From positions 160,001 to 224,000 of the forward strand of contig JAUVNS010000005.1 in NCBI GenBank assembly GCA_030599585.1: a stretch of DNA of 64,000 bases, given 5' to 3'. The notes under the pieces are model-generated. The model made no database searches, had not been told where the DNA came from, and saw only the letters and a list, made by a program, of their open reading frames with translations. Shown one piece after another: positions 1 to 64,000 of the stretch (position 1 is the first letter of the stretch; each line of letters begins with the position of its first letter). A program made the position numbers and the translations under genes. The DNA is from Promethearchaeota archaeon (GTDB lineage Archaea; Asgardarchaeota; Lokiarchaeia; Sigyniarchaeales; SOKP01).

Positions 1-243
1 TAGAAATTTCTTTTTTATTTTGCTATTTTAAGATAAATAATGGTACTTTATTTTCTTTTGTATTATTTAATATAACGAGTCATGTTAGCTCGACAAATCA
101 AAATTTAAAGTTATAATATCTTATTTGATGAATTTAAGCAATTCATGAGTTCGTACACTTACATTCACGACTTTATCTAATAAAACTAAACCAATTTTTA
201 GATTTGTTTCGATTCATCAAAACCAGAACAATACGCTCTAGTG

Positions 244-1050
244 TTAAATTAGGTTAATATTTAGATTTTGTGCTAAATATCTTTTAAAATCCTCGAGTAT
301 TGCTTTAGTATCAGTTAATTCTCTCTTTCTTTTTTTTATAAAGGATTTCCTGTATTTTAATATATCATCTTTGTGAGAGAGATTTTGAGGAACATCTAAA
401 AGTCTTCCCACATATTTTCGGGTGATAAGGTCTAAAGCTGTTAAATTTGAGGAATGGAGTGTTTTTCTAACCGTTGTTGTTATTGTTGTTTTTTTAAGAT
501 CTTCTGCAATTTTAATAATTAGATCCTCTATAAATTTGACTGGATCAGAAGATTGAGTTGAAGTATAAGTTCTGAATGGGTGATCCCATTTATATTTTTT
601 AAAATTATCAAATTTATTGTGAATTTTTTGAATTACATTATTAGGGATAGGTTTACCCCTTTTTTCATTGCGCTTCAAACATAGTTCAAGCGGTGTAGAT
701 ATATGAATTATATAAAAATTTATTCTTAAGTCATCAGCAATAGATTTTAAATCATGTCTCATGCTTGAATAGTAGTTTAAATCGTCATTAATAACTATTA
801 TTCTCTTTTTGAGATATTTCCTCACTTTTTTAAGCGTTTCTTCTCTTATGCGAGGTTCATTTTGAAAATCAAAAATTTTTGGAGATAAAGTATCCCTTAA
901 TAAGTCTGGATCGATAATTTTAATTTCTGCTTGAAAGTAGAGATTTAATTTTTTTTTTAAAATGTCAGCGAAAGTGGTTTTTCCCGATGCGGGTAACCCC
1001 ACTAATATAATAAGAAAAATTTTATTATTATTCAATTTGCTCCTCTTCAT
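244..1050 (-). CDS. pstK: O-phosphoseryl-tRNA(Sec) kinase (PSTK/KTI12 family)
   Basis: P-loop GLPASGKTT, DDLNYYSSMR motif, CLKRNEKR lid and KWDHP, typical of PSTK/Kti12. Confidence 0.8.
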   Translation of the reverse strand: MKRSKLNNNKIFLIILVGLPASGKTTFADILKKKLNLYFQAEIKIIDPDLLRDTLSPKIFDFQNEPRIREETLKKVRKYLKKRIIVINDDLNYYSSMRHDLKSIADDLRINFYIIHISTPLELCLKRNEKRGKPIPNNVIQKIHNKFDNFKKYKWDHPFRTYTSTQSSDPVKFIEDLIIKIAEDLKKTTITTTVRKTLHSSNLTALDLITRKYVGRLLDVPQNLSHKDDILKYRKSFIKKRKRELTDTKAILEDFKRYLAQNLNINLI

Positions 1051-1324
1051 TGAAAGTTCTTACAAGCTGAATCTTCTCTTTCCTTGAATAGGTCTTAATT
1101 TCTAGCTCTCTTTTCATAGCCATTCCTCTTTCTCCAAAAGTTTCAAAATACTTAAGTTTTATACTCTTTTTACCTCGACAAAATTTAGCGCCGGTCCCCT
1201 TTTTGTGTTCTTCTAATCTTCTCTGTAAATTATTGGTATATCCCGTGTAGAATCTCTTTTTATTATTCTTCGCAATCGTTTCTAAAATATACACGAAATA
1301 AATTCCTTTCATTAATAGAGACAC
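1028..1324 (-). CDS. GIY-YIG nuclease family protein (UPF0213-like)
   Basis: YFVYIL...FYTGYTNNLQRRLEEH..G.GAKF and AMKRE motifs. Confidence 0.9.
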   Translation of the reverse strand: MSLLMKGIYFVYILETIAKNNKKRFYTGYTNNLQRRLEEHKKGTGAKFCRGKKSIKLKYFETFGERGMAMKRELEIKTYSRKEKIQLVRTFNEEEQIE

Positions 1325-1540
1325 CTATATTATTTATAAGATAATTTTTCAACTATTTATTTTTTTTGGCAAAACTATCGCATTATATCCTTATTAAAAG
1401 AAAATCTAAAGATTCGTAATACATATTTTGTGATTAACAAATTAATCTACTAAAAATTAAATTTATTAATAAGAACTTTTATATTTTTTAAAGGAAGTGT
1501 TAGGTTTTTCTGGTGAGTTACTTTTCCTCTAGGTATTTGT

Positions 1541-2158
1541 TTGATTAAATGGGATGAGGTTCTTGGTGGAAACATTTACATGAAGTTTCCGGAAGGATTA
1601 GAGGTTCTGGATAATGCAGTGCAACAAATCCAGATTTCACATAATTTTATCGAATCATACATCACTATTGAAGAAAAAAATTGGAACTCAATTTCTTATT
1701 ATAACGAAAATAGAGAAATAATAATCGTATTAGTATTAGACAAATACGATGATGGATCGGATTACACTGTAATACTAGATGAATTTAAGAAAGAGCTCGA
1801 GTTAGAATTAAGCGAAGCTGAGCTTAAAAAGCACTTGGAAAGAATCTATAAATTATCTTTAAAGGTATTTAGGACTAGGGACGAAGTAATTGGGAAGTTA
1901 AGCAATCAGGTCGCCCAATTAAAAACGATGGAATATGACTTGAAAAGACGATTTGAGAAAATTGTTAACGCTGACCACCTTAAAGTAAAAAGTAAAATCC
2001 AATTCTTATTAGCTGTAAATAATGAGATGAATTATAAAGAATTACATAAATTAATTAACACTAGCAAAAATTGGCTCGATAAGGTCTTAGAAACTCTCAC
2101 ACAGAACAAGATTATTGGATATAGTGTTACAAAAGATACATATTATCTTATTATATGA
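1541..2158 (+). CDS. Asgard protein: N-terminal longin/uDENN-like region, coiled coil, C-terminal winged HTH
   Basis: KWDEVLG N-terminal motif, heptad-rich middle, C-terminal YKELHKLINTSKNWLDKVLETLTQNKIIG HTH-like pattern. Confidence 0.5.
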   Translation: MIKWDEVLGGNIYMKFPEGLEVLDNAVQQIQISHNFIESYITIEEKNWNSISYYNENREIIIVLVLDKYDDGSDYTVILDEFKKELELELSEAELKKHLERIYKLSLKVFRTRDEVIGKLSNQVAQLKTMEYDLKRRFEKIVNADHLKVKSKIQFLLAVNNEMNYKELHKLINTSKNWLDKVLETLTQNKIIGYSVTKDTYYLII

Positions 2159-2256
2159 ACATCCTAAATAGCTGCTCTATAAAGAATTACATTATTAAAA
2201 TGGTTATTATTTTTATTATTATTAATTTATAATTTTAATTTTTAATAGTAGCGAAA

Positions 2257-3396
2257 TTGATAATGAACCTTTCAGAAGAAGAGCAGCAAGAAGTTCTAAA
2301 AGTAATGAAATCTCAGATGCTAACACTCTTACATGGTGAGTTTGTCAGTAAATTCGAAAAGGAATTTGCACAATATATCGGTGTAAAGCATGCTATTGCA
2401 GTCAATACCGGTACAGCAGCACTTCACATAGCTATTGCGGCGTTAAATATTGGTCCGGGAGACGAGGTTATTGTCCCTCCTTTTACATTTATCGCGAGTG
2501 CAAGTTCAATACTACACAATAATGCGATACCTATTTTTGCAGATATTGACGATAAATCTTATACATTAGATCCCAACTCTGTAAGGGATAAAATTACTGA
2601 GAAAACGAAAGCAATTATCCCAGTACATTTAGCAGGAATTAGTGCTGATATGAGCGAACTTATGGATATTGGAAGCGATAATGGAATAAGCATAATAGAG
2701 GATGCTGCACAATCTATTGGAACGCGATGTTATAAAAAAAAAGTGGGTTCTATAGGGCATCTTGGTTGTTTCAGCTTTTATCCCTCTAAAAATATGACTA
2801 CGGGAGAAGGAGGGATGATTACTACCAATGATGACGAATTAGCTGAGCAATGCCGATTACTCAGACACCATGGTGAACCAGAATGGTATGTTTATAATAG
2901 GTTAGGATATAACTATAGAATGACTGAAATTCAAGGCGCAATTGGAAGAGTCCAATTAAAAAAAATAGATTCTTTTATCAGTATGAGGAATAAAAATGCC
3001 AAATATCTTTCAGAAGCAACTTCCAATTTGAACGGCATTAGCCCTCCTTTCATTCCTGAATATTGCGAACCCGCGTTTAATTATTGGATTGGAAGGCTAG
3101 ATCCTGGTGTTTTAGGAATTACTAAATCTCAATTCTTAAACAGATTTCCAAGGAGTAAGGTTCTCTATCCGAAACCTCTTTATAAAACAAAATTGTTCCA
3201 AGAAAAAATTGCATACTCTCATGGATGTCCCTGGTCATGCCCTTTCTATAATAAAGAAATAAATTATAAAGAAGTTTATTTACCAATAGTAGAGAAAGTA
3301 ACGCAGGAAATATTCGCTCTAGATATCCATCCTAAAATATCTAAGGAATCCCTTGATGAAAACATAGAAATTATGACAAAAATTTCAGAAAATTAA
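2257..3396 (+). CDS. DegT/DnrJ/EryC1/StrS PLP-dependent sugar aminotransferase
   Basis: GTAALH, EDAAQS, FSFYPSKNMTTGEGG and GYNYRM motifs. Confidence 0.95.
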   Translation: MIMNLSEEEQQEVLKVMKSQMLTLLHGEFVSKFEKEFAQYIGVKHAIAVNTGTAALHIAIAALNIGPGDEVIVPPFTFIASASSILHNNAIPIFADIDDKSYTLDPNSVRDKITEKTKAIIPVHLAGISADMSELMDIGSDNGISIIEDAAQSIGTRCYKKKVGSIGHLGCFSFYPSKNMTTGEGGMITTNDDELAEQCRLLRHHGEPEWYVYNRLGYNYRMTEIQGAIGRVQLKKIDSFISMRNKNAKYLSEATSNLNGISPPFIPEYCEPAFNYWIGRLDPGVLGITKSQFLNRFPRSKVLYPKPLYKTKLFQEKIAYSHGCPWSCPFYNKEINYKEVYLPIVEKVTQEIFALDIHPKISKESLDENIEIMTKISEN

Positions 3397-3475
3397 CAAT
3401 AAAATTCTTTTTTTTTATGAAGATATTACCGGGATATTATTACAGATGATAAATAATATTTCGATATTATAGATT

Positions 3476-3829
3476 ATGTCGCTGTCTTTAAAGAGGAATA
3501 AATTTCTCCAATTATTTCATAAAATCAGCAATAGTAAGATTAGACATAGAGGACCTTTAATTTTAAGATTGTACGGTCTGTTAAATGAGGTAGACTTCGA
3601 GAACGAAAATCGATTCATCCTTTGTAATTTTATTGACCAAAATAGTGAGCTTTTCAGCCTAAGTAGAGATATTTACGAGATTAACAATGATGTGACCTTA
3701 AACCAATTGTTTCTATTCGCTTATAGCAAAGCTAGGATCAACAATCTTATCCCAAACCTTTATTCTGAATACATTAATTCCATAAACGCCATATCTCAAA
3801 AAATTGATACTCAATCAAATCTGCCTTAA
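3476..3829 (+). CDS. hypothetical protein
   Basis: 117-aa ORF filling the gap, co-oriented with its neighbours; no motif recognised. Confidence 0.6.
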   Translation: MSLSLKRNKFLQLFHKISNSKIRHRGPLILRLYGLLNEVDFENENRFILCNFIDQNSELFSLSRDIYEINNDVTLNQLFLFAYSKARINNLIPNLYSEYINSINAISQKIDTQSNLP

Positions 3830-3955
3830 ATCTTATTTATAGATTTAAAAATACCATTTAAAGATAAATATAGATCCTTAAGTTAAGACAAAATAATTAA
3901 AAATGATAATTATTATTATGAATGTAATACAAGTTAATTGTTAAATTGAACAATC

Positions 3956-4480
3956 ATGAGCATCGAAGCGAATTATATAGTGAAGATTTGTTTACTCGGA
4001 GAAGCTAATGTTGGTAAAACTTCATTAGTCTATAGATTTATCGAAAACAAATTTAGAGGAAATTATAAATCTACCTTAGGTGTAAACCTATTAAAGAAAG
4101 ATATGAAAATTGAAGAATTCGGGGATGTCTCTGCACAAATCTGGGATTTAGGGGGCCAAGAAAGTTTTAAAAGCCTTCGCAAGCTGTATTTAGAAGGTGC
4201 TAATGGTGCTTTAGTTATATATGACAGCACTAAAAGAAGTTCTTTTGAAAAACTTTACGATTGGATTCAAGATTTCAAAGATGCTAGGGGAGACGAACCT
4301 ATGCTTCTAATTGGGAATAAAAGCGATTTATCTGATAATATTCTGATAGAAGACAGTGAAGCTATGGAATTAGCACAAAATTACAATATGGAATTTATAT
4401 CCACTTCAGCAAAAACAGGTGAAAATGTCGAAGAAGCTTTTTTAAGAGTTATAAAGACAATTCTTGATAAGAGTTTATAA
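3956..4480 (+). CDS. Rab-like small GTPase
   Basis: G1 GEANVGKT, G2 STLG, G3 WDLGGQ, G4 NKSD, G5 SAK; no C-terminal Cys. Confidence 0.95.
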   Translation: MSIEANYIVKICLLGEANVGKTSLVYRFIENKFRGNYKSTLGVNLLKKDMKIEEFGDVSAQIWDLGGQESFKSLRKLYLEGANGALVIYDSTKRSSFEKLYDWIQDFKDARGDEPMLLIGNKSDLSDNILIEDSEAMELAQNYNMEFISTSAKTGENVEEAFLRVIKTILDKSL

Positions 4481-4662
4481 TATAAGCCTTTTAGCTTACC
4501 TATCTATAAATTTCGTCACTATTTTTCATAAAAAATGGTTAATTACTATAGTCACTTATAAATGCCTTTATAAATAAAAAATCATTTATAAAGAAATACC
4601 CTTTTTAAAAGAATTTAATTTTCTTAATTAGTTAAAATCATATTTATTAACTTTGATATAAG

Positions 4663-5334
4663 ATGGCAAAGAAAGAGGAAAAAGTTAAGGAAGAAGTCGA
4701 GGAAGAAAAAGACGTAGACGAAGCAAGCGAAGCCGATAAAGAAGCAGGTTTAGATTATAAAATTGAGAACGTAGTAGCAACTGTCGTTGTTGAAATCACA
4801 GAAAAGATCGATTTAAATATAATTGCTCGCAAACACGCAGATGTTGAATATAACCCCGAAAGATTTCCTGGCTTAGTTATGAGAATTCTAAAACCGAAAG
4901 CTACAATCTTAATTTTTTCGACTGGTAAAATGGTGGTTACGGGTTTAAGAAAAGCGAATGAAGCCGGACAAGTAGTAGAGAAAGTGTTAAAAAATATAAG
5001 AAAAGCAGGGATAAAAGTATCCAATCCCGAAATCACGATTCAAAATATTGTGGCAAGTGGAGATTTACACACGAATATCGATTTAAATATGGCAGCAATC
5101 ATTATGGAGTATGCTATGTATGAACCTGAAGTATTTCCCGGTTTGATCTACAGAATGCAAGAGCCTAAAACGGTTTTTTTAATTTTCAGCACTGGTAGGA
5201 TTGTTTGTACCGGAGCAAAGAATAAAGAAATAGTTAGAGAAGCAGTGAAGAAATTAAATAAGGAAGTACGCAAGTTAGGTGTCGCGAAAAAGGACTTAGG
5301 AAATCCCGACTATCAAGATATTACTTTTGTTTAA
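4663..5334 (+). CDS. tbp: TATA-box binding protein, copy 1 (acidic N-terminal extension)
   Basis: Two TBP repeats: IENVVAT/YNPERFPGL/IFSTGK and IQNIVAS/YEPEVFPGL/IFSTGR. Confidence 0.97.
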   Translation: MAKKEEKVKEEVEEEKDVDEASEADKEAGLDYKIENVVATVVVEITEKIDLNIIARKHADVEYNPERFPGLVMRILKPKATILIFSTGKMVVTGLRKANEAGQVVEKVLKNIRKAGIKVSNPEITIQNIVASGDLHTNIDLNMAAIIMEYAMYEPEVFPGLIYRMQEPKTVFLIFSTGRIVCTGAKNKEIVREAVKKLNKEVRKLGVAKKDLGNPDYQDITFV

Positions 5335-5417
5335 TTACATCTATAAAAAAATACCATTTTTAAAAGAAATTAATTCTCTTAATTAGTTAAAACAATATTT
5401 ATAACGTTTGATGTAGG

Positions 5418-6104
5418 ATGACAGAAAAAAAGGAAAAAATAGTCGAAAAAGAAGAAGAAATCAAGGATAAGGAAAAAGAAATCAAAGACGAGGAAGACGA
5501 AATCGAAGACAGAAACGATTTAGATTATAAAATTGAGAATGTAGTTGCGACTGTTGTTGTCGAAATCACCGAAAAAATCGATTTAAATATAATTGCTCGC
5601 AAACACGCTGATGTTGAATATAATCCCGAAAGATTTCCTGGTTTAGTTATGAGAATTCTAAAACCGAAAGCTACGATCTTAATTTTTTCGACTGGAAAGA
5701 TGGTAGTTACAGGGATGCGCAAAGCTTCAGAAGCTGATAGGGTTGTGGAGAAAGTGTTAAAGAATATAAGAAAGGCAGGCATAAAAGTATCCAATCCCGA
5801 AATTACGATTCAGAATATTGTAGCAAGCGGAGATTTACACACGAATATAGATTTAAATATGGCAGCTATCGTTATGGAATACGCTATGTACGAACCTGAA
5901 GTATTTCCCGGTTTGATCTACAGAATGCAAGAGCCTAAAACGGTTTTTTTAATTTTCAGCACTGGTAGGATTGTTTGTACGGGAGCTAAGAAGAAAGAAA
6001 TCGTTAGAGAAGCAGTGAAGAAATTAAATAAGGAAGTACGCAAGTTAGGTGTAGCGAAAAAGGACTTAGGAAATCCCGACTATCAAGATATTACTTTTAT
6101 TTAA
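5418..6104 (+). CDS. tbp: TATA-box binding protein, copy 2 (different acidic N-terminal extension)
   Basis: Core nearly identical to copy 1. Confidence 0.97.
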   Translation: MTEKKEKIVEKEEEIKDKEKEIKDEEDEIEDRNDLDYKIENVVATVVVEITEKIDLNIIARKHADVEYNPERFPGLVMRILKPKATILIFSTGKMVVTGMRKASEADRVVEKVLKNIRKAGIKVSNPEITIQNIVASGDLHTNIDLNMAAIVMEYAMYEPEVFPGLIYRMQEPKTVFLIFSTGRIVCTGAKKKEIVREAVKKLNKEVRKLGVAKKDLGNPDYQDITFI

Positions 6105-6288
6105 TTATTTTATTTTTTTTAAGGATTCTCGCTTTATTTAAAGTTGCAATTTTTATAATTCTAAAACTATCAATATTTTAATCAAAAAAAAGAATATACT
6201 TACTATTAATACTTAATTGCTAAATCTACCTATTTTTTAATACAACTAAATTTGAATTAGAAACTATTGAAAGTTGAGGTCCTGAAAA

Positions 6289-6780
6289 TTAGTCTTTTTG
6301 AAATACAATCATAAATTCGCAATGATCTTTTCCTGATTGTAAGCTACAATCGACCTCTTGTGCAAAACAATGATTATTTGTCATTTTTTCAACGAGTCCT
6401 GCCAATAAACCTGCTTCGAATGAACAAAAGCTTCCATCTGTTTTTATACCTTTATTAATGAGATCCTTTATGGAAGAATGTCCTTTAAGTTTTAATTGCA
6501 CAATTTCTTCGCTACTTTCTATAATCTCGACATCGCCTAGGTTATATTCAGAGATTTTTTCTTTTAAAGCATTAGGAATATCTTTTACATCATCAATTTG
6601 TTTAACTTTTAAAATAGTTCCTAATTCGTGACCTAAATAGTAGAAAATAGCCTCTAACTGATGACCTAAAGCCAACAAAGCTCCTACTTTCATATCTCCA
6701 ATCTCTTTTCCACCTTTCAAATGTTTCCTCATTTGTACTAAAATTTTTGAAAGCAATTGCCTATCCATTTTTTTATCCAC
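6289..6780 (-). CDS. V4R-domain protein (Bet3/TRAPP-related fold)
   Basis: FCSFEAGLLAG...EVDC....KDHCEF V4R signature. Confidence 0.85.
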   Translation of the reverse strand: MDKKMDRQLLSKILVQMRKHLKGGKEIGDMKVGALLALGHQLEAIFYYLGHELGTILKVKQIDDVKDIPNALKEKISEYNLGDVEIIESSEEIVQLKLKGHSSIKDLINKGIKTDGSFCSFEAGLLAGLVEKMTNNHCFAQEVDCSLQSGKDHCEFMIVFQKD

Positions 6781-6803
6781 ACTCTATGTTTATATATTTG
6801 TGA

Positions 6804-7097
6804 TTATAATTTTACGGAAGATATAAATCCATATAATATTGCATCTATGATGTCTTCCTCTTGAATATTTACAGATAACCTCCTATCTGCCACAATAATT
6901 GTCGGTAATGAAGTAATCTTATATTCGTTAGTTAATTGGTAATTTTTTTCTACATCAATTTTTTGTATATACAATTTTTTTCCAAACATCGAAATATTTA
7001 TTCTCTTTAACATCTGCTCAATTGGCAGGCACGGACCACAATGGGAAGATGAAAAAAATAAAATTTTCGGATAACCTTGCTGAAACTTTTCTAACAT
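6804..7097 (-). CDS. Thioredoxin-fold protein
   Basis: CGPC active site, IDVE, YKITSLPT cis-Pro motif. Confidence 0.85.
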   Translation of the reverse strand: MLEKFQQGYPKILFFSSSHCGPCLPIEQMLKRINISMFGKKLYIQKIDVEKNYQLTNEYKITSLPTIIVADRRLSVNIQEEDIIDAILYGFISSVKL

Positions 7098-7137
7098 ACA
7101 TCACCCTATATGTGCCGGCAAAACCTTTTTTTTTCAT

Positions 7138-7686
7138 TCATTGATCCTTATATTTTTCATAAAGGTCTTTAATTATTGCTTGGAACGATTTATACACGCC
7201 ATTTCCTGTCTTTGCGCTTGTTTTGTAGTATCCAAGAAAATCTCTTTTATCAACAATCTCTTCTACTCTACTCTCATCTAGTTCCTCGTCATTAACTAAA
7301 TCCATTTTATTTCCAAATAACACGATTGGAATATTTCCACAGTATTTCTTAATATCCTCATGCCATTCTGAAATGTGCTTAAAACTATTATCAATTTCGT
7401 TTGGAGCAAGAGAAAAAACTATAATTGCGGCTTTACTACCCTTGTAAAAAGTAGGTCTCATAAATGAGAACTCTTTTTGTCCTGCTATATCCCAGAAGAA
7501 GAGTTTTACAGCGCTGTTTTCTATTTTCTCGTCATATTTAGAGAACTGTGCTCCTAAAGTCTTGATGTATTCTTTCTTAAAACTCCCTTTAGTATATTTT
7601 TTTATTAAGGAGGTCTTCCCTACTCCCCCATCTCCAATAACTGTTATCTTGAAAACGAAATCCTTCCTCTCGTCACTTTCACTCAT
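7138..7686 (-). CDS. Rab-like small GTPase
   Basis: GDGGVGKT, WDIAGQ, NKMD, SAK motifs. Confidence 0.95.
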   Translation of the reverse strand: MSESDERKDFVFKITVIGDGGVGKTSLIKKYTKGSFKKEYIKTLGAQFSKYDEKIENSAVKLFFWDIAGQKEFSFMRPTFYKGSKAAIIVFSLAPNEIDNSFKHISEWHEDIKKYCGNIPIVLFGNKMDLVNDEELDESRVEEIVDKRDFLGYYKTSAKTGNGVYKSFQAIIKDLYEKYKDQ

Positions 7687-7847
7687 AAAATCACATTATA
7701 GTTTTAACTTGAATGTCTTTGTAATTTCTTTTACTTCTATAGAATATAAATTATAAATAGTACTTTTTATTTATATTGCTTTTTATTATTAAATGGATTC
7801 TTATAAATTCTCCAGATTTTTAAAATATCAAAGGTGATAAATTACTT

Positions 7848-8324
7848 ATGGAACTTTTAGAAATAATCAAAGACATTATTACTGAATTTACAACTAGAAA
7901 AATTACCTTAGCCATTGCAGAATCTTGTACAGGAGGCTATATTTCAAATATGCTTACCAATATTTCTGGCGCCTCTAAAGTTTTTGAAAGGGGTATAGTT
8001 TGTTATAGCAATGCGTCTAAAGTAGCGCTATTGAATGTTGATCCTGAAAGTATAAATCAGCACGGAGCAGTGTCGGAAACGGTAGCAAAACAATTAGCGA
8101 ATAATATTAGAGTCCTCTCCAATGTTGACATAGGGATAGGGATTACTGGCATCGCAGGACCTACTGGTGGTACGACTGAGAAACCAGTAGGATTAGTATA
8201 TATTGGTTTTTCAACTATCGATGAAACTTTCGTGGGGAAACATCATTTTAACGTAGATAGGATTACTTTTAAGACTAAAATATTGGAAAAAATCCTTTTA
8301 CTATTACAGAATTACATAAAATAA
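7848..8324 (+). CDS. CinA C-terminal domain protein / NMN deamidase
   Basis: AESCTGG, YSN.SK, HGAVS, GIAGPTGG, KPVGLVYIG motifs. Confidence 0.92.
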   Translation: MELLEIIKDIITEFTTRKITLAIAESCTGGYISNMLTNISGASKVFERGIVCYSNASKVALLNVDPESINQHGAVSETVAKQLANNIRVLSNVDIGIGITGIAGPTGGTTEKPVGLVYIGFSTIDETFVGKHHFNVDRITFKTKILEKILLLLQNYIK

Positions 8325-8462
8325 CTCAACAAGACTCATTCTATTTTCTTACTGCAGCGAAGAAGAATAAAAGATTCAACAAAACCTTTTTCTTTAAATA
8401 TCGAAATCCTAAAAATATGGTATCTCATTTCTACTTAGAAATAAAGTGTGAAGGTCCTTTAG

Positions 8463-9701
8463 ATGAATGTTAAAAAGATGTATGGAATTTTTTTCTTAGT
8501 GTATTTCACATTAGGAGTGTTTGAAGCTTATTTTGGTTTGTACATTCCGTTGTTTTATTACGAGATTTTGGCTGTTAATCGAAACGACTTAGCATTTATC
8601 CAATTTTTAGGTTTTTTATCGTTAATAATAACGCCCCTTATTGGTTATATTTTTGATGCTCATATAAAATCTGAACGAAATCATAAAATATTTGTATATC
8701 TTTGCGTTATTTTGCTGTGTTCGTGCTTCTCTATTTTTCTTATTAATAAAAACATACTTTCATTGTATGGAATCTTTTTGGGCGTATATTTTCTTGCCAG
8801 GATGTTTATTCGTACAATTATGAGTAAGATTTTCCTCACACTTAGCGTGGAATCGCCAAAAATTAAACATCATATGATATTAATCGTAAACGGAGCAAGA
8901 GGTGTTAGTTTTCTTTTAGTGTCTTTGTTTTTCGATTTTATTATTAAAAATATCTACTCTTTACCGCAATGGGAAATATTCTTCATGGTCGGATGGATGT
9001 TGACGTTACCATTACTCTCTATAATTCTGTTTTTGAGAAATAACACCATATTCAGCGATCAAAGTTCAAAAAATAATAAGAAAGATATTGAAAGCAAAAA
9101 TATAAAAAAATTGAGCCAGAAAAGTGTTCTCTGGTTTATTATTTTCTTGTATATTGCGTTCTTTTTAGCGTCTTCAGATTTGATATTTTTATCGTTAGTT
9201 AGTTCGTGGGTTTTAACGAAATATAATGAGTTTTCGCTAAGAATTTTCTTTTCCTTATATTATGTGATATCGATATTTGCACTCCTTGGATATTATATTG
9301 CTTCAAAAATCGCCAAAAGGATGAGTAATATTGTTCTTCTCTTTATTTTTTGTTGCTTCTATTTATTATTCCTTGTTCTTTTACCGTTCTCAAATTTTCC
9401 AACATTTTTAGTGCTTCAATGTGGTCTCACATTTGCCGGTTACATCGCGAATTATATGTATATAAGTATTGTACAAACTATTTCAGTAAAGACGCGATAC
9501 AAAACTTTTGTGTATCAGCTATTATTAACATGCCAATCAATCGCAAATATTGTGTTTGCTCCTATAGGAACATCGTTATCAGTTTTTATCAGCGTGGAAA
9601 TGTTGATTTTTATTTCTTCAATCTTTTTTGCCTTTTCTTGCGGAATTCAGTTAATTCTCGTATTAGTAAATAAAATCAAACAAATAAAAGAATTTGATTA
9701 A
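8463..9701 (+). CDS. MFS-type transporter
   Basis: About 12 hydrophobic segments in a 6+6 arrangement, with PLIGYIFD motif-A-like sequence. Confidence 0.7.
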   Translation: MNVKKMYGIFFLVYFTLGVFEAYFGLYIPLFYYEILAVNRNDLAFIQFLGFLSLIITPLIGYIFDAHIKSERNHKIFVYLCVILLCSCFSIFLINKNILSLYGIFLGVYFLARMFIRTIMSKIFLTLSVESPKIKHHMILIVNGARGVSFLLVSLFFDFIIKNIYSLPQWEIFFMVGWMLTLPLLSIILFLRNNTIFSDQSSKNNKKDIESKNIKKLSQKSVLWFIIFLYIAFFLASSDLIFLSLVSSWVLTKYNEFSLRIFFSLYYVISIFALLGYYIASKIAKRMSNIVLLFIFCCFYLLFLVLLPFSNFPTFLVLQCGLTFAGYIANYMYISIVQTISVKTRYKTFVYQLLLTCQSIANIVFAPIGTSLSVFISVEMLIFISSIFFAFSCGIQLILVLVNKIKQIKEFD

Positions 9702-9723
9702 TAGTTCTTTCCTATATTGATTA

Positions 9724-10905
9724 TTAAACTAATTTGCCATTTTCCATTATTTGTTTTTTTGTTCCATCTTTGTATTCAACGGTAATGTTAGCCTGTGGAG
9801 CAGTAACAAAATCCCAATGCAGTTGAGAAACTGATGTGCCTCCCATCATTTTATTTGAACCAAACGCTAAATGTACGCTTCCATTAATCTTCTCATCTGT
9901 TAGAATATAACCAATTGCTTTTGTAATTTCTGGGTTACATCCAATCCCTAGCTCTGCTACATTATAAGTTCTTAACTCTGGTAGGTTCTTCTCCCGGTCA
10001 ATTTTTTCGCTATCTTTAAAGGTATTAATTAAAGCACTTTGATTCTCTTCAGATGAGACTTCATCGATTAACAACTGTCCCTCCTTAAATCTTAAATGAG
10101 TGTTTTTAATGATCTTATTAGTCATCCTGTCTCTAGTGAGGGGACAAAAAAGAGTGCCTTCGCCAATTTTCTCGTGGGGGGGAAAAAATACTTCTCCTGC
10201 AGGTAAATTTCCCCCTAGTAATCCTAACGCAATTTGATCATCGGAAAGCAAACCGTTATCTAAAATCATGGGGCGATCTTGAATTGTTACCGTAAAATCC
10301 GTCCCAAGATCATCTGAAACATAAACTCTTTTTGCATTTTCAAAGAATTTTCCCAAGTTTTTTGTAATTTCGTCCATTTTGTTTTGAGGGACGCTCATTC
10401 CACCCACTATGAATTTTTCTAATAAATCATATTCAATATTATAATAGTTTGCAGCTTTCCTTGAGGGCCATCCTGCATAGCACCACTTTTTCCCTGGAGC
10501 GTATTCTGCCTTACCTCCATACAATATATCCTTTATTGGTGCGTTAAATTTGATTTTTGCTTTGAGTTTTTCTCTAGGTGCGTTTCCTAAAATACCAGGA
10601 TCTTCATAGGGCTCAATTACAATGTACGCGTCGATATTCTCGATTAATTTTAAATAATGAAGTGGCGTGATCTCTAAAATTTCACTACTAATGCTTGTAT
10701 CTTGGTATATCGTATTTGTATAATTATCGCTGCTTGATATAATAACGGGAATTCCATTGTTTCTGTAGATGTTCAGGGCAATTTCTTCCAGTAAATCTTG
10801 AGAATAAGTACCACCCTTTACTAGAATGTTTTCCCCTTTTCTTTGAATATTAATCGCATTAACAATATTTTTAGCACATAACTTAATTTTTTCTAATTCT
10901 ACCAT
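9724..10905 (-). CDS. M29 family aminopeptidase (AmpS/AmpT-like)
   Basis: NLPAGEVF, AELGIG, DEKI.GSVHLAFG and S.LHWD motifs. Confidence 0.9.
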   Translation of the reverse strand: MVELEKIKLCAKNIVNAINIQRKGENILVKGGTYSQDLLEEIALNIYRNNGIPVIISSSDNYTNTIYQDTSISSEILEITPLHYLKLIENIDAYIVIEPYEDPGILGNAPREKLKAKIKFNAPIKDILYGGKAEYAPGKKWCYAGWPSRKAANYYNIEYDLLEKFIVGGMSVPQNKMDEITKNLGKFFENAKRVYVSDDLGTDFTVTIQDRPMILDNGLLSDDQIALGLLGGNLPAGEVFFPPHEKIGEGTLFCPLTRDRMTNKIIKNTHLRFKEGQLLIDEVSSEENQSALINTFKDSEKIDREKNLPELRTYNVAELGIGCNPEITKAIGYILTDEKINGSVHLAFGSNKMMGGTSVSQLHWDFVTAPQANITVEYKDGTKKQIMENGKLV

Positions 10906-11057
10906 AATTCAATATATTTTTTTTTAAATATTAATCTTAAACATCTTTGGCAGCATTAGATTTATTACAAAGAATTGTTTTAACTAAAATATCGATAGGA
11001 TGAATTCTTAATAAGACCAAAGTATATTATAACTTAAACAAAAAATAACTTAGAATT

Positions 11058-11522
11058 ATGGTAATTCGAGAAGTAGGTTTGTTATTTAGGGGATTTACTT
11101 TAGTAAAGAAGAGTTACCACAAAACTACCTTAGGAAAAATAGATTCTGATTTAAGAAGCGGTTTGCTCACCGCACTTTTAAATTTTGCTGAAACTGCATT
11201 TTCTACGGGGTCTGTAGAGTACTTTCAAGGTAATAGATTAACGATCGCTTTCATAAACGCAAACATCTTAGCAGATGACAGCGTAGAACCTGAATTATTA
11301 ATCTCTTATGCTATTATAGATAAACATAAAAGGATTGATAAATACGTGAAGAAATTAGTCAACCCCCTATTAATTAAGGTTGCGGAGAATTTTAAAGCAC
11401 AGTACGAAGGTAAAAATTTATCTGAAGTATCTCAGTTCAAAATCTATAAAAAAACCCTAGACATTATTTTCGGATCTAATACAAAAAAAGTTGATCAAAA
11501 GCTAGCCGGCTTGTTTTATTAG
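11058..11522 (+). CDS. Stand-alone longin-like domain protein
   Basis: DSDLRSGLLTALLNFAE helix typical of Asgard longin-like domains; F...Y terminal helix. Confidence 0.6.
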   Translation: MVIREVGLLFRGFTLVKKSYHKTTLGKIDSDLRSGLLTALLNFAETAFSTGSVEYFQGNRLTIAFINANILADDSVEPELLISYAIIDKHKRIDKYVKKLVNPLLIKVAENFKAQYEGKNLSEVSQFKIYKKTLDIIFGSNTKKVDQKLAGLFY

Positions 11523-11557
11523 ATGTAATCCGATTTATTTGAAATAAAGAATGAATT

Positions 11558-12511
11558 TTACAACAAACTTTTCTTTAAAAACCATAACATTATAGGTAGA
11601 GCGATAGTCGCGTCTGAAATAACTGTGGAGAATTTAGCGTTTTGATGTACTTTTCCCCAAGAAATTGCTTCGTGTAAAGTCGCTCCACTAAGACCACCCT
11701 GTTCTGGACGGTCCATCGTTATCTGAATCGCGTATTGCGCAGAGTTTGGGCAGAATTGAAGCGATTGCAGAATAAAATTTTTAGGTACGCCTCCACCAAC
11801 AATGCATACGCCGGCTTGTTTAGCATCCCAAGCCAAATTGACCATATTAAGCATGTCTTTAAAGTGATTAAGGTTTAATTTTTGATGGTGGAAACCTAAT
11901 TGAAGTGCTAAACCGGAGTCAGTAAATGCAGGACAAAAAATTGGAACATTTTTTTCTGCACAAATCTTCAATATAGAGTTATCATCTGGCGGTAAATTAT
12001 CGCCAAGATACTTTAGAAAAGAACTAACAGACATATCATTATTAGGAATTTTTAGCTGGGATACAAAATCTTCGATACCCTCGTACACTTTATTTGGTAA
12101 ATATACGTCGTAAATTCTATTAAGGGCTTGGTCGTGCAACTCCGAATCATTAACATCTTTAATGTTTATTTCTCCTTGTAAATGGTGAAAACCAAGAGTT
12201 TCGGCTATATCATGAGTCAAAGAAGCACCAGTAGTAACAAGAATATCAATAAATCCTTCTTCTATAAAATCGTGAATAACTTTCTGCATCCCTGCTGGTA
12301 CAAGCGCTCCGGCAAGACCAAAAAATTTAACACAATTTTCATTTTTAATCATTTCCTTATAAATTTCACACGCAACAGCTAATCTTTTTGCGTTAAACCC
12401 TGTATTTCCTAAAGATTGAATAAAAGTAGTGATATCTTCATTTTTTTCTACTTTAATTTGCTCTACCTCTTTTAATTTCTTTTTCAATTCGTCATCTGGC
12501 ATTTTTTTCAA
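11558..12511 (-). CDS. dys: Deoxyhypusine synthase
   Basis: TGA.LTHD, NRIYDV, PAFTDS, GGGVPKN, GGLSGA..EAISWGK motifs. Confidence 0.96.
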   Translation of the reverse strand: MKKMPDDELKKKLKEVEQIKVEKNEDITTFIQSLGNTGFNAKRLAVACEIYKEMIKNENCVKFFGLAGALVPAGMQKVIHDFIEEGFIDILVTTGASLTHDIAETLGFHHLQGEINIKDVNDSELHDQALNRIYDVYLPNKVYEGIEDFVSQLKIPNNDMSVSSFLKYLGDNLPPDDNSILKICAEKNVPIFCPAFTDSGLALQLGFHHQKLNLNHFKDMLNMVNLAWDAKQAGVCIVGGGVPKNFILQSLQFCPNSAQYAIQITMDRPEQGGLSGATLHEAISWGKVHQNAKFSTVISDATIALPIMLWFLKKSLL

Positions 12512-12512
12512 C

Positions 12513-13415
12513 TCATTTGTTGCTTATAATAAAATACATTAATTCTATTATTATTTTTGCCACCACATTTAATGTTATATTGTTGTGTAAATCTAAGGAA
12601 GGTGAAACTTCAACAACATCAAAACCAATTATATTAACTTTTTTAGTGACTTCTCTGAAGATTTTCCATACTTCACGATAAGTAAAACCTCCGGGAATAG
12701 CATAACCTGTTCCCGGTGCTATAGATGGATCTAGAGCATCTATATCAATAGAAATGTATATGTCAGTTATATCAGATTTTTCAAAAAATTCAATAATTTT
12801 TTCTGTGAATAAATTAACTCCAATATCGTGAAGCATATAAGAGTTGAAATAAGTAATGTCATTAGTTTTTGCGATTTTTAACTCAGGAATATCAATATCC
12901 CTTGTCCCAATAATTAATAAGTTTTTACTTGAAATAAATTCCAAACTATGGATGAGATGGGAAACAGTTGCATGAGAATAGACGCTCTCTTGATATTTTT
13001 CGTACAAATCGAGATGAGCATCTAAGATTAGAACGCCAAACTTCTTTGGTTTTCTAATAGAGTCTCCTATTGCCTTTATAACGGGATAAGTGCAAAAGTG
13101 GTCGCCTCCAACCATTACTGGAATTATATCCTTTTTTTGGTTAAAAAACGATTTTACAAAATCACCAATTTCTAGGATGTTCTTTTCGGTGTTATTGGGA
13201 TCAATCATAACATTTCCAGCGTCTACAAACTTTAATTTTGGTATTTCAAATCCCATTTCTGTTGTTAAAGCTAAGTTTTCTGTAATTTTTCGTATTTTCT
13301 GAGGTGATTTGGAAGAATTTATTCTTTCAATTGACGTTAACTCGTCCCAAGGAATTCCAAAAAATACAAAGTTCGTATCATTTTCAATTATCTCCCCAGA
13401 ATCAAAAAAATTCAC
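12513..13415 (-). CDS. speB: Agmatinase (ureohydrolase family)
   Basis: GGDH, DAHLD, SIDIDALDPSIAPGTG, DVVEVSP motifs. Confidence 0.9.
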   Translation of the reverse strand: MNFFDSGEIIENDTNFVFFGIPWDELTSIERINSSKSPQKIRKITENLALTTEMGFEIPKLKFVDAGNVMIDPNNTEKNILEIGDFVKSFFNQKKDIIPVMVGGDHFCTYPVIKAIGDSIRKPKKFGVLILDAHLDLYEKYQESVYSHATVSHLIHSLEFISSKNLLIIGTRDIDIPELKIAKTNDITYFNSYMLHDIGVNLFTEKIIEFFEKSDITDIYISIDIDALDPSIAPGTGYAIPGGFTYREVWKIFREVTKKVNIIGFDVVEVSPSLDLHNNITLNVVAKIIIELMYFIISNK

Positions 13416-13439
13416 TGCTCATACCTCTTTATTAGTAAA

Positions 13440-15155
13440 TTACATTTGTTCTAAAACATCTATACCCAAGATTTGTAAACCTATCTTAATTACGATTTGA
13501 ACACATTTAATTAACAATAATCTCGCTTTTTCTAATTCATTATCACTGGATAATACCTGACAAGAAGTATAAAACGAATTGAACGCTTGGCATAAAGTTA
13601 AAAGATACTGAGGGATTTGGTGAATAGTATAATTTTTTCTTACTGAAATCAAAATTTCGGGGAAGTAGTTTAGTTGCTTAACCAAAGTTAGCTCCTTTTC
13701 GTGGTTAATTAAATCCCAATTTACATTTAAATTGACGGTATTCTTCGATTTAATAATTATTGATTCAATTCTCGCATAGCAATATTGAATGTAAGGACCA
13801 GTCTCGCCTTCAAAAGATATGCTTTCTTTAGGGTTAAAAACAAATTCAGATTTAGGATTAAATTTAAGTATAAAAAAAGCTAATGCCGCTGATCCTATTG
13901 CGGCAGCTCTTTCCTTTTTCAACTTTTCTGTAAGATTAGGATATCTTTTATTTACTTCTTTATAAGCTAATGTTTGCATTTTTTCTATAATATTGTCAGC
14001 ATCAACTATAATCCCTTCCCTACTTTTCATTTTGCCTTCGGGTAAATTAACCATACCATATGATAGATGAAATTTATCTTCTTTAAAACCTATCATGTCT
14101 AAAACAGCAAATAACTGCTTGAAGTAGAGGTCCTGTTCGTTAGCAACTACATATATTGATTTGTCATAATCAAAGTCTTCCTTTTTTTGATAAGCTAAGA
14201 AGATATCCTGGGTTACATATAGAGAAGTTCCGTCTTTTCTCATAAGAATCTTATCTGGTAAATTAAATTTTTCTTTTAGATGAGCAATAATCGCTCCGTC
14301 ATCAGTCTTATTAAAAACACCTTGCTTTAAGCCATCCAAAACCTTTTCCTTACCCTTCCAATATATATCCGACTCAAAATATTCTTTATCGAACGATATT
14401 TTTAGTAATTTGTAAGTTTCTTTAAATCCGTCGAATGCCCATAAATTCATTTTCTTCCAAAGATCTCTCGTTTCAGGATCGTTTTCTTCCCATAATCTTA
14501 AAAGATCGTATACTTCTTCTATTATTTTACTATTTTTCTTTTCCATTTCATTGTATTTAACATAGAACTCCCCAACGAAGTGATCGGATTTGATATCCGG
14601 CTCCTTGTTATTGCCCCAGTTTTTGTAAGCATACATAGATTTACATATGTGAATGCCTCTATCGTTGTTTAAATTGACATCGAAAACAATGTCGCCTTTA
14701 TATTTTAAACACTTCGAAAGGGTGCGACCTAACAACATATTTCGAATGTGTCCTAAATGGAGTGGCTTATTTGTATTTGGTGCGGGGTATTCTATCACTA
14801 TTTTTGAAGATTTTATCTGATTTATTCCAATCTCTTCATAAATTCTCCCATATTTCTCTTTCAGTGTGAAAATCTGCTCAAGAAGTGGTTGTGGTTTTAT
14901 TTTAAAATTGAGGTAAGGACCATTTGCCTCTATAACTTCTAAGTATCCTGGTAAATCTAACTGCTCTTCTAATTCTTTGGCTATCACGTGTGGTGATTTT
15001 TTTTTAACTTTAGCAAGTTGAAAACATGGAAATGCATAACTGTAATTTAAATCTTGAGGTGGTATTTCAATAAGATTTTTGATCTCCTGCTGCGAAAGAT
15101 TGGGGAGATAAGCACTTAAATATTCGGCAATTGTATTCTTATCGACTATAATCAT
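13440..15155 (-). CDS. argS: Arginyl-tRNA synthetase
   Basis: PNTNKPLHLGHIRN (HIGH), KMKSR, GETGPYIQY, C-terminal LEQM. Confidence 0.97.
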   Translation of the reverse strand: MIIVDKNTIAEYLSAYLPNLSQQEIKNLIEIPPQDLNYSYAFPCFQLAKVKKKSPHVIAKELEEQLDLPGYLEVIEANGPYLNFKIKPQPLLEQIFTLKEKYGRIYEEIGINQIKSSKIVIEYPAPNTNKPLHLGHIRNMLLGRTLSKCLKYKGDIVFDVNLNNDRGIHICKSMYAYKNWGNNKEPDIKSDHFVGEFYVKYNEMEKKNSKIIEEVYDLLRLWEENDPETRDLWKKMNLWAFDGFKETYKLLKISFDKEYFESDIYWKGKEKVLDGLKQGVFNKTDDGAIIAHLKEKFNLPDKILMRKDGTSLYVTQDIFLAYQKKEDFDYDKSIYVVANEQDLYFKQLFAVLDMIGFKEDKFHLSYGMVNLPEGKMKSREGIIVDADNIIEKMQTLAYKEVNKRYPNLTEKLKKERAAAIGSAALAFFILKFNPKSEFVFNPKESISFEGETGPYIQYCYARIESIIIKSKNTVNLNVNWDLINHEKELTLVKQLNYFPEILISVRKNYTIHQIPQYLLTLCQAFNSFYTSCQVLSSDNELEKARLLLIKCVQIVIKIGLQILGIDVLEQM

Positions 15156-15283
15156 TTTTTTTAGTTTCCAGTATCACAAAATTCTAATTATTGCTGATTG
15201 CAACTTTTATCTGTTTTGTTAAATATATTTAGTTTAACTCATAAAATTTATGATAGTGAGTTATTAAGACGGTTGATTTATTA

Positions 15284-16510
15284 ATGTCATTCAAACAAGA
15301 AGCTAGAAAATTTTATCCTAAATGGCCTATCTACAATGATAAAGAGATAAACGCATTGACTGAAGTTATAAAATCTGGAGAGTGGTGGTGTGGAGCTCCC
15401 GGCGCTCATCAAGGTAATAATGTTTGGGCTTTTCAAGAAGAATTTGCTCAGCTTCAAGGATCTGAATATTGCGTTGCAGTGTGTAATGGAACGGTTGCAA
15501 TAGAAACCGCTCTTATGGCATTAGATATAGGTTTAGGTGATGAAGTAATTGTTTCTGATTACACTTTTGTAGCGTCAGCATCTGCAGTTATAGCAACAAA
15601 CGCCGTTCCCTTATTTTGTGACATAGATCCCAATACTCTCGTGATGGATGTGAATAAAGTTGAAGAACTTATAACTGAAAAAACTAAAGCAATTATTCCA
15701 GTACATTTAGGGGGTAACCCGGTTAATATGGACCATCTTATGGAGTTGGCATTGAAACACGATTTAAAAGTGGTCGAAGATTGTGCTCATGCTCATGGTT
15801 CAGATTTCAAAGGAAAAAAAGTTGGAAATTGGGGGGATGTTGGTACATTTAGCTTTCAAGCTTCAAAAGTTATAACAAGTGGTGAAGGGGGAGCTATTAT
15901 TTGCAATAATGGTGAACTTGCCGATAACATTTATTCTTACATAGATTGTGGTAGGAAGAAAAACGAGTATTTCTATAAACACTTCTCTTACGGTACTAAT
16001 TATAGGATGACAGAATATCAAGCAGCAATATTAAGAACTCAAATGCAAAAATTTTCAGAGCAGCATAAACTTAGAAATCAGAATGCGGAATATCTTATGA
16101 GCGAACTTAATAAAATAGATGGGATAAAAACTATGGAACCTACATTGGGAACGACAAGCCTTGGTTGGTATGTTTTCCCCATAGTTTTTGATCCTCTGAA
16201 GTTCGGGGGTCTCACTAAATCAAAATTTTATGATAAGTTGAATGATAATGGTATCCCTACTGACGATTGTTATCCTCCATTACATGGCTTAGATTGTTTT
16301 AAATATATTAATTTAAAGAAAGGCATTGATTATTCTAAAGCTAATTGGGGAGGAGAAAAAAGTAATGATGCACATTTCCCAATTGTTTCTGATGTTTATT
16401 CAAGAAGTATAGAATTTCCTCAAGAAATGCTATTAGCTTCTAAGGGAAAACTGGATAATGTAATAGAATTTATAAAATCTTTAAAAAATACTACTCTAAG
16501 TCAAGATTAA
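15284..16510 (+). CDS. DegT-family PLP aminotransferase (RifK/StsC-like subgroup)
   Basis: EDCAHAHG, FSFQASK, GEGG, GTNYRMTEYQAA motifs. Confidence 0.9.
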   Translation: MSFKQEARKFYPKWPIYNDKEINALTEVIKSGEWWCGAPGAHQGNNVWAFQEEFAQLQGSEYCVAVCNGTVAIETALMALDIGLGDEVIVSDYTFVASASAVIATNAVPLFCDIDPNTLVMDVNKVEELITEKTKAIIPVHLGGNPVNMDHLMELALKHDLKVVEDCAHAHGSDFKGKKVGNWGDVGTFSFQASKVITSGEGGAIICNNGELADNIYSYIDCGRKKNEYFYKHFSYGTNYRMTEYQAAILRTQMQKFSEQHKLRNQNAEYLMSELNKIDGIKTMEPTLGTTSLGWYVFPIVFDPLKFGGLTKSKFYDKLNDNGIPTDDCYPPLHGLDCFKYINLKKGIDYSKANWGGEKSNDAHFPIVSDVYSRSIEFPQEMLLASKGKLDNVIEFIKSLKNTTLSQD

Positions 16511-17550
16511 ACTACTTCTTCTAGTTTTTTAGTCTTAGCACTTTTGTACATCGTCTCAACGATATTCAATATTTTATAACCATATAAACCATCAGTAAGT
16601 GGTTTCTTGTTTCTTAGAATGCAATCAATAAAGTGAGCGATTTCTTGGGGATAACCAAATGAATGTGCTTCGGAAGGAACGGGAAATGTCCATCCTTTCG
16701 TAGTATCCGCTTTTTCTACAGCATACCCATACCCGCTTTTACTATACACGCTCACTAAATCAGAAAAAGTTGGGGCTACTTTAATTTGACCTTCGGTGCC
16801 AAATAGTTCAAAGCGCATGTCATAACCACCTGGTGCAGTCCAAGATTCTTCGATTACTATTTGGGCATCATTTTCAAAATAAAGAATTCCTACTGCGTTG
16901 TCTTCCACTTCACATGTTCCAAAAATCCCTCGATCATGTTGTATTGTCCTCGTTTGGCAATAGACTTCACTAACTTCACATCCAAGATACCATACTAAAC
17001 AAGCAATATCATGAATTCCTAAGTCTAATAACGCACCACCTCCAGATTCCTCTAGCTTGTAAAACCATCGAGAATGAGGTCCCGAATGTTGTTCTTTACC
17101 GCGCCCCATATATATCATTCCTAAAGCGCCTTCCTTGATAATTTCTTTAACCTTGCTAAATGAAGGGGCGTACATGTTGTTTTCGCAATAAAAAATCTTC
17201 CGGTTTGAAGCTTTTTCTACGTCTAACATTTCTTTTGCTTCACGAATATTTCTAGCTAATGGTTTTTCTACGAATGCATGCTTTCCTGAGTTCAAGATAT
17301 TACAAGTTACTTCTTTATGCAAATTATTTGGAACACATGCAGAAACAGCATCGCATTCCAATTTTAGTAAGTCATTATAATCACTAAAGTAGGTATCTGC
17401 GATATCGTATTTATTCATTAAGCTTTTGGCTTCATCTTTATTATTTGACGCAATTCCCACAATTTCTACATTTGTTAGTAAGGAATATGAATAGCAATGA
17501 TGGTCAGCAATAAAACCCGACCCAATAATGCCTACTTTAATCTTATTCAT
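16507..17550 (-). CDS. Gfo/Idh/MocA family oxidoreductase
   Basis: GIIGSG Rossmann motif, VEKP, GGGALLDLGIH. Confidence 0.93.
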   Translation of the reverse strand: MNKIKVGIIGSGFIADHHCYSYSLLTNVEIVGIASNNKDEAKSLMNKYDIADTYFSDYNDLLKLECDAVSACVPNNLHKEVTCNILNSGKHAFVEKPLARNIREAKEMLDVEKASNRKIFYCENNMYAPSFSKVKEIIKEGALGMIYMGRGKEQHSGPHSRWFYKLEESGGGALLDLGIHDIACLVWYLGCEVSEVYCQTRTIQHDRGIFGTCEVEDNAVGILYFENDAQIVIEESWTAPGGYDMRFELFGTEGQIKVAPTFSDLVSVYSKSGYGYAVEKADTTKGWTFPVPSEAHSFGYPQEIAHFIDCILRNKKPLTDGLYGYKILNIVETMYKSAKTKKLEEVV

Positions 17551-17619
17551 TTTAATCCTCGCTTAATAATTTTGATTAATAATAATTTAGGTTTTCCACT
17601 TAATAATTGTAGTAGGATT

Positions 17620-18729
17620 TTATTTCCAGAATTCAGAAGAAGAACTGAACTTCTTAATTTTGGAGAAAGGACAAGCAGCAATACAATTCCCACAATCACC
17701 CGAGTTTTCGATCCAAAATTCAAAACATTTTTCTACATCGACATAATATTTTTTAACACCTGAATTGTTAGAAATCGTAGCCGGTTCAAAAGTAAGGTCT
17801 TTTTCTTTTGTAATTGCGTCGTTTTCACAAGCCTCAGCGCATTTATAGCAAGTTTTACAAAAGTTCCCAACTTTTTTAATAAAACCTAAGTTCAATTCAT
17901 CAGCTATTAAGGGCATATCCGTAAAAACTTTACAAATTCTAACTCTTGGACCATATTCTGGTGTGAGCAACAATCCATTTCTACCTAACGCTCCTAGACC
18001 TGCGTCAATTGCTAGTGGTATACTAAGTGCAGTATCGTTGCCACATTGGATGGCACGATATCCAAGATTTCTGATAAATTCACCTAAACAAGCGATTGTA
18101 AAAGCCATTTTCGAATAACCTACGGCTGCCGCAGCTGAAGCTGGTTGAGCGGGAGCTGTAGAAATCGCCATTTGGTCCATTTCGATAGCCATAACAATAA
18201 CCTTACTTACCCCTTCTGGCAAATTAATAGGGCTTTCTAATACAGAATTAGACGCTTCACCCTTTCTGATTTTTTCTTTTGAATCTGCTTCGCTGGTTAA
18301 TGCTGGTCTTACAAAACCAGTTTTATAAATCCATCTCTCGTCGACATCGGCAATACCAACTAGTGATGCTCCATAAAACTCAGCAGCTCTTTTAGTCTTT
18401 TCAGTAAATGTTTTTAAATCTCTAACTTGATATTTTTCTTTCAACCAATCTTCACCGTATCCTAAGTCTATTAAATCTTTTCTATGCCAACTAAAAGCAA
18501 ATGGAAATTTTTCGTAAACAGTCCATCCTGCTGCAACTAACGCAAAATCAATCCGGGAATATCCATCTTCACCCGAACTAATATGATTGCCTACATTATA
18601 CTCGAACATTTTCCCATAAGTAGGTAGCGATTTATCCCAAAGTCTTCTATAAAGCATATTATACTTCTGCTCGAAGCGATGGTAAGATTTCTCGTCAATT
18701 TCGTAGGGAAAATCATTTTTGGTTTGCAT
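17620..18729 (-). CDS. Reductive dehalogenase-like cobalamin / two [4Fe-4S] protein
   Basis: FIRNLGYRA, AGLGALGRNG..TPEYGPRVR, CKTCYKCAEAC and CGNCIAACPF; no TAT signal. Confidence 0.85.
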   Translation of the reverse strand: MQTKNDFPYEIDEKSYHRFEQKYNMLYRRLWDKSLPTYGKMFEYNVGNHISSGEDGYSRIDFALVAAGWTVYEKFPFAFSWHRKDLIDLGYGEDWLKEKYQVRDLKTFTEKTKRAAEFYGASLVGIADVDERWIYKTGFVRPALTSEADSKEKIRKGEASNSVLESPINLPEGVSKVIVMAIEMDQMAISTAPAQPASAAAAVGYSKMAFTIACLGEFIRNLGYRAIQCGNDTALSIPLAIDAGLGALGRNGLLLTPEYGPRVRICKVFTDMPLIADELNLGFIKKVGNFCKTCYKCAEACENDAITKEKDLTFEPATISNNSGVKKYYVDVEKCFEFWIENSGDCGNCIAACPFSKIKKFSSSSEFWK

Positions 18730-18864
18730 CTAAACACTTCTTCTCTATTTAATCCTTTTTTTACTTTTTCTTTAAAAGAGTTTAATCTATTAAATATTAT
18801 TTTAAGGCATGAAATATAAAACTTTAAGAAGAAATTTATAAGGAAAAGCATCATCATTTTTTCT

Positions 18865-19158
18865 ATGCCAATATTTATTCTAGCAACTAAATTACAAAAC
18901 CCTGATTTAGTTGAAGATCGTAAAGAACACGGTGAAAAATTCTTAAAATTAGTCAAAGAAAAAGTTCCGAATGTTACATGGATTGCACATTACGCAATAT
19001 TAGGACAATATGATTTTATAGATATTTTCGAAGCTGAGAACGAACACGAAGCAGCGAAAGTTTCTCTACTTTCCCGAACAACCGGAGCTGCCTTTGCAGA
19101 AAGCTGGACCGCTATTAAATACGCCGACTTTCTTAAATTAGTGGAAGATTTAGAGTAA
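18865..19158 (+). CDS. GYD domain protein
   Basis: YAILGQYDFIDIFEA motif. Confidence 0.88.
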   Translation: MPIFILATKLQNPDLVEDRKEHGEKFLKLVKEKVPNVTWIAHYAILGQYDFIDIFEAENEHEAAKVSLLSRTTGAAFAESWTAIKYADFLKLVEDLE

Positions 19159-19176
19159 AAGGGACAGTATTCGCTT

Positions 19177-19563
19177 ATGAAGAGGTTTATAGTGCAAATA
19201 GGATCAGGTGTAGATCAACACGGACATAATGATGATTGCACTAATGCCGCAATAAAGGCGGTTAAAAATGCAATCTCAAATAACTGCCTTACTGGTCTAT
19301 TGGAGATTTGTGGTTTAAAAGAACCAAAAGATCTTCAAAGAATGATCGTAGATGTGAAGATTGGAGCACCTTATCCCGAAAATGTTAAAAGAGACAAAAT
19401 TTTACAAGCAATTCCATTTGGTTCCAAATCAATTGAGATAGAAAAAGGAGGCTTAGTTGCGGCAGGGATAATGATTAAAGAATTAGGGGATTCAACTGAT
19501 AAAATAATTGTCTGTAATGCGGCTGTAACTGTATCTATCCTACAAAAAGAAGAGAAAGTATAG
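19177..19563 (+). CDS. Lin0512 family protein
   Basis: GSGVDQHG..D.T.AA..AV.NAI..N and P.G motifs. Confidence 0.85.
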   Translation: MKRFIVQIGSGVDQHGHNDDCTNAAIKAVKNAISNNCLTGLLEICGLKEPKDLQRMIVDVKIGAPYPENVKRDKILQAIPFGSKSIEIEKGGLVAAGIMIKELGDSTDKIIVCNAAVTVSILQKEEKV

Positions 19564-19580
19564 TATAGGGAGAAACAACA

Positions 19581-20147
19581 ATGGTAAAAAGATGTAAATG
19601 GGCAAACTTCAATGACTTGATGAAGGAATATCACGATAAAGAATGGGGGACACCTCAACGTGATGATAAAATGCTCTACGAGCTATTGATTTTGGAAGGA
19701 ATGCAAGCCGGTTTAAGCTGGAACACAGTGCTGCAAAAACGAGATAATTTTAGAAAAGCTTTTGATAATTTTGATTACACTAAAATTATAAGATACAAAG
19801 AAAATAAAATCGAAGAATTGATGCGAAACGAAGGAATAATTCGAAATCGATTAAAAATTCAATCCGTAATCACAAATGCCAAATCCTTTATTAAAGTTCA
19901 AGAAGAATTTGGTTCATTTAATAAATATATATGGGATTTTGTGAATAATAAATCAGTTAATAATGCTTGGAATAAGTTAGAAGATTTACCTCCAAACACT
20001 GAACTTTCTAATAGAATTAGCAAGGATATGAAAAAAAGAGGATTTAAATTTATTGGAACGACAATTATATACGCTTTTTTACAAGCTATCGGAGTTGTAA
20101 ACGATCATACGATTGATTGCTTTCGATATAATGAATTGATTAATTAG
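19581..20147 (+). CDS. tag: DNA-3-methyladenine glycosylase I
   Basis: RC.W, YHD.EWG, QAGLSW, GIIRNRLKI, NDH..DC motifs. Confidence 0.96.
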   Translation: MVKRCKWANFNDLMKEYHDKEWGTPQRDDKMLYELLILEGMQAGLSWNTVLQKRDNFRKAFDNFDYTKIIRYKENKIEELMRNEGIIRNRLKIQSVITNAKSFIKVQEEFGSFNKYIWDFVNNKSVNNAWNKLEDLPPNTELSNRISKDMKKRGFKFIGTTIIYAFLQAIGVVNDHTIDCFRYNELIN

Positions 20148-20154
20148 TCTTAAT

Positions 20155-21456
20155 CTAATTTAAATTTTCTAAACCAATCTCTTCTTCTGCATATTTCTTC
20201 AATGCAATCCATTGAGCATCACTTGTCCCATAATATTTAAAAACCGCGATACCCAAACCAAAATCGAATCTTCTCATTTGTTTAAGCATTTCCTTTGAAT
20301 TACATTCAACAGAATTTGTTACTGCTAAGATTGGACTTCTGAATTCGTGAATTCTTTTCTTCATGTTCCTTGTAAAATACCAATAAAAAAGATTACCAAC
20401 TTTCCCCCAATACCACCCATCGTCTCGCGTTCCCATTAAATAAGGATATTCCATGGGTGATGCGACATCTAAAATTGAAGATAATTTTGTCCAATCTTGC
20501 CCCAATCTTTTTTGAGATAACATTTTCTTAGGACCAGGAAGACAAAACCATCCGGAAGTACAATCTTCATCCGTATCCTTTATTACTGTTTGAAGCTTTT
20601 GGGCGTATTCTGCTATAGTTTCTGACTTAAAATCGTACCATTCGTGGCTTTTTAATAATTTAGCTTTAAATCCATAATTTTTATTAAATTTCTCTTTACA
20701 TCGATCACAACAGCATAAATCAGTAAAAGCCCCATCATATCTAATGTAATCAGCGAAGAAACTGCTAACCGAATAGTTTTTGACGACTTCTCGTGTTAGA
20801 TCTAGAAGATAATCAACATGTTTACTATTCGGGCACATAAAACTAGTAGTAGGTATGTATCCTTTTCCTCTGGTGCCCCTTGCTTTTCCCTTCTTTAAAT
20901 CAATCTTTTCAGTAAGGAAGGGGACTTTCTTTTTATAATCTTTAAACAACACACCTTCAGGCAAATCAATTCTCATTTCACCTTCTTCGTGGGTTGATAT
21001 TTCTCCTTTGTTGTATAGAATTCCAGATTTTTTGCCTGTTTTTCCATGAATACTAACGCGCTCAGGGTGGATAGCACCTTGATAAGCATCGTTCATACTA
21101 GTAAAAGATACCATTATCTTTATGCTTCGATCATTACCCGCATCGCAAAATTCCCCTAAGATATCTCTATTGGTCGGATTCCATCCAACTTTCGTATCCC
21201 ATATACACGCTCCGTCAGTGTCTTTAATCACAAGCCCTAAGAGATTGATGTGGTGTTTTTCTAATTTATCCATGACTTCAATTACATTCAATTCTCTTTC
21301 AGCATATTCATAATCTAACTTTCTAAATCCTTTTTGCCCTCTTACCGGCATTAATCCCATACCATAAATTTGATTTGTTTTAAAAGCGAATTTAAATTCT
21401 GATATTTCTTTGGGATCTGTTTTATAATAATCTGACCAATTAACTGCGCCTTTCAT
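20155..21456 (-). CDS. Glycoside hydrolase-like TIM-barrel protein (GHL6/GHL10-like)
   Basis: KDTDG, MCPNS, ADYIRY, CCCDRC, GQDW, PMEY motifs. Confidence 0.55.
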   Translation of the reverse strand: MKGAVNWSDYYKTDPKEISEFKFAFKTNQIYGMGLMPVRGQKGFRKLDYEYAERELNVIEVMDKLEKHHINLLGLVIKDTDGACIWDTKVGWNPTNRDILGEFCDAGNDRSIKIMVSFTSMNDAYQGAIHPERVSIHGKTGKKSGILYNKGEISTHEEGEMRIDLPEGVLFKDYKKKVPFLTEKIDLKKGKARGTRGKGYIPTTSFMCPNSKHVDYLLDLTREVVKNYSVSSFFADYIRYDGAFTDLCCCDRCKEKFNKNYGFKAKLLKSHEWYDFKSETIAEYAQKLQTVIKDTDEDCTSGWFCLPGPKKMLSQKRLGQDWTKLSSILDVASPMEYPYLMGTRDDGWYWGKVGNLFYWYFTRNMKKRIHEFRSPILAVTNSVECNSKEMLKQMRRFDFGLGIAVFKYYGTSDAQWIALKKYAEEEIGLENLN

Positions 21457-21741
21457 CTAATCTCAAAGCTCATTTAGATTTTTTTTTAATAAGTCATCTA
21501 ATAAATTTTAGTAAAATAGATAGTCTCACTCTTCAAATTCGATAATTATTTAAAACAATTCTCTTAGTAAATCTTTAAGATTATTAGAATTTTTAATAAT
21601 ACAATCATTTAAACATTTATATATACTATAACGATTATTTATAATTGAAATCAAATTAAAATATATACCTATCACATCAATTTAATAGAAAAGGCAAAAT
21701 AATCAAGATAGATAGTTTTATTTGGAGAAAAATGAACAAAA

Positions 21742-22266
21742 ATGTACGACGCCACCTTTAAAATAATTATTTTCGGAGATGCGGGTTGTGGGAAAACCAC
21801 TCTGACTCAAAGATTTTTAACGAATTTATTTGTTTCAGATCAAACAATGACGATCGGTGTAGACTTTGAAGTAAAAAGCCTAACAGTTGACGAACAAAAA
21901 GTAAAATTACAGATTTGGGATTTTGGAGGAGAAGAGAGATTTAGGTTTTTACTCCCTACATATGTGAGAGGTGCTCGTGGTGGTCTATTCTTATACGATA
22001 TAACTAATTTTTCCTCAATTGCTCACATTGATGATTGGCTTAGCGTTATACGAAAAGAAATAAGAGCTGAAGATATTTTTCCCATCATTGTAGTTGGAGG
22101 AAAGGCAGATTTAGTAGAAAGCAGAGAAGTCTCATCTGCAGAAGGTATTAAAATTGCGAAATCAAGAAATGTAAATGGTTTTATTGAAACAAGCTCTAAA
22201 TCGGGAGAAAACGTAGAAAAAACTTTCGAAGCATTAACGAGATTAATGCTTAATGACGCAAAATAG
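21742..22266 (+). CDS. Rab-like small GTPase with variant G3/G4
   Basis: GDAGCGKT, TIGVDF, KLQIWDFGGE, GKAD, SSK motifs. Confidence 0.93.
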   Translation: MYDATFKIIIFGDAGCGKTTLTQRFLTNLFVSDQTMTIGVDFEVKSLTVDEQKVKLQIWDFGGEERFRFLLPTYVRGARGGLFLYDITNFSSIAHIDDWLSVIRKEIRAEDIFPIIVVGGKADLVESREVSSAEGIKIAKSRNVNGFIETSSKSGENVEKTFEALTRLMLNDAK

Positions 22267-22335
22267 AGATTGAATAGTCAAAAACTACACATAGAACCAT
22301 TTATTTACAAAAAAAGTATTGCTTCTTAATCAATA

Positions 22336-23202
22336 TTATCTATTTATGATTTCAGTAATTTTTTCGGGTACTCTTGTGTTAATCCTTCGATTCAATACCA
22401 TTGTTTGATACTCCATGTCTTTCCTATATTGGTTCGCATACCCAATTAACTGCTCGATAATTTCAATTTCTTTCTCTCCATCAATAATACGGTATCCTCC
22501 AAAACTGGGTATTTCAGCGTAGTTATGATTTAGAATTTCTTGAAGCTCGTCTGGTAACACATCTGTTCTATCTTTTAATGCTGAGTTTATGGAATCAAGT
22601 AGATCTCTATATCTTTCTTGTTTGCCGAACTGACATAAGACGCATTTCAAGGCTCTATTTTTAAGAATATAAAGTATTATTATACCAATTAGGTATCTAA
22701 ATGATTCGACTATTTCATTAAAGTTACCTTTTTTCATGTATTTTTTCACGATAATTTCTGTAATTGAATATAAACTTGAGAAATATATCGCTCTGGAAAA
22801 ATAGGCCGGGTCAACACAGAACAATCGTGTGAACCAAAAGGGGCTAATTTCGAGAGGCGGATCTTCATAAAGAATATAGTTTACTAATCTTCCATCCCGT
22901 TCTTTGTATAGTGTCGTTTCTCTTTTTAGAATATTTAAGTAGGTTGAAATTGTGGACCGTGCGATATCTTTAAAAAATTTCTTATACTCTACTTCTACTT
23001 CACGCGTTGTGACTCTTTTCTTACCCTCGAGAAAGAATTTTAGCATGATGCCTAAAATTCGGTTCTCGTGAAGTCTTCCAGTTTTTACCTGCTGTTGCTC
23101 GCTCTCGTCTTCCCGTATGTTATAAATATCAATTAATTCAGGAGCGATTTCGTGAATAATTTTTTCTAATATATAGATGTTTAATTCAGTAATTTCTAAC
23201 AA
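22336..23202 (-). CDS. Winged-helix DNA-binding protein
   Basis: VTTREV....IARSTISTYLNILK...L.KERDGR.V.Y wHTH pattern; TTG start preceded by GAGGA. Confidence 0.6.
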   Translation of the reverse strand: MLEITELNIYILEKIIHEIAPELIDIYNIREDESEQQQVKTGRLHENRILGIMLKFFLEGKKRVTTREVEVEYKKFFKDIARSTISTYLNILKRETTLYKERDGRLVNYILYEDPPLEISPFWFTRLFCVDPAYFSRAIYFSSLYSITEIIVKKYMKKGNFNEIVESFRYLIGIIILYILKNRALKCVLCQFGKQERYRDLLDSINSALKDRTDVLPDELQEILNHNYAEIPSFGGYRIIDGEKEIEIIEQLIGYANQYRKDMEYQTMVLNRRINTRVPEKITEIINR

Positions 23203-23409
23203 TCCTCAAAATTGATATTTATTATAACTTATTAAAAAAAATGTAAACTTTTAATAATATTTATTCTAGTTAAATAGAATATTAATTTCTAATTATAAAA
23301 CTCCTATAAAAATGGGACGTTAAGGAATATTTTCATAATTATATTCAAAAATTAAAAGATATTAAAAAAATAGATGAATTATAGATTTTTATGAATTGTA
23401 TCTTGGCGG

Positions 23410-25239
23410 TTATTGATCGTATTTTTCTTTCCAGATTGGATCGTTGATTTGTAATATCCTACGTTGAACCTTACCAAGGATATTTTTAGGAACTTCTGTG
23501 ATAAACTCGATCATCCTTGGACACTTCCATTTCGTTAAGTTTTCTTGCGTCCAAGCAATCAATTCATCTTCAGTAATCTTACCGATGTATTCAGGTTTCA
23601 ATTCAACCCAAGCTTTTGTGATTTCGCCAACTTTTCCCGCAGGATCTGGTAGACCAGACACTGCTGCTTCAGATACTGCTTCGTGTTTCATTAACATCGA
23701 TTCCACCTCTTTTGGGAAAACAGAATGTCCTGCTACTTTAATAAGTTGCTTTTTTCTATCCCTAATCTCAATAGTCCCATCTTCATTCATAAAACCAATG
23801 TCTCCAGTTAAGAGCCATAATGCTCCCTTATATGTTTTAATAGTTTCGCTCGTTTCTTCTGGTTGATTGAGGTATTCGTACATAATTTGAGGACCGTGTA
23901 CACAAATTTCACCAGTGTGTTCTTCTCCAAAATTCGTTTCGTCCGGATTTCCTAAACAAATGGGTCCATCGTCAAAATTATCCGTTGGCCATATTCCCCA
24001 TTCTGTGCCTGGAACAGGTAATCCAATAACTCCTATTGGACTTTCACTAAAGAGATTGCCTGCACTAACAAGAGGCGAAGTTTCTGTTAATCCATAACCC
24101 TCTACAATATTACCTCCTGTGTTATTTACAAAAGCATCTCGTACCGGTCGATGTAAAGGACCTGCTCCTGACGCACATAATTTTAATTTACCCATTACTC
24201 CTGGATATTTCCCTTTGATATCTGGAAAATCAGCTAATCGCTTAAATAAAATTTCAGCGCCGGCATAAACTAATCCTTCAGGGGCTGGTAACTTCTCAAT
24301 GTGTTCTAATAATTCTTCTGTGGGTGGAGGTGTTGGAAACATCATTATCCATCCTCCAAAGGCGATAGTTGCGTTCATAACTATTGTATGAGCAAAACTG
24401 TGAAAAAATGGAAGTACGCCGATATTTCCTATTCCCGGTTTTTCACCGCCAAGCCAATATTTGGCTTGTTCCGCATTAGAAACTGCATTAAAATGAGATA
24501 AAACTGCCGCTTTAGGTACTCCCGTTGTTCCACCTGTCATAATATATGTAACTGGGTGTGTTTTAACATCGATTTTAACTTCAGGAACGTTTGGTTTGGT
24601 TTCTAATAAATCCATAAAATTAACCGCGCCGGGGATATCTACTTTTCCCGTAGGAATTCTTCCTATTTTCTTTCCTATTTTACGTTTGAAGCCTAAACCG
24701 TGAGCTAAATCAGCAAGATTAGTATATATAACTTTTTCAACAGTACTTTTACCAAGAATCTCTCCTATATAAGGTAAATTCTTCTTTATTCGAGATTTAC
24801 TGTTCTCGTCAAAGAAGGCATCGTAAGCAATTAAATATTTAGCGTTAGTTACATCTAATTGGTGTAGTATCTCTAGTGGTTTATATGTTGGATTAATTCC
24901 CGATGCGATTGCTCCTATTCTTGTTATTGCAAAATAAGAAACTACGTATTGAATGCAATTTCCCATAAGCATAGCTACAACATCGCCCTTTTTAACACCT
25001 AGGTCGTGAAGAGCCGTTGCAAAGCTTAAAACATAATCGTGGAATTGACGATATGTTACCCAGGTCTCCAAAAACCAGATAAAATTCTGATCGCTATATT
25101 TTTCCACTTGGGCATCTAAAAATTGATTTACCGTTTTCTCATCGAATTTTACGTTCTTTGGAACGTTATCCGGCCACCACTTTTTGAACCATAACTTATT
25201 CTCATTTACTTGATAAGTATCTTTTTCTATAATAGGTAT
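23410..25239 (-). CDS. Long-chain acyl-CoA ligase (AMP-binding); start extended to ATA at 25239
   Basis: TGGTTGVPK, EGYGLTE, TGDIG, RDRKK motifs; the frame stays open and homologous to the neighbouring paralog for 44 codons upstream of the GTG at 25107. Confidence 0.9.
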   Translation of the reverse strand: MPIIEKDTYQVNENKLWFKKWWPDNVPKNVKFDEKTVNQFLDAQVEKYSDQNFIWFLETWVTYRQFHDYVLSFATALHDLGVKKGDVVAMLMGNCIQYVVSYFAITRIGAIASGINPTYKPLEILHQLDVTNAKYLIAYDAFFDENSKSRIKKNLPYIGEILGKSTVEKVIYTNLADLAHGLGFKRKIGKKIGRIPTGKVDIPGAVNFMDLLETKPNVPEVKIDVKTHPVTYIMTGGTTGVPKAAVLSHFNAVSNAEQAKYWLGGEKPGIGNIGVLPFFHSFAHTIVMNATIAFGGWIMMFPTPPPTEELLEHIEKLPAPEGLVYAGAEILFKRLADFPDIKGKYPGVMGKLKLCASGAGPLHRPVRDAFVNNTGGNIVEGYGLTETSPLVSAGNLFSESPIGVIGLPVPGTEWGIWPTDNFDDGPICLGNPDETNFGEEHTGEICVHGPQIMYEYLNQPEETSETIKTYKGALWLLTGDIGFMNEDGTIEIRDRKKQLIKVAGHSVFPKEVESMLMKHEAVSEAAVSGLPDPAGKVGEITKAWVELKPEYIGKITEDELIAWTQENLTKWKCPRMIEFITEVPKNILGKVQRRILQINDPIWKEKYDQ

Positions 25240-25414
25240 TTTTATTCACTCTCGTTGTAATCTAAATTGATTTAAATATAATAAAATATCATAGTATTTT
25301 ATTTTCGTTATTATAGAAATTAAGATATAATTTCCTTACTACATTCAAAAGCAAGAATTTTCTTTTTAGAAGTAGTTTAGAAACATATGTAAAATGAAAT
25401 TGAGAAAGATTTTT

Positions 25415-27205
25415 TTATTCTGCGTATTTTTTTTTCCAGATAGGATCGTTTATTTGGAGAGCACGCCTTTGAACCTTCCCTATGATATTTTTTGGTAAAT
25501 CTCCAATAATTGCAATGTGGTGAGGTACTTTATAATGAGCCATATTTCCATTAGCCCACTCTTTTATTGATCGTGGAGACAAATCAGAATCCTCCTTTAT
25601 AGAAACCCAGGCTTTTATAACTTCCCCGTATTCATCGCTTGGCAAACCCGATACAGCAACTTCTAGGATATCAGGGTGCTTCATTAAGAGTTCTTCTACC
25701 TCCTTTGGAAAGACTGAAAAACCTTTGAACTTAATCAACTGTTTCTTACGATCTCTTATCTCAATTGTGCCATCTTCGTTCATAAAACCGATATCTCCAG
25801 TTAAAAGCCAAGTTTTCCCGTCATATTGAAGTAATGTATTAGCTGTCTCTTCAGGATGATCTAAATAACATTTCATTATTTGAGGTCCGTAAACACATAT
25901 TTCTCCAGTATGCTCAACTCCAAAATTTGTACAGTCAGGATTTCCAAGACAAATCGGTCCTTTAGAAAAATCATCTGAGTGAAAAATGCCCCATCCCGTT
26001 CCTGGAAAAGGCATACCTATCACTCCAACCGGACTCTCTCCAAATAAATTGCCTGCACTTACCGCGGGACTTGCTTCACTTAATCCATATCCTTCTACAA
26101 TTCTTCCTCCCGTGTTGTTAACGAAAGCGTCCCGTACGTGTTTATGTAAAGGTCCAGCACTCGAAATACATAATTTTAATTTTCCCATTACTCCTGGATA
26201 TCTTCGATTTAAGTGTTTTAACTCAGCAAGCTTTATAAACAAAATTTCTGCCCCTGCATATATCAAACCTTCTGAACATGGTAGCTTCTCTATTAACTCA
26301 CATAAATCGTCTTGAGATGGTGGTGTTGGGAAAAGCATCATCCAACCTCCTATTGCAATAGAAGTGTTCATGACTATAGTGTGTGCGAAACTATGGAACA
26401 TAGGGAGTATACCTATATTTCCTATACCTGGCATTTCCCCTCCTAACCACAGCTTGCATTGCTCTGCATTCGATACGACGTTAAAATGGCTTAATACTGC
26501 AGCTTTCGGTAAACCTGTAGATCCTCCTGTCATAATATATGTAGCGGCATCATTTTTTACGTCAATACTTACATTTATATCAGCCTCTCTTGGTTCAGTT
26601 TTCATAAGATCTTTGAATTTGATTGCTCCTTCACAATTACATTTTCCGGTTGGAATTTTTTTTAAGAACTTTCCAAGAATTTTCTTAGTTCCAAACATCT
26701 GAACTAAATCAACTAAATTAGTATAAACTACAATTTCAATATCTGTATTTCCAATTATGGGGCTAATGTAAGGTTCAAATAAAGCATCTAGCACGATTAA
26801 CATTTTAGGTTTAACAATATCTATTTGATGTAAAATTTCCATGGGCTGGTATGTTGGATTTATACCCGTAGCAATTGCTCCTATCCGCGTAATGGCGTAA
26901 TAAGACACAATATATTGAACGCAATTTGGTAGATGAATGGCAACAACATCCCCCTTTTTGATTCCCAAATCGACTAAAGCAGTAGCAAACCTTTTTACGT
27001 AATTTTGAAATTGCTTATAAGTTACCCAAGAGTCGAGAAACCATATCAGATTATGATCGGGATATTTCTCAACTTGGGCATCTAACATCTCATTCAAGGA
27101 TTTCTCTTCAAAAATTGCGTTATATGGCACATTTTCAGGCCACCATGTTTGAAACCATCGCTTACTCTCGTCAATTTGGTATGATTTGTTTGTGCTAGTA
27201 ACCAT
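25415..27205 (-). CDS. Long-chain acyl-CoA ligase (AMP-binding), tandem paralog
   Basis: TGGSTGLPK, EGYGLSE, TGDIG, GKVQRR motifs. Confidence 0.93.
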   Translation of the reverse strand: MVTSTNKSYQIDESKRWFQTWWPENVPYNAIFEEKSLNEMLDAQVEKYPDHNLIWFLDSWVTYKQFQNYVKRFATALVDLGIKKGDVVAIHLPNCVQYIVSYYAITRIGAIATGINPTYQPMEILHQIDIVKPKMLIVLDALFEPYISPIIGNTDIEIVVYTNLVDLVQMFGTKKILGKFLKKIPTGKCNCEGAIKFKDLMKTEPREADINVSIDVKNDAATYIMTGGSTGLPKAAVLSHFNVVSNAEQCKLWLGGEMPGIGNIGILPMFHSFAHTIVMNTSIAIGGWMMLFPTPPSQDDLCELIEKLPCSEGLIYAGAEILFIKLAELKHLNRRYPGVMGKLKLCISSAGPLHKHVRDAFVNNTGGRIVEGYGLSEASPAVSAGNLFGESPVGVIGMPFPGTGWGIFHSDDFSKGPICLGNPDCTNFGVEHTGEICVYGPQIMKCYLDHPEETANTLLQYDGKTWLLTGDIGFMNEDGTIEIRDRKKQLIKFKGFSVFPKEVEELLMKHPDILEVAVSGLPSDEYGEVIKAWVSIKEDSDLSPRSIKEWANGNMAHYKVPHHIAIIGDLPKNIIGKVQRRALQINDPIWKKKYAE

Positions 27206-27350
27206 ATTGGTCTTACCTTATTTTTTCTAATAACAAGTGATTAAGATCACTTTGATAACTCTGAATTTAAAACTATCCTTAACAATACTGAAGCCAGAAA
27301 AATAAAAAAATAAAAATAAAAAAAAGAGTGTTATTTAATTTGATTGAGAC

Positions 27351-29486
27351 CTAAAATCTCGAATCTTTACGCCTTTTAATTAAAATGGTAGCAACACCTA
27401 ATAAACCGACACCGGCAACCAAGAGAATTAAAGCCCAGAAACCTGTAGCTTCAAAGACCATGAACACGCTGAACGTAGGATCGTGCCAAATTCCACTTCC
27501 ATCCTCGAACATTGGAAAACATACCGCGTAAACCATGACGCTGAAAGTAACGTTTAAGCCAATATCAGCAGCAAATGTATCTACTTCACCCGGAGTGCCT
27601 TCAAATGTTTGGTGTGCGTTAGCTTCAGCTTCAAACAAAGCAACTGGAAGTATGCTTGTAGATGCTGGTGCGCTATCAGATGTACCTTCAGCTCCGTAGA
27701 AGTAATCGGGTCCAGCGATATCGACAAAATCTAATTTGTCCCTTATATTATGAGGGAGATAGTTGCCAATCTTAAGAGAATGTTCTACATCATCGTAATC
27801 GTCTGCGGGATCTAATCTTGCAGTTGGATCGTCTCCAATTGTATCGATTTTAAGGTGGAAGTGTAACACTGTTGAAACGTAAATGATAGCAAGGTCTAAT
27901 CCATCGATAGGATTATTAGCGTCAGGTACTGAAGGATCATTCCATGGAGCAAAAAATTGGTCTAACTTAACAGCTCCGTGTAAAACCGGTACGGTACCAC
28001 CATCAGCAGTAGCGAGGTTTATTTTTTTTGGCTCAAAAGTAAATCCAAAGTGAATGTATGCGAGTGATTCTGGAGTAGTTCCTAAATATGAATCTGTATC
28101 TACTCCTACAGGAACAGGGGTAATCGTAGCTTGATTTAGATCTAAACCCCAAGAAACTTTGTCCTCACCCGGGATCTTAACTGGTAAATTAAAATCAATA
28201 TCATTTACAGCACCGAGTAGTAGTCGATGAGTTAATTCTGATGCACGAGGAACCTCTATAGGGCGACCGTCTACTAAAATCGGATCACCAACAGAATTGT
28301 TTACTTGTACGTAATTTGCAGATAATCTGTTGTCGAGATTTGTATCATTGTATAAGAAAGCTCCGGTTAAGTGATGCGTGAATAAGAAAAATTCAATATC
28401 CAATCCTTGAAAGATTGCGGCAGGGTTAATAGAACCTCCTCCACCACCTAGTAAACTCAAAATCTCGGCTACATCAATGTGTATTTCGAAATTTTTAATC
28501 CATAATTGGAAGAGATCAAAGGTAAATTCAGTAAATCCTTTTTGAAGATTAGCGACAACATCAACTTCGGTTAATAACCACTCCATAAGAGAATCTTGTC
28601 TAGCATGAGCAGTGACATTCCACGAGTCCAATAAAGTATTTCCTGAAGGAACAACATCTGTGAAGAGATCATCAGCAAGATCTATTTGCCAATCAGTTCC
28701 AGTAACTTTCCATGTTTTAGTAATACTAAATCCTGCACCTGTGTAAATATCTAATTTTCGCCAAGTGATAGGATTTAATACAAATAATTCCTCACCAGTA
28801 AAAATGTCGTTAATATGAATTAGGAACCAAGTAATAAGTTCAACGCCTTTTTGAATTAATTCTTCTGGAATTCCTCCAATGCTAGATGTGGCAGGAGATT
28901 CGGTACTTGAAGTGGAAGGACTGTTTATATATGGTTGAAGTTCAGTAAAGAAATTAATAATTCTTTTCACTGCATTAACAAAAGAGCCATCGTTATCCCA
29001 AATAATTAGAGTAACTCCAGCACCTACAGTTAAATTATACTGATATGTTCCAGATGTTTCAACTTCGCAATATGCATATCCATTTTCACTTGCATTATAT
29101 ATTCCTTCGGTATAATCAAAAGGAACCATATAAATTTGTTTCCTTGGAGTGCTGAAATCTCTTAAATCAGAATAAGTTTTTTCATGAGTTGCGCTTATGG
29201 CATAAACTCCCGGTAATATCTCTTTACCGCTAAAGTTAGTTAATGTTTGCATAAACAACATTTCAAAAACTGTCGCTAAAACATTACCTCCGGGACCTAT
29301 ACCCCTAAACATCCCTCCAAGAAGGGTTCCAAAGCCTCCGATAAGAGCAGAAGGATCTGTGATTCCAATTTGGTCGTAAGTATAATCGTTGTCGTAATCG
29401 TAGCCAGCAACCATCATTGGTGTGGCTGTAAAAGAAGCTACCACTAACGCTATAACCATTAAGCTTTTAGTGCTTACTTTTTTCAT
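27351..29486 (-). CDS. Large secreted/surface protein with C-terminal membrane anchor
   Basis: N-terminal signal peptide, acidic beta-rich body with several N-x-S/T sequons, WHDP motif, TM helix and KRRK tail. Confidence 0.75.
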   Translation of the reverse strand: MKKVSTKSLMVIALVVASFTATPMMVAGYDYDNDYTYDQIGITDPSALIGGFGTLLGGMFRGIGPGGNVLATVFEMLFMQTLTNFSGKEILPGVYAISATHEKTYSDLRDFSTPRKQIYMVPFDYTEGIYNASENGYAYCEVETSGTYQYNLTVGAGVTLIIWDNDGSFVNAVKRIINFFTELQPYINSPSTSSTESPATSSIGGIPEELIQKGVELITWFLIHINDIFTGEELFVLNPITWRKLDIYTGAGFSITKTWKVTGTDWQIDLADDLFTDVVPSGNTLLDSWNVTAHARQDSLMEWLLTEVDVVANLQKGFTEFTFDLFQLWIKNFEIHIDVAEILSLLGGGGGSINPAAIFQGLDIEFFLFTHHLTGAFLYNDTNLDNRLSANYVQVNNSVGDPILVDGRPIEVPRASELTHRLLLGAVNDIDFNLPVKIPGEDKVSWGLDLNQATITPVPVGVDTDSYLGTTPESLAYIHFGFTFEPKKINLATADGGTVPVLHGAVKLDQFFAPWNDPSVPDANNPIDGLDLAIIYVSTVLHFHLKIDTIGDDPTARLDPADDYDDVEHSLKIGNYLPHNIRDKLDFVDIAGPDYFYGAEGTSDSAPASTSILPVALFEAEANAHQTFEGTPGEVDTFAADIGLNVTFSVMVYAVCFPMFEDGSGIWHDPTFSVFMVFEATGFWALILLVAGVGLLGVATILIKRRKDSRF

Positions 29487-29797
29487 TATTTATAATCACA
29501 TTATTTTTTTTTAAATTTAGGTACTTAAAATAAGAATAGACTTTTTGTTTTTAATTGTTTATATTCTAATTCAATAGAAATTTTAAAACTAAGAGTTTGA
29601 ACCTAATTATATTAGATGATTTCAGAATAGTAAAATGTTTCGGTTAAACTAATTCTTAGTTTTTATATTTTTTTTAATTTAATGCATGATTAATTTAAAC
29701 TCATATTTGATTTTATAGTTCTTAATAAATACTCTTCAATCAATAATTGAATGAAGTAAAAAACAAGTGAAATTGAAAATAGATGTAATAATAAAGG

Positions 29798-30805
29798 TTA
29801 ATCTTCCAAAGTAATGAAAGTGTAAAATAATACGAATATGTATAATATCGCTGAAATCAATAAACTCCATACTCTCAAAAATTCTGATAATTCTTCGGTT
29901 GTTAAAATCACATTTGAACCAATAAACACAGCTGCGATTAAATAACCTAAAAAATAGCTTTTAAAACTTCCATATTTTGACCTACCCCTTATAAGATTGA
30001 TGAGGTAAGTAAAGATTACGATAATTAAACCCGCAGTGTAAATCAGCTCAACGATGGGATAATTGTTTAGATCCAGAAACAAAAAAAAACCAAAAAGAAA
30101 TACGACTAAAACCTTCACATTTGCAAAACGCTTCTTTTGGGTGGTATCTGTAAATAATTGTTCGTATTCGCTAATACCTGAATTAGATAACAAGATAATA
30201 AGAGAACCGATTGATAAAGCCGTGAATAAGGAATAAGATATTTTAAATAGATAAGGAATAAGGTAGAGCCAAATGTTATTCCATAAAAAAATAGGTAGGG
30301 CTAAAAACTCAGGTATTATACTCGCTGTACAGAAGATTGGGATTACAGCCGCTAATATCATTACAATCTTAGTCAACTTCGATGTTTCTGTATCCTCTTC
30401 CCAACTTTCTTTTCTAAAAGTTGTTAAACGCCACGCAAAAGAAGCAAAGCTTAATATAGAAATTACGGGGGTTATGATTGGAAAGATAAATATAAAGAGA
30501 ATATAAACAGCATTGATACCATAAAAAAATTTTAACCTTGAAGGAACTACACTTATTTTATCGTCAAAAGATTCCATTGTGTTAGCAAATCGATTCGCAA
30601 ATAAAATTAGGAAAAATAACCAAGATATACTATAAACAATAGGGCTCAGTATTTTTATAACAAAAAAATTCAAACTCGCATCGTTAGAATACCATAAATT
30701 AAAATCAACTAAAGAAAAAATCAAAAAAATACTCAATGGTACCAAAATAATAGAAAGCAAAACAATTAAACGAGGGATTAGAACTCCCTTAACAGTTTTC
30801 GACAT
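29798..30805 (-). CDS. Polytopic membrane protein of unknown function
   Basis: About 9-10 hydrophobic segments. Confidence 0.75.
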   Translation of the reverse strand: MSKTVKGVLIPRLIVLLSIILVPLSIFLIFSLVDFNLWYSNDASLNFFVIKILSPIVYSISWLFFLILFANRFANTMESFDDKISVVPSRLKFFYGINAVYILFIFIFPIITPVISILSFASFAWRLTTFRKESWEEDTETSKLTKIVMILAAVIPIFCTASIIPEFLALPIFLWNNIWLYLIPYLFKISYSLFTALSIGSLIILLSNSGISEYEQLFTDTTQKKRFANVKVLVVFLFGFFLFLDLNNYPIVELIYTAGLIIVIFTYLINLIRGRSKYGSFKSYFLGYLIAAVFIGSNVILTTEELSEFLRVWSLLISAILYIFVLFYTFITLED

Positions 30806-30968
30806 CGATCACATATGTATCTGCTTTTAATAATTATATATATAATGATGATACGATATTTTAAAATCTCTGTTTTATCTGTGTATCTTTGAGGAATCTA
30901 ATTTATCTGGTGATTCAAAAAAAAATTAAAAAAAGAATACGATCTTTTAATTATGTTTCCTAATTGTT

Positions 30969-31706
30969 TCACGACTTCATTCCACAATTAGTACAAAAAT
31001 CATTATCAGCTACCAGTTTGGCTCCACAGTTAGTGCAATGAGCGCTATCATCAAAAGATGGTTCTTTTTCATCTTCTATTTTCGCTTTGGATTTCTTACT
31101 TTTCTGTTTACTTCCAGCCCCTGTTGGCTTATATTTCAAACTACCAATGAACCCACCAAAAACAGCGCCTACAAGACAACCTTCTAATATAGCGGTAGAT
31201 ACGGCAAAAACATAGGGTAAATCAGTTAAACCCAATGTTAATCCGTCAATTATCCCACCAATGAAAGGACCAATAATTGGGATCAGAGGTAATAAGAAAT
31301 ATATTAATAAAGCAATAATTAAATATCCAATTCCGATGGCAAGGCTCGTTCGTATGCCCTTACCTGGCGTTTTAGCATTTATACCGGATATCATTGAACA
31401 AGCTAATATCCAAGGCAATGTAACGGAGATTAACAGCAGTACGTCATCGGGACGATACATTAAGCACCAATGAATAGGGAAAATTATAATTAAAACGAGT
31501 CCCAAGAACATTGGCGCAAGAATTGCGATAATGCCCCCAATTCCTGGCAATAACGATCCTAAAGAAGAAAGGGCGTCACCTAAATTTTCGATTAAACCCC
31601 CCGTAACGCCTGAAGTTAAATCTAGGAATACAAAACTAATATAAGATGTTAACAAAAGAAAGATCATTCCTACAATTCCAGTCCACAATACACGTCCAAA
31701 TCCCAT
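30969..31706 (-). CDS. Gly-rich membrane protein with C-terminal zinc ribbon
   Basis: About 5 TM helices, Lys-rich linker, CTNCG-x9-CTNCG. Confidence 0.8.
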   Translation of the reverse strand: MGFGRVLWTGIVGMIFLLLTSYISFVFLDLTSGVTGGLIENLGDALSSLGSLLPGIGGIIAILAPMFLGLVLIIIFPIHWCLMYRPDDVLLLISVTLPWILACSMISGINAKTPGKGIRTSLAIGIGYLIIALLIYFLLPLIPIIGPFIGGIIDGLTLGLTDLPYVFAVSTAILEGCLVGAVFGGFIGSLKYKPTGAGSKQKSKKSKAKIEDEKEPSFDDSAHCTNCGAKLVADNDFCTNCGMKS

Positions 31707-31963
31707 GTGAAATTTCCTCTAATTATTAATTCAATAAAGTTTGATTTAATTAAATTACGTTCTTATAATTTGAAACATGCTTCGATTATTTAAAATTTTG
31801 TTTTTAACCTTTTTATAGTAAATCTACACTATATATTATAAAAATTTTGGAGATTTTGAACTCCTTTAGAAATTATAAAACACTGCGTCAATGATTTTAA
31901 AATTGGGATAAATTCGGGGTGATGTAAACAAAATTTGAAGTAAAAAAAGTTAAATAAAATTAG

Positions 31964-32656
31964 TTATTTAATGTTGACAATTGCTCCTTTTTCCATCTTA
32001 ACAATTTTATCCGCGTAGGAAGCTAAGGAGCCTCTATGGGTTACGACTATTACAGTAGTTTCCATATCTTTATTGATTTTCTTTAATAGGTCCATAACTT
32101 GCTTTTCAGATTCCGGATCGAGGTTTCCCGTAGGTTCGTCCGCTAAAATCACTCTGGGTCGATGGATAATTGCTCTAGCGAGACCACACCTTTGTTTCTC
32201 ACCACCAGACATTTGGACTGGGTAATGATCCTTTCTTTCAAGTAAGTTAACATCTCTTAACGCAGCTATAGCCCGGTTTTCAATTTCTTTTTCTCGTAAA
32301 ACTGTTGGCCACAAGAGGGCTTCAACGTTTTCAATTGCTGTAAGAGTAGGTATTAAGTTAAAATCTTGAAAAACAAAACCGATTTTTTGTCTTCTTACCC
32401 GGCTTAGCCTATCTTCTGTAGCCCTTGCTATATTTTCTCCGTCAAATATTATTTTTCCAGAATCAGGTAAGTCAATTCCGCTTAAAACATTAAGGAGCGT
32501 ACTTTTACCGCATCCGGTTGGACCCTGAATTAATACAAATTCACCTACTTTAATAGTAAGGCTCACATCAGCTAAAGCTCTAATTATTGCCCCGGATCTT
32601 CTATACTCTTTATTAACATCCATTGCTTCAATCATGGTATCTTTATCTACTGGCAT
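31964..32656 (-). CDS. ABC ATPase, LolD/MacB/FtsE-like
   Basis: GPTGCGKST, IGFVFQ, SGGEKQR, ILADEPTGNLD, VTH motifs. Confidence 0.95.
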   Translation of the reverse strand: MPVDKDTMIEAMDVNKEYRRSGAIIRALADVSLTIKVGEFVLIQGPTGCGKSTLLNVLSGIDLPDSGKIIFDGENIARATEDRLSRVRRQKIGFVFQDFNLIPTLTAIENVEALLWPTVLREKEIENRAIAALRDVNLLERKDHYPVQMSGGEKQRCGLARAIIHRPRVILADEPTGNLDPESEKQVMDLLKKINKDMETTVIVVTHRGSLASYADKIVKMEKGAIVNIK

Positions 32657-32669
32657 ATTTTACTCCTCC

Positions 32670-33215
32670 TCATTCACCTACTTTTTTTAATGCAATAATT
32701 GGCCTTACTTTCAAGATTTTCCGATTCGCTAATACAATTGCTACCATTTGAACTAAGATAAATATCAAACTCGTTATAATTACAGGAATTAACCCAATTA
32801 GCGTCAATGGGAGAGATACTGGTATAGCAGCGGATTGAAGATAACCTACTACTGCAGTGTAATGAAAGAGGACTTCAAGTACAATTAAAAATCCCATTAA
32901 AGTTGTAAATAGGATTTTACCAGTAATTAATGAATTGATATTTTTATTTGTATAGCCAATGCATTTTAATGTAGCCCAGGTTCTCCTATTTCGAGATACG
33001 ATAATCCACGCGTAAAGCAGTGATAAAAATAGACTTGTTCCAAGAAAAATCAAAACAAAGTATCCCGCAATTTCACCAATTTGACCTGTGATAGCCAATT
33101 CCCAAAATAAACTCGTTATGAAAATCAACGAAGTATAAATAAGCGTAAAAACAGAAAACAACTTCTTTTCTCTCAGCGTCATTAGGATTGCCTTCTTAAA
33201 CATACGAAATGCCAT
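32670..33215 (-). CDS. FtsX-like ABC permease lacking the extracytoplasmic domain
   Basis: Four TM helices, RNRRTWATLKCIGYT coupling helix, C-terminal RPIIAL; only 181 aa. Confidence 0.75.
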   Translation of the reverse strand: MAFRMFKKAILMTLREKKLFSVFTLIYTSLIFITSLFWELAITGQIGEIAGYFVLIFLGTSLFLSLLYAWIIVSRNRRTWATLKCIGYTNKNINSLITGKILFTTLMGFLIVLEVLFHYTAVVGYLQSAAIPVSLPLTLIGLIPVIITSLIFILVQMVAIVLANRKILKVRPIIALKKVGE

Positions 33216-33307
33216 AAATTTTTCACCGTTTGCTAAAAATTAATTTTTTATATGAATTGTTTGTATAGTTATATAATAAGATTATTATTTTAATTTTGGG
33301 TATCATA

Positions 33308-33712
33308 ATGTCTGCAGAAATTGAGTCAATTATAGATGATCTTCTCTCTGAAGAACAAAATATTTTTGGAGTAGCAATTATCAACAAAGCTGGCACTCTT
33401 ATCACACAAACTGAAAATTGGAATCTTAGCAACGATTTAGGGGATATTAACAAATTGCTCGGAGCTAAATTAGAATTGGGACAACGAGGTATGACAAACA
33501 TAACGGTTCAAGGAATTAAATATATGATGGTCGAAAATACAGAAGAAAGAAAGATAGGTACAAATATTACAGGAAAAGGGCATTTAATTATAGCGCCAAT
33601 CCCCATAGGTGGTACTGGTGCGTTAATTTGTTACATTAACCCTCAAGCCGGACCCAGAGATGCCTTATTTACCGTTCAATCTTACGCCTTAAAACTACAA
33701 AATATAGTTTAA
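33308..33712 (+). CDS. Profilin (Loki-type)
   Basis: QTENWN, QGIKYM.VENTEERKIGTNITGKGH, PIPIGGTGAL, NP.AGPRD closely resemble Loki profilin as I recall it; ATG at 33308 preferred as start. Confidence 0.93.
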   Translation: MSAEIESIIDDLLSEEQNIFGVAIINKAGTLITQTENWNLSNDLGDINKLLGAKLELGQRGMTNITVQGIKYMMVENTEERKIGTNITGKGHLIIAPIPIGGTGALICYINPQAGPRDALFTVQSYALKLQNIV

Positions 33713-33852
33713 TTTTTTTATCCTTTTTTTATCGAATGAATTACCGTATCCTCAAAGTTAACTGTTCAAAAAGCAAAACTTAAATAAATAATTAATAATT
33801 ATTCACAAATACATAATTTACATAAAACATATTTAATAAAAGAGGGATAGAA

Positions 33853-34227
33853 ATGCTGAATCAAATACCTGGTGACTTATTTTCATACCTTATAACATAT
33901 TCATCAAACCTACTAACTATGACTTTCTATATATTCATATTGGTTTTTGCGATCTTGATATTTAAGAGAAATTCGTATAATTATGGAATTACCCTTATAA
34001 TCTCATCAATCCTAATATTGACTTCAAACTTAATTTATATGTCCGTTCAATATCCATATATGGCGTATCGATTGGAAGTAGAATTAGGGTTACCCTGGTC
34101 TATAGTTATATTAACAATTATTACTTGGAATCTCGTTTTTCTTATTTTAAATAGCTTGAGTGCAATATTTTTAGTTGTATCTATATATCTGATATATAAA
34201 ACTCATAGAAAAGATAGGGCTAATTAG
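33853..34227 (+). CDS. Small membrane protein (3 TM)
   Basis: Three hydrophobic segments. Confidence 0.7.
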   Translation: MLNQIPGDLFSYLITYSSNLLTMTFYIFILVFAILIFKRNSYNYGITLIISSILILTSNLIYMSVQYPYMAYRLEVELGLPWSIVILTIITWNLVFLILNSLSAIFLVVSIYLIYKTHRKDRAN

Positions 34228-34270
34228 AACTTTAACCACAAATTAAATAAAAAATAAGCGCAAGATTGCA

Positions 34271-34294
34271 GAGATGGCACATCTCATTTTTTTT
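34271..34294 (+). terminator. Hairpin plus oligo-T terminator-like element between convergent genes
   Basis: GAGATG-GCA-CATCTC followed by A and T8. Confidence 0.45.
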
Positions 34295-34315
34295 AATATT
34301 TTATTTTTCATAATT

Positions 34316-35410
34316 CTATAGTTGGTCCCAGTAAGGCTTTAACAAGTTTTTAAGAAAGGTTTTAATTTTATCTAATTCCTCCCTCTTAGAATCGTCCACA
34401 AATGAAATGTTTTTCTCATAGTCAGGAGGTTCGTACTTTTCTTTTAACAAAGCTTTAATTATAGCTTCAACACAATATGGCAATCCAATTATGTCGTAAC
34501 CTCCTTCTAATATGAAAGAAATTCTCCCTTCACACACCCTTTCAGCAATTTTTAAAAATTTATCCGCAAATTGGTTATAAGCTATACTGGTTAACGAGCA
34601 GTTACCAATAGGATCGGTGTAATACATATCAAATCCCGTCGCAACAATAATTAGAGCAGGCTGGAATTCATTGAGTATTGGCTCCAACAAATCTAAACAA
34701 TAGTAAAAATCTTCATTAGTTATTCCTTCTGGTACGGGAAAATTAATATTTTTACCAATTCCTTCATCTTGTCCTAGTTCGTCAAACATTCCAATATCAC
34801 CTTGGGTAAAATCAAATTCGTGTAGAGAAAAATAAAGAACGGAAGGATCGTGGTAGAAATATTGAGCTATTCCATCTCCGAAATGGTCATCTATGTCAAT
34901 TATTGCAATTTTCTCGGTATAACTTAGCTTTTTGCGCAAGTATAGAATTGAATTAGCGATATTATTAAAAATGCAGAGTCCTGATGATTTTTCTCTATAG
35001 GCATGATGTCCTGGAGGTCTAATTAAAGCAAACGATTGAGTATAATGGTTTTTTACTACTCCTTCAATAGCTTCTATAGCACCCCCAACTGCTTTTTTTG
35101 CTAAATCGAATGTATCATCCGTAACAAACACTTCCTCATCGAGTAACCCGCCCCCTATGAGCGATATTTTTTTAATTGTTTCGATATGATATTTCGAATG
35201 AGCTAGTTCTAAAATTGTTTCATCAATTTCTTTTGGTTTTACTTTTACCACTCGATTATCCTTAAAAATTTTATTTCTTTCAAGGTGATTTAAAATAGCG
35301 TTAATTCTAATGGGATGTTCAAACGATATAAAAGAAGGTTTAGGGTATGGAGGGAGGTGTTTAGACCCAAAATCATCGTCAAGAATAATCCCTACTTTTT
35401 TCTCTGACAT
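34316..35410 (-). CDS. Histone deacetylase family (Zn-dependent) amidohydrolase
   Basis: RPPGHHA, G.CIFNN, DIDDHFGDG, GFD...DP, LEGGY motifs. Confidence 0.93.
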   Translation of the reverse strand: MSEKKVGIILDDDFGSKHLPPYPKPSFISFEHPIRINAILNHLERNKIFKDNRVVKVKPKEIDETILELAHSKYHIETIKKISLIGGGLLDEEVFVTDDTFDLAKKAVGGAIEAIEGVVKNHYTQSFALIRPPGHHAYREKSSGLCIFNNIANSILYLRKKLSYTEKIAIIDIDDHFGDGIAQYFYHDPSVLYFSLHEFDFTQGDIGMFDELGQDEGIGKNINFPVPEGITNEDFYYCLDLLEPILNEFQPALIIVATGFDMYYTDPIGNCSLTSIAYNQFADKFLKIAERVCEGRISFILEGGYDIIGLPYCVEAIIKALLKEKYEPPDYEKNISFVDDSKREELDKIKTFLKNLLKPYWDQL

Positions 35411-35503
35411 TTTATAAAAAATGGAAATGGTAGAATGACTTAAACTCTTATATTAATATTTGCATACTAATATTAAAAATAATTTCTAATTAAAAAAAAA
35501 GGT

Positions 35504-37744
35504 TTGAGAATCGAAATGAACTTTATTGAAATTGTTGCAATGTTTTTACTTAATGCTATTCCTATAATTGTACTCATTATCCCGTATTTTTTCATACGAA
35601 AAAAGCTAGCAGGGAAAATATATTTTAGAATAATACTAGGGATCATGATCTTTTACTTAGTTTACTGGGTCCTTCCAATAATATTTCAGGTAGGAACTAC
35701 TCCATTAGAATTAGAATTGCAGGCTGGGGATGATATTAATCTAGGAATAGGATATATAATCGCTCACGTTGGTTCTTTAATCGCATCGTTTTCTTATTAT
35801 CCTCTCGTAACTCTTCCTTTTATATTTCTTTTAGCGCCCTTTATTTCAATTATCTACGTAAGGAACCGTTTAAGGAAAGAAGTTGGAACGAAAAGTGAAA
35901 AATTGAAAGGCTTAACATATCAAATAATCGATAGTCCCTACAAGAGAATTAGAGCAGATCTGTTTAAAGGTGACTGGTCAAGAGAAAAAGACATCTTAAA
36001 ACTCCTTATCGTTCTTTTGCCCATTTCTTTATATTTATTACAAGTTCTCCTTAAAATTACTGGAGTTCAATCAGCGTCTATAATTGATGATGCCAACGCT
36101 TTAGGTTGGTTTATTGAAATCTTATTTGTGTACCTGGCGACTTTCATTTTCAGTTTAGAAATATTATTGAGTTCCCAAATCGCATTAAGAGGAAAAAACT
36201 TTGGAGAAAACATTAGAGAACAAACTTATAGAAGTTTATACACCGTTGGTGTACCAATATCTATTTTATCCATCATTTTATTCCTCGTAGAAGATTTTGG
36301 TTCAATTGGATTGATCATATATTTCTTTGCGTATTTTTTTATGGCGTCGGTTATTTTTATTCTGTTCCTTAAAATTTTTGAACCAATATCGCTAATAATA
36401 TTCATAAAAATAATCAATTGGTGGAAGAATAAAAAAGAAACCAAGAAAAGTATGCATGTTAGTGATGTTGTTTACGGGATCGCTTTCAGTTGTCTGGCTT
36501 TTTTCATTTTTTTTATAATAAATAATTTTGTATTTGGCTCAGCTTATCGCTTAATGTTTGGCGACCAAGCAAGCATAGATAACATAATTAATTCGGCTAG
36601 TTTTACCGTAAGCGGTTCGGTCTATTTATACGAAAGCTTGGGATTCGATTTGATGAATATTTTTAATTTCGTAGCATTAATTGTCGTTTCGTTAATCATC
36701 GCTGTAATCTTTCTTAATCTTACTCTTAGGTTTACGAAAAGCATGTTTTTAGGGATAGTCACCTTTCTCCCTATTTTAATACTGCTTTCGATATTGTTCG
36801 TGATGTTTGGCGGAAACGGGATGATAAATTTCGCACGAGAGACATATTGGATAACTGGGCAATCAAGCTATACTTCGATTTTTGGTTTTAACTTTTTCAC
36901 ATTGAGAACCGCGGGATTCAGCGCAGATTTAGCTGGACCCTTATATTATCTCGCAATTCCTTACCAAATGACGCAATATATCTTCAATATTATCTTCTGG
37001 AGCTTGTTGATATACTATATAAGGAAAAACTTTAAAGTAAAAAATGTGGTTATTGACGATAGACATTTAGAAAAAGTAATATTCTCGTCTATAACTGAAT
37101 TCCCAAGCTACGAAGATTATTCGAAGGGAAAGATTCAGTATTTGATTGCCAAAGGCGAAGATGTTGATTTGAAAAATCTAGCTCTCGAACGAGACGAAGT
37201 AAAATCTTTATTATCATCTATAGAAACTGAACAAATTTTAGAAGATATTAAACCTACAGACGAAAAAGAAATGCAAAGATTCTACTTTACCCTCAAATAC
37301 TTGTACAATAATAATTATATTGATGTTTTAAAACAAGAATTCAGCTATCTCTTTGAAAAAGCCGAAAAACAAGGACTTTATATAATCTACGACGACGGGA
37401 GAGGAATTTTTGACTATAACTTTGCAGAGGATTACGCTCACGATCCCGGTATCGTTTCGGGTATGTTTTCAGCTATTACCTCTTTCATAAAAGAAACAAC
37501 TAAGTCCCAAGAACTGCTAAAAACCATAGATCACGGTGATATTACCATCTTAATCGAATACGGAAAACGCATCTTTGGAGCGTTATTTATTAAAGGAAAA
37601 CAATCTACTGAAGTTCGCTCATCATTAAAAGAACTCGTAACTAAATTTGAAGCTAAATACGCAGATGTCCTAGCAGATTGGAGCGGAGCGTTAATATATT
37701 TCAAAGAAGACAGTAAATTAGTAGAGAGTATATTTAAAGAATAA
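35504..37744 (+). CDS. Polytopic membrane protein with C-terminal longin-like domain
   Basis: About 11-12 TM segments, then GLYIIYDDGR...DPGIVSGMFSAITSFIKE...KTIDHGDITILIEYG; probable start at the ATG at 35516. Confidence 0.75.
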   Translation: MRIEMNFIEIVAMFLLNAIPIIVLIIPYFFIRKKLAGKIYFRIILGIMIFYLVYWVLPIIFQVGTTPLELELQAGDDINLGIGYIIAHVGSLIASFSYYPLVTLPFIFLLAPFISIIYVRNRLRKEVGTKSEKLKGLTYQIIDSPYKRIRADLFKGDWSREKDILKLLIVLLPISLYLLQVLLKITGVQSASIIDDANALGWFIEILFVYLATFIFSLEILLSSQIALRGKNFGENIREQTYRSLYTVGVPISILSIILFLVEDFGSIGLIIYFFAYFFMASVIFILFLKIFEPISLIIFIKIINWWKNKKETKKSMHVSDVVYGIAFSCLAFFIFFIINNFVFGSAYRLMFGDQASIDNIINSASFTVSGSVYLYESLGFDLMNIFNFVALIVVSLIIAVIFLNLTLRFTKSMFLGIVTFLPILILLSILFVMFGGNGMINFARETYWITGQSSYTSIFGFNFFTLRTAGFSADLAGPLYYLAIPYQMTQYIFNIIFWSLLIYYIRKNFKVKNVVIDDRHLEKVIFSSITEFPSYEDYSKGKIQYLIAKGEDVDLKNLALERDEVKSLLSSIETEQILEDIKPTDEKEMQRFYFTLKYLYNNNYIDVLKQEFSYLFEKAEKQGLYIIYDDGRGIFDYNFAEDYAHDPGIVSGMFSAITSFIKETTKSQELLKTIDHGDITILIEYGKRIFGALFIKGKQSTEVRSSLKELVTKFEAKYADVLADWSGALIYFKEDSKLVESIFKE

Positions 37745-37771
37745 ACAATTTTTTTTCTTTTTTAAATTAAT

Positions 37772-38389
37772 TCAAGTTCTATCTTTTTCTTTATTGATTG
37801 CGTCTAGTAAACGTGTCACCTCGTGGGAATCTGGATACTTCTCTTGAATTTTTTGGCAACACTCTATCGCCAAATCAAATTTTCCTAATTCTTTATATGT
37901 AATCCCTAAATTGTACCAAGTTTCATATTTATCAGGTTTAATTTCCAGAGCTTTCTTCCAACATTCAATCGCTTGATTAACTTCTCCTTTTCCCTGATAC
38001 GCATTAGCCATATTATTCCAACCCTCGTGATCCTTTGGATTTAATTCTACTACTTTTTTATAGCTCTCAATCGCCTTGTCGTATTCTTTATGTTCTCTGT
38101 AAGCGTTACCCATATTGTACAACACATCAACATCATTGGGTTTAAGTTCCAACGCTTTATTCCAGCACTCAAGTGCGCTCTCAAAATCCCCCCTTCCTAT
38201 GTCGTAAACATTACCCAAGTTGTACCATCCTTCAAAATGCTTAGGATTCAGCTCAACAGTCTTTTGCCAACACTCAATAGCGCCATCGGCATCTGAATCC
38301 TTACCAAAGACTAACCCTTTTTGGTAAAATTCTTCTGCTTCTTTTAATTTCTTTTTCTGCTCGATTTTTTCATCAACCATTCTCATCAA
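37772..38389 (-). CDS. TPR repeat protein
   Basis: Five 34-aa repeats W(Y/N)N(L/M)G...A.ECW.KALE..P. Confidence 0.95.
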   Translation of the reverse strand: MMRMVDEKIEQKKKLKEAEEFYQKGLVFGKDSDADGAIECWQKTVELNPKHFEGWYNLGNVYDIGRGDFESALECWNKALELKPNDVDVLYNMGNAYREHKEYDKAIESYKKVVELNPKDHEGWNNMANAYQGKGEVNQAIECWKKALEIKPDKYETWYNLGITYKELGKFDLAIECCQKIQEKYPDSHEVTRLLDAINKEKDRT

Positions 38390-38541
38390 CAGATTTATGA
38401 TATTTATTTTTGCTGAATTATTACGATTAGTAAATATATTTAACGCTTAGAGGGTTTATAAATGTTATAAAAACTAAGAATAACTTCATTAAAATTTTAA
38501 ATAAGAAAAAAGATAAAAAAAATTTAATTATTTTTGATCTA

Positions 38542-38865
38542 TCATTCAGGCATTTCAAGTCCTATAAGTGGTAACGCCTCTGCTCCTGACATGTATAATT
38601 CCATTTCAGATCTATAACCCTCAATTTCAGAGAACATGAGTATTTGCTTGTAATAAATGTCCATGAATTCCTTTAATTTCCCTTCTTTTATTTCATGAAT
38701 CGAAAAGGATTTCATTCCATCTTTTGTTGTTCTTACGCCTACGCGTACAATCGCTTTTGATATAGTTTTATCCGGAGGAAATTGTTTCAAGATTTCAAGA
38801 TATATTTTCCCTACTTCAGAAGATTTACCCACTGGAAACCAAGTGGTAGTTACAATCATAACCAT
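38542..38865 (-). CDS. Small hypothetical protein (possible ferredoxin-like fold)
   Basis: ORF with AGGTGAGG SD just before the ATG at 38865. Confidence 0.7.
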   Translation of the reverse strand: MVMIVTTTWFPVGKSSEVGKIYLEILKQFPPDKTISKAIVRVGVRTTKDGMKSFSIHEIKEGKLKEFMDIYYKQILMFSEIEGYRSEMELYMSGAEALPLIGLEMPE

Positions 38866-38993
38866 AATCCTCACCTTTATGTAATTTTAATTTGATTGAA
38901 AATTAGATTTGTATTGATATTTAAGCTTGAAAATGATTTAAATCTTACTTATTTGTCAAATTATTCAATTCAAAAAAAAAAATTGGATTTATA

Positions 38994-40733
38994 TTATTCA
39001 TTCATTTCATATGCATCCTTTAAGGAGTGAACGGTATTCCACACTTTACCAAAACGCTCAGGATCGACATTAGGTTTCTTAATCATCTCCAAACAAAACT
39101 CCATCTGTACAGTGGTAGTACCCGCTTTCTGATACAGGTTCAATGAGTATTTGGAAAAGTCTCTCACGAGAAAATCAAATATTTGGTCTAAAGTGTCTTC
39201 ATCGATGTCATATATTTTAGCGTTCTCAATTACTAAATGTGCATATACAATAAGAGAAAAGATTTCGCCAATCCCTGAAAGCATGAAGTCCATATCTTTT
39301 AATTGTGCAATACTAGGGGTAGCCTTCGTTCCCATAAGGTTAAACAGCTTTATTTGTTCCGTAAATATTTTGACATTAGGTAAATTATATTGCTCAAACG
39401 CTAGATTCCAGTTGTGAAATCGAATTTTTCCCAACCCACGAGTTGGTCCTTGATTAAAAAGAAATGTATCGTCTTTAGCTTGATCTTGTCTTGGAATTTC
39501 CTCATATTTCTTATGATTCATAAAGAAATTTACCATAAATTTCAAAATTAAGGCGATATTTACATGAACAGTACCTTCGAGTTTCGGTAAAGCACGAATA
39601 TCCCTTGCAGCCATTTCAAAAAACATGTCTTTTTCGAATCCTTTTGCTGCGATCACATCCCATAGAAGATTGATAACTTCTTCTCCTTGAGTAGTTGTTT
39701 TCATTTTCATAACGGGAGCATATAGAAGATATCGACGGTCTTCATCAGACGCTATTCTCATGTAATCAGCCGTTCTTAGCCCAAACAATTTCATAGCGAC
39801 TAACCGAGTGTAAGCATCAACAAAATTTTGTTTAACATGCTGAAAATCAGTCACATACATATTGTAGAGCCTTCGATTAGCTGCATGATGAATCGCTTCA
39901 TAAAATGCGTGTGTACACATTCCAATTGAAGCCCATCCTAAGTTATATTTTCCCACATTGACCGTATTTAGAGACGAGTTCCATGCATCCTCTCCTTTAG
40001 AAAGGATGTCTTCTTCAGTAATAGGATAATCGTGAAGTGCAAAGTTTGAAACGTAATTTTGACTGTCGCATACATTTTTTATTAATTCATAGTTTTTGTG
40101 TTTGTAATTTGCTACAAAGAAAACATATTGTTCCTTATTTTTCATGTCATAGGGGGGGATATTGCCATCCTTATCAGCAAATTTACCGAAATTTGAGACC
40201 ATTTCTGCTTCGTTGCCGTTACCAATATAATACTTTTCTCCATTAGCTCTATATGAACCATCTTCTTGAAGTGTTAATGCCATTTCAGTGCCGTAGATGT
40301 CTGCTCCATGTGCTTGCTCAGATAGTCCGAAAGCAAATATTGCACCTTCTTTAAGCAGTTTCGCTGCGTTCTCCTTTGCTTTTTCATTTTTACTCATCCA
40401 AATAGGTCCGAGACCTAGAATTGAAACTTGCCATGTATACCAATAGCTCAACCCATAAAACCCAAGAATTTCATTAAACTCACATATTCGCCATGTATCC
40501 CATCGATAATTCTCATCTTCTCCGTATTGAGATGGCGTTAATAGACGAGCAAAAATTTTATTTTTCTTTTGAAATTCAAGGAAATCAGAATACCAGACTC
40601 GCGCACGATCATCCTCTTTAATTCTCGCTCTCCCTTTGTTTTCAAAAAACTCTATGGTTTTAAGCATAATGTCTTTTGACTTCGCATCTGGATAATACCT
40701 TTTATGTTGTTTTGGATTTAATAGAATTGTCAT
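38994..40733 (-). CDS. Acyl-CoA dehydrogenase
   Basis: AFGLSE..HGAD, NGEKYYIGNG, LEGTVHVN motifs. Confidence 0.93.
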   Translation of the reverse strand: MTILLNPKQHKRYYPDAKSKDIMLKTIEFFENKGRARIKEDDRARVWYSDFLEFQKKNKIFARLLTPSQYGEDENYRWDTWRICEFNEILGFYGLSYWYTWQVSILGLGPIWMSKNEKAKENAAKLLKEGAIFAFGLSEQAHGADIYGTEMALTLQEDGSYRANGEKYYIGNGNEAEMVSNFGKFADKDGNIPPYDMKNKEQYVFFVANYKHKNYELIKNVCDSQNYVSNFALHDYPITEEDILSKGEDAWNSSLNTVNVGKYNLGWASIGMCTHAFYEAIHHAANRRLYNMYVTDFQHVKQNFVDAYTRLVAMKLFGLRTADYMRIASDEDRRYLLYAPVMKMKTTTQGEEVINLLWDVIAAKGFEKDMFFEMAARDIRALPKLEGTVHVNIALILKFMVNFFMNHKKYEEIPRQDQAKDDTFLFNQGPTRGLGKIRFHNWNLAFEQYNLPNVKIFTEQIKLFNLMGTKATPSIAQLKDMDFMLSGIGEIFSLIVYAHLVIENAKIYDIDEDTLDQIFDFLVRDFSKYSLNLYQKAGTTTVQMEFCLEMIKKPNVDPERFGKVWNTVHSLKDAYEMNE

Positions 40734-40914
40734 AATTCTTTTTTTCTCTTTTAGTTATAATTAACATTTTAATTATAATATAGAATTATTATTTCAAAAT
40801 TAGCTTTTTTATTATTTTTTTTAACACCTAATCTTACGGTATTACACCTATAAGTTTAAATATAACTTAATACCTTTTCTCTACTTAAATGGCATTGAGT
40901 GTTAGCGGAATAAA

Positions 40915-42039
40915 ATGAGATCAAAACTAAAACTCAAGGGATATCAGTTCACCCTTATAGCTATTATTATACTATTTTCTATCATTATTAACTTTCGAGG
41001 AGAATTTAACTCGGATAAGGGCTCTAATCAATTGGATACTTTCCAGATAAGTGAAATAAATGCAGAAGAATTGAAAACTTCACCAATTTCAGGAAAAATT
41101 AGTGTAAACGGCAATTCAGATTGGATAAATTTAAAAAACGCCGGAAAGTGTACCGGATTAGGTACTTCTTCAAACCCTTATATCGTAAAGGATTTTGTAA
41201 TAGATGGAGGAAATTCAGGCAGTTGTATTGAGATAAGGAATACAGATGTGTATTTTGAAATTAAAAATTGTACCCTCTATAATTCAGGAGGAATTTGGGG
41301 TAATGGCGGAATCAGATTTGGTGAACTTGTTAGTAATGGTTTGGTGATTAACAATACAATATATGATTCTTATAATGGTATATTTATCGAATTTGGTACT
41401 AATCTCAATATATCAAAAAATAACATATTCAACAACTCGGGCGCTGGGATACATTTGTTCAATAGTCTTAATAATGAAATCTCAGAAAACATTATATTAA
41501 CAAATAATCAAGGAATAATCCTATCTAATAGTAGTTCAAATACTATCTCAGGAAACGAAGTAAGCAATAATGTTAATGTAGGAATAACAATAATGGATAA
41601 AAGTAAAGATAACAAGGTTTTAGGAAATGTCTTTAATAAACATGGCGGAGTAGGAATAGACATAATTTTTAGCTCTAGGAATGAAATCCGTTCGAATACA
41701 ATTACAAACAATACGATAGGAATTATATTAGATGAAAATTCTATGTGCAATGAATATTCAAATAATATTTTTGACGGAAATAACGATGATATTCAAGATA
41801 ACCAAGCAGTTTGCATTATTGAGAATCCTTTCATTGTTGAAATCACCATTGCGTTAGGAATCGTTTTTATCAGCATAATAATTGCTACAGGGTTAATACT
41901 AAAAAGAAGAAAGTCAACTATTGAAGTCAAACGGTTTAAAAAGCATAATAAACGAGAAGCTGAGGAGAACCTTTTAGTAGAAAAGAGAAAAAACCCGATC
42001 AAATTAGAGTTCGTTGAAACTGAAGAATCAAAAGAATAA
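40915..42039 (+). CDS. NosD/CASH parallel beta-helix surface protein
   Basis: N-terminal TM/signal, GTSSNPYI, repeated GI.L..S.NN.I..N units, C-terminal TM helix. Confidence 0.88.
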   Translation: MRSKLKLKGYQFTLIAIIILFSIIINFRGEFNSDKGSNQLDTFQISEINAEELKTSPISGKISVNGNSDWINLKNAGKCTGLGTSSNPYIVKDFVIDGGNSGSCIEIRNTDVYFEIKNCTLYNSGGIWGNGGIRFGELVSNGLVINNTIYDSYNGIFIEFGTNLNISKNNIFNNSGAGIHLFNSLNNEISENIILTNNQGIILSNSSSNTISGNEVSNNVNVGITIMDKSKDNKVLGNVFNKHGGVGIDIIFSSRNEIRSNTITNNTIGIILDENSMCNEYSNNIFDGNNDDIQDNQAVCIIENPFIVEITIALGIVFISIIIATGLILKRRKSTIEVKRFKKHNKREAEENLLVEKRKNPIKLEFVETEESKE

Positions 42040-42101
42040 AATATTAAGAAAAAATTAAAAGAAAAATAGAAAGAAAAAATAAATTTAAGAAATTGATTGG
42101 T

Positions 42102-43787
42102 TTACATCATACCCGGTGGCATACCACCCATGCCTCCCATACCTGGAGGCATTCCACCCATACCACCCATACCTGGAGGCATTCCTCCTGGTGGACCTGC
42201 GCTTTTCGCTCCTGCAATAACATCGTCGATTCGTAAAATCATTGAGGCTGCTTCGGTAGAGCTTTTTATCGCTTGAATTTTCACTATTGTTGGTTCAACT
42301 ACGCCTACAGACGCCATGTCGTTAATTACATTGCCAGTTTCTAAGTCGTGCCCCGCAAACTTGTTTCCTGCTTGATGAGCGGCTCGTAATTTCATTAACA
42401 CGTCAATCTGGTCTAATCCTGCGTTTTCTGCGAGCGTTTTAGGGATGATATCTAAGGTATCGGCAAAAACTTCTACTGCGAGTTGCTCTCGCCCTCCAAG
42501 AGTTTGAGCATATTTTCTTAATTGAATTGCAGTTTCGATTTCTGGAGCTCCTCCACCGCCGACGATTTTTTGGTCTTCGACAACATCTCTTGTTACGCAT
42601 AAAGCGTCGTGTATAGCTCTATCGACTTCGTCTATGATGAGTTCAGTTCCACCTCGAATTAAAATTACAACTGATTTAGGATCTTTACATTCTTCGATAA
42701 AAATCCAGCTATCGTTCATAATTTTGCGTTCTTCGACTAATCCAGCGAATCCGAGCTTTTCTGGAGTGATATCGTTGAGATTGGTGTAGATCATTCCGCC
42801 AGTAGCTTTAGAAAGCTTTTCTATATCAGACTTTTTGACTCGTCTAATAGCCATTATTCCCGCTTTAGATAAGAAATGTTGTGCCATATCGTCGATTCCC
42901 TTTTGACAAACTACTACTTTTGCTCCAGAGTTCACGATTTTGTCAACCATGCTTCGAAGCATGCGTTCTTCTTCATCTAGGAATTGTTGAATTTGTTCTG
43001 GGCTCGTTATTTGGAGCTTAGCGTCAAACTCAGTTTTTTCAATTTCTATAGCGCTCTGTAATAAAAGTACCTTAGCGTCTTTAACGATTTTAGGCATTCC
43101 GGGGCTGACAACTTCTTTATCCAAAATAATACCTTTAATGAGGGACGTTTCGTCAATTGACTCTCCCTCTTTTTTTTGGATTTGAACTTTATCGATATCA
43201 GCAACCCATTTACCGTCTTCGCCTTTTTCGGCTACCGCCTTTATTGCATCGATGCAAATGTCAGCTAGCATATCTCTTGATTCAGAAACGATTTTAGAAG
43301 ACATGCAAGTCATTGCAGAGTTCTTTAACCCTTCATTATCGTCAATTCCGCTTTTGATCGACATTTCTTCTAAGATTTCAATCGCTTTCTCAGCAGCCTT
43401 TCGGAATCCCTCAGTAATAACTGTTGGGTGAATCTTCTGTTTTAAAAGCTTTTCTGCGCGTTTTAATAGTTCTCCAGCAAGGATTACAGACGTAGTTGTG
43501 CCATCTCCTACTTCGGAGTCTTGAGTTTTAGCAACTTCAACCATCATTTTAGCTGCAGGATGTTGGACATCAATCTCTTTTAAGATTGTGGCGCCATCGT
43601 TGGTTATTACAACATCTCCGAACTGGTCGACGAGCATTTTATCCATTCCGCGAGGTCCTAGTGATGTTCGCACCGCTTCAGCGATAACTTTTGCCGCAGC
43701 AATGTTATTTTCCATAGCGTCTCTTCCACGAGTTCTTTCGGTCCCTTCCCTCATAATAAGGATAGGTTGACCGCCTAATTGTGCCAT
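42102..43787 (-). CDS. ths: Thermosome subunit (group II chaperonin)
   Basis: [26 protein letters not shown]-rich tail. Confidence 0.97.
42105..42192 (-). repeat. GGMPP/GMG coding repeats in the thermosome tail
   Basis: [30 protein letters not shown]. Confidence 0.9.
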
Positions 43788-43866
43788 ATTAAATTCACAC
43801 TATTTTGTTTTTTTTTAAAATAATTATTAATTATATAATGATCTCTAAGTCATAAAATTAAAAAAG

Positions 43867-43897
43867 TTTACGGAAAATATAATTTTTGAACCGTAAA
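43867..43897. promoter_or_regulatory. Inverted repeat upstream of the thermosome gene
   Basis: TTTACGG-N17-CCGTAAA with an inner AAAAT-ATA-ATTTT. Confidence 0.35.
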
Positions 43898-43963
43898 GGG
43901 GTAAGCCTATAAAATATTAGGGGTAGGAATAGATTCTTGCAAGAAGTAGAAGCATTTTTTTCT

Positions 43964-44125
43964 TTATTTTTGAAGGTCTCTTTTCTTGAGTCTCAAATCT
44001 TTAGATCTGCATCTACGACATTTTTTAGCTTTGATGGGGTTCAGTGCTCCACATTTTCTGCAAACCGTCTTCATAAGAAGGTGGTGTCTAGCTATTTTTC
44101 TTTTGTAGGGGTCATCAATGGGCAT
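43964..44125 (-). CDS. rpl40e: 50S ribosomal protein eL40
   Basis: VCRKCGALNP..A.KCRRC...LR.KK; start placed at the ATG at 44125 (53 aa). Confidence 0.95.
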   Translation of the reverse strand: MPIDDPYKRKIARHHLLMKTVCRKCGALNPIKAKKCRRCRSKDLRLKKRDLQK

Positions 44126-44368
44126 AATATAATCTCCTTTGCTACCAATCGTTATTGCGAATTTTTTAGTTCTTAAAATGCTTTTCTTTTTGAACTTATT
44201 TTGTAGTAATACAAGTTGCAACTTAAGAATAATTTTAAAAACAATTAAAGGCTAAAAAATTTTTTGATATGGGATAGAAATATAGAAATAAAGTAAAAAT
44301 TAAAATTTTATAAATAATTTTAGGATTTAACTTAGAATAAGTAAAAATTCATAGTTAATTGAAAAATT

Positions 44369-44563
44369 ATGCCGAAAGAGATATTTGACGAAGAGAAGTT
44401 CTTAGAATTAGCAGAGATTGCGATCCACTGTCGCGTTAAGAGAGTTAAAGACGTTGTAAAGTTGAAACTAAGGACAAAGAAGCGTCTTTACACCTATAAA
44501 ACTGATCCTATAACTGCTGATAGGTTAGTAAGAGGGTTAACTTGCGATATAATCGAGTTATAA
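44369..44563 (+). CDS. rpl38e: 50S ribosomal protein eL38
   Basis: MPKEI...KF...RVKR...VKLKLRT...LYT pattern. Confidence 0.9.
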   Translation: MPKEIFDEEKFLELAEIAIHCRVKRVKDVVKLKLRTKKRLYTYKTDPITADRLVRGLTCDIIEL

Positions 44564-44596
44564 ATGACTATTAATTGATTTACTGGTATTGATAAA

Positions 44597-45106
44597 ATGA
44601 AGAATCTTCCTGCGTGCAAAACATGTGTAAATTCCGGATTTTTATGTTCTAGTTGTCAAGAAAAACTAGATACCGAAATTCTTACTCAATTTGAGTTAGA
44701 TTTAGCTAAGGATTTGCTTGTTTTGGAGGAGGAGGAACAGTTTAGTTTTTTAAAAAATATATCTTTCTATAAAGCAATTGATTTCGAAGATGTAGTAATT
44801 TTTGTAATCGGTAAAAAGGATAAGCTCAAAATAAACCAGAAACTTATTAACTGGTTAAAAGAAACGTACGAAGTCGACGAATTAATATTAGTGGAGCAGA
44901 CTAAAAATCCTAGAGCTGCGTTAGAAAGTTTGATAACGCCGAGTAAATTAATTTCTTTAAACGAGATATTTTTAGCGACAGGAGATGTTGAATTTAAAGG
45001 AGTTTTGAGTAAGAATGATAAAGATGCGATCTTATTTACTAAAGAAGAGCTTGAAGAATTAATCGTTGAACTCACCGGTAATACAATTCGCATTGAATAT
45101 CAATAG
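44597..45106 (+). CDS. Archaeal NusA-related Zn-finger/KH protein
   Basis: N-terminal P.C..C..SG.LC..C followed by a degenerate KH-like region. Confidence 0.75.
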   Translation: MKNLPACKTCVNSGFLCSSCQEKLDTEILTQFELDLAKDLLVLEEEEQFSFLKNISFYKAIDFEDVVIFVIGKKDKLKINQKLINWLKETYEVDELILVEQTKNPRAALESLITPSKLISLNEIFLATGDVEFKGVLSKNDKDAILFTKEELEELIVELTGNTIRIEYQ

Positions 45107-45156
45107 TTTTTAGTGTATTATATCTTAATTTCTTATTTAAACAGGTTAAATGAATT

Positions 45157-45513
45157 GTGGATGAATATAAACAAGTTATTTTAATAAGGACCGATTTGAA
45201 GATGGGCACAGGCAAAAAATGTGCGCAATCGTGTCACGCTTCAATTTCTTCTGCGGATATCGTTAGAGTAAAAAATAAGGATGCATGGAAGAAATGGAAA
45301 AACAGTGGGCAGAAGAAAGTAGTACTGCGAGTTTCTGGCATAGAGGATTTAAGTGAAATTATACAAAAATTAGACAAAGCCAAAATCCTCTATTTTTTAG
45401 TTAGAGACGCAGGTTTAACGCAGTTATCCCCTGGAACAACAACAGCGTTAGGAATTGGGCCAGCACTGTCAACTGCCTTGGATAAAATCACTGGGGAATT
45501 GAAGCTACTTTAA
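45157..45513 (+). CDS. pth2: Peptidyl-tRNA hydrolase Pth2
   Basis: [41 protein letters not shown]. Confidence 0.96.
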
Positions 45514-45537
45514 TTTATTACTTATAGGCTGGATGAA

Positions 45538-46923
45538 TTGGTTGAAGAAAATATTACTTCCATAGGACCTACAAACCTCAGCAAGAGAAAAATGGAAAAA
45601 ATTGTTGGAATCGAAGTTTTTTCTTCTTCTTCTCATGAGGGTATTCAAGGTAGAATTAAAAAACGTTATAAAGATTTTATTGTCAGAGAGATAACCCATT
45701 CGGGAAGAGTTCTTGAAATAAAAGAGGATTTTGGCCCAGTTAATTTTTCTGAAGATAATAAAGATAATTACACCCTTTTCAATATAATAAAAGTTAATAA
45801 GGATACATTTGAAGCAATAAGATTAATTAGTAAAGCCTTAGATATTCCACCAAAATCGATAGGATATGCAGGATTAAAAGATAAACGATCCATAAGTGTC
45901 CAAATGGCTTCCCTTCGAGGTAATTATGTTAATAAATTGAAGAACTTGAAATTGGACAATATATATATTAGAAACATATTTCCTTCAAAGAATTCTATTA
46001 AATTAGGGCATAACTGGGGGAACCACTTTGTTATAACCTTAAGGGACATCAAACATGTGCCTGATCAAATCAAAAAAATAGAAGAGTTATTTAATTACTT
46101 GCGTAATCACGGTTTTCCAAACTATTACGGGCTTCAGCGATTTGGTACATTTAGACCGAATTCTCATATAATCGGGAGATTAATTTTAGAAGACCAGTTT
46201 AAGAAGGCATATGAAGAGTTTGTGATAAATGATTACCCCACAGAATTACCTCAGTCTCAAAAAGTAAGGGCAGAATTAGCAAAGACGGGCGATCTAGATA
46301 AAGCCCTTAACTCTTTTCCTTCAGGCCTTGAGTATGAAAGAATAATGATTAAATTCTTAATAGATAATCCGGGGGATTATGAGGGAGCTGTTTACCAACT
46401 ACCCAAGTATCTCATCAAATTACTAATCAGTTCGTTTCAATCTTATTTGTTTAATAAAATGGTGTCGTTACGTGTTTATCAAGGAAATTCTTTATATAAT
46501 CCAATAAAAGGTGATGTCATTAGTATACTAGACGAAGAAAATGGGAATATAACAAAAATAAAACACACATACGGCGGATTCTATGATGAATATCTGCAGG
46601 AAGCGAGAAAACTGAATCGGGCAAAAATATTAGCTCCTCTTGTAGGATATAATACTAATCTTGACGATTTTCCCTATATGAAGACCTTATTTTTAGAGAT
46701 AATTAAGAACGACGGTATCTCTTTAAATCTTTTCAAAAATAAATTGTTAGAAATGCATGAATTCAAGGGTTCTTTTAGACCTATAATAGTAAAACCTATA
46801 GGTTTAAAAAAACTCGAATATTCTATCGATGATCTTTTCCCAAATAGATACAAGATGAAAATAGAATTTTCTCTTCAGAAAGGCTCTTATGCTACATTAC
46901 TTCTACGTGAAATAGTAAAATAA
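45538..46923 (+). CDS. truD: tRNA pseudouridine(13) synthase TruD
   Basis: DFIVRE, GYAGLKDK, GNHF, FPNYYGLQRFG, GSYAT motifs. Confidence 0.95.
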   Translation: MVEENITSIGPTNLSKRKMEKIVGIEVFSSSSHEGIQGRIKKRYKDFIVREITHSGRVLEIKEDFGPVNFSEDNKDNYTLFNIIKVNKDTFEAIRLISKALDIPPKSIGYAGLKDKRSISVQMASLRGNYVNKLKNLKLDNIYIRNIFPSKNSIKLGHNWGNHFVITLRDIKHVPDQIKKIEELFNYLRNHGFPNYYGLQRFGTFRPNSHIIGRLILEDQFKKAYEEFVINDYPTELPQSQKVRAELAKTGDLDKALNSFPSGLEYERIMIKFLIDNPGDYEGAVYQLPKYLIKLLISSFQSYLFNKMVSLRVYQGNSLYNPIKGDVISILDEENGNITKIKHTYGGFYDEYLQEARKLNRAKILAPLVGYNTNLDDFPYMKTLFLEIIKNDGISLNLFKNKLLEMHEFKGSFRPIIVKPIGLKKLEYSIDDLFPNRYKMKIEFSLQKGSYATLLLREIVK

Positions 46924-46927
46924 GAAT

Positions 46928-48475
46928 TTAGGTAATAAATACATCGTAATCTTGAATGGTTTCATTACCAAGAATATCGTTTACTTTTATAGAAATTTTG
47001 TGTGCTCCTTTCTCCTCGTAGTTATATGGAACTGAGGTTAAGCTCAGTTTACGATTTTTTAACGTTCGATATGAAATCCAAGCTGTGGTAAAACTATGTT
47101 CTTGATAGTTAAAATCAATAGACCAGCTATCTATCCAATCTGTGAATATTCTTATTTTGTCTTTAACTCTTTCTTTAATTAAATTTAAATTTGAAACGAT
47201 AAAATCTACTAGATCAACTGTTATTTTAGAGCCCTTTTTTGATATTTGAACAACAAATTTGGAATCTTGGATTAAAGAGATCACATCTTTATTTCCTATA
47301 TTCTTAACGAGGAAATCTTTGTGTATATTTATTATTTGCTTAAAATCATTAGTTTTCATGATTTCAAAGGGTTGAGCTCGCCTTAAATATTTTTTTTTCC
47401 AATCCATCAAATCATTACTATTCCACACATCAAAAATTCTCTTGCGGCTAATATTTATGGCCTGCTTTGCGATATCTGAACCAATCCACCGTCTACCAAG
47501 TTTTTCCGCAACCGCTAGGGATGTTCCAGTCCCACAGAAAAAATCAGCTACAATGTCGTCTTTATTTGAAGACGCGAGTATAATTCTTTTCAAAAGTCGT
47601 TCGGGTTTTTGGGTTGAAAATGCTTGATATTCCATTGTATTTGCTCTAATGTAGGGAATATCCGTCCAAACATCACGAGGAAAGATGCCTTTATTAGTGA
47701 TATAAACCTTTTGTGAAAGTCTTATACCATTGTGACTTCCACCCCGATAATAGAACATCCCTTTCTCGTCTTCTTTTAATGCAAACTTAACGCGATCAGA
47801 ATATTCCATGTAGATTTCGGGATCGTCGTTAAAAGTGTAATCATTTGATTTAGTATAAAATAAAATCGTATCAAAAGAACGGATAAAGAATCTCCTCGTT
47901 TTAGCTGAAGCTGCAGGATACGCCCAGATTAGAGAATTTTGGAAATTTTCTTTTCCAAAGATTTCGTCCATTATTACTTTAATGTAATGCGAAACATGCC
48001 AATCTAAATGAACATAAATACTACCCTTTTCAGAAAGGAGATTCCTCATTAGCAATAATCTTTCGTAAAGAAATTCAATATACTCATCAATTCCTCCATC
48101 CCATATATCAGAGTAAGCCTTTTTTTTCTCGAATGTTTTTCCCTCCCCGATAAATGTTTTTGACTCAAATTTGCCCCCTGTTGCATAAGGTGGATCAATA
48201 TATATAAGTTTAATCTTGTTTGAAAATGTAGGAATCAACGATCTCAGGATGCTTATATTTTCACCCCAAATTAGTAAATTATTCCAATCCATCAATTTTT
48301 TTTTATGTTCGTGGCTCTGTGATCGCTTAACTTTTAGTAAATCTTCATTGAAATTATTATTGCCTATTACAGGGTTTTTATTAGACTCTAACACTTGAAA
48401 TTCGGAGACATCTTGAGAAATATTAAATTTTTGAGTGTGTTTTTCATCTTTTTTTTTCCAATTTAGTTTGGGCAT
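46928..48475 (-). CDS. Amino-DNA methyltransferase, beta class (type III Mod-like), no restriction partner nearby
   Basis: YIDPPY precedes TQKPE and DFFCGTGT; C-terminal DWIDSWSIDFNY domain. Confidence 0.9.
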   Translation of the reverse strand: MPKLNWKKKDEKHTQKFNISQDVSEFQVLESNKNPVIGNNNFNEDLLKVKRSQSHEHKKKLMDWNNLLIWGENISILRSLIPTFSNKIKLIYIDPPYATGGKFESKTFIGEGKTFEKKKAYSDIWDGGIDEYIEFLYERLLLMRNLLSEKGSIYVHLDWHVSHYIKVIMDEIFGKENFQNSLIWAYPAASAKTRRFFIRSFDTILFYTKSNDYTFNDDPEIYMEYSDRVKFALKEDEKGMFYYRGGSHNGIRLSQKVYITNKGIFPRDVWTDIPYIRANTMEYQAFSTQKPERLLKRIILASSNKDDIVADFFCGTGTSLAVAEKLGRRWIGSDIAKQAINISRKRIFDVWNSNDLMDWKKKYLRRAQPFEIMKTNDFKQIINIHKDFLVKNIGNKDVISLIQDSKFVVQISKKGSKITVDLVDFIVSNLNLIKERVKDKIRIFTDWIDSWSIDFNYQEHSFTTAWISYRTLKNRKLSLTSVPYNYEEKGAHKISIKVNDILGNETIQDYDVFIT

Positions 48476-48563
48476 TATTAATCGTCACTAAGATGGCAAA
48501 AAATTTATTCTTACTTTCCTTTTAAAAAATAATTTTAAGTAATTAATGATCAAACACAAAACC

Positions 48564-49886
48564 ATGTCAAATGAAGAGATGGATGGATGGAGAAAAACTC
48601 ATTATACTAAAGATATTACTAAAGATTTAGTAGATAAGGAAGTAATTTTAGGAGGTTGGGTTAGAAATTATCGTGATTTAGGTGGTTTGAGGTTTATTAC
48701 TCTTCAAGATGTCTACGGAGAGCGCCAAGTCACCTTGAAAAAAGGTATAGTATCTGATGAGGTTTTCGAAAAAGCTAAAGTTGGATATCAATATTGCCTT
48801 ATGGTAAAAGGAACAGTTAAAGGCTTTGAAAAAGCTCCTGGTGGCATCGAAATTATTCCTAGCGAAATAAAGATTTTAAACAAAACTCCCGAAAAATTAC
48901 CAATCGATATGACGGGAGAAACCAGTACCGAATTAGATTTAAGGCTAAATAATAGAGCTTTAGATCTTAGATCAGTAAGGAATCAAGCAATTTTTGCGAT
49001 CAGAAGAGAAATTCTAAATTCCTCGAGAAATTTTTTACTTGATCACGATTTTAAAGAGATTTATACACCTAAAATTATTGGTTCAGCTACAGAAGGTGGA
49101 ACTGAACTATTTCCAATTATGTATTTTGATAGAGAAGCTTTTCTTACTCAATCTGCACAATTGTATAAAGAACAATTGAGCGGAGTATATGAGAGAGTAT
49201 TTGAGGTAGGTCCAAGCTTTAGAGCTGAGAAAAGTCATACTAAACGCCACTTATGTGAAATTGTGCAGCTGGATCTGGAAATGGCATTTGCTGATATGAG
49301 GGATGTTCTAGAGATATTAGAAGAATTAGTTCAAAATGTCATAATCGGCGTTCGAGACAAGCAGATGTCTGCTTTAAAGCAGTTAGGAATGGAAAACAAG
49401 ACAGTCGTCCCTGAAATCCCGTTTCCAAGATATACTTATGAAGAATTACTTGATCTATTAAATACTAAACTTAACATAACGATTGAGTGGGGAGAAGATT
49501 TATCAACCGAGGCTAATAGAAAACTCGGACAGGAAATCCCAGGTTATTACTATATAACTCACTGGCCTATGGCAATAAAACCATTCTACATTATGCCCTC
49601 AAAAAATCCAAAATTTAGCGAATCATTTGATTTACAAAAAGGTTGGCTAGAATTAACCTCTGGTGGTACGAGAGTCCATAATAAAGTGCAATTAGTAGAA
49701 GCTCTCGAAAATAAAGGACTTAATCCTCTAGCGTTTGAATCTCATCTTAAAACATTTGATTTTGGAATGCCTCCTCATGCTGGATTTGGCTTAGGAATAG
49801 CAAGATGGCTAACAGTTTTATGTGGATTAGAGGATATCAGAGAAGCGGTTATGTACCCTAGAACTCCTGAAAGATTGACCCCTTAA
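48564..49886 (+). CDS. aspS: Aspartyl-tRNA synthetase (archaeal type)
   Basis: OB-fold GWV...RDLG, QSAQLYK, FRAEKS, GMPPHAGFGLG, PRTP; start placed at the second ATG. Confidence 0.93.
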   Translation: MSNEEMDGWRKTHYTKDITKDLVDKEVILGGWVRNYRDLGGLRFITLQDVYGERQVTLKKGIVSDEVFEKAKVGYQYCLMVKGTVKGFEKAPGGIEIIPSEIKILNKTPEKLPIDMTGETSTELDLRLNNRALDLRSVRNQAIFAIRREILNSSRNFLLDHDFKEIYTPKIIGSATEGGTELFPIMYFDREAFLTQSAQLYKEQLSGVYERVFEVGPSFRAEKSHTKRHLCEIVQLDLEMAFADMRDVLEILEELVQNVIIGVRDKQMSALKQLGMENKTVVPEIPFPRYTYEELLDLLNTKLNITIEWGEDLSTEANRKLGQEIPGYYYITHWPMAIKPFYIMPSKNPKFSESFDLQKGWLELTSGGTRVHNKVQLVEALENKGLNPLAFESHLKTFDFGMPPHAGFGLGIARWLTVLCGLEDIREAVMYPRTPERLTP

Positions 49887-49921
49887 TTTAATTGAATGTT
49901 AACAAATAATTTTACAAGATC

Positions 49922-50833
49922 ATGGATGATAATTGTATCGAATCTTATATAAAAGCAGGTAAAGCGGTAAAGGCTGCTAAAGAATTAGCCAGAACCTTAA
50001 TTAAACCCGGAGTGACTTTTTTAGAAATAGCGAACAAATGTGAAGAAGAAATTATCAAGCAAGGATGCGAATTATCATTTCCTATAAATATGTCCCTTGA
50101 TAATCATGCTGCCCATTATAGCCCAACAATTGACGATCCAACAATTGTACCTGATAGAGGATTATTAAAAATAGATTTAGGGTCTCATTATGATGGTTAT
50201 ATTGCAGATTCTGCAATCACTATTAATATAAATGATGATCCCGAACTGCAAAACTATATTGATGCAGCTACGGAAGCGCTTGATGCTGCTATTAAACTTT
50301 TTAAGCCTGGAACAAAACTATATGAAATTGGAGAAGCGATTGCTGAAAAAATACTTAACCGAGGGTTGAGACCTATAACTAACCTTGGTGGCCACGAATT
50401 GAAACAGTACAATTTGCATGCGGGTCCATTTGTTCCTAACTTTAAAGATTTAAATCACAAAAAAGTTATTCAACCTGGTGAAGTTTACGCGTGTGAACCT
50501 TTCGCTACTTCTGGTGTAGGATTAGTAATCAACGGTAAGATATCTTATATTTATCGTTTTGCTAAGAGGGTCAAAAAAAACCTTCCATATGACGAATTAA
50601 ACTACATGAATAAAATAGAAAAACTGACTAATTCCTTACCATTCTCGCCACGTTTAATCGAAAAACATAATATCATCCCAAAAAACAAAATCCAAAAAAT
50701 AATTGAAGTTTTTATAAGAAAAAGAATATTAGATCATTACCCTCTTTTAATAGAAAAGACTGGTGCTCCAGTTGCTCAACAGGAGCATACAATACTAATA
50801 GATCTAGATGGAAATTCAATTGTCACCACTTAA
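49922..50833 (+). CDS. map: Methionine aminopeptidase type 2
   Basis: AAHYSP, KIDLG.H.DGYIADSA, NLGGH, EPFAT, Q.EHT motifs. Confidence 0.96.
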   Translation: MDDNCIESYIKAGKAVKAAKELARTLIKPGVTFLEIANKCEEEIIKQGCELSFPINMSLDNHAAHYSPTIDDPTIVPDRGLLKIDLGSHYDGYIADSAITININDDPELQNYIDAATEALDAAIKLFKPGTKLYEIGEAIAEKILNRGLRPITNLGGHELKQYNLHAGPFVPNFKDLNHKKVIQPGEVYACEPFATSGVGLVINGKISYIYRFAKRVKKNLPYDELNYMNKIEKLTNSLPFSPRLIEKHNIIPKNKIQKIIEVFIRKRILDHYPLLIEKTGAPVAQQEHTILIDLDGNSIVTT

Positions 50834-50843
50834 TACCAAATTT

Positions 50844-51692
50844 ATGGAAAATCTCACAATTGTTATTCTTTGTGCAGGTGAAGGGAAACGCGCTAAAGGA
50901 ATTGCGGATGATATCCCGAAGCCATTAATAAAAGTCGAATCATTAAAGAATCAATCTATTCTTACAATTCTAATATCACATTTATATAGATTTGGTATTA
51001 AACCAATTGTAATAGTAACTGGATACTTAGGTAAACAAATTGAGAAAAATATTATATCATCTCAAGCAAAAAACACTTCCAAAAGCGAAACGATAATAAT
51101 CATCAACGCTGGAAATCGATATAAGTTAGGCCCTTTGCATTCTTTTTTGAGCATAACAGGAAATAAACAGGTTTTTAAAACCAACGAACTTTTTCTAGTT
51201 ATTCCGGGAGATACAATTTTTGACTACAAGCTTATGGAAGAAATTTTAAATTTGCTTAAAGAAAATTACGATGAAGCTAATCAGAATTCCATTATTTTTT
51301 ACCGAAGAACTACCAAAATAGCATTAAATAAAGAGACCGAAAAATATAAACTAATGAGTAATAGAATGGTATCTTGTGTAAGAACCAAGGAAAAAGGCTC
51401 AAAACAATATGTCAAAGAAATATATAATAGAAATATGAATGCATCATCAGATGATGAAGAATTCAATCAGATTATCCCGGCGTTCATTATTACTTATGAT
51501 TACGTGAAAAATTTTGAGGATATTGCTAGTAAGATAAAATTGAATAAGATTGTTGATGCAATAAACTTATCAATCAAAAACGATATGGAATTTTCAGCGT
51601 GCAGGGTTAAATCAGATCATAATTTTTACGATATTGATACTGTTCTCGATTTAACATTTTTGAACAGGCATTATAAAAAAAGTGGACAATAG
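50844..51692 (+). CDS. Sugar-phosphate nucleotidyltransferase family protein
   Basis: ILCAGEGKR....PKPL, VTGY, PGD, DIDT motifs; start placed at the ATG at 50844. Confidence 0.8.
   Translation: MENLTIVILCAGEGKRAKGIADDIPKPLIKVESLKNQSILTILISHLYRFGIKPIVIVTGYLGKQIEKNIISSQAKNTSKSETIIIINAGNRYKLGPLHSFLSITGNKQVFKTNELFLVIPGDTIFDYKLMEEILNLLKENYDEANQNSIIFYRRTTKIALNKETEKYKLMSNRMVSCVRTKEKGSKQYVKEIYNRNMNASSDDEEFNQIIPAFIITYDYVKNFEDIASKIKLNKIVDAINLSIKNDMEFSACRVKSDHNFYDIDTVLDLTFLNRHYKKSGQ
51675..51681 (-). terminator. Oligo-T terminator of the candidate ncRNA
   Basis: T7 run 1 nt after the 3' strand of the terminal helix. Confidence 0.55.
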
Positions 51693-52157
51693 TAGCTCCG
51701 ATTATCACAGAAAACTTGTTTCAATGGATCATCTTCTTTGTTCCAATGAATCGCATCTGGGATCAAAGCCCTATTGACTATAAAACTCATTTTAAACGAG
51801 GGCCTTCATGTTTTAATGTCACGTGTAGCAAGTGGAAATATTATTCGTTCAACAAGAGATCAGGCAAAACAGCTTCAAATTACCGTAGACTAACTTTAAT
51901 TAGAACTTGATTGCGCTTCTCTACTAAATAAATGCTTCAGCGTGAAAACTATTGAAAGCGTCCAAAATTAATAACAAATGATTATTGTGTATTCAGCAGT
52001 ATGAAAAAATTAACAAATAAATCCGATTGGAAATCAATGTATACGCACTAACTCTGGGTGAAAAAAATTCCAGATCTTAAGAATCAATTTGCAACAACTA
52101 CTCCGTTGTTTAAATTGCACTCACGTATCAAAAACCAATGATTTAAACTATTGTCCA
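51683..52157 (-). ncRNA. Candidate large structured ncRNA (~475 nt), family unknown
   Basis: 11-bp terminal helix, at least seven internal helices with minus-strand G-U pairs, own TATA box and T7 terminator, no credible ORF. Confidence 0.7.
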
Positions 52158-52178
52158 AATATTTAGTGGGAAATTGTA

Positions 52179-52196
52179 TATTTAAATCTTACTATT
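52179..52196 (-). promoter_or_regulatory. BRE/TATA promoter of the candidate ncRNA
   Basis: Minus-strand AATAGTAAGA-TTTAAATA; the TATA box starts 30 nt upstream of the G at 52156. Confidence 0.6.
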
Positions 52197-52290
52197 AACT
52201 TATATTCATTCTCTTAATTACAGAAATATTAATTTAATCTAATATTATCTCTCAGAAATAAGATAAAGACTAAAAAAGTTCCAATTAAAT

Positions 52291-52671
52291 ATGTCTATGA
52301 AAATAAAAATTGATCTTTTTGGAATAGGAACCATCAACGGTGAGATAATTCGGTATTTAGCGCCATTATCGGCTGATGCAATAATTAATAAGTTGCCAAT
52401 AATACTAAGAGGAAGGTTTAGTTTTGGATCAAAAGGCTTTTGGACTCTCCCAGGGCTTGAAATTTATAAGGGAACTAATACAAAATCTAATAAAAATGTA
52501 GAGAAAGGCGATATCATATATAATCCTAAATCTGATGAATTAATATTTATTTTAGACGACACAGAATTACAAACTAAAGTAAATAAAATCGGAAAGGTTA
52601 CTGAAAATCTCGAATTCTTTCTGCAAGCGAAGAATGGTTTGAATACCAAAATTTCTAAGATGAAATCATAA
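52291..52671 (+). CDS. Cyclophilin-like fold protein (DUF369/UPF0288-like)
   Basis: R.LAP.....I...LPI, VEKGDI.Y.P, VN.IG.V pattern. Confidence 0.7.
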   Translation: MSMKIKIDLFGIGTINGEIIRYLAPLSADAIINKLPIILRGRFSFGSKGFWTLPGLEIYKGTNTKSNKNVEKGDIIYNPKSDELIFILDDTELQTKVNKIGKVTENLEFFLQAKNGLNTKISKMKS

Positions 52672-52695
52672 GATCAAACTTTTCAGGAGGATAGG

Positions 52696-53520
52696 ATGGC
52701 GATTTCTAACAAATTAGTTGTAGTGTTTACTTTTTTTTATTTGGGAGTTATATTATATTTAATCTTATTTCTCACAGTTCCAGATATTCAAAACGCCATA
52801 ATACAATGGCGACATGAGCTTACAGGACTTACAGAAGGATCTAATTTTCTATTAGCACTTTTCATCTCATTTTTTATCTGTCTTATAGGAAACGCGAGCG
52901 TTGGGTTTCCAATTCCTTACCCATTTATATTGTTTTCGCTTTCAAATTCAATTTACATCAAATATTCAAATCTTGGATTAGCACTAGGTGAAATTCTTTT
53001 GAACGGACCTTTTTGGCTAGAAATACTCCTAATTGCAGTAATAGGAGGCATAGGGAGTGCAATTGGTGAACTTGTTGGATTCTTGATAGGGATGGGTGCT
53101 AAGAAAGTTGTTAAACGAACTCATTCGAAGACCCTTGAAAACGTACAGGGATTTGGTAAATTAGTGTTAGATCATCCAAAATCTATGCATTTATATATTT
53201 TCATTGCAGCAGCTCTACCTATTCCTGACGATCCACTTTGGATAGCTCTAGGGATGTCAGGAAAGAAAATAAATTTCCCCCGCTGTATATTATGGGCTTG
53301 GGCAGGTAAAAATGTAACTACGATTTTTTACGTTACATTTCCAATTTTGCTTTTACTAGGATTTACGGCAACAGGAATAGAAGTAGGGGATATTTCAAGC
53401 GTCATAACAGAATCTATCATGTTATTATTTACGCTTGCTATAATGCAATTCATTTTAAGTTTCAATTGGGAGAAATACTTAGCAAAGAGAAGCGAAAAAA
53501 GATTATCCAACTCGATTTAA
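52696..53520 (+). CDS. VTT/DedA (SNARE-associated) membrane protein
   Basis: GGIGSAIGELVGFLIG and A.LPIPDD motifs. Confidence 0.8.
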   Translation: MAISNKLVVVFTFFYLGVILYLILFLTVPDIQNAIIQWRHELTGLTEGSNFLLALFISFFICLIGNASVGFPIPYPFILFSLSNSIYIKYSNLGLALGEILLNGPFWLEILLIAVIGGIGSAIGELVGFLIGMGAKKVVKRTHSKTLENVQGFGKLVLDHPKSMHLYIFIAAALPIPDDPLWIALGMSGKKINFPRCILWAWAGKNVTTIFYVTFPILLLLGFTATGIEVGDISSVITESIMLLFTLAIMQFILSFNWEKYLAKRSEKRLSNSI

Positions 53521-53537
53521 AGAAACAAGTATAAAAT

Positions 53538-53705
53538 TTACTTTTCGTTATTCTTTAGGCAGTTTTTACAAACGAACACGACCTTTCGCTTATCTTTTGA
53601 ATTCTCGTCGTAGTAGACTCGTTTATATATATAATTATTACAGACATTGCAGAAAGCGGTTGTTCGAGCCTCTTCTAATAAGGGCCCTAGGTTTTCAAAA
53701 GTCAT
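53538..53705 (-). CDS. 55-aa zinc-finger microprotein (not in the ORF track)
   Basis: Manual translation MTFENLGPLLEEARTTAFCNVCNNYIYKRVYYDENSKDKRKVVFVCKNCLKNNEK with CxxC...CxxC; starts 10 nt after the Alba-like gene. Confidence 0.75.
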   Translation of the reverse strand: MTFENLGPLLEEARTTAFCNVCNNYIYKRVYYDENSKDKRKVVFVCKNCLKNNEK

Positions 53706-53714
53706 AAATCAATT

Positions 53715-54044
53715 CTAGAGTGATTTTGAGAGGGTTATTTCGATTTTAGAAATTAAATCCTTTTTATTTTTATTATTATAATTGTTTCTGTTGTTTTTTC
53801 GATAGTTATTCCTTTGCCTATTTTCATAGAAGGGACGGCTCCCTAACGAGACCTTTGCTATTTCTACTCCGGGATACATTCGTTTTTTTAAGATTTCAGC
53901 AACTTCAACCGCAGTTGAAATTTCTTCTCCTTCCCCTTTTATTAATAGCGATTTTGTCCCTCCTGAAAATGCAAAAATTGCATCCTTTATAGTTTTCTCC
54001 CGATCTGTTCGATTTCTTATTATTAGGGTTGTACTAATAGGCAT
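53715..54044 (-). CDS. Divergent Alba-family nucleic-acid-binding protein
   Basis: LLIKGEGEEISTAVEVAEILK..., V.LGS, ISKIEITL match the Alba core; Asn/Arg insert in the beta hairpin. Confidence 0.75.
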   Translation of the reverse strand: MPISTTLIIRNRTDREKTIKDAIFAFSGGTKSLLIKGEGEEISTAVEVAEILKKRMYPGVEIAKVSLGSRPFYENRQRNNYRKNNRNNYNNKNKKDLISKIEITLSKSL

Positions 54045-54245
54045 GAAAAAACCTCATTACCAATTATTTGCTAAGTTTGATTTAAAAGCAGTCTATATAC
54101 TAGATATACATCAAGTAATATAAAAGTTATTCAAATTATTTACTGAAAACAATACTTAAAAAGCAATTATGTGAATGACCTTTTAAATAAAACGATAAAT
54201 TAAACTTTCACTTTGCGACAATTCATGGATATATAATGTTAAAGT

Positions 54246-55445
54246 TTATAAATTGAATTCAGCACGACTCATTAAATCATCTAATACCTTGCTATATTCA
54301 GAAATCCTTTCCTCGAAATGTTCAATTATTTTTCGTTCATCTGTATCTAGATAATCAAAAAAGGGTGAAATTTTTTCTATTTTTTTGGTAAAATCATTCA
54401 TGATTTTTGTGTACCACTCGTTCGGCTTAGACAATATTTCATTTAGCTTTTTTTTGTATTTCGCCTTCTTTTTATTGAATTCATGATTATTCTTCTCAGC
54501 GTTGAGTTCAGAAAGATTTGTCTCATACTTTTTTAATTCTTTTTCAATTTTTTCTCTAAACTTTGGAATTCTGTAGATTTTTTTGTTGATATCAGGATCC
54601 CATTCATATAAATAGTAATCCTCGGTTTCAGCTTCTATTTCATCGTCGGTTATTTTAATGTCTCTTTTTAAAACCATAATAAGACCGAAATTCCTTTGAA
54701 GTTGAGCAAGATATCTTTTTCGTAAAATTTCGTCTATGTATTTAATTTCAGTTAGAACGCCCTTCATGTTTTTATTGATTTCTTTTACTACTTTATCAAC
54801 ATTTTTAACCATCTTCTCCATAGTGCCTTCAAACTTTAATTCTATTGAGTTTGAATACGTAGCGAACATACCGCGGTCAGGATTTTTCAATCTTATTCCA
54901 GCTATTCCTAAATAATATGATTTAGATTCCTTTTGGCAATGATCAAAAACAAGAGCAATAGCAAATGGGTTAACTCCTTGGTAAAAAAGTTGTGTTTCAA
55001 TATCTCTAGGTGAAAAAATAAATCCGATTCCCGGATGAGTGTGCCACCAGCCTACGAAGAAATCTTCTTTATCATCTTGAATTGCTCTCTCAAAAATCGC
55101 AGTATTAAACTGAGCTGTGTCAACATAATGCTTACTCTTATATTCAACATATGCTCTATCGCCAACCATAACGGGGATTGCATCCTTAATGACTACTTCT
55201 TTATTTTCCTTAATCGACCCAATTAATATACCGTAAACTTCACGCCAGGTTTTTTGAGGAAGGTCGTTGTTCCCGTATCTCATTGCATAACCAACAATGC
55301 GTTTATAAGCGTTGTATGACAAAAATACCGGCGTGATTGCCGGATCAATCCCGTACTTTTGAATGTAGGAATCTCTATTTGACATTTCGATGATTTCATT
55401 AGTATCGGATAATAAATTATCTTCCTTTTCTTTTTGAAGTTTCAA
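54246..55445 (-). CDS. JAMM/MPN+ metalloprotease with long helical C-terminus (Rpn11/CSN5-like)
   Basis: EVYGILIG and VGWWHTHPGIGFIFSPRD (HxH-x7-SxxD), then TQ..YQ, ALVFD. Confidence 0.85.
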   Translation of the reverse strand: MKLQKEKEDNLLSDTNEIIEMSNRDSYIQKYGIDPAITPVFLSYNAYKRIVGYAMRYGNNDLPQKTWREVYGILIGSIKENKEVVIKDAIPVMVGDRAYVEYKSKHYVDTAQFNTAIFERAIQDDKEDFFVGWWHTHPGIGFIFSPRDIETQLFYQGVNPFAIALVFDHCQKESKSYYLGIAGIRLKNPDRGMFATYSNSIELKFEGTMEKMVKNVDKVVKEINKNMKGVLTEIKYIDEILRKRYLAQLQRNFGLIMVLKRDIKITDDEIEAETEDYYLYEWDPDINKKIYRIPKFREKIEKELKKYETNLSELNAEKNNHEFNKKKAKYKKKLNEILSKPNEWYTKIMNDFTKKIEKISPFFDYLDTDERKIIEHFEERISEYSKVLDDLMSRAEFNL

Positions 55446-55642
55446 TGCTCTTAACCTAATTATTAATAGTTTTAAATCGACTAAATCTGCTTAGTGAGCT
55501 TGTAATGAATCCGTATAGTTTTCTAATCTCGTAATAGATTTAACTATTTATTGGATAAATTTAAAACTTTTAAATTTATCAATCTTTTTAACAAATTAGA
55601 AAGTTCACACATTTAATTTATTAGATCGATTAAGTTACCTTC

Positions 55643-56185
55643 ATGAAAGTTATAGGATTTTGTGGATTACCCGGTTCAGGTAAATCAACCGTCTTGAAAG
55701 CTATAGAGGATTTAGGGACCATAATAACGATGGGGGATGTTATAAGAGACGAAGCGAACCACAGAAACATCGCCCCTAGTGATGAGAATTTGGGGAAGAT
55801 AGCCTTAGAATTGCGAAAAAATTACGGGCCAGAGATTATTGCTGAGAAATGCGTGAGTTTAATTAAAAAGTTAGAAAGTAATGTGTTTTTTATAGATGGG
55901 TTGAGATCTATGGCAGAAGTTATAGTTTTTAGAAAATACTGGAAATTTCCATTAATTTCAACTATAGTAGATGAAAAAATTAGGTATGAAAGGCTTTCTA
56001 ACAGAAAAAGACCTGATGATCCAAATTCTTTAAGCGAGGTACGGGATAGAGATCAACGAGAAATTCGATTCGGCTTAAATGAAGTTATAGAAAACGCGAA
56101 TTATACAATAAATAATAATTTATTAGAAGTGGATGTTCAGCAAGAAACGCGCGCTTTGATTTTTAAAATTATAGAAAATTATTAA
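55643..56185 (+). CDS. UPF0200 family P-loop kinase (dephospho-CoA kinase-like)
   Basis: GLPGSGKS, MGDVIR, IDGLRS, R.RPDD, RD.RE motifs. Confidence 0.85.
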   Translation: MKVIGFCGLPGSGKSTVLKAIEDLGTIITMGDVIRDEANHRNIAPSDENLGKIALELRKNYGPEIIAEKCVSLIKKLESNVFFIDGLRSMAEVIVFRKYWKFPLISTIVDEKIRYERLSNRKRPDDPNSLSEVRDRDQREIRFGLNEVIENANYTINNNLLEVDVQQETRALIFKIIENY

Positions 56186-56189
56186 AAAT

Positions 56190-57092
56190 TCATTTCAAAT
56201 AATCTACAATAGCTTTCGATAATGAAACTTTACTTACTTCATTATCAATAGAATCTGTTCCGATTATATCATCTGCTCCTGCATTAAATATCCGATATCT
56301 TGCATTTTGTAATAAAAGGGCATGGGTTGCTACAGCAAATATTCTATTAGCCCCCCCCTTCTTTAAAATTTTTATGGCTTTAGCCATCGTTCCGCCCGTG
56401 GCAATTATATCGTCTGAAATGATGACATCTCTACCTTTTAAGCTTAATTTTCCCGACATTGTTATCTCTCCCGATTTAACATCTCGAACTTTTTCAAAAT
56501 AATCTACTGGTACGTTATCTCCAAAACGCTTCGCAAATGCTTTAGATCTTTCTACAGCACCTTTGTCAGGAGCGACCACTACAATGTTTTCAATGTTTAA
56601 AGATTTAATATAATCCGCTAAAATTTTCATGGAATCTATATTCACACACTTACATTGGATTTCTTCTAAGGATTTTGGAGAGTGGATATCAACAACATAG
56701 AGTTCATCAATTCGCATTGAATCTATAAGTTTTAGAACCAATTGAGCAAATTTACATTCTCCTGGTCTAAAAACACTATCTTGGCGAGCATATGCTAGAT
56801 AAGGAACAACAACAACTATTTTGGCAGCACCCATTCTCTTAACAGCTTCGATCATCATTAAAAGTTCGATTAACCGTCCATTTTGGTTTTCGCTTGAGCT
56901 CGGGCCTGTTGATTGGACAATTATAACTTCATTTCCTTCTATTAAGGAATCATCGCTTATGTTTATTCTAAGGTAGTTTTCTCCATCAGGAAAGGTTTTT
57001 GTTTCGGTGTTAAAGTAATCAATGTCTAAACCCTTAGCAATTCTTATCCCAAGTATTTGACTTGCTGGACCCACGATTAATATCTTTTTCAT
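56190..57092 (-). CDS. prs: Ribose-phosphate pyrophosphokinase
   Basis: FPDGE, PYLAYARQD, APDKG, DDIIATGGT motifs. Confidence 0.96.
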   Translation of the reverse strand: MKKILIVGPASQILGIRIAKGLDIDYFNTETKTFPDGENYLRINISDDSLIEGNEVIIVQSTGPSSSENQNGRLIELLMMIEAVKRMGAAKIVVVVPYLAYARQDSVFRPGECKFAQLVLKLIDSMRIDELYVVDIHSPKSLEEIQCKCVNIDSMKILADYIKSLNIENIVVVAPDKGAVERSKAFAKRFGDNVPVDYFEKVRDVKSGEITMSGKLSLKGRDVIISDDIIATGGTMAKAIKILKKGGANRIFAVATHALLLQNARYRIFNAGADDIIGTDSIDNEVSKVSLSKAIVDYLK

Positions 57093-57146
57093 ACAGTATC
57101 ACTTTTTTATATTAACTTTTTACATTTTAACATATTATTCCATTTC

Positions 57147-57866
57147 TTATATTTTTTGTATAAACTTAAGAGAAGCATTAAAAATATCGTCTCTATGACT
57201 TTTAAAAGAATGACCTCCCTCTTCAAATTGGATCACATTCTCCGCATTTAAACCGAGTTGTTTTTTTATCTGCGAGAGGTTAGAGAACGGAATTCTACTG
57301 TCATCTTTACAATGGGCTATCAGAATTCTTTTATTGTTTGATGGCTCGTTTTTTAGAAAATATTTAGGGCTAATTTTCTGAATAATTTCTTCTTGAAATT
57401 TTATAGTAGTCGTATGGTAATCGTATCTTGTACACAGAGCAATCAAAGCTTTTACTTTTTTGTTAAGGAAACCATGTGTTAATATAATTGCACCCCCCAT
57501 GCTCCTTCCAAATAGAATTATTTTTTCTTCCAAGAGTCTATAAGACTGATGAGTAAGCACCCAATCAATTACAATTTCGATGTCGGAAAATATTTGAACA
57601 GCCATTCTATCCCATCTAGATCCCGTTTGCTTTTTAGTTTCTCCATGAGCGCGGTAATCGTAAGATAACACGTAAAATCCAGCGGCAACGAACTTTTCTG
57701 TATAATACTTAACAAAATAACTCTCGCGATGATCTAATAATCCCGCTAGATTGATTATAAAAAGTGCTTTCTTGGGTGTGTTAGGACTAGAATAAATGGT
57801 TCCCTTAAGAAAAAAATCTTCATCTTTGATTGGAATATCTATATTTTCAATTTCTAAATTATTCAT
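57147..57866 (-). CDS. Alpha/beta hydrolase
   Basis: DYRAHG, GRSMG nucleophile elbow, DD, GGH. Confidence 0.9.
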   Translation of the reverse strand: MNNLEIENIDIPIKDEDFFLKGTIYSSPNTPKKALFIINLAGLLDHRESYFVKYYTEKFVAAGFYVLSYDYRAHGETKKQTGSRWDRMAVQIFSDIEIVIDWVLTHQSYRLLEEKIILFGRSMGGAIILTHGFLNKKVKALIALCTRYDYHTTTIKFQEEIIQKISPKYFLKNEPSNNKRILIAHCKDDSRIPFSNLSQIKKQLGLNAENVIQFEEGGHSFKSHRDDIFNASLKFIQKI

Positions 57867-57877
57867 TTTTTAACTAT

Positions 57878-58318
57878 TTAATCCCTTGTGCTTTTGTATT
57901 TCGTAATAAGATTTCTTAAAGCATTTACTGCCAGTTCTAAACTATGCTTATGATCGTCTGGTAATCCATTTAAAGCAAGGTCTATATCCTCGGGTTTTAG
58001 GTTTTCAGCAAACTCTAAAGATTTCCCCTCAATTAATATAGTTGTTTGACTTCCAGTTGCTACAGTTGCTCCACAGCCATCAGTAAAAAAATGAGCGTTT
58101 TTAATAATATCGTCTTGAATCGTTAAATAAAATTCCATCGTATCATTTTTATCTCCTTTGGATGAATGAGATATTGTGAATTTAACCGGTTTTCCCCAAT
58201 TTTTAGGGTTATGAAACAAATTTACAATGTGTTCGTTAAAATCGTGTATTTCTTTATTAATGATCTCCTCTTGAAGTTCCTCAACAAATTTGTCAAAATT
58301 TTCCTTACTCTGGGGCAT
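57878..58318 (-). CDS. IscU/NifU-N-like protein with degenerate Cys ligands
   Basis: F.NPKNWG, D.M..YL.I, DGCGAT.A.GS, LP....H; only one Cys. Confidence 0.85.
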   Translation of the reverse strand: MPQSKENFDKFVEELQEEIINKEIHDFNEHIVNLFHNPKNWGKPVKFTISHSSKGDKNDTMEFYLTIQDDIIKNAHFFTDGCGATVATGSQTTILIEGKSLEFAENLKPEDIDLALNGLPDDHKHSLELAVNALRNLITKYKSTRD

Positions 58319-58319
58319 C

Positions 58320-58607
58320 TTATTTAGAATCCCCCAAGTGTCGAAGTACGTGTTTTTCTAGTCGAATTTTTCTGTCAATTTCTTCATTAAGTTTGCCATA
58401 TTTATCTAATATGTCGATTATATCTTTATTCAACTTGTTATGCTCTTGTAGACAGCCACTCTTCTTTAAAAAATCTTCTCCGTGCCTTAACGCGGTTAAA
58501 TTTTCCGTAATTTTAACTAATTCAGTTGCGATTACGCTATTTATATAAATTAGATCTGAAAACATATTTTTCATGTATAATACTAATTTTATTTGGTCAG
58601 CAGACAT
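58320..58607 (-). CDS. Hypothetical helical protein
   Basis: 95-aa ORF abutting the IscU-like gene (1-nt gap). Confidence 0.7.
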   Translation of the reverse strand: MSADQIKLVLYMKNMFSDLIYINSVIATELVKITENLTALRHGEDFLKKSGCLQEHNKLNKDIIDILDKYGKLNEEIDRKIRLEKHVLRHLGDSK

Positions 58608-58646
58608 AATAAAATAAAAGCTTTCTAGAAATTAATTCATTATTAT

Positions 58647-60350
58647 TTAAAAAAAGATTAAAAAATAAATCATCATATAAAATAAGCTCCCGAAAATAAG
58701 ACCAAATATACCACTCATTCTTATTAGAAAAGTCTTTTTCATCTCAGGTTCCATAATTTCCTTTGGAAAATGTTTCAAATTCTTTACGAATTGCTTAATA
58801 ATATTGTTTTCCTTTAATTTTAGACTGACTTGAACTCTATAAGTTATAGATGGCGATTTAACTTCAATGAAATCTATCGGAAAGCATAAGTAAAGAATAA
58901 ATAATACGATTATAAGCACCCACAACAAAGTACTAATCACATTATCTATTCTTAATGTTACAGTATCTGCCGCTATCCATCCTTCCAATTGTTGAAGCGT
59001 GAGAAACACTAGAAGTCCACATATTCCAAAAACATCAAAAAAATCTATTTTTCTATACCATTTTTTTACGCTTATTGATTCTACATTTTTCGCAGCGATA
59101 TAGTGAAATTTTTGTAGGAATTCTCGCTTGAACTTAAATTCTTTTGATTCTTCGTTAAAATTAAACGAATCTCCATTCTTTTTGCTAAAGTCGGAAAGCA
59201 CGGCTTTTACAATCAACATTGAACCATACATTAAAGCGAACCACCATACCTGAGGACCAAATAATACCATTTGCGTGAGCATTATAAGAGCAATTGTTAT
59301 TAAAAATAATCCAAAGATGAGCTTAAATAATTGAAAATTAGTTGAATTAACACTCGAGAATACCTTCTCATCATCGTTCTTTTCTATATCTCGTAAACTT
59401 GGATTACAATCTAATAAATTGGCAAAATTTTCTTTAAAATGTGATTTGTTCTTCAATTTAATCGGTGAAAACCACATTTCATATAGTTTTTCTTTCGTAG
59501 CAATTTCGAAGTATTTTTGCTGAAATATCACTAAAATAACTAAAACTAGGATGTCAATAAAAGACAATACGATAAAAGTCCATGACAATACGAAGTCTGG
59601 CCCTGCATTTTCTACAGCAAGTAAGGGAAATGCTGTCATGAGTTGTAAGATGATAAAAGGGATAAATAGAATAATCCACGCTAATTTGGGGCCGAAATGA
59701 TTATTTTGGAATCGTACGAATTCGATATCTTTTTTCGGAATTTCGGTTAACCATGCAAACCCAGGTCTAATTTCGGAAAAGAAAAGAAAGTTCTTCGACT
59801 TGGAAAATATACCTCGAAATGGACTCAGAATAAAATAAATTAATAAGCCAAGACCAGTCATTAGCATGGGAAAACCAGTAACATAAAACCAGGAGGGTCC
59901 ACCAAGAAATATAGCGCTACCTAGCTCAACTTCGTGTCCAACATCATCTCCAAAAATAAAATACGAAATAAGTCCGTTTAATATTAAGAGTACAGAGGCT
60001 ATGAGTCTTGTAAGAGCAAACGAATTAAATTTCACATAATCTTCAACCGGTTCTCTTAAGTCTCGCATTTTTTTAAAAGTTAAAGAGTTTTCCCGAATGT
60101 AGTAGGGCGTTATATAATATTTCGAAGCAATTATACCCCCAAATATAATAATCAAGATGCTTACGATGAGTGAGAGATTAGAACCGTTAAGAGTTATCTC
60201 AAAATTAAATCCTATAAAAGTGAATATACAACCTAAAAGAATTATAAATAAGCCTGTTAAAAGAAAAATATAGCGTAATATTCGTTTTTTGGGATGTATT
60301 GATTTTAAATTCTCAATTTCTTCGTTGGTTAAATATGTCATTGAAAGCAC
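58647..60350 (-). CDS. Polytopic membrane protein with apparent internal duplication
   Basis: About 11 TM segments separated by beta-rich soluble inserts that occur twice. Confidence 0.7.
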   Translation of the reverse strand: MLSMTYLTNEEIENLKSIHPKKRILRYIFLLTGLFIILLGCIFTFIGFNFEITLNGSNLSLIVSILIIIFGGIIASKYYITPYYIRENSLTFKKMRDLREPVEDYVKFNSFALTRLIASVLLILNGLISYFIFGDDVGHEVELGSAIFLGGPSWFYVTGFPMLMTGLGLLIYFILSPFRGIFSKSKNFLFFSEIRPGFAWLTEIPKKDIEFVRFQNNHFGPKLAWIILFIPFIILQLMTAFPLLAVENAGPDFVLSWTFIVLSFIDILVLVILVIFQQKYFEIATKEKLYEMWFSPIKLKNKSHFKENFANLLDCNPSLRDIEKNDDEKVFSSVNSTNFQLFKLIFGLFLITIALIMLTQMVLFGPQVWWFALMYGSMLIVKAVLSDFSKKNGDSFNFNEESKEFKFKREFLQKFHYIAAKNVESISVKKWYRKIDFFDVFGICGLLVFLTLQQLEGWIAADTVTLRIDNVISTLLWVLIIVLFILYLCFPIDFIEVKSPSITYRVQVSLKLKENNIIKQFVKNLKHFPKEIMEPEMKKTFLIRMSGIFGLIFGSLFYMMIYFLIFF

Positions 60351-60458
60351 GCAATTTTTTTTAATTAATAATACATTTTTTGTTTTTATCTTTAATAAAA
60401 GTTCAATTTTAAAATTAGACTAAAATCTTAATTACGCAACAAAAAAATTAGACGAAAA

Positions 60459-60935
60459 ATGGATTATAAATACTTTCATGATGGTTTACTATCATTATCA
60501 GTTGTTCAAATTGTCTTCTCATCAACATTATTACTTGGGTCTATTATTTTAAAGCCTTATATTGCCTTGGAGCCAGACGAAAGAGATTTTATAATACTCT
60601 TAGCCTCAGTAAATCTTGCTTTTAGCTTTTACTATTTAATAGAAGCTCTAAAGTTGGACAGCGTATTTTGTTTAGAGGAAAAGCATATTTTCAAATTTGG
60701 AAAGAGAATTGGAGTAGTATCGTTAACATATACACCTCATCTATTTGTTTTTATCTCGCTATTGTTAATTGATTTGCACGATCTTCAACTGATGATGGTA
60801 ATCTTAAACTTAATTATAGAAACATTTTTACTCGGAATTGTATTTAAAGAAATTTACGATATTCTCTTTAAGGAGGAGTCTGAAAGAAAATTTGAGCTGG
60901 AACAAAATCGAAAATTATATTTTGAAAAAAAGTAA
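60459..60935 (+). CDS. 4-TM membrane protein
   Basis: Four hydrophobic segments and a charged tail. Confidence 0.7.
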   Translation: MDYKYFHDGLLSLSVVQIVFSSTLLLGSIILKPYIALEPDERDFIILLASVNLAFSFYYLIEALKLDSVFCLEEKHIFKFGKRIGVVSLTYTPHLFVFISLLLIDLHDLQLMMVILNLIIETFLLGIVFKEIYDILFKEESERKFELEQNRKLYFEKK

Positions 60936-60953
60936 ATTAAGATAATGTAATTA

Positions 60954-62198
60954 TTACTTGGTTACGTGAGTTAATTTCTCTATAGCAGTACCTATCATGT
61001 TCAATTTTACGGTATACTTCTCTAGTAGTTCCGCGAATTTTTCAATATCGATTTCTTTGTTCTCTTTTAATAATTTCAATTCATTAATAGTTCTCACGAT
61101 TCCTGCTTTCTTATCAATTAACCTTTCTCGTTTGCTATATGGGATTTTTTGCTCCAATTTTTTCTTTTGAAATGATTTAAATCTTTTAATATTCAAATCT
61201 TTTGGTACGAACTTAGTTAAGTATATCGTGCTTTTTGGAACAAATGGGGCTAAATTTTCGGGAATAATAATAATTGGCTCCGGGTCTTGAATTCTTTTGA
61301 TCTCCTCATAATCTAATTGATCTAAGTTCTGATCTTTCAATATATCTTTAACAATTGATAGATTTTGCTCAATGCTACTTGTTTCTTCATTAGATAATTC
61401 AGACAGACTACTGATCATTTCACTCCATATTTCTTCTGATTTTAAAAAGTAAAAATTTGCTTTTTGTTGGAGTTTGGTAACTTTATCTTTATTGATATTA
61501 GTAATAGAAGATTCTAACGAAGCTTTAGCTTTTAATTGACATGCTTTACCCATATCGAAATGAAATTGAGCTCTTAATTGTTGTTTTTTTTTCTCTTCAT
61601 GTTTCTTTAAATAGAATAATCGTTTTGATAGGGAGCTCAAACCCGAGTAGAGCTTAGAAGCAAAGTATGTGTTATTAGAATTTTCTTCTTTCAAAGCTGC
61701 GATACCTTGCGCAAGTATTCGCGCTTCTTCAGAATTTAATTCTAAGTTCTCAGATGAAAGAGTTATCCCTAAATCATGTTGATTAATAGATGCTGCACTA
61801 AAATAAGCACTTGTTTTAAATATTTTGCTACATTCAACCATAGCTATTATAGAATCTTCCCATTCTTCATTGGTTTCAAATTTTTCTGAGAGATGAGAAT
61901 AAGCTCGTGCCATAACCCATAAAGTTCGTGCACACTCAAACATTAAATCATTAATCTGGACTTCTCTGTTGTTTTCTTGTGGTTCTAAGAATGTAGGAGT
62001 AAGATCTAAAGCTTTTAAGAGTTTAACTTGATCTGTATTATGATAGTTAATATTCAAGATTTTAGTGTATTCTAAGACAAGATTTAGATCGTCTAAAGTA
62101 AAGCTTTCTTCTTCTTTATCTAATGCTTCTTCAATTTTTTTAATTTTATAATGCAGATATCGAATTCTTTGCATTACTTCTTCTGAAAAAAAAGTCAT
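60954..62198 (-). CDS. Putative Bro1-domain protein (ALIX/BROX-like)
   Basis: Ordered helical motifs resembling Bro1: FECARTLWVMARAYSHL, CSKIFKTSA, LSSENL...ILAQ, ASKL, LRAQFHF; C-terminal coiled coil. Confidence 0.55.
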   Translation of the reverse strand: MTFFSEEVMQRIRYLHYKIKKIEEALDKEEESFTLDDLNLVLEYTKILNINYHNTDQVKLLKALDLTPTFLEPQENNREVQINDLMFECARTLWVMARAYSHLSEKFETNEEWEDSIIAMVECSKIFKTSAYFSAASINQHDLGITLSSENLELNSEEARILAQGIAALKEENSNNTYFASKLYSGLSSLSKRLFYLKKHEEKKKQQLRAQFHFDMGKACQLKAKASLESSITNINKDKVTKLQQKANFYFLKSEEIWSEMISSLSELSNEETSSIEQNLSIVKDILKDQNLDQLDYEEIKRIQDPEPIIIIPENLAPFVPKSTIYLTKFVPKDLNIKRFKSFQKKKLEQKIPYSKRERLIDKKAGIVRTINELKLLKENKEIDIEKFAELLEKYTVKLNMIGTAIEKLTHVTK

Positions 62199-62296
62199 AA
62201 TTCACAGTTTTTTGTTTAAATTTCAGTTAAATGTAATAATTTATTCTTATTTTAAAACCATTTTAAAATTATGAAAATTAGTACTTCATATTAAAA

Positions 62297-63616
62297 ATGT
62301 TCCATGAAGATATCTTTATCTTTGAATTTGTCTCAGGAGGAGGTTTTAGTCAAGTTGAAATCCCTTCGTCTTTATTCTGCGAAGGGTTTGCCATGTTGAG
62401 GTCAATTATAGAGGATTTTAAGAATCTTGGCTTTCATATTACGACTCTATTAGATTCTAGGATAGAATTTCTATCCCATTATATGAAAGTAGATGTAGTA
62501 AAATCTGTTGAGTTGGAAGAAGATTTTTTGAAAAAATATACAGATTGCGTGAGAAGTTCTAATTACTGTTTTGTAATTGCGCCCGAATTTTCTAATATTC
62601 TTTATAATCTTACAAAAATTGTTAAAACGAATAAGAAGAAACTTTTAAGCATAGATTTAAACGGCGTAAAGCTTGGAGCTTCTAAGCTAGAAACTTATAA
62701 GTTCTTTATTGCAAATGGAATAAATACTCCAGAATCATACAGAATACCAGTTAAAGGAAGTATTTTGGATATAAATTGGATCCTTCAAAAATGTGATCAA
62801 CTTAATAGTTCCATCGTAATTAAGCCTGATGATGGAGCAGGATCAGAGTCTGTTTTTTACTTCGAGAAAAAAGATGATGTTTTACAATTTTTTGAAAGAT
62901 TCAACAAAACATTCGATACAAATAGAAAATATATACTTCAAGAATATATCGAAGGCGATCCTATGAGTGTTTCAATAATCAACGATCAAACCCTTGAAAA
63001 AACTAACGAAAATATTCTTAAAATTCTAAGTATTAACGCTCAGAATTTACAAATAACGGACCCTACGATGGAATCTTTATATCTCGGAGGCTCTACGCCT
63101 GTAGAACAGTTTGAACAGTTGAGAAGTCAGATAGAAGATATATTAAAGTGTGTAGATTTATCAGCTTTCAAAGGTTACTTTGGAATAGATTTTGTGAAAA
63201 AGACTGACAATTCTCTATCTTTTATCGAGATTAATCCAAGATTAACTACGTCCTATGTAGGAATTAGGAATGTTTTAGAATTCAATCCTGTGGATTTACT
63301 TCTTAATCAAAAAAAAAAGGTACTTGAAATTTACAAGTTCAGCCCTCATAAGTTTTCAGAATTTACTCAAATAAAATTGAAATATGTCGGAGATTATACT
63401 TCGGGAGAAATTAATAATTTGTTATTGCCTAAATTGATAAATCTGATTCCCGAAATATTAACTCCCCCCATTATTATCAAAGGAGTAAATAAGAACAAAG
63501 AAGCTTTTTATTCTTGTTTTATCGCGACAAAATCAAACGATGTTCAATCATCGAAGTATCGTATTTCTCAAATTAAGCAGATTTTTGGCAAGTTTAATTT
63601 TCGAATAACTAAATAG
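62297..63616 (+). CDS. ATP-grasp ligase, MfnD (tyramine-glutamate ligase)-like
   Basis: FEFVSGGG..SL..EG.AML, VIAPE, KPDDGAGS, QEYIEG, IEINPRLTTSYVG. Confidence 0.8.
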   Translation: MFHEDIFIFEFVSGGGFSQVEIPSSLFCEGFAMLRSIIEDFKNLGFHITTLLDSRIEFLSHYMKVDVVKSVELEEDFLKKYTDCVRSSNYCFVIAPEFSNILYNLTKIVKTNKKKLLSIDLNGVKLGASKLETYKFFIANGINTPESYRIPVKGSILDINWILQKCDQLNSSIVIKPDDGAGSESVFYFEKKDDVLQFFERFNKTFDTNRKYILQEYIEGDPMSVSIINDQTLEKTNENILKILSINAQNLQITDPTMESLYLGGSTPVEQFEQLRSQIEDILKCVDLSAFKGYFGIDFVKKTDNSLSFIEINPRLTTSYVGIRNVLEFNPVDLLLNQKKKVLEIYKFSPHKFSEFTQIKLKYVGDYTSGEINNLLLPKLINLIPEILTPPIIIKGVNKNKEAFYSCFIATKSNDVQSSKYRISQIKQIFGKFNFRITK

Positions 63617-63998
63617 AAAATAAGAGCATAATTGAGAATCCACCATAATGTACTAGCAATGAAATTATTAGCGAATTTTCAATTTTCAATTTCTTATTAA
63701 TGCTTAAATTATAGGTTAATAACCACAGAGACCACACTTGAAATAAAATCAGAAGAACGTTGTCTAATACTCTAATATATGAAAAACTTAAAGACCCAGT
63801 TGAGGTTAAAATAAACCGCAACACTAAGTAAATATCTAAAGGAAAAAAAATTATCGCAAATGTCGCTAAAAATTTCAGCGTATTATCTCTTTTCTTATAA
63901 AGGATTCGAGATAATCCCTCATTTATTAGAAAATAAAGAAGGACATTTCCTATAAAAAAAAGAGCTAGTAGAAATTGAATAATTAAATCAACGGTAGT
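63609..63998 (-). CDS. 3' part of a membrane protein running off the window
   Basis: The frame of ORF 63609..63824 stays open to the window end (TTVDLIIQFLLALFFIGNV...). Confidence 0.65.
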   Translation of the reverse strand, partial: TTVDLIIQFLLALFFIGNVLLYFLINEGLSRILYKKRDNTLKFLATFAIIFFPLDIYLVLRFILTSTGSLSFSYIRVLDNVLLILFQVWSLWLLTYNLSINKKLKIENSLIISLLVHYGGFSIMLLFSI

Positions 63999-64000
63999 AA

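Follow-up and report, generated by a model that had tools for sequence, protein, structure and literature searches.

A predicted single-copy gene for a large structured RNA in one family of Lokiarchaeia

Which gene, if any, occupies the gap between a MobA-like nucleotidyltransferase gene (PF12804; 50808..51692) and a cyclophilin-like gene (PF04126; 52291..52671) in the genome of a Promethearchaeota archaeon? In the window analysed here, a stretch of 64,000 nucleotides from contig JAUVNS010000005.1, both genes lie on the plus strand. An initial annotation had proposed that a structured, undescribed RNA is independently transcribed from the minus strand between them. Relative to this RNA the first gene is a convergent and the second a divergent neighbour, and both lie outside it. 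Checks of Rfam matches, homologues and copy number did not refute the proposal of an RNA gene and support it. On the comparisons described below we consider it very probable that the locus is a stand-alone, single-copy gene for a functional structured RNA.

The predicted non-coding RNA comprises 475 nt (51682..52156, minus strand), its ends being deduced from promoter spacing, terminal helix and U-tract. The archaeal promoter (52179..52197, minus strand) consists of a TATA box, TTTAAATA, at 52186-52179 and of an A-rich element directly upstream, in the position of a BRE, that is conserved among homologues. The RNA is predicted to start with GGAC at 52156. Its ends pair in a terminal helix, P1, with the 5' strand at 52147..52156 and the 3' strand at 51684..51693 on the minus strand; as first read, the helix had 11 bp and joined 52157-52147 to positions down to 51683. 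A C and a run of seven T (51675..51681, minus strand) follow as a U-tract terminator, and a T-rich tract was also present after P1 in the inspected homologues. Promoter, GGAC start, 11-bp terminal pairing and C plus T7 were all found where the initial annotation had placed them. The TATA box starts 29-32 nt ahead of the terminal helix in 58 of 69 homologues, and 34-36 nt ahead of it in 6. A scan of the whole genome (4.85 Mb, both strands) for a TATA box, a U-tract and, enclosing 250-800 nt, a helix with 10 or more Watson-Crick pairs returned three places, one of which was the RNA locus. The co-occurrence of these elements here is more than chance.

Folding energy was only modestly distinguished from that of shuffled sequences, with z-scores of −1.9 for the minus and −1.8 for the plus strand of the source-genome copy; over 20 homologues (12 shuffles each) the means were about −3.0 in sense and −2.0 in antisense direction. 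Since the folding energy of the single sequence is unremarkable, the case for an RNA rests on comparison. No conserved reading frame was found across the homologues. A small protein was rejected as well, the 64-codon plus-strand frame at the locus having no Pfam match and not being conserved.

We extracted 89 full-length homologues of 345-634 nt (median 488), essentially one per genome. By BLAST the element was present in 33 of 36 genomes of the same genus, and when the neighbouring genes were followed, the RNA was found at the same place in every other readable genus of the family, which appears to be GTDB SOKP01 within Lokiarchaeia (Promethearchaeia). A covariance model of the 3' domain matched 85 of 122 family genomes. 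Neither the 23 genomes of other Lokiarchaeia families nor about 125 genomes of other Asgard families gave a match, negatives that bound detection rather than presence, the model missing divergent genera of the home family too. Promoter-plus-motif patterns found no homologue in other families and likewise miss divergent home-family genera; nor was a homologue found in other families beside the orthologous neighbours. A 24-base pattern from the 3' end occurred in 41 records among 185,579 species, nearly all titled Asgard or unclassified archaea, the odd titles being Hod-, Thor-, Odin- and one bacterial. Virus copies were rejected: 105 pattern matches were obtained, none of the 80 inspected had both TATA box and closing helix, and we treated them as chance. 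The 'Asgard' scope given to the RNA at first was thus too wide, as it was detected in one Lokiarchaeia family only.

A MITE, for which dispersed copies would be expected, was rejected: the source genome has a single copy, and one locus was found in 84 of the 85 other positive genomes. The RNA was still 63-76% identical in comparisons in which the next gene's four-fold sites had fallen to 22-45%, near saturation, although identities from gapped alignments run high and the spacer of the promoter itself reached 57-77%. The RNA was kept where the nucleotidyltransferase gene was lost (L063, L066 and L081), as happened in one genus, and in genome G101, where the cyclophilin-like gene has moved away. 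Two loci, L230 (G116:C87) and L231 (G003:C5), had an intact promoter and 5' end and no closing strand within 640 nt; they are possibly truncated or interrupted by an insertion. G116 carries a second, complete copy (L101) besides L230. The longest members, L083-L086 of genus g20, measured 624-634 nt, and an inverted VTT-domain gene adjoins the locus there.

Selection at the level of RNA can be followed in P1. For its first nine pairs in 60 homologues, 532 of 540 cells were formed, as compared with 510 ± 1 in shuffles, and none of 5000 shuffles equalled the observed count. The eight unpaired cells all belonged to one subclade with a shifted register. Two-sided changes were seen at positions 1, 2, 3, 4 (in three ways), 6 (in two ways) and 9, and the compensatory changes were spread over about seven separate branches of the tree. 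In some lineages P1 was lengthened outward by additional matched changes; its length across homologues was 9-12 bp. One-sided changes yielded G-U pairs on the minus strand (L009, L013, L072, L078, L080), never A-C; this identifies the transcribed strand as minus and sustains the orientation claimed at the outset. The 3' strand of P1 runs into the end of the convergent nucleotidyltransferase gene and shares sequence with its final codons and its stop. It was retained where this gene ends elsewhere or is missing, so protein coding does not account for the conservation of P1. The homologues thus carry in their terminal helix the compensatory base changes expected of a functional structured non-coding RNA, and this comparison shows the helix to be under selection as RNA of the minus strand.

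While promoter, P1 and U-tract of the initial fold stood, about half of its internal helices were not conserved. We scored these helices on 26 homologues of the same genus as the fraction of cells paired, given here for the 13 closest and for all 26. AACAAC/GUUGUU (0.99/0.76) and UCUGG/CCAGA (0.97/0.69) held, AUUGG/CCAAU did so in part (0.77-0.83/0.58-0.65), and AUACGU (0.67/0.55), AAUAAU (0.58/0.38) and CGCUUUC (0.65/0.44) had to be given up. AGUUCU/GGAGCU (0.77/0.58) and AAGGCCCU/AGGGCUUU (0.85/0.75) were displaced by a better helix that had been overlooked, GGCUUUGAU/AUCGGAGCU (0.98/0.94), with pair probabilities of 0.98-1.0 in six homologues. This helix stacks on the terminal helix, and GGAGCU finds its partner in GCUUUGA within the 3' arm.

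Behind the 5' strand of P1 follows the most conserved motif of the RNA, CA(U/A)UGG (52135..52140, minus strand), which was present in 67 of 69 homologues and has several possible partners; the spelling GCAUUGG, a few bases behind P1, was found in 68 of 89. Next come the hairpin AACAAC/GUUGUU with its variable loop (52093..52110, minus strand) and the UCUGG/CCAGA hairpin with a U-rich loop, the first internal U-tract (52053..52074, minus strand). In 73 of 89 homologues six or more U follow one another within nt 65-145, with the U-loop hairpin near nt 85-105. Sense-strand runs of seven or more U outnumbered those of seven or more A by 72 to 21 in the homologues and, by prediction, stayed unpaired in a larger share of cases (0.60) than other U (0.42). 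A pseudoknot of U-loop and A-tract, seen by eye in some homologues, had just 4 bp of low-complexity support. Many homologues contained a central hairpin with tandem U.U and one compensatory pair, which was poorly formed in the source-genome copy. A conserved bulged hairpin, UCUUGU...ACACGUGACA, with a kink-loop-like top (51817..51862, minus strand), was recognised in 67 of 89 homologues. It was 96% paired, with covariation not above shuffle, and had U5 in the loop in 47 homologues; the tandem G.A of its top (GUYGA with GAUAC) was intact in under half of the copies.

The 3' arm (51694..51776, minus strand), drawn from comparison and pairing, is a long irregular hairpin stacked on P1. In 59 of 89 homologues its 5' side repeats the RNA's own 5' segment (AAUAG...GCUUUGA and AAUAG...GCAUUGG, respectively), so that the last 20 nt have two possible partners. 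In the source genus the 3' arm was favored over pairing of GCAUUGG with the 3' end; in genus g20 and some others GCAUUGG paired cleanly with the 3' end and extended P1, perfectly through the whole motif in L083-L086. Two partners for one strand may constitute a switch, or may just be the trace of a duplication. In the 3' domain (the R1 covariance-model region) covariation was no greater than in shuffles because the sequence there is so conserved; its helices are compatible with the alignment and not proven by it. Compensatory pairs elsewhere inside the RNA were limited to few helices, and internal covariation was weak.

Does the RNA belong to a known class? With the Rfam 15 covariance models the best E-value in the RNA region was 3, and 12 homologous loci gave no match at E≤1, which leaves the claimed novelty standing. 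Archaeal RNase P RNA (RF00373) and RNase MRP RNA (RF00030) resemble the RNA in single copy, terminal helix, size and U-tract end, and differ in their P4 pseudoknot motifs. RNase P RNA was rejected since the P4 5' motif GAGGAAAGUCC was found in none of 69 homologues, the P4 pseudoknot is absent and the true gene lies elsewhere (C7, 130 bits). The reported absence of RNase P and T-loop hallmarks was confirmed, and C-box motifs were absent as well. SRP RNA had no match at the locus and one at C22 (64 bits, E 1e-13). An expanded 5S rRNA was worth considering because this genome and 100 of 102 family genomes lack an Rfam 5S match; it was rejected once a permuted 5S gene was located at C9, about 121940-122110. 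With tmRNA and Y RNA the RNA has in common that its 5' and 3' ends pair like an acceptor stem, on which a 3' arm stacks. For tmRNA, however, G3.U70, T-loop, tag frame and SmpB are missing: pair 3 is A-U in 59 of 60 homologues, GUUCRA occurs in 2 of 69, no frame is conserved and no SmpB was found. Y RNA was rejected, Ro60 (TROVE, PF05731) not being found in the genome. A retron or RT-template RNA was rejected as no reverse transcriptase is adjacent and PF00078 is sporadic (19 of 84 family genomes).

Guide and snRNA classes did not fit either. A C box (RUGAUGA) was present in 1 of 69 homologues, which led us to reject a box C/D guide; a conserved hairpin ends in ACA, yet by eye it has just a 2-nt bulge below the tandem G.A where an H/ACA guide would have its pocket 14-16 nt from ACA, and an H/ACA guide was rejected too. 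RNAs bound by Sm or Lsm proteins (spliceosomal snRNAs, U7, archaeal SmAP ligands) likewise have unpaired U-tracts by hairpins, and U4 likewise a kink-loop, which is possible in the Asgard RNA. By contrast, the U-tracts of the Asgard RNA lie mostly in hairpin loops, its ends are paired, introns or partners are not known for it, and the RAU4-6GR site is not conserved (18 of 69), for which an Sm-class snRNA was rejected; the Sm-like site at 51969-51962 was kept solely in the closest relatives. No description of the RNA was found in the full-text literature searched. As judged from these sequence comparisons, the RNA is an undescribed family and a member of none of the tested ones.

Some observations concern other genes of the genome. 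The 5S rRNA gene at C9 (minus strand, 38 kb upstream of the window) is circularly permuted: its 5' third comes after the 3' two thirds, a short loop caps helix I, and a flanking stem, AACCACAU/AUGUGGUU, encloses the whole. Other genomes of the family and family f6 share this layout (L144-L163), and due to the permutation the Rfam 5S cut-off is reached in no more than 2 of 102 genomes of the family, as opposed to 8 of 10 in the sister family. Unpermuted 5S genes that exceed the cut-off number just two in the family, L134 (G087:C68) and L143 (G014:C263); they look unlike those of Lokiarchaeia and may be binning contaminants. The SRP RNA (L002:1480-1820, minus strand, G000:C22) scored below the family cut-off of 96.5 bits; its 5' (Alu) part aligned poorly and may be divergent. 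At 3368 nt, the 23S rRNA match (L164, G000:C3:65805-69172) exceeds the model by about 380 nt, which agrees with the expansion segments reported for Asgard archaea (PMC7594248); a distance of 49 kb separates the 16S from the 23S gene. Within the window, an Alba-family gene (53715-54044) adjoins a gene (54246-55445, minus strand) whose 399-aa product has a JAB1/MPN domain and a long, charged C-terminal part.

What might the RNA do? The comparison yields an RNA with its own TATA promoter and U-tract, whose ends are closed by P1 and on whose P1 a long arm stacks; it has a conserved bulged hairpin and loops rich in U, and its middle varies freely. We tentatively read it as a stable RNA that would serve as a scaffold for proteins, with the U-rich loops taking up Lsm rings, a possibility that we rate somewhat short of probable; the initial annotation, too, had suggested an RNP scaffold. 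The closed ends would protect it from exonucleases, and the conserved irregular helices (tandem U.U, G.U, kink-loop-like G.A) would be docking sites for proteins. Oligo-U and many non-coding RNAs are ligands of archaeal Sm proteins (PMC4500138), and U-tracts are where the termination factor aCPSF1 acts, its Lokiarchaeota orthologue included (PMC8716108). Unless covered, internal U-tracts would serve aCPSF1 as termination signals; Sm/Lsm rings bound to the U-rich loops could also hide them from it. The variable middle would be a spacer, and the 3' strand, with the 5' end and the internal copy as alternative partners, may act as a switch by closing and opening the ends. The source genome encodes four Lsm genes (L130-L133) and two L7Ae-family genes, which is weak support since Lsm and L7Ae occur in nearly all archaea. 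Against a scaffold stand the canonical Sm site in only 18 of 69 homologues and the tandem G.A intact in under half; moreover, a length spread of 345-634 nt would not be expected if the RNA formed the tightly folded core of an enzyme or scaffold. A bolder form of the idea, in which the RNA would be the essential RNP core of one Asgard family, bound by Lsm rings, with a kink-loop and an end-opening switch exposing a guide segment, as parallel or forerunner of eukaryotic Sm-class snRNPs, seems quite improbable to us. Four Lsm-family genes in one genome are more than most archaea have, and their products are candidates for a heteromeric ring.

Other readings of the same features are unlikely to different degrees. 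GCAUUGG, freed when the 3' strand takes its internal partner, could pair with another RNA and act in trans as guide or chaperone, as U3 and snR30 base-pair with other RNA in rRNA maturation. That the most conserved motif has no single conserved internal partner would suit such a role, which we deem unlikely, and the 23S rRNA of the source genome contains one perfect match to the 5' 9-mer and another to CAUUGGUU. However, pairing with 23S rRNA was rejected, these two matches showing no covariation across 13 genomes: 23S and RNA vary independently, with mismatches in G130, G129, G116, G083 and three g20 genomes. The motif also pairs well with the RNA's own 3' end in g20 and several other genera, and C/D boxes are missing.

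Rather unlikely is descent from, or duplication of, a known RNA that has drifted past detection, be it RNase P/MRP-like or from a mobile element that was domesticated. In RNase P and MRP the 3' strand of P4 stands just before the 3' strand of P1; the segment GGAGCUAC occupies this very position, and size, terminal helix and housekeeping-like retention recall RNase P. Nevertheless, the source copy had no Rfam match beyond noise at E≤10 and 12 homologues had none at E≤1. The P4 5' motif is missing from 69 of 69, the partner of GGAGCU is nested instead of forming a pseudoknot, a normal RNase P RNA is present in the genome, and no transposase or reverse transcriptase adjoins the locus.

The internal U6+ tract that 73 of 89 homologues have within nt 65-145, the action of aCPSF1 on U-tracts (PMC8716108) and the overlap of the 3' end with the nucleotidyltransferase gene would fit a regulator, acting by early termination at the first internal U-loop or as an aCPSF1/Lsm sponge, with the 3' end, antisense to the convergent stop codon, tuning the operon. 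This appears quite unlikely, as P1, the best-conserved part, requires the full-length RNA and the 3' end is kept where the convergent gene is lost. Finally, a DNA-level element giving no RNA (protein-binding inverted repeats or a MITE remnant), to which the perfect terminal inverted repeat and the weak folding z-score of the source sequence might point, is very improbable given the single copy, the fixed TATA spacing, the U-tract on one strand and helix changes that yield minus-strand G-U in several lineages and no A-C.

OLE, ROOL, GOLLD and the raiA motif are large orphan non-coding RNAs of bacteria, several hundred nucleotides long, with their own promoter and multiple helices, and are thought to work with proteins. 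The RNA described here resembles them in size, promoter, multi-helix fold and discovery by comparison. It differs in that it is archaeal, has no match to their Rfam models and is A+U-rich (27-34% G+C); furthermore, its middle varies far more than theirs and its covariation is weaker.

In conclusion, homologue comparison indicates that the RNA is a real new family, whose mechanism we infer from sequence. Its value is limited by a narrow range, no copy having been detected in the sister family, which appears to hold the cultured strains. Apart from rRNA and the RNAs of RNase P, SRP and mobile elements, archaea are hardly known to have large housekeeping-like RNAs. The retention of an RNA of 350-630 nt in single copy throughout a whole, widespread sediment family of Asgard archaea would point to RNA machinery new to the closest relatives of eukaryotes, a group that raises the question of how snRNPs, RNase MRP and Sm heteromers arose.
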